In this document: positions 1 to 34,086 of the stretch, one piece after another
How positions within the stretch are numbered: position 1 is the first letter of the stretch
Layout: every line of letters starts with the position of its first letter
NCBI GenBank assembly: GCA_964644695.1
Contig: CAZXWN010000020.1
Coordinates: forward strand, 1 to 34,086
Direction: 5' to 3'
Origin: an uncultured bacterium
GTDB taxonomy: Bacteria > UBP4 > UBA4092
Length of the DNA: 34,086 bases
Notes under the pieces: generated by a model
What the model was told of the DNA's origin: nothing
What the model saw: only the letters and a program-made list of their open reading frames with translations
The model's database searches: none
Translations under genes and position numbers: made by a program

Positions 1-2225
1 GTGTTGGTGATGGAAAAGGAACTGAGACTAGAGGTGGAGTAACCAGCGGTCAATATAAGATGTATGAAGCCTCTCCCTACTGGGCCCAATACATGAAAGC
101 CCCGGCTTCTGTGTATAACTACTCTTCTGATAATGATGCTTCGGATGATGTGGGCTGCCGACCCTTATATGCTGAATGGGAAAATGAAAGTTGGGAGGAC
201 CCTGTATTTATCTCCTGGCACTCAAATGCGGCGGGAAGTGGTGCCACTGGAACGGAAACATACATCTGGAGCACTACCTATGCTTTTGGGCAGACGGCCT
301 CGTCTGATGGACCCGCTCCAACGGGTTCCTACAACCTGATGAATTATGTTCATACAAATGTGATCAATGACATTCGGAATGGGTATGATTCTTCATGGAC
401 CAACCGAGGTAAATTTCGGAATAATTACGGGGAATTACGACAGGTAACCAGTTTTCCTGCAATGCTGATTGAAATGGCTTTCCATGATAACGGAACCAAG
501 GATGCTCTTTATATGCAGGATCCTAAATTCCGTCAGATATTGGCCAGAGCCGTGTATAAAGGCATTGTCCAATATTATGCAAACAAAGGTGGGTTTACAG
601 CTGTTTACTTACCCGAACCGCCGACTAAACTCCGCGTTGTAAATACGGGAACGGGTAGTGTGACCCTGAGTTGGGCTGCCGGTGCCAGTGGCGGGATTTA
701 CGGTGGCGCTCCGACGGGATACCGGATTTACAAGGGAACCAATGGATATGGATTTGATAATGGAATTGCTGTCACGGGAACTTCCTATACGATGAGTGGG
801 TTGTCCGTTGATTCTGTATATTATTTCCGGATGACTGCCACCAACACGGGTGGTGAAAGTTTCCCCACCGCAACTCTGGCAGTCAGAGTTAAAAACGATG
901 GAACAGCTAATATCCTGGTGGTAAATGGATTTGATCGGGAAGACCGGTCCATCGTTCCGAATATTGTTTCTACCAGTTCTTATGATGGAAGTTCAAATGG
1001 TACCCCCAAGAACCCCATCCCCGACAAGACCAATGCATTCAACTATGTGGTCCAACATGCTCAGGCTATTTCTGCGGCAGTATCCGGTACAGGTACGAAG
1101 TATTACTTTGACTCTGTTGACCGGACGGCTGTAGAAGATGGCTCGATTAATCTTTCAAATTACTCACTCGTTATCTGGGCGGCAGGTAAGCAAGCCAAAG
1201 TAACCAGCAATGGACAGACTTCCAAAGAAGCTCTGACTGCGAATGAGCGGAGCCGAATTACTTCTTACCTAAGCGGTTCAAATAAAGGTTTCATGATTTC
1301 GGGTGCTGAAGTGGCTTATTGTCTTCACAGCCAGAGTAATGGAACCTTCCTCAATGGGACATTACATACCAATATCGAAGCAGATGATGCGAATTCCTAT
1401 ACTGTCACAGGTAAGACTGGAACGCTGTTTGATGGCTTAAGCTTTAACTTTGATAATGGGTCGGGAAATACTTACAATGTGTCCTATCCTGATTTAATCA
1501 GCCCTAATAGCAGCAATCAGGTGATGGATTATGATGTTGGCGGTGTTCAATTAGAAGCCTTCGACAGCCTTAACAATTGGAAGGATCCTAACTATTCGGG
1601 CTCATCAAATGCCGATGCGGCCAGTACGATTGATATAGTAACCAATCCTGCATATGAGGGCGCGGGCGCTGCTGATTTATACTATGTCTGGGGAACAGGT
1701 AATTTCATTCGTGAATACCAAACCAACAGTGCTTATAAAATCCCTGTTGCGGCCTCGGTCAGTATGTGGGTCTATGGTGACAATTCCAATAACAGCCTTC
1801 GGTTATGTGTCAAAGATACCACGGACACAGAACTATTTGTAAGTCCATATACGGTCGTGAATTTCACTGGCTGGCAGAAACTGACTTGGAACAACATCTC
1901 CAGCTGGACTCGGTGGTCAGGCTCTGGAAGTAATACCGTAGGTGATCCTGCTCCGTGGTTGGACAGTATCCAAATCAGTAAAACGGGAACCAGTGCCTCA
2001 GGTCATATCTATTTTGATGACATCACCTATTCAACAGGAGCGGCCTCGCTGACGGGTGCGGCGACTCTGTATAATGGGTCCTACAAACTGCTTTTCTTGG
2101 GATTCCCCTTTGAAACCATTACCTCTGAATCCAGTAGAAACAGTGTCATGCAGTCCGTTCTTCGTTACATGATATCGGGTACTACGGATGTCAGTGATTG
2201 GAAATATTTGAACTTGTTTGAATAA
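1..2225 (+). CDS. 5'-truncated multidomain N-acetylmuramoyl-L-alanine amidase-like protein (Amidase_3 C-half, FN3, alpha/beta domain with CBM-like insert); paralogue of 2444..5869
   Basis: The frame is open from base 3 (VGDGKGTETRGGVTSGQYK-MYEAS), matching an internal segment of the downstream paralogue, so ATG 60 is internal. Amidase motifs SWHSNA and IEMAFH. FN3 signature PEPPTKLRV..LSW..YRIY..YYFRMTATN. Confidence 0.85.
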   Translation, partial: VGDGKGTETRGGVTSGQYKMYEASPYWAQYMKAPASVYNYSSDNDASDDVGCRPLYAEWENESWEDPVFISWHSNAAGSGATGTETYIWSTTYAFGQTASSDGPAPTGSYNLMNYVHTNVINDIRNGYDSSWTNRGKFRNNYGELRQVTSFPAMLIEMAFHDNGTKDALYMQDPKFRQILARAVYKGIVQYYANKGGFTAVYLPEPPTKLRVVNTGTGSVTLSWAAGASGGIYGGAPTGYRIYKGTNGYGFDNGIAVTGTSYTMSGLSVDSVYYFRMTATNTGGESFPTATLAVRVKNDGTANILVVNGFDREDRSIVPNIVSTSSYDGSSNGTPKNPIPDKTNAFNYVVQHAQAISAAVSGTGTKYYFDSVDRTAVEDGSINLSNYSLVIWAAGKQAKVTSNGQTSKEALTANERSRITSYLSGSNKGFMISGAEVAYCLHSQSNGTFLNGTLHTNIEADDANSYTVTGKTGTLFDGLSFNFDNGSGNTYNVSYPDLISPNSSNQVMDYDVGGVQLEAFDSLNNWKDPNYSGSSNADAASTIDIVTNPAYEGAGAADLYYVWGTGNFIREYQTNSAYKIPVAASVSMWVYGDNSNNSLRLCVKDTTDTELFVSPYTVVNFTGWQKLTWNNISSWTRWSGSGSNTVGDPAPWLDSIQISKTGTSASGHIYFDDITYSTGAASLTGAATLYNGSYKLLFLGFPFETITSESSRNSVMQSVLRYMISGTTDVSDWKYLNLFE

Positions 2226-2240
2226 CGAATAGTTGTTATC

Positions 2241-2282
2241 AGCCTGCCGGTAAGATGATTTACCGGCAGGCTTTTTATTTTT
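2241..2282 (+). terminator. Rho-independent terminator
   Basis: AGCCTGCCGGTAA-gatgat-TTACCGGCAGGCT stem followed by TTTTATTTTT, 15 nt after the stop codon. Confidence 0.9.
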
Positions 2283-2339
2283 AATCAAAATCCGGTGGTA
2301 TTTTTCAATAAGAGATGATGTTGCAAAACTCTGAATAAC

Positions 2340-2368
2340 TTGCCAAATCACGAAACTTATTGTATAAA
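2340..2368 (+). promoter_or_regulatory. Putative sigma70-type promoter
   Basis: TTGCCA-17 bp-TATAAA upstream of ATG 2444, with a GAGGGG Shine-Dalgarno-like sequence before the ATG. Confidence 0.45.
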
Positions 2369-2443
2369 TATCCAAGTAAAAATGAGGATGTAACTGGATA
2401 TCCTCAGGGATGATTTATAAAACAAATAGTTGAGGGGTATGAA

Positions 2444-5400
2444 ATGCGTTTATTTTATCGGTATTTAATGGTGTGTAGTTTACTGATGACCGCAGTGTTG
2501 GCCCATGGTGTTACTTATGTTGTTGGAGGAAAGGGATATACACTGGAACGGAGCCAGCCGGCTTCGGCCCAAACAGAAGCTGATAAGGGTCTCTGGGTCA
2601 TTACAGAATTTTTGAAGGGGCCATCCGCTGAGGAAAAGGCGGCGGGCATCCAATCAGCAGTTCCTTCCGATATCCAAATCATCAAATCAGCGGTCAAGGG
2701 CGATGTATTGACTGTATATGTGAAAATGCCGGCTGATTATCTATCCAGTTTGAATGTTATCCAAACAGACGAGTTTTATGACAGTCTCGGAAAGTCATTA
2801 TTTGGGATCGTGACCAGTTATCAAGTAAGTGTTTTAGTATGGGATTCTGCAACGGGAACCTATAAGAAACTGACCGACTTCCTTCCACCTCTCCCCACGG
2901 TTGAACCCAAAGGAACTCAAAATGAAATCATCCCTGAACCCGTTGCTCCCGGAAAAGAGACCTATGGTCAATCCATCACTGATGTGGCACAGGCTGAATC
3001 CATTGCTTATTATGGACAAGGGCAGCCGACGGGACAGTTAGGTGGAAAGTCCATTTTTATCAGTCCTGGTCATGGTTGGTATTATGCCAGTGGGTCAGGG
3101 ACTTCATCCGTCTGGAACACTCAGCGCGGAAACAATTATGACATTGTGGAAGACCTTTCCAATGCGGAACATGTGAATTACTACTTGCTTCAATATTTAT
3201 GGAATGCGGGTGCAAACACCTATTCCTGCCGCGCCAGGAGTCATACAGATGACAGATACCAAGTGGATAACACAGATTCCGGGTATTCAGATAATGGGGG
3301 ATGGACTGACAGTGTATCCACCTCGCCTTATATTGGGACAAACTACCGGGTGATTCCTGCTGCCACCGTTTCTACTGCAACAGCGACCTGGCGACCAACA
3401 ATCACTAAATCGGACTACTATCCAGTCTATGTGTTTTATACCGGAGGAACGAATCGGGCAACAGCGGTAACTTATTATGTCGTTCATTCGGGTGGAACCA
3501 CCCAGTTTACACTCAATCAACAGAGAGATGGATATACCTGGAAATATATCGGGACCTACCACTTTAATGCCGGGACTCAAGGGTGTGTGTATGTGACAAA
3601 TCAGACTCCCAGCCCGACTGGAATGTATGTCATCGTGGATGCTATCTGTGTTGGTGATGGAAAAGGAACTGAAACCCGAGGTGGAGTAACCAGCGGTCAA
3701 TACAAGATGTATGAAGCCTCTCCCTACTGGGCTCAATACATGAAAGCCCCATCAACTATCTATGACAATTCAACAGACCCTGATAATACGGATGATATTG
3801 GATGCCGGCCTCTTTACTGTAACTGGGAGAAGGAATCCTGGGAAGACCCGGTATTTATTTCCTGGCATTCAAATGCGGCAGGCGGCGGAGCAACAGGAAC
3901 GGAAGCCTATATTTGGAGTGACACCTGGGCCTTTGGACAAACGGCAACCTCCGATGGTGTGGCTCCCACAGGTTCATACAACCTGATGAATTATGTCTAT
4001 ACAAATGTGATTAATGACATTCGGAATGGGTATGATTCTTCATGGACCAGCCGGGGCAAATTTAGGAATAATTATGGGGAACTCCGACCTATCACCGATT
4101 ACCCTGCCTTGATTATTGAAATGGCCTTCCATGATAACGGGACCAAGGATGCTCTTTATATGCAGGATCCTAAATTCCGTCAGATATTGGCCCGTTCCGT
4201 ATATAAGGGAATTGTCCAATACTATGCAAACAAAGGTGGGTTTACGGCTGTTTACTTACCCGAACCGCCGACTAAACTCCGTGTTGTGAATACGGGGACG
4301 GGTAGTGTGACCCTGAGTTGGGCTGCCGGTGCCAGTGGCGGCATCTACGGTGGCGCTCCGACGGGATACCGGATTTACAAGGGAACCAATGGATATGGAT
4401 TTGATAATGGAATTGCTGTCACGGGAACTTCCTATACGATGAGTGGGTTGTCCGTTGATTCTGTATATTATTTCCGGATGACTGCCACCAACACGGGTGG
4501 TGAAAGTTTCCCCACTGCGACCCTTGCCGTAAAAATTCGTAATAATGGAACCGCCAATATTCTTATCGTGAATGGTTTTGACCGGGAAGACCGGTCGATC
4601 GTTCCCAATATTACTTCTACCAGTTCTTATGATGGAAGTTCAAATGGTACCCCCAAGAATCCTATTCCGGACAAGACCAATGCGTTCAATTATGTTGTTC
4701 AGCATGCCAAAGCTATTGCTTCTGCTTCCTCTGGTGAGGGGCTGAAATATTATTTCGATTCAGCAGATAGAACTGCGGTAGAAGATGGCTCGATTACCCT
4801 TTCAAACTATACTGTCGTTATCTGGGCGGCAGGTAAACAGGCCAAAGTAACCAGCAATAGCCAGACTTCCAAGGAAGCTCTGACTGCGAATGAGCGAAGT
4901 CGAATCACCACTTTTTTAAGTGGCGCTGGAAAAGGTCTTGTGATTTCGGGTGCTGAAGTGGCTTATTGTCTTCACAGCCAGGGTAATGGAACCTTTCTCA
5001 ATGGGACATTGCATGCGAATATCGAGGCTGATGATGCCGGCTCATATACGGTAGTCGGGAAAAGCGGTTCAGTATTTGACGGAATTAGCTTCAATATTGA
5101 TAATGGGTCGGGGAGTACTTACGATGTGCCCTATCCTGATTTAATCAGCCCTAATAGCAGTACTCAGGTGATGGATTATGACATTGGTGGGACTCAGTTG
5201 GAGACCTTCGATAGTCTCAACAGTTGGAAGGATCCTAACTATTCGGGTTCATCGAATGCCGATGCCGCCAGCACCATTGGAATAGTATCCAGTCCTCTGC
5301 ATCAGGGGTCGGGTGCCGCCGATTTATACTATGTCTGGGGGACAGGGAATTTCATCCGTGAATACCAGTCCAACAGTGCTTATAAAATCCCTGTTGCCGC

Positions 5401-5869
5401 CACAATCAGTATGTGGGTCTATGGTGATAACTCCAATAACAGTCTTCGATTATGTGTCAGAGATACAACGGATTCCGAACTATTTGTAAGTCCATATACA
5501 GTCGTGAATTTTAGCGGGTGGCAGAAACTGACCTGGAGCGATATGACGGGTTGGAGCCGATGGTCTGGGTCGGCTAGTAGTACGATAGGTGATCCTGCTC
5601 CGTGGCTGGACAGCATCCAAATCAGTAAAACGGGAACCAATGCCTCAGGTCATATCTATTTCGACGATATCACCTATTCAACAGGAGCGGCCTCGCTGAC
5701 GGGTGCGGCGACTCTGTATAATGGGTCCTACAAACTGCTTTTCTTGGGATTCCCCTTTGAAACCATTACCTCTGAGTCCAGCAGAAACAGTGTCATGCAA
5801 TCGGTATTACGGCTTATGATACCCGAATCTGCTGTTCCGGTGGAGTTATCGGGGTTTGATACGGAATAG
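2444..5869 (+). CDS. Secreted multidomain amidase-like protein: signal peptide, N-terminal domain, split Amidase_3 with golvesin/Xly-CBD-like insert, FN3, alpha/beta domain with CBM-like insert
   Basis: Signal peptide MRLFYRYLMVCSLLMTAVLAHG. Zn-amidase residues IFISPGHG, IVEDL, SWHSNA, IEMAFH. Golvesin-like segment ATWRP..YPVYV..NRAT..H..G..NQQ..W.YIGTY.F..VDAI. FN3 domain. CBM-like segment MWVYGD..VNFSGWQKL..GHIYFDDI. Confidence 0.85.
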   Translation: MRLFYRYLMVCSLLMTAVLAHGVTYVVGGKGYTLERSQPASAQTEADKGLWVITEFLKGPSAEEKAAGIQSAVPSDIQIIKSAVKGDVLTVYVKMPADYLSSLNVIQTDEFYDSLGKSLFGIVTSYQVSVLVWDSATGTYKKLTDFLPPLPTVEPKGTQNEIIPEPVAPGKETYGQSITDVAQAESIAYYGQGQPTGQLGGKSIFISPGHGWYYASGSGTSSVWNTQRGNNYDIVEDLSNAEHVNYYLLQYLWNAGANTYSCRARSHTDDRYQVDNTDSGYSDNGGWTDSVSTSPYIGTNYRVIPAATVSTATATWRPTITKSDYYPVYVFYTGGTNRATAVTYYVVHSGGTTQFTLNQQRDGYTWKYIGTYHFNAGTQGCVYVTNQTPSPTGMYVIVDAICVGDGKGTETRGGVTSGQYKMYEASPYWAQYMKAPSTIYDNSTDPDNTDDIGCRPLYCNWEKESWEDPVFISWHSNAAGGGATGTEAYIWSDTWAFGQTATSDGVAPTGSYNLMNYVYTNVINDIRNGYDSSWTSRGKFRNNYGELRPITDYPALIIEMAFHDNGTKDALYMQDPKFRQILARSVYKGIVQYYANKGGFTAVYLPEPPTKLRVVNTGTGSVTLSWAAGASGGIYGGAPTGYRIYKGTNGYGFDNGIAVTGTSYTMSGLSVDSVYYFRMTATNTGGESFPTATLAVKIRNNGTANILIVNGFDREDRSIVPNITSTSSYDGSSNGTPKNPIPDKTNAFNYVVQHAKAIASASSGEGLKYYFDSADRTAVEDGSITLSNYTVVIWAAGKQAKVTSNSQTSKEALTANERSRITTFLSGAGKGLVISGAEVAYCLHSQGNGTFLNGTLHANIEADDAGSYTVVGKSGSVFDGISFNIDNGSGSTYDVPYPDLISPNSSTQVMDYDIGGTQLETFDSLNSWKDPNYSGSSNADAASTIGIVSSPLHQGSGAADLYYVWGTGNFIREYQSNSAYKIPVAATISMWVYGDNSNNSLRLCVRDTTDSELFVSPYTVVNFSGWQKLTWSDMTGWSRWSGSASSTIGDPAPWLDSIQISKTGTNASGHIYFDDITYSTGAASLTGAATLYNGSYKLLFLGFPFETITSESSRNSVMQSVLRLMIPESAVPVELSGFDTE

Positions 5870-5898
5870 ATAGATATCCTTCATTAGATTTATTCTTC

Positions 5899-5936
5899 AG
5901 CCTGCCTGGATAACCATCATCCTGGCAGGCTTTTTA
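5899..5936 (+). terminator. Rho-independent terminator related to the one at 2241
   Basis: AGCCTGCC..GGCAGGCT stem plus T-run; the outer stem is the same as at 2241. Confidence 0.85.
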
Positions 5937-5960
5937 TGACTTATTGGGATTTACCTTCTG

Positions 5961-6009
5961 ACGACTCATCCACGGACCAGCTCGGACCAAGTCCGTGGTT
6001 TCTTCGTTC
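5961..6009. repeat. Palindromic intergenic repeat, copy A (REP-like)
   Basis: ACGACTCATCCACGGACCAGCTCGGACCAAGTCCGTGGTTTCTTCGTTC; aligns with 20054..20104 and 33101..33152 as reverse complement. Confidence 0.8.
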
Positions 6010-6090
6010 TGACTGACGAAGCAGAAACGAACCGGGTCGATCTAAAACCACAGTTTTAATATGTAATCATTCACCCTATTCCCCTGGTTG

Positions 6091-6117
6091 GTCATTCCTG
6101 CGGAAGCAGGAATCCAG
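6091..6117 (+). repeat. dRS3/RPE-like short palindrome
   Basis: GTCATTCCTGCGGAAGCAGGAATCCAG, a hairpin ATTCCTGC-GGAA-GCAGGAAT resembling the widespread GTCATTCCCGCGNANGCGGGAATCCA repeat. Confidence 0.6.
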
Positions 6118-6298
6118 TACCGTATCTTTATTCTGAGTCATAACAGGGGTGTTACATCGGTTCCCAACCGGTGGACACCCCTGATTGTTTTTATATGGGA
6201 GGATACTCTCATCACTGGTAAAAGTGCCAGGATGTTCTTTGACAATTAAATTACAGAGTAATGGATGCGTATTTTGTTTGAGTATAGAAGCGGTCAGA

Positions 6299-7009
6299 TT
6301 AATTGAAGAACCGATACCAAATCAAAATCGCCAGGGCATTGATACCATCATACCAATGTATTTTCTTGCCCTCATCAAATTCTCGTCCGGCATAGGAAAT
6401 GGGGACTTCGTAAATACGAATCCCCTGTTTGAGAATCTTGGAAGTGACTTCCGGTTCAAATCCAAACCGGTCACACCGAAGTTTCATTCCCTTGAGGAGG
6501 TCTGCCTTAATGATTTTGTAACACGTTTCCATATCCGAGAGAGTTGAGTTATAGAGGATATTGGTTATGAGGGTCAGGAACCTGTTTCCTATCCAGTGAT
6601 AGAACAACATGTTTCGGTGTTCACCCGTGAATCGGGAACCATACACAACTGTGGCCCATCCTTTTTGAATGGGTCGAAGCAGTTTCAGGTAGTCTTCCGG
6701 GTCATACTCCAAATCAGCATCCTGAATGAGAATATATTCACCCGTTGCCGCCTGTATTCCGGTTCGGATAGCAGCGCCCTTACCCTTATTCACCTCATGG
6801 TAAAGGATCTGGTCCACCTCTCCGGATAAAGTTTTAAGAATATCCCGAGTTCCATCGGTGGAACCGTCATCGACGATGACAATTTCCTTATCCAGAGGAA
6901 CGGCTTTTACCAGTTCAATGATTTGACGGAGGGTTTTCTCCTCGTTGTACACCGGAACGATCACGGTGATCCGTGGGACCGGCAGGTTGGACTTCATAGT
7001 GCTCGACAA
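6299..7009 (-). CDS. GT2 glycosyltransferase, DPM/DPG-synthase-like
   Basis: VIVPVYNE, VDDGSTDGT, NKGKGAA, IQDADLEYDP, DMETCYK, FGFEPEVT. The start may be ATG 6997. Confidence 0.92.
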   Translation of the reverse strand: MSSTMKSNLPVPRITVIVPVYNEEKTLRQIIELVKAVPLDKEIVIVDDGSTDGTRDILKTLSGEVDQILYHEVNKGKGAAIRTGIQAATGEYILIQDADLEYDPEDYLKLLRPIQKGWATVVYGSRFTGEHRNMLFYHWIGNRFLTLITNILYNSTLSDMETCYKIIKADLLKGMKLRCDRFGFEPEVTSKILKQGIRIYEVPISYAGREFDEGKKIHWYDGINALAILIWYRFFN

Positions 7010-10000
7010 GGTTCTGCTCCAGTTTGGCTTTTTTCCGCTCCATATAGAGTGTATTCATTCTAAAGGTAAACAGGCAAACTAACAAGATGAAAGAGATAAC
7101 TGACAGGGTGGCTCCGGTTATAAATCCCGGGGGTAAATAAGTAAATGTTATCCGATGCGGCCCTACGGGGAGATAGATGGCTCGTAATCCCCCATTAGCC
7201 CTGTAGATCGGTGTTGATTTGCCATCAACGACAGCTTTCCACCCGGAAGCATAGGTCTCGCTTAATACGAGAAATCCACGGGCCGCCACGATGACTTTTA
7301 AGTCAATCTTGTTGGGTGAATACCGGGTAATCGTAACCTTTTCATTGGAAGTATCCACTTCCATCCATTTGCTGGACCCTTCTTCCCGGTCCACTTTCTC
7401 GATTCGGTCAAACCGATAGACCTGGGGAATTGAATAGGGAACCTGTAACTGGGCATACTGTTGCCCTTGAGACACCATGGCTTGTCCGGGCTTGGCTCCG
7501 GTAAGACCGAGGATACACCATGCCGTTTGTCCGGAAAATTGTTGACTGGACCCCAGATGACGCAGGCATTGCCAAAGGGTATCTGTGAATGCTGTCTGAA
7601 CCATTCCTGATGCCGTTATACCAACAATTTTTCCCGTATCCAGCGACATCAGGTACTGTTCAAAATCAGTGATGGATTCCGGTTTATGGAGCACATCAAA
7701 ATACTTCTGGTCTTCCTGTTCCCCTGTCTCTGGATTCAAGACAATGAGATGGACCCCTGGTGAATGGGTTCCGATGGCGATATCTTGATTTTCAGATGAG
7801 GCCGTATCTACTGTATCTTCCGCTTCAGGTAATGTATCCAGCAGGTCTGTCCCATCCAATATAAACTGGACTTTGGGGGCTGTGTCCCGGGCATCACTGA
7901 TAATCTGAATCGATCTGTTAGCAGGAAGTTTAATATCAGTCTTACCCAAAAAGTTACTTCTTTTCTCCGTCAATTTACCTACATTTTCATGGAGAATGAG
8001 GGTGTTCTGGGGATTAAAAAAGTCCTGTCGCATCCATTGTGCGGCCAGATTATTACTTTGAGTTACCAACGCACGGTGTGTCATCCAGGCCCTGGGTTGG
8101 ACATTGGTTGCTTCATAAACAAATAATCCATTGCTGGAAACAAGTCTGGAATTTTTCAGTTCTAACGGAGAGTCAGAAATGAAGTATTTGATATTCATCA
8201 TATCCGTAAATGAATTGATTTCCGGATTGAGGGCCGCATAATGCCAGTTGTCGTTATAAGGGGGCCTTTGAGGTTTCCCATTATTGGCTAAATCTACCAT
8301 CATCCTGTAATTCTTCAGGTACATGGGATTATATCCCTGCGCATCCTGGAGTTGATACACCATTGCAGTATTGGACAGGAGTTTTTGTGTGGCTGCTGGA
8401 GGATTAAATGTAGGTTCAGGCAATTGGGACGATTCGATACTGCAATATCGATACAAACTACTGTCACGGGAAAGGAAATTCACCAAGTCATATTCAGGAT
8501 ATTGGATTGAAGCCTTTTGTCCAGCCAGTAACCGATTATAATCCGGAGTGGGTTGCCATAATTCTGTCAGAGTGATTGTTGCTATGGCGATAACGATTAA
8601 CCAGGGATGAAACATTCGGCCCGGACATAAAACAATGAGCAGGATGACCAGTATCCCGGGTATCAGTTTCCAGGTCTGATTTTGTAATCCTACGCTGTTC
8701 AGCAGTAAAAATATGGCCAGAAGGATACCTGTAAGTTTCCAAATGTTGAGGGGGATGACATCCAGTTCAAATTTCCAGTTTAATAATTTATCCAGCGCCA
8801 GCCCCGCAATGATGGATATGGCCAGCGTATAAATAACAATATACCGGTGAGTCACAAAGAAGGTCTTAAATCCGGGAATGTGTCTGAAAACATTCTGAGT
8901 ACAGTAGGGTTCAAGAAATACCAGGCTTAGAGAAAAAAGAATCAATGCCCAGAATACTCTTGAAACAGGATTGTTTTCGGTTGATGTTTTGGGAAGAACG
9001 AAAGACAGGATTATCAACAGGAGGGGAATAGTCCCGATATACCCACTGATGACAGGATCCCCCATTCCTCCACCCAAAAACAAGTCCTGCAACACATTTT
9101 TGAACTGAAGGGATAAATTGATGATTCGGAAATATCCGAAATCATTTAGGCCTGCTCTCAAAGTCTCCTGCTGGAATAATAATGAAGGGTACAGTTGAAC
9201 GGCAGCAAGTCCCAATCCCAGCAATGAAGCCAGGAGTAAGATGATAAGCGATATTAAAGGTTGGGGCTGGATCTCAATAGACTGGTACCGGATAAAAAGA
9301 ATATATCCGAAAAGAAGGACCCCAATTCCTGTGGTAATCATTCCAATGACCCAGGACGAAATGAATCCCGGGAAGTTCCATGAAGCCAGTGTTGTTGTGA
9401 TTCCCGCAATAAAGAAGGTGATAAGAATATTTCCAATGACTCGATGTCCGACATTGATTTGTGTTTTGGGTGTCAGAATAAATATCTCGCCGGCGATTCG
9501 GATGAGCAAATAAATGCAACCCGTTAGGAGAGTTAGATATATCCCCTGTGGATATCCACAAAGCAGTAACAAAGTCAGACAGATTGAGGAGATGATGAGA
9601 GAGCCGATCGTTCGTTTCTGGATTGTTCTTTCAATGGCAAACAGCGTCAGTGGCAAAAAGGGAAGGGAATAGAATATGCTTGTTACAAGGACCTTGGTAA
9701 CGCTGTATTGTCCCAGCATGTAACACATACCTGCCAGAATTGATGCCGGTCGGGATAAGGATAATCTGCGGGAAAAAAGATAGGTAAACCAGCCTGCCAT
9801 AAAAAAATGAATCAGAAGGTTAATGGGAAATCCCCAGTTTGCAGGAATAAAGGCGGCGCTCAGCAGGAGAGGTAAATGCGTGGCGGCTGATTGTGGGTCA
9901 CTGAAGAAAGGTGTCCCCGAAAATGAATAAGGATTCCAGAAAGGGAAGCCGCCCTGGTGTAGTTGCTGAGACAGAAAATGAAAGTTTGGATAAGTGAAAA

Positions 10001-10187
10001 GGGTGATATCTCCACCTGTTGGAAAACGGCCTTCCAATGCCATGTCTGGGAAGAATATTACAGGTAATCCCAGAAACAGAATGAACACACATAACTCTCT
10101 AACCCATCCGGGGAGTTTGATTCCTCGAATCCAATGTAATTTCCCGGTTTGGGAACGGTGGATTTCAGGTGTGGTTTGTGGGGTCAT
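6915..10187 (-). CDS. YfhO-family membrane glycosyltransferase-like protein with ILEI-like insert
   Basis: Multi-TM N-terminal half with GGD..YP..G.FPFWNPYSFSGTPF and LAAVQLYP. YfhO-type C-terminus FLVLSETYASGWKAVVDGK..IYRANGGLRAIYLPVGPHRITFTYLP followed by a TM helix. Confidence 0.85.
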   Translation of the reverse strand: MTPQTTPEIHRSQTGKLHWIRGIKLPGWVRELCVFILFLGLPVIFFPDMALEGRFPTGGDITLFTYPNFHFLSQQLHQGGFPFWNPYSFSGTPFFSDPQSAATHLPLLLSAAFIPANWGFPINLLIHFFMAGWFTYLFSRRLSLSRPASILAGMCYMLGQYSVTKVLVTSIFYSLPFLPLTLFAIERTIQKRTIGSLIISSICLTLLLLCGYPQGIYLTLLTGCIYLLIRIAGEIFILTPKTQINVGHRVIGNILITFFIAGITTTLASWNFPGFISSWVIGMITTGIGVLLFGYILFIRYQSIEIQPQPLISLIILLLASLLGLGLAAVQLYPSLLFQQETLRAGLNDFGYFRIINLSLQFKNVLQDLFLGGGMGDPVISGYIGTIPLLLIILSFVLPKTSTENNPVSRVFWALILFSLSLVFLEPYCTQNVFRHIPGFKTFFVTHRYIVIYTLAISIIAGLALDKLLNWKFELDVIPLNIWKLTGILLAIFLLLNSVGLQNQTWKLIPGILVILLIVLCPGRMFHPWLIVIAIATITLTELWQPTPDYNRLLAGQKASIQYPEYDLVNFLSRDSSLYRYCSIESSQLPEPTFNPPAATQKLLSNTAMVYQLQDAQGYNPMYLKNYRMMVDLANNGKPQRPPYNDNWHYAALNPEINSFTDMMNIKYFISDSPLELKNSRLVSSNGLFVYEATNVQPRAWMTHRALVTQSNNLAAQWMRQDFFNPQNTLILHENVGKLTEKRSNFLGKTDIKLPANRSIQIISDARDTAPKVQFILDGTDLLDTLPEAEDTVDTASSENQDIAIGTHSPGVHLIVLNPETGEQEDQKYFDVLHKPESITDFEQYLMSLDTGKIVGITASGMVQTAFTDTLWQCLRHLGSSQQFSGQTAWCILGLTGAKPGQAMVSQGQQYAQLQVPYSIPQVYRFDRIEKVDREEGSSKWMEVDTSNEKVTITRYSPNKIDLKVIVAARGFLVLSETYASGWKAVVDGKSTPIYRANGGLRAIYLPVGPHRITFTYLPPGFITGATLSVISFILLVCLFTFRMNTLYMERKKAKLEQNLVEHYEVQPAGPTDHRDRSGVQRGENPPSNH

Positions 10188-10941
10188 GGTTTATCAATGA
10201 TTTATGAAGTCTCTTGATTTTAACCAATTCTCTTAACATTTTCAGAGAATCCTGAATGGGATTCACTTTGGACTGTGGCGAGTTGACCCAGGATACGGGT
10301 ATTTCCGCCACCGGAATATTGAACAGTTTTGCCAGGTACAGGATTTCAACATCAAAGGCAAATCCATCCAGTTTTTGATGGGCAAACACTTTTTCAGCGG
10401 CGGCTGCCGTGAGTAATTTAAAGCCGCATTGAGTGTCAATGAATCCGGGTATAACCAATGTTTGGACAAATTTATTAAAGGTCTTCCCCATTTTTTCCCG
10501 GTACCAGGGTTGGTGGACCAAAACTTTGGATTGCGGTAGCGAACGGGATCCGATGATGATATCGGCCGATGTTTTCTCCATCGCTTTTAGAAGTGTGTCC
10601 ACTTCAGTTATTGGTGTGGAGCCATCCGCATCCATAAACAACCGGTATTGACCCTTTGCCGCCAGCATCCCCTGGCGAACCGCAAATCCTTTCCCATGAT
10701 TAGGTCTATATGATAATACCTGAAATAATGGGAATCGGGTGTCAAATAGATGGCAGACATCTTCCGTATGGTCCTGACTGCCATCGTCAACAATAATAAC
10801 TTCAATTCGGCGCGGGTCTTTTTCAATCCAGCTTAATATAGATTCTAATGTCTTCCCTATTCGTTTATCCTCGTTATAACAAGGAATTACGATACTCAGA
10901 AATAATGGTTTCTCTTGTTCAATATTTATCGGCATTTGCAA
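10165..10941 (-). CDS. Dolichyl/polyprenyl-phosphate beta-glucosyltransferase-like GT2 (ALG5-like)
   Basis: LSIVIPCYNE, DDGSQD, NHGKGFAVRQGM, FMDADGSTP, DTQCGFKL, FAFDVEIL, SKV. Confidence 0.9.
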   Translation of the reverse strand: MQMPINIEQEKPLFLSIVIPCYNEDKRIGKTLESILSWIEKDPRRIEVIIVDDGSQDHTEDVCHLFDTRFPLFQVLSYRPNHGKGFAVRQGMLAAKGQYRLFMDADGSTPITEVDTLLKAMEKTSADIIIGSRSLPQSKVLVHQPWYREKMGKTFNKFVQTLVIPGFIDTQCGFKLLTAAAAEKVFAHQKLDGFAFDVEILYLAKLFNIPVAEIPVSWVNSPQSKVNPIQDSLKMLRELVKIKRLHKSLINHDPTNHT

Positions 10942-11090
10942 TTATTATCGCCAAAAGATGGCATTTCGCCAAATCTATGTAAGAGGATTTTGGCATACGA
11001 ACCCATCCGCTGATATAATTATTCGGTATTATTTGTATAAATACCCCCGGGTGAAACCCATCCTAAAATCCATTAATGAGGTATGTCAAT

Positions 11091-12737
11091 ATGATTTCCG
11101 CATTGGAAAAAGTCCGGAAAACTTATCAACCGAAGTTGCCCAAAGCTCTTGCTGGTGGAAACTTCAAGCTGGAATTCGGTGCTCCAACAGAACCGATGAG
11201 TGACAAGGAACAAGTCGAAGCCTTATTCCCTAATACAGTCGGCCAGCCGATTGTGAGAATTGTGGAGGGTCAGGGTGACTTATCAGGTAAAGCCCTTAAA
11301 GTGGGTGTTGTTCTTTCTGGTGGTCAGGCTCCCGGTGGACACAATGTTATCGCTGGTTTGTTTGATGCATTGAAAAGTGTAAATGCTTCTTCTGTCCTGT
11401 ATGGATTCTTAAAAGGTCCCGGCGGTGTCATCAAAGGTAAATATGTTGAAATTACCTCTGAGATGATGGACAAATACCGCAATACCGGCGGATTTGACAT
11501 GATTATGTCCGGTCGTGACAAAATCGAAAAACCTGAGGACTTGGCTGCCTGCAAAAAGAATTTTGAAGACATGGGTCTTAATGGTCTCGTTATCATTGGT
11601 GGCGATGATTCAAATACGAATGCTGCCATGCTGGCTGAATACCTGAAAGGTGCAGGTTCCAGCACCGTGGTTATCGGTGTTCCCAAGACAATTGATGGCG
11701 ACATGAAGAATGATTATATTGAAGCTTCTTTTGGTTTCGATACTGCTACCAAAACCTATTCCGAATTGATTGGTAACATCTGCCGTGATGCCAGCTCCGC
11801 AGTTAAATACTGGCATTTTGTTCGTTTGATGGGTCGTGCTGCTTCTCACGTGACTCTGGAATGTGCTCTTCAGACTCAACCGAATATTACTTTAATTTCT
11901 GAAGAAGTCCGTGCCAAAGGAACGACAATGGAAGAAATTGTTGATTACATCGTTGATGTCGTTGTGAAGCGCGCCGCTGCTGGAAAAAATTATGGTATTC
12001 TCCTGGTTCCGGAAGGACTTCCTGAGTTTATCTCTGATATCAAGGTCCTGATTGATGAGTTATCGAATATAGTCGGTGACCATGAAGATTATCTGAAGAC
12101 TCTGGATACTAAAGAAGATCGGTTGCAGTTTATTAGCGGTAAATTGACCGCTGTTTCTGCCAAGGTTTATGCTTCATTACCTTCCGATATTCAAGAAGTC
12201 TTATTGCAGCGCGATAGTCATGGTAACCTGACTTTATCACAGGTCGAAACTGAAAGACTGTTGATTGATATGGTCCGCGATAAAATTAATGAGCTGAAGA
12301 ATGAAGGTAAGACAGAAGCCAAGTTTAGTCCTCTCTCTCACTTCATGGGTTATGAAGGTCGTTGTGCGGCTCCTTCTAATTTTGATGCCGATTACTGTTA
12401 TTCCCTGGGCTTTACTGCGGCTCAGCTGGTTCGTGCTAACCTGACAGGCTTTACTGCCACGGTAGAGAATATGACCCTTACTTCTGATAAATGGGTGGCG
12501 GGTGGTATCCCTGTTACCATGATGTTGAATATGGAAATGCGTAAGGGTAAAGCTAAACCGGTTATCAAGAAAGCCCTGGTTGAGCTTGATGGGAAGCCGT
12601 TCCAAGCCTTTGCCAAGAATCGTGAGAAATGGGCTTTGGAAGATTGCTATGTCTATCCGGGTCCCATTCAGTACTTTGGCCCATCCGAAGTGTGTGATTT
12701 GCCGACCGTGACTTTATCTTTGGAGAAATCCAAATAA
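11091..12737 (+). CDS. pfp: Pyrophosphate-dependent phosphofructokinase (diphosphate--fructose-6-phosphate 1-phosphotransferase, long clade)
   Basis: SGGQAPGGHNV, IIGGDDSNTNA (GGDD indicates PPi type), PKTIDGD, MGRAASH, GYEGRC, YPGPIQYFGP. GAGGT Shine-Dalgarno 8 nt before ATG 11091 favours this start over 11076. Confidence 0.95.
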   Translation: MISALEKVRKTYQPKLPKALAGGNFKLEFGAPTEPMSDKEQVEALFPNTVGQPIVRIVEGQGDLSGKALKVGVVLSGGQAPGGHNVIAGLFDALKSVNASSVLYGFLKGPGGVIKGKYVEITSEMMDKYRNTGGFDMIMSGRDKIEKPEDLAACKKNFEDMGLNGLVIIGGDDSNTNAAMLAEYLKGAGSSTVVIGVPKTIDGDMKNDYIEASFGFDTATKTYSELIGNICRDASSAVKYWHFVRLMGRAASHVTLECALQTQPNITLISEEVRAKGTTMEEIVDYIVDVVVKRAAAGKNYGILLVPEGLPEFISDIKVLIDELSNIVGDHEDYLKTLDTKEDRLQFISGKLTAVSAKVYASLPSDIQEVLLQRDSHGNLTLSQVETERLLIDMVRDKINELKNEGKTEAKFSPLSHFMGYEGRCAAPSNFDADYCYSLGFTAAQLVRANLTGFTATVENMTLTSDKWVAGGIPVTMMLNMEMRKGKAKPVIKKALVELDGKPFQAFAKNREKWALEDCYVYPGPIQYFGPSEVCDLPTVTLSLEKSK

Positions 12738-12767
12738 CTCGAGTCTGCTAAAGAAAACCGTGAATCA

Positions 12768-12810
12768 AATAACCGGCGGTCAGCTGTCCTTGATCGCCGG
12801 TTATTCTTTT
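12768..12810 (+). terminator. Rho-independent terminator
   Basis: AATAACCGGCGGTCAG..TTGATCGCCGGTTATT followed by CTTTT. Confidence 0.8.
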
Positions 12811-12879
12811 GAAGAGCATGGAATAATGATATATTTATGGGACAGTGTTTGCTTATACTGATGGAAAGAAACAGGATTT

Positions 12880-14034
12880 ATGTTGCTGATTGATTACTCC
12901 AAAATTCTCGCATTTCATATATTGTCGGCAGGTTATCGGCTGACAAAAGACATTACTCCCATCCGTAAAAGGGTTATCCCTTATCTGAAAAGGGCAAATC
13001 AATGGGTAGCGAAATATGATATGCGCAGAGGCCGAGGGCCTATCCGAAATTATCCGGTCAATGTAACATTACAAGCGACTTACCGGTGTAATTTAAGTTG
13101 CCCGATGTGTTTTCGGCAGACAGTTATGGCTGAATCATTCCCGAAACTGAATACTCTCGAAATTCCCATAGAAGACTTTACTAAAATAGCCAATCAGTTA
13201 TTTCCTTATGCCTATACTGTAAATTTATCCATTGCAGGTGAGCCTTTTCTTTATACAATCATTGACCAGATTTTACCTCTGCTTGATAAGTATCAATGCA
13301 AGATTGAGGCCTACTCCAATATGACTCCTCTTACAAATGAGAAGCTGATGGATAAAGTGCTGCCTCACATGGCGTTATTAACTGCATCTATTGATGGAGC
13401 AACTCCGGAGACTTTTGAGAAAATTCGCAAAGGGGCAAAGTTTAACGCTGTTGTGAAAGCTCTGGAACAATTTGGTACAAAACGAAAAGCCTATCTTCCG
13501 GATAATTGCCCGACCTTTGCGTTGAATGTAACGATTCAGCAGGATAATGTAAGAGAACTGCCAGATTTAGTTCGTCTGGCGAAACGAGTAGGTGCCGATT
13601 ATATTTGTGGGGACCATATTGTTACTTATGATGATCCTGAACTGATGAAAACTTCCATGGTACAGGATATGGACACTTATATTTTGTATTATGAAGAAGC
13701 TGTGAAGATAGGTCAGGAAATCGGGATTGAAGTAAGGTTGCGGCCTCCTGTATATAAGAACAAGGAAGAAGAAACTTCCAAGCTGATGCAGAATTCAAAT
13801 CAACCTGTTCATATGGAATGTCCCTTTTTGTGGCGACAGGTCGTAATAAATCCTAATGGGAATACTTATGCCTGTTGTCATCCAGAACCTCCCTTGTATG
13901 GACCGGATGGGATTAATGATTTCTGGTCCGTTTGGGACAGTCCTGAAGCACGCAAATTACGGAGCCAACTTCAAAGTGATGAGACTCATCCCAGCTGCCG
14001 AAATTGCTGGATTAAATATCCTGTGAAAGACTAA
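12880..14034 (+). CDS. Radical SAM protein with SPASM/Twitch domain
   Basis: CNLSCPMC (CxxxCxxC), AGEPF, SIDGAT.ETFEKIR, C-terminal CPFLW..G..YACC..CRNC. Confidence 0.9.
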   Translation: MLLIDYSKILAFHILSAGYRLTKDITPIRKRVIPYLKRANQWVAKYDMRRGRGPIRNYPVNVTLQATYRCNLSCPMCFRQTVMAESFPKLNTLEIPIEDFTKIANQLFPYAYTVNLSIAGEPFLYTIIDQILPLLDKYQCKIEAYSNMTPLTNEKLMDKVLPHMALLTASIDGATPETFEKIRKGAKFNAVVKALEQFGTKRKAYLPDNCPTFALNVTIQQDNVRELPDLVRLAKRVGADYICGDHIVTYDDPELMKTSMVQDMDTYILYYEEAVKIGQEIGIEVRLRPPVYKNKEEETSKLMQNSNQPVHMECPFLWRQVVINPNGNTYACCHPEPPLYGPDGINDFWSVWDSPEARKLRSQLQSDETHPSCRNCWIKYPVKD

Positions 14035-14037
14035 GGA

Positions 14038-16248
14038 CTATTTATTTCTGATGGGTTTGAAATATAGCGCAGATAGCGGGGGTAATGTCAGTTCTAGTGT
14101 ATAAGGGAACTTGCCCCATGCTTCATCTTTAGGCTCGACTCCACCCATATTACCAATATCACTTCCCCCATAATAGGCAGAATCACTGTTTAATACTTCT
14201 TTATAAAATACTTTTTCTGGAACGCCAATGTGATAATTAATCCGAGGGACTGGTGTGAAATTAAAGATGGCGAATATATAGTCGCTGGAATCTTTGCTTT
14301 TTCTTAGGAAAGAAATAATAGATTGATCGGCATCATAAAAATCAACCCACTCAAATCCTTCCCAGTGGTAATCTTGTTCCCACAAAGCGGGTTCCATCGC
14401 ATATAGATGATTTAAGTCTCGAACAAAATTCTGAAGTCCTATATGCCGGTCAAATTTCAGGAGAGACCATGGCAACTGGTCGTTGCAATTCCATTCCTGC
14501 CACTGTCCAATTTCATGCCCCATAAAGTTCAGTTTTTTTCCAGGTTGAGCGTACATATAACCCAGCAATGCCCGCAGATTGGAAAACTTTTCATGATCAT
14601 TCCCAGGCATTTTGGATAAGAGGGAAGCCTTACCATGAACGACTTCATCGTGAGATAGTACGAGAATAAAATTCTCCTGGAAAGCATACAGCAGTGCAAA
14701 TGTTAAATTGTTGTGGGAAAATTTTCGGAAGACCGGGTCTTTGGAGAAGTATTCAAGAATGTCATGCATCCAGCCCATGTTCCACTTCATGGAGAATCCA
14801 AGCCCTCCTAAATAGGTGGGACGCGAGACCCCGTTAAAGGCTGTGGATTCCTCCGCTATAGTCAACGACCCGGGGAAATACTCATGCACAATAACATTCA
14901 GTTTACGGATGAAGTCAATCGCTTCCAGATTTTCATTTCCACCGTATTTATTGGGAATCCATTCCCCTGGTTTTCTGGAGTAATCGAGATAGAGCATAGA
15001 GGCCACAGCATCCACGCGCAGTCCATCAATATGATATTTATCCAGCCAGAACAGAGCGTTAGACAAAAGAAAATTACTGACTTCATTACGGCCAAAATTA
15101 AAGACAAGGGTTCCCCAGTCCAGTTGTTCCCCCAGACGAGGGTCTTCATGCTCATACAAAGCCGTTCCATCAAAACGAGCCAATCCATGGGCATCTTTGG
15201 GGAAATGAGCAGGCACCCAATCTAGTAGTACTCCAAGTCCGGTTTGGTGGGCTTTATCAACAAAGTACATAAAGTCTTCCGGAGTTCCAAATCTGCTGGT
15301 GGCAGCATAATATCCCGTAACTTGATATCCCCAGGACTCATCCAGCGGATGCTCTGCTACCGGCAGTAATTCCATATGGGTAAATCCCTGTTCTTTGACA
15401 TACGGAACCAGTTGGTCAGCCAGTTCTCGATAAGTTAAAAATCGATTATCTTCATCTGTATTTCGTCTCCAGGACCCTAAATGTACTTCATAAATGGCAA
15501 CAGGTTTTTCCAGCCAATTAGACTGTGTTTTCTCTTCAATCCATTTCCCATCATGCCATTCGTAAGTATCAATGTTTCTGACTTGACTGGCAGTTCGGGG
15601 CCTGGGCTCGAAAGCAAATGACATGGGATCGGATTTTAGGAAGATTTGATTAGATTGGGACAGAATTTCGAATTTATAAAGACTATATTCGTTTATACCG
15701 GGGATAAATATCTCCCACACACCGGATAAACCTAATACCCGCATTTGATGGATTCTGCCATCCCATTGATTAAAATCTCCGACTACACTGACTCTTTTAG
15801 CATTGGGTGCCCATACTGCAAAATGCACACCTTGATGCCCTTCCACTGTCATTATGTGGGCACCCAGCTTGTCATACAAACGATAGTGATTCCCTTCATT
15901 AATCAAATGTCGGTCGTAATCACTTAAGACAGGCAGGAACGAATAAGGGTCTGCGGTTTCAAAAGCAGTGCCATCTGGCCAGGTAAACCTTAAGCTATAT
16001 GGAAATACATCAACAACCTCGGGTATGATTACTTCAAAGAATCCGGAGGGATCAATTTGGTCCATTATCCATTCACCGGGTATGGCACTTTGGGATATTA
16101 CTGTTACTGTCTTGGCTCCCGGCCGATAAACACGGACGACTACTGTGGGGCTGGTTTGATTTTTGGCATTGAGTTGATGCATCCCCAATACTATATAGGG
16201 GTCATGGCTTCTGGCTTCTATTATTTTACGAAAAGCTTCTTTTAGCAT
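14038..16248 (-). CDS. glgB: 1,4-alpha-glucan branching enzyme
   Basis: FAVWAPNA, YEVHLGSW, SWGYQVTGY, DWVPAHF, GLRVDAVASM, IAEES, KWNMGWMHD, LSHDEVVHGK. Confidence 0.98.
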   Translation of the reverse strand: MLKEAFRKIIEARSHDPYIVLGMHQLNAKNQTSPTVVVRVYRPGAKTVTVISQSAIPGEWIMDQIDPSGFFEVIIPEVVDVFPYSLRFTWPDGTAFETADPYSFLPVLSDYDRHLINEGNHYRLYDKLGAHIMTVEGHQGVHFAVWAPNAKRVSVVGDFNQWDGRIHQMRVLGLSGVWEIFIPGINEYSLYKFEILSQSNQIFLKSDPMSFAFEPRPRTASQVRNIDTYEWHDGKWIEEKTQSNWLEKPVAIYEVHLGSWRRNTDEDNRFLTYRELADQLVPYVKEQGFTHMELLPVAEHPLDESWGYQVTGYYAATSRFGTPEDFMYFVDKAHQTGLGVLLDWVPAHFPKDAHGLARFDGTALYEHEDPRLGEQLDWGTLVFNFGRNEVSNFLLSNALFWLDKYHIDGLRVDAVASMLYLDYSRKPGEWIPNKYGGNENLEAIDFIRKLNVIVHEYFPGSLTIAEESTAFNGVSRPTYLGGLGFSMKWNMGWMHDILEYFSKDPVFRKFSHNNLTFALLYAFQENFILVLSHDEVVHGKASLLSKMPGNDHEKFSNLRALLGYMYAQPGKKLNFMGHEIGQWQEWNCNDQLPWSLLKFDRHIGLQNFVRDLNHLYAMEPALWEQDYHWEGFEWVDFYDADQSIISFLRKSKDSSDYIFAIFNFTPVPRINYHIGVPEKVFYKEVLNSDSAYYGGSDIGNMGGVEPKDEAWGKFPYTLELTLPPLSALYFKPIRNK

Positions 16249-16323
16249 ATTGATTATCCAATGGGAATGTAATGTCTTAAGTTAACACAGGCACAGCATT
16301 CCCTCAAGAAGACCTGCTGATAT

Positions 16324-16355
16324 AAAAAAGCACTCCTTCAAGGAGTGCTTTTTTT
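16324..16355. terminator. Bidirectional-type terminator downstream of 16375..16986
   Basis: AAAAAAGCACTCC-ttcaa-GGAGTGCTTTTTT. Confidence 0.85.
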
Positions 16356-16374
16356 ACTGTTATCTTAATTGGGC

Positions 16375-16986
16375 CTATTGAATACTTTTAACCTTCATAA
16401 TAGGTTCTAACCATTCATCCAATCCGGGCCAGGGACGAATCAGGAAGATGTGACGATAGGTTTCACCCGAGAGGTAATAGAGAGTATTGATTTTATCCGG
16501 TTGTTCAAGAAGGGTTCCCAGATTCCATGTCCACTCAGGGGTCAGAATATCAGGTTTAGTAAAGGGTTGTTTGCATGAGCCAACGATCCAATCCTCATAG
16601 GTTTGTAATTCAACTCGATGCCGTTCCGTTCTTTTGATATTGCCGGCATTCAAATCCAAATACCCCAATCTGGAACCGTTGACTTCGTCGGCGTGATTAA
16701 ACTCGACGATATCTGTTTTTTTGGTGATGTGTGTCGAGTAGGACGACGAGAAAAAGACCTGACCGCCATGTCTCAGCATGGGAGTGCACATACAATTTCT
16801 CAATAGATTTACTTCATCCCGGGGTGTTTTCGTATCCGGGTCGTTCCAGTTCACTGTCGCAATGATAGTGAAGAAATCTGCTTTCAGAGTAGAAAATGGG
16901 GGAATGCTTTCACTCTCAATTACAAAATCCTGACCCTTTCGAGGGTCGTACAATAAAGTATTCCAATTCATATTAAACAATTTCAT
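16375..16986 (-). CDS. Hypothetical protein (203 aa)
   Basis: Only long ORF in the interval, with GGAGG upstream on the minus strand and its own terminator. No motif recognised. Confidence 0.7.
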   Translation of the reverse strand: MKLFNMNWNTLLYDPRKGQDFVIESESIPPFSTLKADFFTIIATVNWNDPDTKTPRDEVNLLRNCMCTPMLRHGGQVFFSSSYSTHITKKTDIVEFNHADEVNGSRLGYLDLNAGNIKRTERHRVELQTYEDWIVGSCKQPFTKPDILTPEWTWNLGTLLEQPDKINTLYYLSGETYRHIFLIRPWPGLDEWLEPIMKVKSIQ

Positions 16987-17351
16987 AGAGCCCTAACCCT
17001 CCCATTGGAAGTTGCCCTTAATATACTCCTATTTGCCCCGTCATGTAAAGGGGTAGATTGGGTTGATTCTAAAAAAATATTTTTACCCTGGTGTGATGAG
17101 ATTTTAGAGATTGGGGGTGGTTTGAATGTTCGGGGAAATTTTACGAATCTTAGTATTTCTGAAAAAACATAAAATAAAATACATCTAAATAATTGAATAT
17201 AAATTAGTTAGATATATTTTAAATACAAAGTTATGTCCTGAGTACAGCGAAGTTGACAAGAAAATATATCAGTAATGAAAAATAATAAATCTCTGGTTTT
17301 ATAAATGTCGCGACTAATCAGAATTATGAGAACTTATATTTAATTTAATAA

Positions 17352-18221
17352 TTAAATCTCAAGGTTTGCAACAACGGGTCTGTGATCAGAGCACATCCAG
17401 GGATGAACCTCAACGGATTTAACTTTAAATGCTGGGGGTACAAAGATGTAATCAATTCTTTGGTCCGGTTTGGTGGAGGGATATGTTTTAACCCTGTCCA
17501 TTCCCACCATACTGCCAGAATCGATTAATCCACTTGTTTCAAGAATCTTAGACAGGTGGAATATTTCCTTATCCTGATAGGCTTCTTCGTTCTCCCAAGA
17601 GAGGTCCCAGTTAAAATCACCCATGAGGATTTTATTCGGACAATCATCTTTTTCAATGATGCGGGCAACAACTTGTGCCTGAGCCCAACGGTCTCTCTCA
17701 TTATGTGGGGCAGATGCATCTTGAAAATGAGCATTATAAACATGAAAAGTTAAATCACCTATTTGTTGAACGGTTAATAATAAGCACCGTTGTTCATTGC
17801 CCGGTGTCATGGGGAGTTTGAAGTTATGTACATAAAGAATGGGATTTTGACTCAGCTGTGCATTACCATAGGCTCCAACGGGTTCCCTGTTGGACTCATG
17901 CATGGAGGCATTTCCCCACTCCATATAATCCGTCATACCTGGCCCCGGCCATTCTCCGTCATCACGGGTAGAACCGTAAGCATAGTTTATATTCAGCATC
18001 TGAGCTAATTCGAGTGACTGGTGAAGATATCCAGAACGAGATTTGCCTGGCTGTCCGTAAAATTGGTCCACTTCATTGAGTCCAATGATATGTGCACCGG
18101 ATTCCCGGATAGCTTTGGCCAGGTTGCTCATATCTTTTACGGTGGGTACATACTGTCCAATATTATGGCCTTCCGGGATCCCGATGTGGATGTTGTAAGT
18201 CATAACGGTTAATTCCATCAT
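17352..18221 (-). CDS. Endonuclease/exonuclease/phosphatase (EEP) family protein
   Basis: VMTYNI, GLNEVD, YGNA, NAHF, LMGDFN, TYPS..RIDYIF, SDHRPV. Confidence 0.92.
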   Translation of the reverse strand: MMELTVMTYNIHIGIPEGHNIGQYVPTVKDMSNLAKAIRESGAHIIGLNEVDQFYGQPGKSRSGYLHQSLELAQMLNINYAYGSTRDDGEWPGPGMTDYMEWGNASMHESNREPVGAYGNAQLSQNPILYVHNFKLPMTPGNEQRCLLLTVQQIGDLTFHVYNAHFQDASAPHNERDRWAQAQVVARIIEKDDCPNKILMGDFNWDLSWENEEAYQDKEIFHLSKILETSGLIDSGSMVGMDRVKTYPSTKPDQRIDYIFVPPAFKVKSVEVHPWMCSDHRPVVANLEI

Positions 18222-19189
18222 TCACTCCTTTGTAACGATGCTTGAATAAATTCCCATTGTCCCCATAACCAGAGCGCGGACTCTTTGTATGCTTGTGGAG
18301 GCAACATATGTCCTGATTCATACCAAATTTGTTGTTTAGGTTCTCTGGCGGATTGATAAGTACGCTCAGCAATATTTTGGGGTATCAATCGGTCCCATGT
18401 TCCATTCAACATGAGGATAGGACGGGGGCTGAAATATGGGAGAACTACCTCAGGGTCCATCTCTGGGTAAGTTTGCCATAATCGGATACGGTCTGCAAGT
18501 ATTTCCTGAAATTCGGTGTCCCCATCATAATCTACTGCCTTGTGGGGCATTCCTCCATGGACCATCAGGCTGAGCGCTTTTACCCTGGAGTCAGAGGCTC
18601 CCGCCATTGAAGCAATCCACGCACCCAGAGAGTAGCCACCCATAAGGATGCCGTTGGAGGTGTTAAATTCGGTTCGTTGGCAAGCCACATCCATTAACTC
18701 CCGGACTTCTATAACACATCGGCAAATATTCCGATAAAACTGGTGAACATCTCCCAATCCTGTGATCATGGGTGGATAACCGGTTCTTTCACCGTGAAAC
18801 GGGAGGTCTGGTATCATGACGGCAAATCCCATTCGGGTTAATCGAGGTGCCTGCCAGTAAAGGTATTCGGCCTTATTATTAAAAAAGCCATGAACAAGGA
18901 TTACTAGAGGATAGGGAGAGGGTGCCCAGCTCGGAATAGCCAGTAGAAACGGTACCGATTCACCCTGACTGCTTTGAAAGGTCATTCGGAAAAGTCGGCA
19001 CTGTTCACGGCAATCGGAAGTCGGGTCGGGCAATCTCAGTTGATAAGCTGCCGCCATCGGGTGATGTCCGGTACGGAGGACTTCTTCCATAGAGACTTCC
19101 TGCTCATCTGAAACCTCAATGTTCCTGATTGGGTAATTGAATGGGGCTGAGTTCCATCCTGCCGGATATCTATTTGTTTCAATCGTCAT
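18218..19189 (-). CDS. Alpha/beta-fold serine hydrolase
   Basis: ILVHG oxyanion motif, DLPFHGER, GYSLG nucleophile elbow, NGTWD, SGH. ATGA overlap with the EEP gene. Confidence 0.9.
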   Translation of the reverse strand: MTIETNRYPAGWNSAPFNYPIRNIEVSDEQEVSMEEVLRTGHHPMAAAYQLRLPDPTSDCREQCRLFRMTFQSSQGESVPFLLAIPSWAPSPYPLVILVHGFFNNKAEYLYWQAPRLTRMGFAVMIPDLPFHGERTGYPPMITGLGDVHQFYRNICRCVIEVRELMDVACQRTEFNTSNGILMGGYSLGAWIASMAGASDSRVKALSLMVHGGMPHKAVDYDGDTEFQEILADRIRLWQTYPEMDPEVVLPYFSPRPILMLNGTWDRLIPQNIAERTYQSAREPKQQIWYESGHMLPPQAYKESALWLWGQWEFIQASLQRSE

Positions 19190-19271
19190 GTTAACTCGTG
19201 GTTGTGTAATCTTTTAATATCATTATAGACAATCTGGCTTGTAAAAATTATTTTAACTATTGGGAAATGTG

Positions 19272-19301
19272 TTGCCAAAACCAATAAATCGTGTTTATAA
19301 T
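19272..19301 (+). promoter_or_regulatory. Putative sigma70-type promoter of the pilin gene
   Basis: TTGCCA-18 bp-TATAAT, with a GGAGGTGA Shine-Dalgarno before ATG 19333. Confidence 0.55.
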
Positions 19302-19332
19302 TGGGGCAAATAGAAGAAGGGAGGTGATTTGA

Positions 19333-19998
19333 ATGATGAAACGAAAAGGGTTTACTTTAATTGAATTATTGATAGTCGTCGCTATTATTGCAATTCTCGC
19401 GGCCATTGCTATTCCTAATTTTCTGGCAGCACAGGTGAGGGCAAAGGTAGCCCGGGCAAAGGGTGAAATGAGAAGTATCGCAACGGGTTTAGAGTCCTAT
19501 TATGTAGATTATAATGCTTACCCCCGAGCTTGGGTGCCCACGGGATTTATTAGTAAATGCAGTATTCGCATGATCCCATTGACTACTCCGGTTGCTTTTT
19601 TAACAAACATTCCCAAACCGGATCCCTTTGGATTACCTCAGATTCAATCGGATGAGTATGACACTTACGATTATTTGGATGAACAATCCTTTATTGAATT
19701 GAGAAATTCACAAGGTGCTAATCCAAAAGCTCAATGGGGTGGACATACTTGGGGCCGTGCATGGCGTCTTTGTTCTCCAGGCCCGGATCGCGTTCAGACC
19801 TATGCTATGGCTATGCCAATAGCGGGTGGAGGAACCCCCTGGTCTTTTGTAGAATGGACCAATGACAATACGCCTACTGCCTATCCAAACATTTATGATC
19901 CTACTAACGGTACGGTATCCAATGGTGATATTTTACGGTTAGGTAGTGAAGGTAAGTTGGGATATGGAAGTGCGATTGTTTGGTTGCCCAATGACTAA
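19333..19998 (+). CDS. Type IV prepilin / GspG-like pseudopilin with N-terminal cleavage/methylation motif
   Basis: KRKG|FTLIELLIVVAIIAILAAIAIPNF, followed by LTTP, SPGPD and YDPTNGTVSNGDI motifs. Confidence 0.93.
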   Translation: MMKRKGFTLIELLIVVAIIAILAAIAIPNFLAAQVRAKVARAKGEMRSIATGLESYYVDYNAYPRAWVPTGFISKCSIRMIPLTTPVAFLTNIPKPDPFGLPQIQSDEYDTYDYLDEQSFIELRNSQGANPKAQWGGHTWGRAWRLCSPGPDRVQTYAMAMPIAGGGTPWSFVEWTNDNTPTAYPNIYDPTNGTVSNGDILRLGSEGKLGYGSAIVWLPND

Positions 19999-20015
19999 AA
20001 ATTTTTGATGTTAAA

Positions 20016-20051
20016 GAAAAAGGCTGTCCTGAACAGGGACAGTCTTTTTTT
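20016..20051 (+). terminator. Rho-independent terminator, possibly bidirectional
   Basis: AAAAAGGCTGTCC-tgaacag-GGACAGTCTTTTTTT. Confidence 0.85.
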
Positions 20052-20053
20052 AT

Positions 20054-20104
20054 AAACGAATTACCCACGGAGCTGCTCGGAGCTGGTCCGTGGATGACCC
20101 GTTT
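20054..20104. repeat. Palindromic intergenic repeat, copy B
   Basis: AAACGAATTACCCACGGAGCTGCTCGGAGCTGGTCCGTGGATGACCCGTTT, with AAACG/CGTTT ends and CCACGGA/TCCGTGG inner stem. Confidence 0.8.
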
Positions 20105-20141
20105 AAGGATTATTATTACAAGGGGTAAACGGAAGTATTCA

Positions 20142-21554
20142 TTAGATGTCGGAAAGGACTTTCAGGGCTGCCTTGACCTTGGATTTCAACATCTGGGGCG
20201 TTTTAATGGTTAAGACCAATTCTCTTAATATCTTAGAGGGTCTTAGATAGAATCGCCGCATGGCCATTTTTTGAGCTTTGACTAAATCTTCCGGGGTCAG
20301 ATGTTCGGTTCTCATGACGGCCGAACCCTCTTCTTCATACTGGGTCCAGTCATCGGTAATCAGCCAACCCTTACTTTTTGCAATAGAGTATAGTTCTGTC
20401 CCTGGGAATGGGGTGGCTACATGGAAATTCACATAATCCGGGTTTGCCTTAATGGCGAAATTAATGGAATCATGGATAGTGTCCCATGTTTCTCCGGGTA
20501 AACCCACGATAAAGTATCCAAAGGTCATGATACCGGCTTCCCTGGTCCATTTAATAGCCTGTATCGTTTGGTCCAGGTTAATATTCTTCTTTGAGGAGTC
20601 CAGTATTTCCTGGTTTCCGGATTCCAATCCATACGACAGGATCTCACACCCGCTTTGCTTCATTAATTTGAGCAATTTGGGAGATACCGTATCCACCCGG
20701 GAATTTCCTATCCATCGAATCTTAATCCCTCGGTCGATGATTGTTTGACAGAGTGCCTCAGTCCATGAAACCTTTAAAGTCAGGGTATCCGTCATCATAA
20801 CAATATTTCGGATTCCAAATTTATTTATGATTTCTTCCAATTCATCACAAACATTATCTGGAGACCGATGCCGGGTGGTTTCTCCCCACACCTGACCTGC
20901 ACGACAGAATACACACTGGAAGGGACATCCTCGTGAAGGAATGACTGTTACAAAGGGCTCAGATCCGAAAAATGGCATAGTATAACTTTTCACAGGCATT
21001 AAGTCCCGAGCTGGGAAAGGGAATGAATCAATATCGGGATAGAGAGGTCGGGCAGGGTTTAATTGAACCATTCCATTTTTCTTATATGCCAGACCGAGAA
21101 CCTCAGACCAATCCTGGTCTATCTTTTCCACTAAATCACGAATCGTCATTTCAGCTTCGCTGATAATGACAAAATCAGATTCCGTTTGTAGCAGTGTTTC
21201 TTCAGGGAGAGCGGTGGGATGGGTTCCTACCAAGCCACAGATGGCGCCGGTTTGAGTCTTGATTTCCTTCAATAGAGCTACATCGTTTTTGAAGGTTGGT
21301 GTTGTGGTGTGTATGATGGCTAATCGGGGCTGGAAGGTTTTGATTCGGGATAAGGTTTCACTCGTAGATAGTCTGGAAGCCATGGCATCCATGAAAAGAA
21401 TCTCATGTCCGGCTTCCCGTAATACGGCAGCAATATATGCCAATCCAGTCTGGGGCCACACTTCACCGGCTACGGACTTTCGACCGCAACGCCCCAGTTC
21501 CTTCATATAGATAACCCCGTTGTCCATCGGGGGATTTAAGACGACTATTTTCAT
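20142..21554 (-). CDS. Cobalamin-binding radical SAM protein (class B / HpnJ-like)
   Basis: N-terminal B12-binding domain (GLAYIAAVL, VGTHPTALPE), SRGCPFQCVFC, GLESGNQEIL, FIVGLPGET, TPFPGT. Confidence 0.92.
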   Translation of the reverse strand: MKIVVLNPPMDNGVIYMKELGRCGRKSVAGEVWPQTGLAYIAAVLREAGHEILFMDAMASRLSTSETLSRIKTFQPRLAIIHTTTPTFKNDVALLKEIKTQTGAICGLVGTHPTALPEETLLQTESDFVIISEAEMTIRDLVEKIDQDWSEVLGLAYKKNGMVQLNPARPLYPDIDSFPFPARDLMPVKSYTMPFFGSEPFVTVIPSRGCPFQCVFCRAGQVWGETTRHRSPDNVCDELEEIINKFGIRNIVMMTDTLTLKVSWTEALCQTIIDRGIKIRWIGNSRVDTVSPKLLKLMKQSGCEILSYGLESGNQEILDSSKKNINLDQTIQAIKWTREAGIMTFGYFIVGLPGETWDTIHDSINFAIKANPDYVNFHVATPFPGTELYSIAKSKGWLITDDWTQYEEEGSAVMRTEHLTPEDLVKAQKMAMRRFYLRPSKILRELVLTIKTPQMLKSKVKAALKVLSDI

Positions 21555-21633
21555 GGTTATTCTATCTGTTATTCTAGCAACAGGATATAAAGATGACTCT
21601 TCAAGTAATACTGGTTAAGAAATGAAAGTTTGA

Positions 21634-22491
21634 TTATCTGGAGCGTTTGGAAATCAAATCAGCCAGAAATCCTATCATCAGAATCTCGACACCGGCAGTG
21701 ATGGCGGTAATCGTGGAGACATCCATCAATTTGCCCAAAAAGAATTTACTGTAAATTCCGACTATGATACCCAGAACAATCATTCCCATTCCCACAGGCA
21801 TAAATACTCTCAGGGGGTTAAAGTAAATAATGGTTCGGATAATCAACATCAGGAATTGCCATGTATTACGAACAGGCATGATTTTCGATTTACCTTCCCG
21901 TTTCAAATATCTGACGGGTACATATTTCACACTGTAACCATTGCAAAGGGCTGACAGGGTAATGGTAGTAGTAAAGGAAAAACCATTCGGAAGGATGTGC
22001 CAGAAAGATTCCACCAGGGATTTTCGAATCAACCGAAGGCCTGAATTTAAGTCGGGTATTTTGGTTTCAGCCAGGAAGTTTGCCAGTTGTCGGAGGACCC
22101 ATTTGGCAAAGGCTCTTGATGGCTGGACCCAGTCACGGGCTCCTACCACCATATCGTACATATCCAAATGTTCCAAAATTCGGGGTAATTCATCCGGAGG
22201 ATAGGTTCCATCTGCATCAATAATCAGAATGTACTCGCTTTGGGTGTGACGGATTCCTGTTTTTAATGCGGCACCATACCCACGATTTTCTTCATGATGA
22301 TAGACTTCAACACCGAATGATTTGGCAATTTCAGCGGTCCGGTCTGTAGACCCATCATCAACAACAATAATGGGGTAGGATTTCTCCATTTTTGCAAGAA
22401 CGGTCTGGAGTTGTTCCAAGACGGGGCCGATACCTTTTTCTTCCTGATAGGCTGGAATAATGATTGTTACTGAGTTATTCATGTCCTGCAT
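21634..22491 (-). CDS. GT2 glycosyltransferase with two C-terminal TM helices (polyprenol-phosphate sugar synthase-like)
   Basis: IIIPAYQE, VDDGSTD, NRGYGAALKTG, IIDADGTY, DLNSGLR, hydrophobic C-terminus. Confidence 0.92.
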   Translation of the reverse strand: MQDMNNSVTIIIPAYQEEKGIGPVLEQLQTVLAKMEKSYPIIVVDDGSTDRTAEIAKSFGVEVYHHEENRGYGAALKTGIRHTQSEYILIIDADGTYPPDELPRILEHLDMYDMVVGARDWVQPSRAFAKWVLRQLANFLAETKIPDLNSGLRLIRKSLVESFWHILPNGFSFTTTITLSALCNGYSVKYVPVRYLKREGKSKIMPVRNTWQFLMLIIRTIIYFNPLRVFMPVGMGMIVLGIIVGIYSKFFLGKLMDVSTITAITAGVEILMIGFLADLISKRSR

Positions 22492-22494
22492 ATC

Positions 22495-24003
22495 CTAACG
22501 CATCCCCTCATCTCCGGCAACCGGTGCTTTTTTAGAAAAAATTCTTGAGTATAAGTATCCGGAAGAGACGGCTAAACCCATCAGATAAATCAAAAATCCC
22601 AATTTTAGTCCGATAGAGACAGGCGTTTTCCATAGTTGATAGTAAAATAAGTCCGCTGTTTTGTCTGTTAAGATTGCCCAGTGTCCGGCTAATGGTGACC
22701 GAACAGGAATATACAGTATTTCATGTAAGGGGCCAACAGACTGATAGTAGAAATGGTAATCCATAAAACTGACCAGAAGTGCTGGTATCTGGATATAGAG
22801 ACTGCCCAAGGCCAATAGCCCTACGGGAATCCAGAAAAACATATTAAACCGTTTATCCTGTTGTTTGAGGAGAGCCAGCACCGGAATAATCAAGAAGGCA
22901 TGAATTTGATAAATATGCCGAGGACCCCAGGTCCAACCACCCGCCCATGATTCCCATTTGGAGTAAAACAAGACATAGGAAAGAATAATGAGTATACATA
23001 AGAGGGCCTGTTGTTTATGCTCCTGCCAGAAATGTTTAATAGCCGGGAAAAATAGAAGCACGAGAGGAGAGTAAATCACTACTCCTCGACCAGAACTAAG
23101 AAGTAAACCGTAAAGTCCGTCCCACATGGAAAAGCTGAAAGTCAATCCTTCTGACTCATAACCAGTATAGGTCGGCGATCCAAACCTGATAAAGTTATAC
23201 AGGGCAACCAGAAGACCGGCAATAATCAGGGGTATCCCAGAAGCCAACGCATTACTCCAGAAATTTTTCCATTTTGATTTATCTGATGGAGCTGTCAAAA
23301 CGGGATACAAAAGGTAAAGGATGAAAGATGGAATCAGGATGATGGTATCCACCCGGGTGAGTAATGCGGCACCCACCCAACATCCTGCAATCATAAGATG
23401 TTTGCGAAGATTTGAATTTTGGAATCGACAGAGGTGATAAAACGCCAGAAGAAGAAATAGTGTGACTGTCGGCTCAGAATAAAAGGTTTTGGAAAAGGGG
23501 AAAGCCATCGTCCCCAGACCATAGAATAGACTGATGAGAAATCCATTTTTGGAAGAGTAACCTAATTGCAGGGCAATCAAGAAAACCATCACACAGGCCA
23601 GCGCCGTTGTAACTTGTCCCATGCGTGAGACAAAATACCGATTCCAGTATTCCTGTGGAGTGTGCCCGTGGTAAGCAATGGCGGTGGAGGGACGGAAGGC
23701 ATACAGTCCCTGGTCAGGGAAAAAAGGAGATATTATCTGACCTGCACCCCAGAAGGGAAGTGCCCAGAGGGATTGACCGATACCATAATGTCCATAGAAC
23801 CGGCCTTGTGGATCTTTATCAGTAAACCGGTCTCCCTCATCCTCTAAAGGTTGAATAGACAGGGTGTGCGATTTTCCGAGAGATTCTGTCGTGCGATACA
23901 TAATCTCTTCATCAGGTGAATACAGGTGACCGGACATGAATAAGCTGTAGATACTGAAGAAGAAAATAAAAAGGAATAAGGCGGTTTTAAGATTTGACCG
24001 CAT
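22495..24003 (-). CDS. GT-C-fold membrane glycosyltransferase (PMT/ArnT-like)
   Basis: About 11-13 hydrophobic segments, SPDEE acidic motif after TM1, FYSE, YNFIRFG, WAGGWTWGPR. Flanked by GT2 genes. Confidence 0.75.
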   Translation of the reverse strand: MRSNLKTALFLFIFFFSIYSLFMSGHLYSPDEEIMYRTTESLGKSHTLSIQPLEDEGDRFTDKDPQGRFYGHYGIGQSLWALPFWGAGQIISPFFPDQGLYAFRPSTAIAYHGHTPQEYWNRYFVSRMGQVTTALACVMVFLIALQLGYSSKNGFLISLFYGLGTMAFPFSKTFYSEPTVTLFLLLAFYHLCRFQNSNLRKHLMIAGCWVGAALLTRVDTIILIPSFILYLLYPVLTAPSDKSKWKNFWSNALASGIPLIIAGLLVALYNFIRFGSPTYTGYESEGLTFSFSMWDGLYGLLLSSGRGVVIYSPLVLLFFPAIKHFWQEHKQQALLCILIILSYVLFYSKWESWAGGWTWGPRHIYQIHAFLIIPVLALLKQQDKRFNMFFWIPVGLLALGSLYIQIPALLVSFMDYHFYYQSVGPLHEILYIPVRSPLAGHWAILTDKTADLFYYQLWKTPVSIGLKLGFLIYLMGLAVSSGYLYSRIFSKKAPVAGDEGMR

Positions 24004-24008
24004 GGATT

Positions 24009-24713
24009 CTATTTCCCTCGTTGGAAAGATAATCGAATCAGGGTTTTAATTGCCAGGTAAATTTCACTTTTGGATATTTTGGATGTACCAGCGACTCTAT
24101 TTTCAAAAATAATGGGTACTTCGCCTACACTGAAACCCTGTCGAGTGCAATGAAAGAGCATTTCCACTAAAAAGGAGTATCCACTGGATTTGATTTCATC
24201 AAATGGGATGGTTTCCAGAACTTCGCGCTGATAACATCTGTAACCCGCGGTACAGTCATGGGCTTTTAGTCCCAGGATACTGCGTGCCAGGAAGTTCGCA
24301 GTAAAACTGATAGCTTTTCGATGGGGACCCCAGTTAACAGTTCCTCCGCCGGGGACATACCGAGACCCTATAGTTACCTCAAACATCTGATTTTTGTCGA
24401 TGAGTTGGGGGATATATTTGGGCTGGTGGGAGAAGTCAGCATCCATGGTGATAACCCGGTCGAACTTGTTATCCAGGGCATAATGAAATCCGGCACAATA
24501 TGCAGTGCCCAGACCCATTTTCCCGGCACGATGGATTATATGGAGGCGTTCTTTCTGTTTGCAGGCTTCATCAACAAGATCTCCTGTACCATCGGGAGAA
24601 TTGTCGTCCACAACCAGAACATGGATATCATTTGATAAGCCAAGGACTTCTTCTGAGAGGTCGATTATATTAGGTCGTTCGTTGTATGTAGGTATGATAA
24701 CCAGTGTTGGCAT
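24009..24713 (-). CDS. Polyprenol monophosphomannose synthase-like GT2 (DPM1/Ppm1-like)
   Basis: VIIPTYNE, VVDDNSPDGTG, GLGTAY, MDADFSH.P, GSRYVPGG, DCTAGYRCY, GYSF. Confidence 0.92.
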   Translation of the reverse strand: MPTLVIIPTYNERPNIIDLSEEVLGLSNDIHVLVVDDNSPDGTGDLVDEACKQKERLHIIHRAGKMGLGTAYCAGFHYALDNKFDRVITMDADFSHQPKYIPQLIDKNQMFEVTIGSRYVPGGGTVNWGPHRKAISFTANFLARSILGLKAHDCTAGYRCYQREVLETIPFDEIKSSGYSFLVEMLFHCTRQGFSVGEVPIIFENRVAGTSKISKSEIYLAIKTLIRLSFQRGK

Positions 24714-24787
24714 AAGGGTTCACATAAATTAATTATTCAAAGGATAAATCTTAACTGATTATGAGAAGGTCGTCTATCTGATATCCA

Positions 24788-26395
24788 TCATATCTTTAGC
24801 TTACTTCCTATATTATAGGGCCAGACATAGATAACATAGACCTCAGAATTCAAAGGATTTGCATAGTGATAAGTGGTACAGGGGACTCCGAAACTGGCAG
24901 TAATCGGGGCGTCCTCCAGAAATAGTAATCCATATTCATCTTTTTCAGTGTAAGGACTGATATAAGGAACTATCAGAAAGGTGGAGTCATGGTCGTAGGG
25001 AGCTGAGAACCAATGAGTTTGGGTCTTCTCCCGGAAGGGTCGGAATAATTGGTATTCCTTGTCATATTGGACAGGTCTTACCTTGACTTGATTATTGGTT
25101 ATCCCCGTAATGACATGCGTATGCCAATAACTGGAATAACCCTTTTGTAAGTTTTTTGATTGCAGTAAATTACTGATTCCGGGGTGATGTTGAACAGGCA
25201 AGGGTTGGACAAATGTTTGTGATAATCCAAAAATGACCCACATGAATATCCAAATCAACAGGATTGAGTGGCATAACTTGTTTGTAACCGATTCTAATGA
25301 CAAAGAAATCCAGAAGGCATAAACAAATAACAAGGGGATTAAATAATAGCCATTCTCATGACCTTTAATTGAGGAATCTAAAACAAAAGTGATGGATAAA
25401 ATTATTGCCATCACTAATAGATAAGTTTTGATGAGTAAGGGGATAGTCCTTTTTTCAACAAAGATGGATCTGAATCCATGCAGTAGTGCGAATACGCAAA
25501 CCACTAAACTAAAGAATCTGAATAGAACGATACCCATAATTGGAATAGTCCAGAATTTGATCAGGAAAAAATCGTCCAGGACATTGAGCAGGGTCCGGAG
25601 GTTAAATTGTGCTTGACTCAAACTGGACAGAACCAGAGGGTGATAAGCAATGTTAAATCCGAACCAGGGTTTTGAGTAAATAATACATAACCACCCTGAG
25701 ACTGCAGCTCCGAGGATTAAACTCAGTAGCAAGGTTTTTTGACTGGCCCCGATTTTTAACCGGCTAAATACATAAATTAGACTGATTAAGACTGGAATCA
25801 CAAACAGGTAAAAATAGAATAAATTGGACAGCATACTTAAAACAATCAAGAAAAAGAGTCCAATCGACATTAAAACTTTTACCCAGTATTTCTGCATTAA
25901 TGTTGATTGACTGACCAGTCCAATGATGAATAGCAGTGATAAAAGGGTGTTGTTGAAAGTCCCCGTATTTACAGAGGGTTTAACCAACCATTGGATCGCA
26001 GGAACTGTACATCCCAGTGCGACCATTAAAACAATTAATGCAGATTGCCAACGAATTGCCTGCTGCGTGAGTATAAATATATAGAATAATGAAAATAATG
26101 CAATTACAGCACTGATATAACCAATATATGGGAATGTTACCGATGTAAATAAGTCGGTGAAAAGATAATACGGGAAATCCGTGAACAGGAGATTCGGAAC
26201 GGATGTCCACCCGATGAGAAAACTAATACCAGATTCTTTGAAATCGAATAAATTGATATACAAAAGTACATCATTACTGGTCATATCCTGATGAAGTGCC
26301 AGGAAAAACAAGCGAAATACACCGATAAGGACCAAAATAATAATGCTGCAGTTAAGTAGTATTGATGGATTTGAACCTTTTAATCTATTAAACAT
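24788..26395 (-). CDS. Polytopic membrane protein, possible GT-C glycosyltransferase
   Basis: About 12 hydrophobic segments plus a soluble C-terminal domain (GYSSYWH..T..VKVRPV). Asp after TM1 (SND). Co-oriented upstream of the GT cluster. Confidence 0.55.
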   Translation of the reverse strand: MFNRLKGSNPSILLNCSIIILVLIGVFRLFFLALHQDMTSNDVLLYINLFDFKESGISFLIGWTSVPNLLFTDFPYYLFTDLFTSVTFPYIGYISAVIALFSLFYIFILTQQAIRWQSALIVLMVALGCTVPAIQWLVKPSVNTGTFNNTLLSLLFIIGLVSQSTLMQKYWVKVLMSIGLFFLIVLSMLSNLFYFYLFVIPVLISLIYVFSRLKIGASQKTLLLSLILGAAVSGWLCIIYSKPWFGFNIAYHPLVLSSLSQAQFNLRTLLNVLDDFFLIKFWTIPIMGIVLFRFFSLVVCVFALLHGFRSIFVEKRTIPLLIKTYLLVMAIILSITFVLDSSIKGHENGYYLIPLLFVYAFWISLSLESVTNKLCHSILLIWIFMWVIFGLSQTFVQPLPVQHHPGISNLLQSKNLQKGYSSYWHTHVITGITNNQVKVRPVQYDKEYQLFRPFREKTQTHWFSAPYDHDSTFLIVPYISPYTEKDEYGLLFLEDAPITASFGVPCTTYHYANPLNSEVYVIYVWPYNIGSKLKI

Positions 26396-26491
26396 ATCCT
26401 GAAGGGATTATAACTGAACACCTGTCAAATCTCCATTTATTCATATCGATGGACGATTGATGGACAATAAGATAGGATTGTTTTTACCACT

Positions 26492-27418
26492 ATGATGAAG
26501 AAGATTTTGTGCACAGTAACTTTTATTGTCTTGGCGATATATTCAACGCTGGCGATGAGTTCTCAAAACTCTGCCGGGGTGGGGATGGAAATCAGCCAAC
26601 AGGATAATCATTTTGTCGTGACGGGTATGATTGACGATGGTCCAGCTCAAGAAGCTGGAATCCAAACCGGTGATGTAATTTATCAGGTCAATGGCGAACC
26701 TGTAGATAACCTGACTCTGGAGGAAGTTGTATCGAAAATTAAAGGGGAATCGGGTACGAATGTAAGTATAGTTCTTCATCGTGGAAGCGATGAACAATCA
26801 CAACAGGAACTTACTATATCCGTGAATCGTCAGTACGTATTTTCTCCTACGAATACTCCCTTAATCAAGACAAATCCTCCCACGAATAGTATTCAAAAAT
26901 CACAGGCTTTACCCTCTGTGAATAATAGTATAAATTCAATTCTTTATTTTGTTCCCCTCAGTGCCAAGGTTACTGAAGGTATGGACTTCCCCCTGAATAT
27001 TTACCTGAACAATCCCAAAGGTGTCATGTGCGATGAATTGTGTTTGTTTATAAAATATGACCCGAAAGCTCTTCAACTCCAATTATCAGGTCCTGGATTA
27101 TGGATTGAACTTAATCCAAAACTATTTGCACACTGGAAGATTGAAACAATAAGTTATGACTCTACTCTGGGTGAATTATCTCTGAAAGCTCATAATCGAA
27201 AGCCGGATATTCCTCTCTCTGGCGCAATAGGTACAATGTTATTTACAGCAGGTGGGAAAGTTCCTTACTCACAGGTCAGTTTTGAATTCAGAGAGGTGTC
27301 TCAGGGGATATCCACTCGTGTTCAATCAAAAGGTAAGGATATCTTAGGATTGGAATCAGAATCTAAAGATGGAGTTATCAGCGCTTCTGTGCGAATTGTG
27401 AGTCAATCCCAAAAGTAA
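26492..27418 (+). CDS. Secreted PDZ-domain protein with C-terminal cohesin/Ig-like beta domain
   Basis: Signal peptide. CtpA-type PDZ (GVGMEI..GPAQEAGIQTGDVIYQVNG..IKGESGTNVSI). P/T/N/S-rich linker. Beta domain with IKYDPKAL and G.IGTMLF.A. Confidence 0.8.
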   Translation: MMKKILCTVTFIVLAIYSTLAMSSQNSAGVGMEISQQDNHFVVTGMIDDGPAQEAGIQTGDVIYQVNGEPVDNLTLEEVVSKIKGESGTNVSIVLHRGSDEQSQQELTISVNRQYVFSPTNTPLIKTNPPTNSIQKSQALPSVNNSINSILYFVPLSAKVTEGMDFPLNIYLNNPKGVMCDELCLFIKYDPKALQLQLSGPGLWIELNPKLFAHWKIETISYDSTLGELSLKAHNRKPDIPLSGAIGTMLFTAGGKVPYSQVSFEFREVSQGISTRVQSKGKDILGLESESKDGVISASVRIVSQSQK

Positions 27419-27491
27419 TAAATACTAATTCTGTACAGTTTCTTATCTTGATAAAATTAAGACAAATAGTTTCTCTAATTTGGAGGTTATT

Positions 27492-28631
27492 GTGATACCT
27501 GATCGTGCTGGAGAAATTAAATCCTTCCTGGCCATGGATGTTCTGGATGAAGCTCAGAAATTACAGCGAGCGGGTCAATCTATTATTCGGCTGGAAGTCG
27601 GAGAACCTGATTTTCCTACGCCTCAATGCGTTGTAGATGCTGTGCATGAGGCGTTGGACCGAGGTCTGACTCATTATACAAGCAGTATGGGGATGTTGGA
27701 ATTAAGAGAAGAAATCTGCCGTGACTATAAAGATTCCTACAGTGTACAACTGGACCCTGACCAGGTTGTTGTGACAGAGGGAACTTCCCCAGCCATGATA
27801 CTTGTGTTTGGAGCTCTGCTGGACATCGGAGATCGAGTGTTATTGTCAGATCCGCATTACGCATGCTATCCGAATGTGGTCCGATTCTTTGGCGGAGTAG
27901 CTGACTATTTCCAAGTCTCGGAATCGGATGGGTTTCTTTATGATATTGAAAAAATGAAGCAGGCGCTTCGACCAGAGACTAAAGCCGTATTCATCAACTC
28001 CCCTTCCAATCCCACGGGGAAGGTGCAGGAAAAAGCTATCCTTGAAGAAATAGCAGGGTTAGGACCCTATATCATCTCTGATGAGATATATCATGGATTA
28101 TGTTACGGGAAGAAAGAGCACAGCATTTTGGAGTTTACGGATAAAGCCTTTGTTTTTAATGGCTTTTCAAAAAGATATGCGATGACTGGCTGGAGGTTAG
28201 GTTATGCCATCATGCCAAAAGAGTTCATTGTCCCTATCAAAAAACTCCAACAGAACTTTTTCATTTGTGCCAATGCTTTTGTACAATACGCTGGATTGCG
28301 TGCATTGCGTGAAGCAAAAGGGGACTGTGAAAAAATGCGTCAGGTATATGACCAGAGAAGGCATTATATTGTCCCCGCTTTAAGGGATGCAGGATTTCAA
28401 ATCGGATACGAACCGGATGGGGCCTATTATGTCATGGTGAATGCAAAGAAATACTCTCAGAACTCTTTGGAATTTGCTGACCAGATATTACATCAAGCTG
28501 GAGTTGCTTTGACCCCAGGGATTGATTTTGGTCCATCTCTGGAGGGATATTTACGGATTTCTTATGCCAATTCCATCGAAAACCTTACTGAAGGCGTAAA
28601 ACGATTGAAGAGTTTTCTGGCTACTTTATAG
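27492..28631 (+). CDS. PLP-dependent class I/II aminotransferase (aspartate aminotransferase-like)
   Basis: GEPDF.TP, YT..G..ELRE, NSPSNPTG, SDEIY, GFSKRYAMTGWRLGY, YLRISYA. GGAGG just upstream of GTG 27492. Confidence 0.95.
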   Translation: MIPDRAGEIKSFLAMDVLDEAQKLQRAGQSIIRLEVGEPDFPTPQCVVDAVHEALDRGLTHYTSSMGMLELREEICRDYKDSYSVQLDPDQVVVTEGTSPAMILVFGALLDIGDRVLLSDPHYACYPNVVRFFGGVADYFQVSESDGFLYDIEKMKQALRPETKAVFINSPSNPTGKVQEKAILEEIAGLGPYIISDEIYHGLCYGKKEHSILEFTDKAFVFNGFSKRYAMTGWRLGYAIMPKEFIVPIKKLQQNFFICANAFVQYAGLRALREAKGDCEKMRQVYDQRRHYIVPALRDAGFQIGYEPDGAYYVMVNAKKYSQNSLEFADQILHQAGVALTPGIDFGPSLEGYLRISYANSIENLTEGVKRLKSFLATL

Positions 28632-28649
28632 CCCATCTTGATAATAAAA

Positions 28650-28687
28650 TAAGCCCGGTTGGATTAAGTCCGCCGGGCTTTTTATTT
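28650..28687. terminator. Terminator between convergent genes
   Basis: AAGCCCGG..CCGGGCTT plus TTTATTT, with an A-rich run on the 5' side. Confidence 0.8.
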
Positions 28688-28706
28688 AGTGACTATTGAA
28701 TTATAT

Positions 28707-28940
28707 TTATGGGTTTTCAATAGAACTCATAATTTCATCGGCTATCTTTTCAGGGGACATACAGTTAGTGCAATTGGCTTTGTGTCCACAGCTGGGACAG
28801 ACGATGTTTGTTCGTTGCACAACAGCATTGGTGATGACACGAACTACTTCTTGCATATCGACGCCACCCATCTCATCCCTGAGTTCTTCGAGGATTTTCT
28901 GTAATTCAGGGTCAGGATTATTTTGTGGATTGTCTGGCAT
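28707..28940 (-). CDS. Small protein with CxxC-x5-CxxC Zn-finger-like motif (77 aa)
   Basis: GGAGGA Shine-Dalgarno 6 nt before the ATG; CPSCGHKANCTNC; does not overlap any long ORF. Confidence 0.7.
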   Translation of the reverse strand: MPDNPQNNPDPELQKILEELRDEMGGVDMQEVVRVITNAVVQRTNIVCPSCGHKANCTNCMSPEKIADEIMSSIENP

Positions 28941-29021
28941 AAATAGTCCTCCTTATTTCAGTCAACGGTTCAGAACTCTTTTCCCGATTCTAGCATAGTG
29001 TTTAGGGCCGATACAGAAGCA

Positions 29022-29056
29022 TAAAAAAAGGGAACAGTGAATTCACTGTTCCCTTT
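29022..29056 (-). terminator. Terminator of the DUF2723 gene (perfect 30-bp palindrome)
   Basis: AAAGGGAACAGTGAATTCACTGTTCCCTTT at 29027..29056, with a T-run on the minus strand. Confidence 0.85.
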
Positions 29057-29074
29057 GAAAAACTGTCTAACGGG

Positions 29075-32000
29075 TTATTTTGCAATAAGTCCCATTGGGA
29101 GCCCACCATTTTGTGTTGGGACATTCTTATATCGCTGAGCCAAAGCCTGATACTGGGCCGCCTTAGCCCCATCTCTGACAATAGTGCCGTAATAATAGGC
29201 CAGATTTGCATAGGCAGGGTAGAAAGATGGATTCATCTGAATAACCTTTTCCCACATGAACACGGCATCGGAGGTTCTGCCCAACCAGAAGTAAGCTTCA
29301 CCTAAATTCTGGTATGCCATGTAATTCTGCGGCATACCGCGAAGGGCAGTTTCGATGTTGTTGGATGCTTTGGTAACAAGTTCGACATGCTTCTGAGCCT
29401 CATCAGCGGTTAGCTGACTAATATCCCGACCCTTGCGTAATTTTGCAGCCAATTCCATCTGAAGAGCCCCTAAAAGGTAATAGGCGCCGGCATCATTCGC
29501 ATCCTGATCATAATAATAGAGGGATACACCTTTTTCGAGGAGTTTGACGGCCTCTTCGGTTTTACCAAAGTTAGTTCTGTACATATCAGCCAACATAAAG
29601 TAGGAAAGAGCTTTTCGAGGCTGCGTTTCGATTGCTTTTAAGAACTCTGTTGTTGCCTTATCAAGAATGCCTTCATTCCGCCAGATATTTGCCAGGTTGA
29701 TGTGCATGTTATCAAGGTCCCAGCCAGTTTCTGAGGTTTTGTCAAAATGCAGATAGGCTTTCTTTTTGAGTTCTTCTCGTTTCACAGGGTCAACAGCTTG
29801 CGTGTACTGCTGGTAGTAGGCTCGGCCAATCAGGAAGTGGTAGTTGGATACCAGCTCTCGAGTATAGTAGTCAGTGCCCATTTCATAGAAGAATTTATCG
29901 AGTGTGGTCAACTGTTCCAAAGTGCTTTCATAATCAGGTTCTTTTTCACCAGGCCGGACCGCTTGATACACAATCCCGGAAGGTAATTGCTTGACCTGTG
30001 GGAATCCAGGAAAATCCTGATACCGTGTGGGGTCGTCTGGCGGCGGAGTATTACTCTGCACACTCATATAGTAAACAGGTGTATTGGAGGTCATTGTAAT
30101 CTTAGCTCTTCCAATATCTTTCAACCGGTTATGCGTCATAGGATCAATTCTGAATTTGTCTTTACCAAAATCAAAAATGGGGACAAACAGGTTTTCCCCT
30201 TCATCATAAATCTGAGTGGGGGGGAACTTGTTTTCCACATAAGAGAGGTAACCCAAAGCAAACGTCGGATTATCTCCAATGATGAATATCTTTCCATCCT
30301 TAGGAATGGATTTTAAAATGTTCATTCCAAAGTAGTACGCCACATCATTTTTTGACAAGTTCTGATGCCAGTAATTTGAAGCAAGGGGGACAAACGGCAT
30401 GAGAACCATTGCACCACAGAGTGCATAATGTAATGGATATGTAGCGGGTTTGCTCAGCTGAGCTGCGACAGTATCAGCCCCTTCTGGGAGTGCATTTACG
30501 GGCTGAGCATTGCGGTAATACTTATTCATATCTTCTTCGCTGATATCGGGTACCGGCGGAAGGCCTGTTAACTTGAACCCGTATTTCAGCCATTCCATAA
30601 TTTGTTGGGCACCAAAGGCAATCCAGATAGCCGCAATCATGTAACTGGGAATGAGGAATCGGGCAATAATATACATGGAGTGGTTGGTAGTCTGATAATT
30701 CAAGACAGCCTGCATTCCCGGCCCATAAATCAAGAAGGCCATCAGGGTCAACACGAAATACTTACCGTTTTGGCGGAATAGACGCCAAATACCCAACAGC
30801 ATCATGGAGAACCATGCAGCCGTCCATAATCCGACAAGAACCATATGTCCCTGTGAAGGCCAACCTTCAATGGGCTTATATTGATGGTTAAAGTGGTCGA
30901 GGGTTGGATCACTGTAATGAGTTTTGTAAGAACCAAACTGCCGGAAGAAATAAATCCAGTATTCGGCAAACTGTTCTTTCACGATATCCAGTGGTCCAAA
31001 GATGGCCTTATCTTTCAAGAATTCGGGGAAAACTCGAGGTATCGGGGACAACGGACCATACTGCCGACGAGAAATATGATTGTATAAATCTTCGGTGGTT
31101 TGGATGTAACCCCAGCTCATTGCCGGAACGCTCTTTTCCTGTGTCAATACAGTGTTGGCACGGCGTTGTTCATCCGTAATATTGTTTAAAGGATTGTTTG
31201 CCAAGCGCATGGGAATATACAGATACATGCACATACCCAGGATAAACAGTAAGGTTGCATAAATCCATGTTTTATCCCGTTTGTGCCACCAATGCAGAGC
31301 CAGAGTATAGGGCACAAAGGTCAGAATCGTCAGGGTGAATTTGGTCAGGAATGTATCTTGGGGAGGAAGGGGCTGATTGATAACTAATAGTGAAATCAAA
31401 TTCGCCAGTCTTTCGGCCAGGACATACAGTATCAATCCAACAAATCCATAGATGAACAGATAGATAATCTCCCATTTTACATTCCACTTTTTAAACAGCG
31501 AGCAAACGATGAAATAGGAGTAGAGAAGCGGCATTACTAAAAACAGGTTGTGGTGGGCCATCGCCATTGCGGTGACAAAGAATAATGCCAGGAAGTATCG
31601 CTGCTCATGATTTTCACTCCACAGAAGCATCAACAACATGGTGACAACGGTGAAGAAAACATTCAGGATGAATACTTCAGAGAACAATGCCTGAGACCAG
31701 AAGTGGTAACAGAAGGCGAACATCAGGGAACCACTCAGAGCAACCGTTCGGTAATGTGACAGCTTTAACAGTAATACATAGAGGAAATAGGTGGTTGCAC
31801 CGGCTACTAAGGCGCACAGGAAAGCCCCTCGAGCCGCAGGGTGTTCGAAAAAGCCAAATAAAGTTACAGCACATTTGACCATCATGATCCACATGGGATA
31901 ACCCGGAGGGTGGGCTATACCTAAAACGGCGCCCTGGGCTGAGAACTCGCCTGAATCACCCACATACAAGGTTCGGCAGAGTGTCATTGTATAAATAATC

Positions 32001-32233
32001 AGAGGTAACAGAAATGCCGGAAGACCCCATAGCCAGTCTGCGGAATATAACTTTCTCAGAGGCAATGCTTTGTGGACTTTCTCCGGAGTCTCTCCTGTTT
32101 GTAACTCCCGGATGGCAGCTTCGACGTCTTTTACCGGGCTTTTCAAATTTTTAGCAATGTCCTGTGCAGACATTTTCTCTCTATTATCTGCAATGTAGCG
32201 GCGTTGCTCTTTGTTGAATTTCTTGTTCGACAT
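29075..32233 (-). CDS. DUF2723 / TMEM260-like membrane glycosyltransferase with C-terminal TPR repeats
   Basis: GDSGEF..LGIAHPPGYP, FWSQALFSEV, AHH, YLYIPMR, SWG..HISRRQYG, GDN..F.LGY. TPR-like helices such as AYQNLGEAYFWLGR..A..WEKVIQMNP..AYANLA. Confidence 0.88.
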   Translation of the reverse strand: MSNKKFNKEQRRYIADNREKMSAQDIAKNLKSPVKDVEAAIRELQTGETPEKVHKALPLRKLYSADWLWGLPAFLLPLIIYTMTLCRTLYVGDSGEFSAQGAVLGIAHPPGYPMWIMMVKCAVTLFGFFEHPAARGAFLCALVAGATTYFLYVLLLKLSHYRTVALSGSLMFAFCYHFWSQALFSEVFILNVFFTVVTMLLMLLWSENHEQRYFLALFFVTAMAMAHHNLFLVMPLLYSYFIVCSLFKKWNVKWEIIYLFIYGFVGLILYVLAERLANLISLLVINQPLPPQDTFLTKFTLTILTFVPYTLALHWWHKRDKTWIYATLLFILGMCMYLYIPMRLANNPLNNITDEQRRANTVLTQEKSVPAMSWGYIQTTEDLYNHISRRQYGPLSPIPRVFPEFLKDKAIFGPLDIVKEQFAEYWIYFFRQFGSYKTHYSDPTLDHFNHQYKPIEGWPSQGHMVLVGLWTAAWFSMMLLGIWRLFRQNGKYFVLTLMAFLIYGPGMQAVLNYQTTNHSMYIIARFLIPSYMIAAIWIAFGAQQIMEWLKYGFKLTGLPPVPDISEEDMNKYYRNAQPVNALPEGADTVAAQLSKPATYPLHYALCGAMVLMPFVPLASNYWHQNLSKNDVAYYFGMNILKSIPKDGKIFIIGDNPTFALGYLSYVENKFPPTQIYDEGENLFVPIFDFGKDKFRIDPMTHNRLKDIGRAKITMTSNTPVYYMSVQSNTPPPDDPTRYQDFPGFPQVKQLPSGIVYQAVRPGEKEPDYESTLEQLTTLDKFFYEMGTDYYTRELVSNYHFLIGRAYYQQYTQAVDPVKREELKKKAYLHFDKTSETGWDLDNMHINLANIWRNEGILDKATTEFLKAIETQPRKALSYFMLADMYRTNFGKTEEAVKLLEKGVSLYYYDQDANDAGAYYLLGALQMELAAKLRKGRDISQLTADEAQKHVELVTKASNNIETALRGMPQNYMAYQNLGEAYFWLGRTSDAVFMWEKVIQMNPSFYPAYANLAYYYGTIVRDGAKAAQYQALAQRYKNVPTQNGGLPMGLIAK

Positions 32234-32448
32234 GTAATACCTCTTTCGGGCATCCCGATTTGTAAAAATAAAAATCTTATCAAAACAACCCTCTCGTCCA
32301 GAATTGTTTGACAGTTAGTTTTAGTTATAAATGTTCTTTATTTTCTACTGAAACTCTATTACTTTCAAGTGTCTATTTATGGTTGACCCGGTGGACAAGA
32401 TTTTAAAGGGTCAGTTATGATGAACATAATTATTCTGGAGGAATAAAA

Positions 32449-33075
32449 ATGGACAAGAATTTCATGTTACCCGGGGAGACTATCCGATTTCAAGCTAATC
32501 CCCACTGGATAGCCTTGGCGGGTGTTTTTATTCGTGATTTATTTCTTATTTTATCAGTCATTATTGTGTATTTGTTTCTAACACTGAAACTTGAGGTTCA
32601 GGCGGGGTGGTTACTGGTGGTTTTGTTATACCCTGTTTTGGACTTTGCGTGGAAGTTACTGGTTTGGACACAATTGGAATACCTGGTCACAGATCGTCGA
32701 ATCGTGAAAAAACAGGGTGTAATCAATCAGGCACTGACAGAAATTATATTAGATAAGGTAACGAATGTGTCTTTGAATCAGTCGGCTTTTGCCCGGCTTT
32801 TAAATTATGGCGATATTGTTGTGGAAACGGCCAGTGAACAGGGTGTGTTTCGGTTTCCAAAGGCATCCCGGCCTCTGGACTTCCGAAAAGCCGTTTCATC
32901 TGGGCCTGCTCCGTTAAATAATGCCCAACCAAAAGCTCTGAATACGGAGGATAGTAATCCTCCCTATCAGGATATTCCGGCTTTACTGCGTCAATTAAAA
33001 GAATTATCTGACCAGGGGGCCATCACTCCCGAAGAATATCAACAGAAAAAACAGGAATTGCTTTCACGGATGTAA
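32449..33075 (+). CDS. Membrane protein with bacterial PH (bPH_2) domain and C-terminal SHOCT domain
   Basis: Two TM helices, YLVTDRRIVKKQGVI..RLLNYGDIVVETA, and LRQLKELSDQGAITPEEYQQKKQELL. GGAGG Shine-Dalgarno. Confidence 0.9.
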   Translation: MDKNFMLPGETIRFQANPHWIALAGVFIRDLFLILSVIIVYLFLTLKLEVQAGWLLVVLLYPVLDFAWKLLVWTQLEYLVTDRRIVKKQGVINQALTEIILDKVTNVSLNQSAFARLLNYGDIVVETASEQGVFRFPKASRPLDFRKAVSSGPAPLNNAQPKALNTEDSNPPYQDIPALLRQLKELSDQGAITPEEYQQKKQELLSRM

Positions 33076-33100
33076 ATAATTCAGCAAAAAGTCTTGTTTT

Positions 33101-33152
33101 GAACGAAGAATCCACGGACCTGGTCCGAGCAGCTCCGTTAGAGGTTCGTTTT
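33101..33152. repeat. Palindromic intergenic repeat, copy C
   Basis: GAACGAAGAATCCACGGACCTGGTCCGAGCAGCTCCGTTAGAGGTTCGTT, closely matching the reverse complement of copy A (GAACGAAGAAACCACGGACTTGGTCCGAGCTGGTCCGTGG). Confidence 0.8.
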
Positions 33153-33238
33153 AAATTTGAATTTTGTTATTGATTCCAGGCTTTGGACCTGGTTTTGGAA
33201 ACAAGTATCTAAATTATTACTTTAAAGGTGGTTTAGCC

Positions 33239-34086
33239 ATGGTAAGAAAAAAATTAAGTTTTTATGTATTTTTGATTATTTTAAGTGTAGTTGTTTCTTC
33301 AACAGCGATGGGAATGGCTGGCAAGGTCTCTTCTTCCTCAAAGAGAACCTTTTCTTTTGGCTGGGTTTCTGACACCCACATAATGACCACGGTCAGTACA
33401 GAATCTTGTGGTGACCGGGCCGACCGTCTGAAACAGGTCATTAAAGAAATGGACAATAATCCCAAAATTGATTTTATTGTGCATAGCGGGGATATGATTG
33501 AGAATACAGCCAATGCAAAGCAATACAAGGCGTTCAATGAATTGATGAGGCCCGTGAAGTCCTGGTATCCAATTGCGGGGAATCATGATGTTGATAATAG
33601 ACCTGGCATGGATAATATCAATTTATACCAAAGTCTGGGTTATGGCCGCGGAGAAAAGAAACAGGACTATTACGGATTTGTTCATAAATCAGCGGCTTTT
33701 TTTGTCATTAACTCGCAATCGTATGCTTCCAAAGACCCCATTGTTCAGAAGCGAGCTGAAGATCAGCTGGTTGAAATGGATGCATTCTTCACTAAATATA
33801 AAAATGTTCCCAATAAGTTTGTCTGTGCCCATGCCCCAATATTCATAAAATCATCCAATGAAGCGGATGATTATTTCAATATTAAGTCTGCATATCGAAA
33901 GAAAATCATCGATGTAATGAAAAAACATCAGGTTAAGTATTATTTATGTGGACATCGGCATGGGAATCATGAAGCTGCGGATCCCGATGGAAGCGGTATT
34001 ACAGTTTTAACGCAAACGGCATTATCCTGGGGAATTGGTAAGGGTCAGACAACAGGATATTGTATTTTTACTGTATCTCCTAAGGG
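33239..34086 (+). CDS. 3'-truncated secreted calcineurin-like metallophosphoesterase (absent from the ORF track)
   Basis: Hand translation from ATG 33239: MVRKKLSFYVFLIILSVVVSSTAMG..SDTH..HSGD..AGNHD..AHAP..CGHRH. Open to the end of the window. Confidence 0.9.
   Translation, partial: MVRKKLSFYVFLIILSVVVSSTAMGMAGKVSSSSKRTFSFGWVSDTHIMTTVSTESCGDRADRLKQVIKEMDNNPKIDFIVHSGDMIENTANAKQYKAFNELMRPVKSWYPIAGNHDVDNRPGMDNINLYQSLGYGRGEKKQDYYGFVHKSAAFFVINSQSYASKDPIVQKRAEDQLVEMDAFFTKYKNVPNKFVCAHAPIFIKSSNEADDYFNIKSAYRKKIIDVMKKHQVKYYLCGHRHGNHEAADPDGSGITVLTQTALSWGIGKGQTTGYCIFTVSPK

Follow-up and report, generated by a model that had tools for sequence, protein, structure and literature searches.

Two short C-terminal tails on tandem amidase paralogues point to an undescribed sorting or anchoring of exported proteins in UBP4 and other bacteria

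Why should two neighbouring copies of one enzyme, colinear for nearly their whole length, end in two unrelated tails? The question arises on contig CAZXWN010000020.1 of an uncultured UBP4 bacterium (assembly GCA_964644695.1; G000 in our genome set), in a stretch of 34,086 nucleotides here called the window. At its start, gene A (3..2225, forward strand; stop 2223-2225) covers the 3' part, 740 codons, of a secreted protein of the amidase family. It is not truncated: its first 419 codons, signal peptide included, close contig C6 (111891-113147), whose end shares 51 bases with the start of the window. Gene B (2444..5869, forward strand; stop 5867-5869) encodes 1,141 amino acids comprising a signal peptide, a Golvesin_C domain (residues 274-401), an Amidase_3 domain (465-591), an fn3 domain (608-694), a FlaA-like beta domain (983-1077) and a last helix (1111-1125), followed by a free tail. 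Its signal-peptide-like N-terminus (2444..2509, forward strand; MRLFYRYLMVCSLLMTAVLAHG) was called with a heuristic of our own, and residues 1-17 have a pLDDT below 50 in the AF2 model. The Amidase_3 match (PF01520, N-acetylmuramoyl-L-alanine amidase) scores 33.1 bits against a gathering score of 27, and we take the two genes to be tandem copies of a predicted secreted cell-wall amidase.

A first-pass annotation, made from the sequence alone, had described these paralogues as near-identical and free of indels up to ..SVMQSVLR, with two unrelated tails behind. The coordinates and peptides are as it gave them, with near-identity amounting to 632 of 724 protein identities (87%, BLASTP, no gaps, the alignment stopping at R[YL]MI) and 84.5% at the DNA level (1828/2163). 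Only beyond the 724 aligned residues, over the last 18-19, do the two proteins part company. Tail A, with its stop, occupies 2166..2225 (forward strand; ..SVMQSVLR-YMISGTTDVSDWKYLNLFE), with a V-S-D-W core from 2190; tail B occupies 5813..5869 (forward strand; ..SVMQSVLR-LMIPESAVPVELSGFDTE), with the core PVELSGFDTE and its stop at 5837-5869. We call the second kind class 1 and the first class-2-like, since tail A is an outlier of class 2 that fits the V-S-D-W core but has L at W+3 and four residues more.

The history of the pair suggests that the difference between the tails is maintained. Codon differences between A and B divide into 174 synonymous versus 91 non-synonymous, a count that we take to favor selection on tail identity. 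The genes consist of tracts of 63-100% identity, the final one being about 96% identical and ending at the tail, with identity picking up again at the terminator; we read the bodies as mosaics of gene-conversion tracts. The hairpin terminators (2240..2276 for gene A, 5898..5935 for gene B, both forward strand) have the same stem, which occurs nowhere else in the genome. In a genome of the sister genus (G001), the same tandem pair lies behind the same membrane-protein gene, as a 1,154-residue protein ending ..MVPVELTSFDAE and a 970-residue protein ending ..TDVVDWSLF, and tail A is homologous to the tail ..YLISTDVVDWSLF of the 970-residue paralogue. The two-tail pair is thus older than the split between these genomes and has been kept through gene conversion. 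Orthologues elsewhere, which we take to favor the same selection, have the same body with one tail or the other. The earlier suggestion that a duplication sends one enzyme down two routes thus stands as far as each copy keeps its own tail, and falls where it implies a fresh duplication; we infer that one enzyme may be addressed in two ways.

Both tails recur throughout the genome. Class 1 was defined as PVELSxFxxE-COOH and the class 2 core as V-x-[DN]-W-x-x-[YM], or, in a wider form, V-x-[DN]-W-x-x-[YMFL] plus 0-4 residues. PVEL falls within the last 30 residues of 19 of 2,455 open reading frames (ORFs), against about 1.2 expected; the class 1 pattern has 18 C-terminal matches and no internal one, and the class 2 core about 10 C-terminal matches and a single internal one. 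Signal-peptide-like starts, by a crude home-made heuristic, are found on 17/18 class 1 and 9/11 class 2 ORFs, altogether on 26 of the 29 tail-bearing ORFs versus 616 of 2,426 others (Fisher p 8e-13), the enrichment that the first-pass annotation had proposed to look for. The bodies that carry the tails are unrelated to one another (nuclease, GH20, GHL10, deacetylase, M1 and S8 peptidases, and others). Each tail is thus a C-terminal signature shared by many exported proteins of unrelated kinds, and the prospect that neither would recur on unrelated secreted proteins can be set aside. An unbiased scan of C-terminal k-mers also returned other recurrent ends (..NLFDTKEVETELVP, ..DDPYFGD.. and ..ALRYE), which belong to paralogous families alike over whole C-terminal regions and were rejected as portable tags.

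The tails themselves are short and predicted to be flexible. In the AF2 model gene B runs as coil from residue 1126, with pLDDT below 50 for residues 1135-1141, so that its tail is predicted to be a free, unstructured extension; among Pfam and NCBIfam models run on gene B, none covers the tail, and PF18962 and TIGR04183 have no match there. Neither class has a hydrophobic or membrane-spanning segment after the motif. In class 1 the protein stops 3 (rarely up to 17) residues past the F, in class 2 it stops 3-7 past the W, and there is no Arg/Lys-rich C-terminal cluster: class 1 ends in E, and class 2 proteins of this genome end in Y, F, E or K. One protein here has 17 residues after the class 1 F, and members of family f2 (G003 and G004) have 4-7 extra residues after the core (..PVELSQFELSAIK); therefore an exact free end is not required. 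In having a short C-terminal motif on many unrelated secreted proteins per genome, patchily distributed across phyla, the tails resemble LPXTG/sortase, PEP-CTERM/exosortase, GlyGly-CTERM/rhombosortase, PGF-CTERM and MYXO-CTERM. Such tripartite signals, in the account of 10.1101/2023.06.07.544157, combine a motif, a transmembrane helix and an Arg-rich cluster, and the enzymes that read them are embedded in the membrane or anchored to it; PEP-CTERM is there linked to polysaccharide loci. Our tails, by contrast, end 0-7 residues past the motif, without a hydrophobic segment and often with a final Glu. The open-access literature that we searched yielded no description of either tag. Bacterial sorting signals described so far do not, to our knowledge, include short linear C-terminal tags that lack a membrane anchor, and the tails point to an undescribed sorting or anchoring of exported proteins.

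Outside this genome, a strict class 1 DNA pattern gave 11 matches in G000, 16 in G001, 1 in G002 and 2 in G004, none in 36 genomes of other phyla and none when reversed as a control. In a scan of genome contigs, 54 of 65 class 1 matches terminate open frames of at least 100 residues. The class occurs in UBP4, Sumerlaeota, Acidobacteriota, Hydrogenedentota, Xanthomonadales and one Planctomycetaceae record, with 20 matches in one Vicinamibacteria MAG; within a 401-genome sample, real matches are limited to UBP4 genomes and G469 (8 matches). A variant, PVxLSxFxxE, has 2 matches in G034 and 7 in G433. With the loose pattern P-x-E-x-x-x-F anywhere in a protein, PVELS[RQ]F exceeds the control in G003 and G004 and is absent from G034 and G433. 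The class 2 matches come from UBP4 and Sumerlaeota, and both tails recur on secreted proteins of Sumerlaeota, where the first-pass annotation had placed them. Class 2 is present in 52 of 75 Sumerlaeota genomes, 36 of these with at least 4 matches. The classes separate in both directions. G041 has 7 class 2 matches and G042-G045, which carry class 1, have none; class 1 is present with at most one class 2 match in G048, G058, G059 and G064. That each class occurs in genomes without the other supports two independent tags, and so favors the earlier division into two kinds of signal; these signals would direct export or anchoring.

What might read class 1 is suggested by its relatives in other bacteria. 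[quoted passage not shown] This cis module is Fn3-like and directly precedes the CTD. In our own profile of the 74 cis copies, the tag is P1-V2-E3-L4-x-x-F7 of the consensus and spans positions 1-10. Searched with that profile, our genome returns one protein, a small lipoprotein of 166 residues (C2:119450-119950; E 4e-17), aligned to positions 14-85 only. Its orthologues in G001-G003, G041-G045, G120 and G469 align from position 12-17 up to 85-93, and a lipobox or signal peptide and a linker rich in Pro/Ser/Thr/Ala precede the aligned part; in G003 the alignment begins at position 5, but across low-complexity linker. By this profile, then, the tag matches the first strand of the module and the lipoprotein the remainder. 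The AF2 model of the lipoprotein module has six strands (pLDDT 90). Fn3 domains are its best structural matches (Z 7-9), and chains that consist of a single Fn3 domain align to it only from about their residue 17-18, in a construct that started 8 residues before strand B and left out most of the upstream linker. The lipoprotein may therefore have a divergent first strand of its own in that linker, such as NIAIFAG in our genome, although such a strand is not conserved among the orthologues. A co-fold of the lipoprotein module (residues 50-165) with the last 42 residues of gene B, run without alignments, gave no answer (score 0.00) and speaks neither for nor against an interaction.

Strand complementation is, in our view, the probable way in which class 1 is read. 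By supplying the missing first strand of the module in trans, the tag would attach about 18 exoenzymes to the lipoprotein at the cell envelope. The next step may fall to a PorU-like C25 peptidase, encoded beside the lipoprotein gene in three genomes and within a polysaccharide locus in ours, which would cut the docked protein or pass it on in the manner of PorU in T9SS; docking and processing would run without the T9SS translocon. Class 2 would be a second, independent tag. The whole of this reading, in which both tails are short address tags on Sec-exported enzymes, with complementation on the lipoprotein and a possible C25 step for class 1, is one that we favor with modest confidence. In chaperone-usher pili, an Ig-like fold that lacks an edge strand is completed by another polypeptide, and fibers are built from pilins in this way. 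The proposed docking would resemble such donor-strand complementation, as well as the N-terminal strand swapping of Fn3 scaffolds represented by PDB entry 4m6a, in that a strand from another polypeptide completes an Ig/Fn3-like fold. Unlike in pili, many different enzymes would dock on one lipoprotein through a C-terminal tag, and the complementation proposed here is derived from sequence comparison.

The distribution of tag and lipoprotein is broadly consistent with docking and has exceptions on both sides. The module profile reaches at least 130 bits in only 7 of 401 genomes (G000-G003, G469, G034 and G433); the next score, 108 bits, belongs to genomes in which such modules are numerous and sit mostly in open frames that are several hundred residues long or longer. 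Of the Sumerlaeota genomes searched, 15 have 3 or more plausible tags and 13 of these encode the small protein, versus 20 of 58 others (two genomes with 2 tags each left out), a comparison in which kin genomes are not independent, so that Fisher values overstate the association; with the strict tag pattern the counts are 8/10 versus 35/65 and the association is not significant. In G004, which is 95% complete, tags are present and the profile found no lipoprotein; the same holds for G048 and G064, and about 20 Sumerlaeota genomes have the lipoprotein with 2 or fewer detectable tags.

Among the alternatives, the one that survives best would reduce the class 1 tail to a shrunken CTD, a minimal signal by which the PorU-like C25 peptidase recognizes and cleaves the protein, with the lipoprotein in another role, for example as a substrate or scaffold, and no complementation. 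T9SS type A cargo of Bacteroidota and other FCB bacteria, with its CTD (PF18962/TIGR04183) and PorU, likewise comprises Sec-exported enzymes with a C-terminal signal, and there the class 1 sequence is the first strand of the module right before the CTD. A C25 peptidase (PF01364, E 1e-73 to 1e-82; best NCBIfam match PorU, NF033707) adjoins the lipoprotein gene in G043, G045 and G469, although in only 3 of the 13 lipoprotein loci examined; G043 has cargo, C25, lipoprotein, a 475-residue gene and cargo in that order on one strand. PorU-like C25 peptidases are present in G000-G004 and G469. Residues beyond the core suit a cleavage site better than an end-specific dock, and the C25 orthologue of our genome (C4:49912-52137; PF01364 1e-84, 285 bits versus a cut-off of 23) lies in a polysaccharide locus with sugar-nucleotide, Wzz-like and transferase genes, as expected for transfer to a glycan. 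In work whose title names a sortase-like mechanism (PMC4560394), the CTD of T9SS substrates is removed at the cell surface before they are extensively glycosylated. The likeness to T9SS has limits: its CTD is folded and spans 70-100 residues, whereas the tag has about 10 and no PF18962 match; a separate lipoprotein carries what remains of the module; and our C25 protein scores 260 bits on the PorU model against a curated cut-off of 420, covering positions 8-736 of 1095 and thus lacking the last 350 or so. Searches for SprA (TIGR04189) and PF18962 were empty in all five UBP4 genomes, control genomes being equally silent for both, so that T9SS may be present all the same; the PF18962 and TIGR04183 models do detect the cis forms. 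C25 peptidases are moreover widespread without tags, in 121 of 401 genomes at E<=1e-30 versus 6 of 401 with real tags, and show no score gap that would mark a dedicated subfamily; C25 co-occurrence is therefore unusable as evidence. A cleavage signal also leaves unexplained why the tag equals module positions 1-10 and the co-occurring lipoprotein begins at 12-17, and we judge this alternative unlikely.

Less likely still, the tails could be linear targeting signals for another envelope machine, either a secretin system akin to T2SS or a C-terminus-reading PDZ protein or protease. In the periplasm, PDZ proteases (DegS, Prc/CtpA) recognize short peptides at the C-termini of exported proteins, and the beta-signal of outer-membrane proteins is another peptide of this kind; the hydrophobic or, often, aromatic ends of class 2 resemble PDZ ligands. 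Four secretins are encoded in our genome, among them a canonical T2SS cluster and two atypical PilM-secretin clusters, of which one lies 1 kb from a class 1 cargo gene. The genome also encodes seven PDZ proteins, and the gene for a secreted one lies in the window (26492..27418). Class 1, however, ends in Glu, neither motif has the alternating aromatic pattern, and no particular PDZ protein is linked to the tags: the one in the window is conserved along its whole length only in G001 and not in tag-bearing genomes of other phyla, for which we rejected it as a reader. Around 61 class 1 loci, the only genes to recur are multi-copy pseudopilins (6 loci) and sigma factors (3 loci), and both were dropped as leads to the machinery; pseudopilins, which might seem to favor a secretin, are so highly multi-copy in these phyla that their neighborhood is weak evidence.

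That the tails are functionless relics of an Fn3 module and CTD after loss of T9SS in a lineage would fit the identity of the class 1 core with the start of the cis module and the lack of detectable T9SS CTD or SprA in the five UBP4 genomes, where controls were silent too, yet is very improbable, since random cut points would be expected and 54 unrelated proteins in several phyla stop at F-x-x-E, the class 1 motif is never internal in our genome and persists in the tandem pair of both genera despite gene conversion, and class 2 has no cis precursor in the T9SS-type loci searched.

Class 2 is the less explained half of the two-tag reading. A cis counterpart had 0 matches in 80 T9SS-type loci, and the analysis found no reader for it. 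Nine of the 36 class-2-rich Sumerlaeota genomes have no lipoprotein match (G046, G067, G085, G088, G089, G093, G096, G097 and G107). A bolder version, which we offer tentatively and with more doubt than confidence, is a split-domain addressing present in at least five phyla: a ten-residue strand tag on dozens of exoenzymes would complete a strand-deficient Fn3 lipoprotein in trans, a PorU-like peptidase would act on the assembled domain, and an unrelated tag, ..V-x-D-W-x-L-Y-COOH, on up to 30 proteins per Sumerlaeota genome would be read by separate machinery.

If split-domain addressing is true, it would be a sorting principle new to any secretion or anchoring system, and the portability and functional distinctness of the tags would show in natural experiments, the tandem paralogues with swapped tags; the amidase pair, the same enzyme with two tags, is a ready-made swap system. 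Strand complementation of class 1, if true, would explain how degradative enzymes are retained at the surface in bacteria without T9SS, would connect the attachment step of T9SS, in its origin, with a simpler system and would provide a natural tag-and-catcher pair. The two tags mark much of the predicted exoenzyme set in UBP4, Sumerlaeota, Acidobacteriota and Hydrogenedentota, poorly known and widespread groups, and could serve as a cheap predictor of the secretome in uncultured lineages.

The two tandem amidase-family genes of the window encode secreted paralogues whose unlike tails are, as the sequence evidence supports well, functional C-terminal tags of exported proteins. Gene A (3..2225, + strand) and gene B (2444..5869, + strand) were described in the first-pass annotation as colinear without indels up to ..SVMQSVLR, with unlike tails thereafter, and BLASTP agrees: 632/724 identities (87%), zero gaps and a match that stops at ..SVMQSVLR[Y/L]MI. 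Beyond the shared MI, protein A ends in SGTTDVSDWKYLNLFE (tail A) and protein B in PESAVPVELSGFDTE (tail B); we call the tail B type (PVELSxFxxE-COOH) class 1 and the tail A type (V-x-[DN]-W-x-x-[YM]) class 2. The window is the complete contig C20 of the source UBP4 genome, G000 (3.07 Mb, 28 contigs), and gene A is whole in that genome, its first 419 codons and signal peptide standing at the end of contig C6, with which the window start shares an overlap of 51 bases. Gene B encodes, in order, a signal peptide, Golvesin_C, Amidase_3, fn3 and a FlaA-like beta domain; its nearest named homologues are Candidatus Sumerlaeota proteins (46–48% identity). The genome collection searched includes just five species of the UBP4 phylum. 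AF2 models gene B with a mean pLDDT of 81, placing the final helix at residues 1111-1125 and the tail in coil, with residues 1135-1141 below a pLDDT of 50; so modelled, tail B behaves as a free linear peptide rather than as part of a domain. Amidase orthologues elsewhere carry the same body with either class at the end, for example ..PLPVSLSEFITE versus ..AVGDWSIY.

The sister-genus genome G001 has the same tandem arrangement and the same membrane-protein gene upstream; there the leading gene encodes 1154 aa with the end ..FMVPNPMVPVELTSFDAE, the one behind it 970 aa with the end ..YLISTDVVDWSLF, and a third paralogue follows. Because tail B aligns with the tail of the 1154-aa protein and tail A with that of the 970-aa protein, the two-tail state predates the split of the two genera. 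At the DNA level, the A and B bodies are 84.5% identical, ranging from 63% to 100% in 150-base windows, and differ at 174 synonymous versus 91 non-synonymous codons. Their last tract, ~96% identical, stops exactly at the tail, and identity returns at the terminator stems, which are found only at these two genes. To judge from these alignments, gene conversion has evened out the bodies while the tails remained different. Tail A is itself a class 2 outlier, with L at W+3 plus four extra residues; its G001 counterpart is canonical (..DWSLF).

Enrichment of the tails on signal-peptide proteins, which the first-pass annotation had proposed as a test, was evident in G000, where heuristic calling gave 2465 crude ORFs (2455 with a stop) and, likewise by heuristic, their signal peptides. 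The class 1 pattern P[VLI][ESTG][LVI]..F plus 1-6 residues ends 18 ORFs, 17 with a signal-peptide-like start, and the class 2 pattern V.[DN]W..[YMFL] plus 0-5 residues ends 11, nine with such a start, against 616/2426 for the other ORFs under our own heuristic (Fisher p 8e-13). Of the two class 2 ORFs lacking such a start, one is gene A, the N-terminus of which is encoded on a different contig, and the other is a false positive that looks cytoplasmic. No G000 ORF has P[VLI]E[LVI]..F outside its last 30 residues, and a stricter class 2 core occurs internally once. The carriers are unrelated: endonuclease I, two GHL10 proteins, a polysaccharide deacetylase, an SBBP propeller, DUF4434, GH20, an M1 peptidase, NAGPA, a 2039-aa S8 subtilase, BNR proteins and several without a family.

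Contig C23 of G000 offers another site with both classes as neighbours: the gene at 4593-6500 ends in a class 1 variant plus four more residues (..PVDVSEFQVEDSIQ), and that at 6558-7061, directly downstream, encodes a 167-aa class 2 protein (..TPVTDWALYE). Further C-terminal motifs may exist on G000 signal-peptide proteins, the candidates being ..T[SA]AP[LM]A[ST]EL[FM][ED] and ..TSAPLFEE..NLYE (C24:10839-12350, C24:12689-15001, C6:74797-75849, C11:41631-42683 and C22:12099-12941), with some carriers mutual paralogues. The ending ..D[VI]DFLRD.DDPYFGD.. was rejected as a portable tag, being the conserved end part of a domain shared by a family of 1100-1500-aa proteins (G000 C19:11315-22141, C7:79585-83580 and C9:78407-81640) to which the third amidase-family paralogue in the tandem array of G001 (L073:832-5424) belongs too.

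Across genomes, a strict class 1 DNA pattern (PVEL[ST..]xFxxE-stop) matched 11 times in G000, 16 in G001, once in G002 and twice in G004, and not at all in G003 (also UBP4) or in 36 genomes of other phyla; its reversed control gave 0 matches, and such DNA patterns undercount variant tags. Over 185,579 species genomes, VPVEL..F..E-stop gave 65 matches at 61 loci; 54 of the matches close open frames that are 100 aa or longer, most of which have signal peptides. These 54 occur in UBP4, many Sumerlaeota MAGs, Hydrogenedentota, Acidobacteriota (Thermoanaerobaculia, Vicinamibacteria, Holophagae), Xanthomonadales (Lysobacteraceae, Dokdonella) and one Planctomycetaceae record; the remaining 11 were set aside, being short frames, frames interrupted where a locus or contig ends, or cases that are not stops. 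Two unrelated MAG records (L012, Paceibacterota; L024, 'uncultured bacterium') share an alike short frame ending ..HVPVEFR[EQ]FVKE, a chance match. With the Ser position freed, class 1 reached 20 matches in one Vicinamibacteria MAG. In a sample of 401 genomes (~270 families), real class 1 matches were confined to the five UBP4 genomes and G469 (8), two further singletons being discarded as chance-like. The class 2 DNA pattern (V-x-[DN]-W-x-[LIM]-[YF]-stop) gave 7 matches in Sumerlaeota genome G041 and 0 in the class-1-bearing G042-G045, which upholds the proposal of two distinct tail classes; 52/75 Sumerlaeota genomes contain it, a single genome having as many as 30 matches and controls at most 2. 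Because each class is found without the other, their independence is well supported at the level of sequence patterns.

What class 1 might bind is suggested by a module of other bacteria. PVEL-x-x-F had been noted as opening a C-terminal module in T9SS cargo, and 74/81 metagenome-contig matches to PVELT[ST]FTA do open a ~100-residue Fn3-like module, for which there is no Pfam or NCBIfam model, followed by a T9SS type A CTD (PF18962/TIGR04183) in 3/3 examples scanned. A profile of these 74 modules (99 positions), searched against the G000 ORFs, found one strong match (C2:119450-119950, E 4e-17), covering profile positions 14-85 only, in a lipoprotein of 166 aa whose lipobox reads ..FTTGC. The tag corresponds to module positions 1-10, and the lipoprotein begins right past the A-B turn. 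Orthologues truncated alike (start 12-17) occur in single copy in G001, G002, G003, G041 to G045, G120 and G469; each shows, upstream of the module, a lipobox or signal peptide together with a linker rich in Pro/Ser/Thr/Ala, and no strand is conserved in that part. The AF2 model of the lipoprotein module (pLDDT 90) has six strands and in structural comparison resembles Fn3 domains best (Z 7-9). To this model, whose construct left out most of the linker, single-domain Fn3 chains align only from about residue 17-18, a start that is suggestive of an absent strand A.

A profile of the truncated module (A3) scored at least 130 bits in only 7/401 genomes, namely G000-G003, G469 and Sumerlaeota G034 and G433; scores in the next tier (≤108 bits) come from genomes where such modules are numerous and sit mostly in open frames at least several hundred residues long. 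G034 and G433, the same as G101 and G111 of the 75-genome Sumerlaeota set, carry 2 and 7 matches to the variant PVxLSxFxxE. Within that set, leaving out two genomes with 2 real-looking tags, the small protein is present in 13/15 genomes with at least three plausible tags versus 20/58 others, kin genomes not being independent; by the strict pattern the figures are 8/10 versus 35/65, a difference that is not significant. The lipoprotein was not found in tag-bearing G004, G048 and G064, and ~20 Sumerlaeota genomes have it with few detectable tags. Sumerlaeota genomes rich in class 2 tags but lacking a lipoprotein match (G046, G096 and G107 among them) contrast with G048, G058, G059 and G064, where the tags are of class 1 with at most one class 2 match.

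In G043, G045 and G469, the lipoprotein gene has a Peptidase_C25 gene (E 1e-73 to 1e-82) as its neighbour, and the best NCBIfam match of this peptidase is PorU, below its cut-off. One strand of G043 carries, in this order, a tag-bearing cargo gene, C25, the lipoprotein, a 475-aa gene and another cargo gene; the G000 orthologue of C25 (C4:49912-52137, 741 aa) lies within a polysaccharide-type locus. C25 peptidases occur in 121/401 genomes with no score gap, so their link to the tag rests on adjacency in 3/13 loci. A second UBP4 family has a PorU-like C25 gene in two tandem copies (G003 C56:42105-46985; G004 C20:3826-8763). Searches for the T9SS CTD and SprA gave 0/5 UBP4 genomes, with control genomes likewise silent.

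Other envelope machinery in G000 includes four secretin systems (C5:110-11471, C12:28745-35292, C12:47282-51787 and C9:85777-90768): one is a canonical T2SS cluster, one a PilMNOPQ cluster, and the remaining two are atypical, each combining a PilM-like gene with a secretin. Of the atypical clusters, one has a secretin of 1419 aa, and one lies ~1 kb from a class 1 cargo gene. A secreted protein of the window (26492..27418, +; 308 aa) has a PDZ domain at its N-terminus and a C-terminal part of ~180 aa without a family; its full length is kept only in G001, and the C-terminal part alone matches weakly in G001 and Sumerlaeota G041. Three large GT-C-type membrane proteins share the 34-kb contig (6915..10187, 22495..24003 and 29075..32233, all −): YfhO with an ILEI domain, PMT_2, and a TMEM260-like protein with TPR repeats. 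G044 and G469 also have PMT_2-like genes beside the gene for the strand-deficient lipoprotein, and a link of these proteins and the lipoprotein neighbourhood to envelope glycosylation is possible.

No reader of class 2 emerged from this sequence analysis. For class 1, we favour a reading, drawn from sequence complementarity, phyletic pattern and partial gene linkage, in which the tag would dock on the strand-deficient lipoprotein, the docked protein then possibly being acted on by the PorU-like peptidase.
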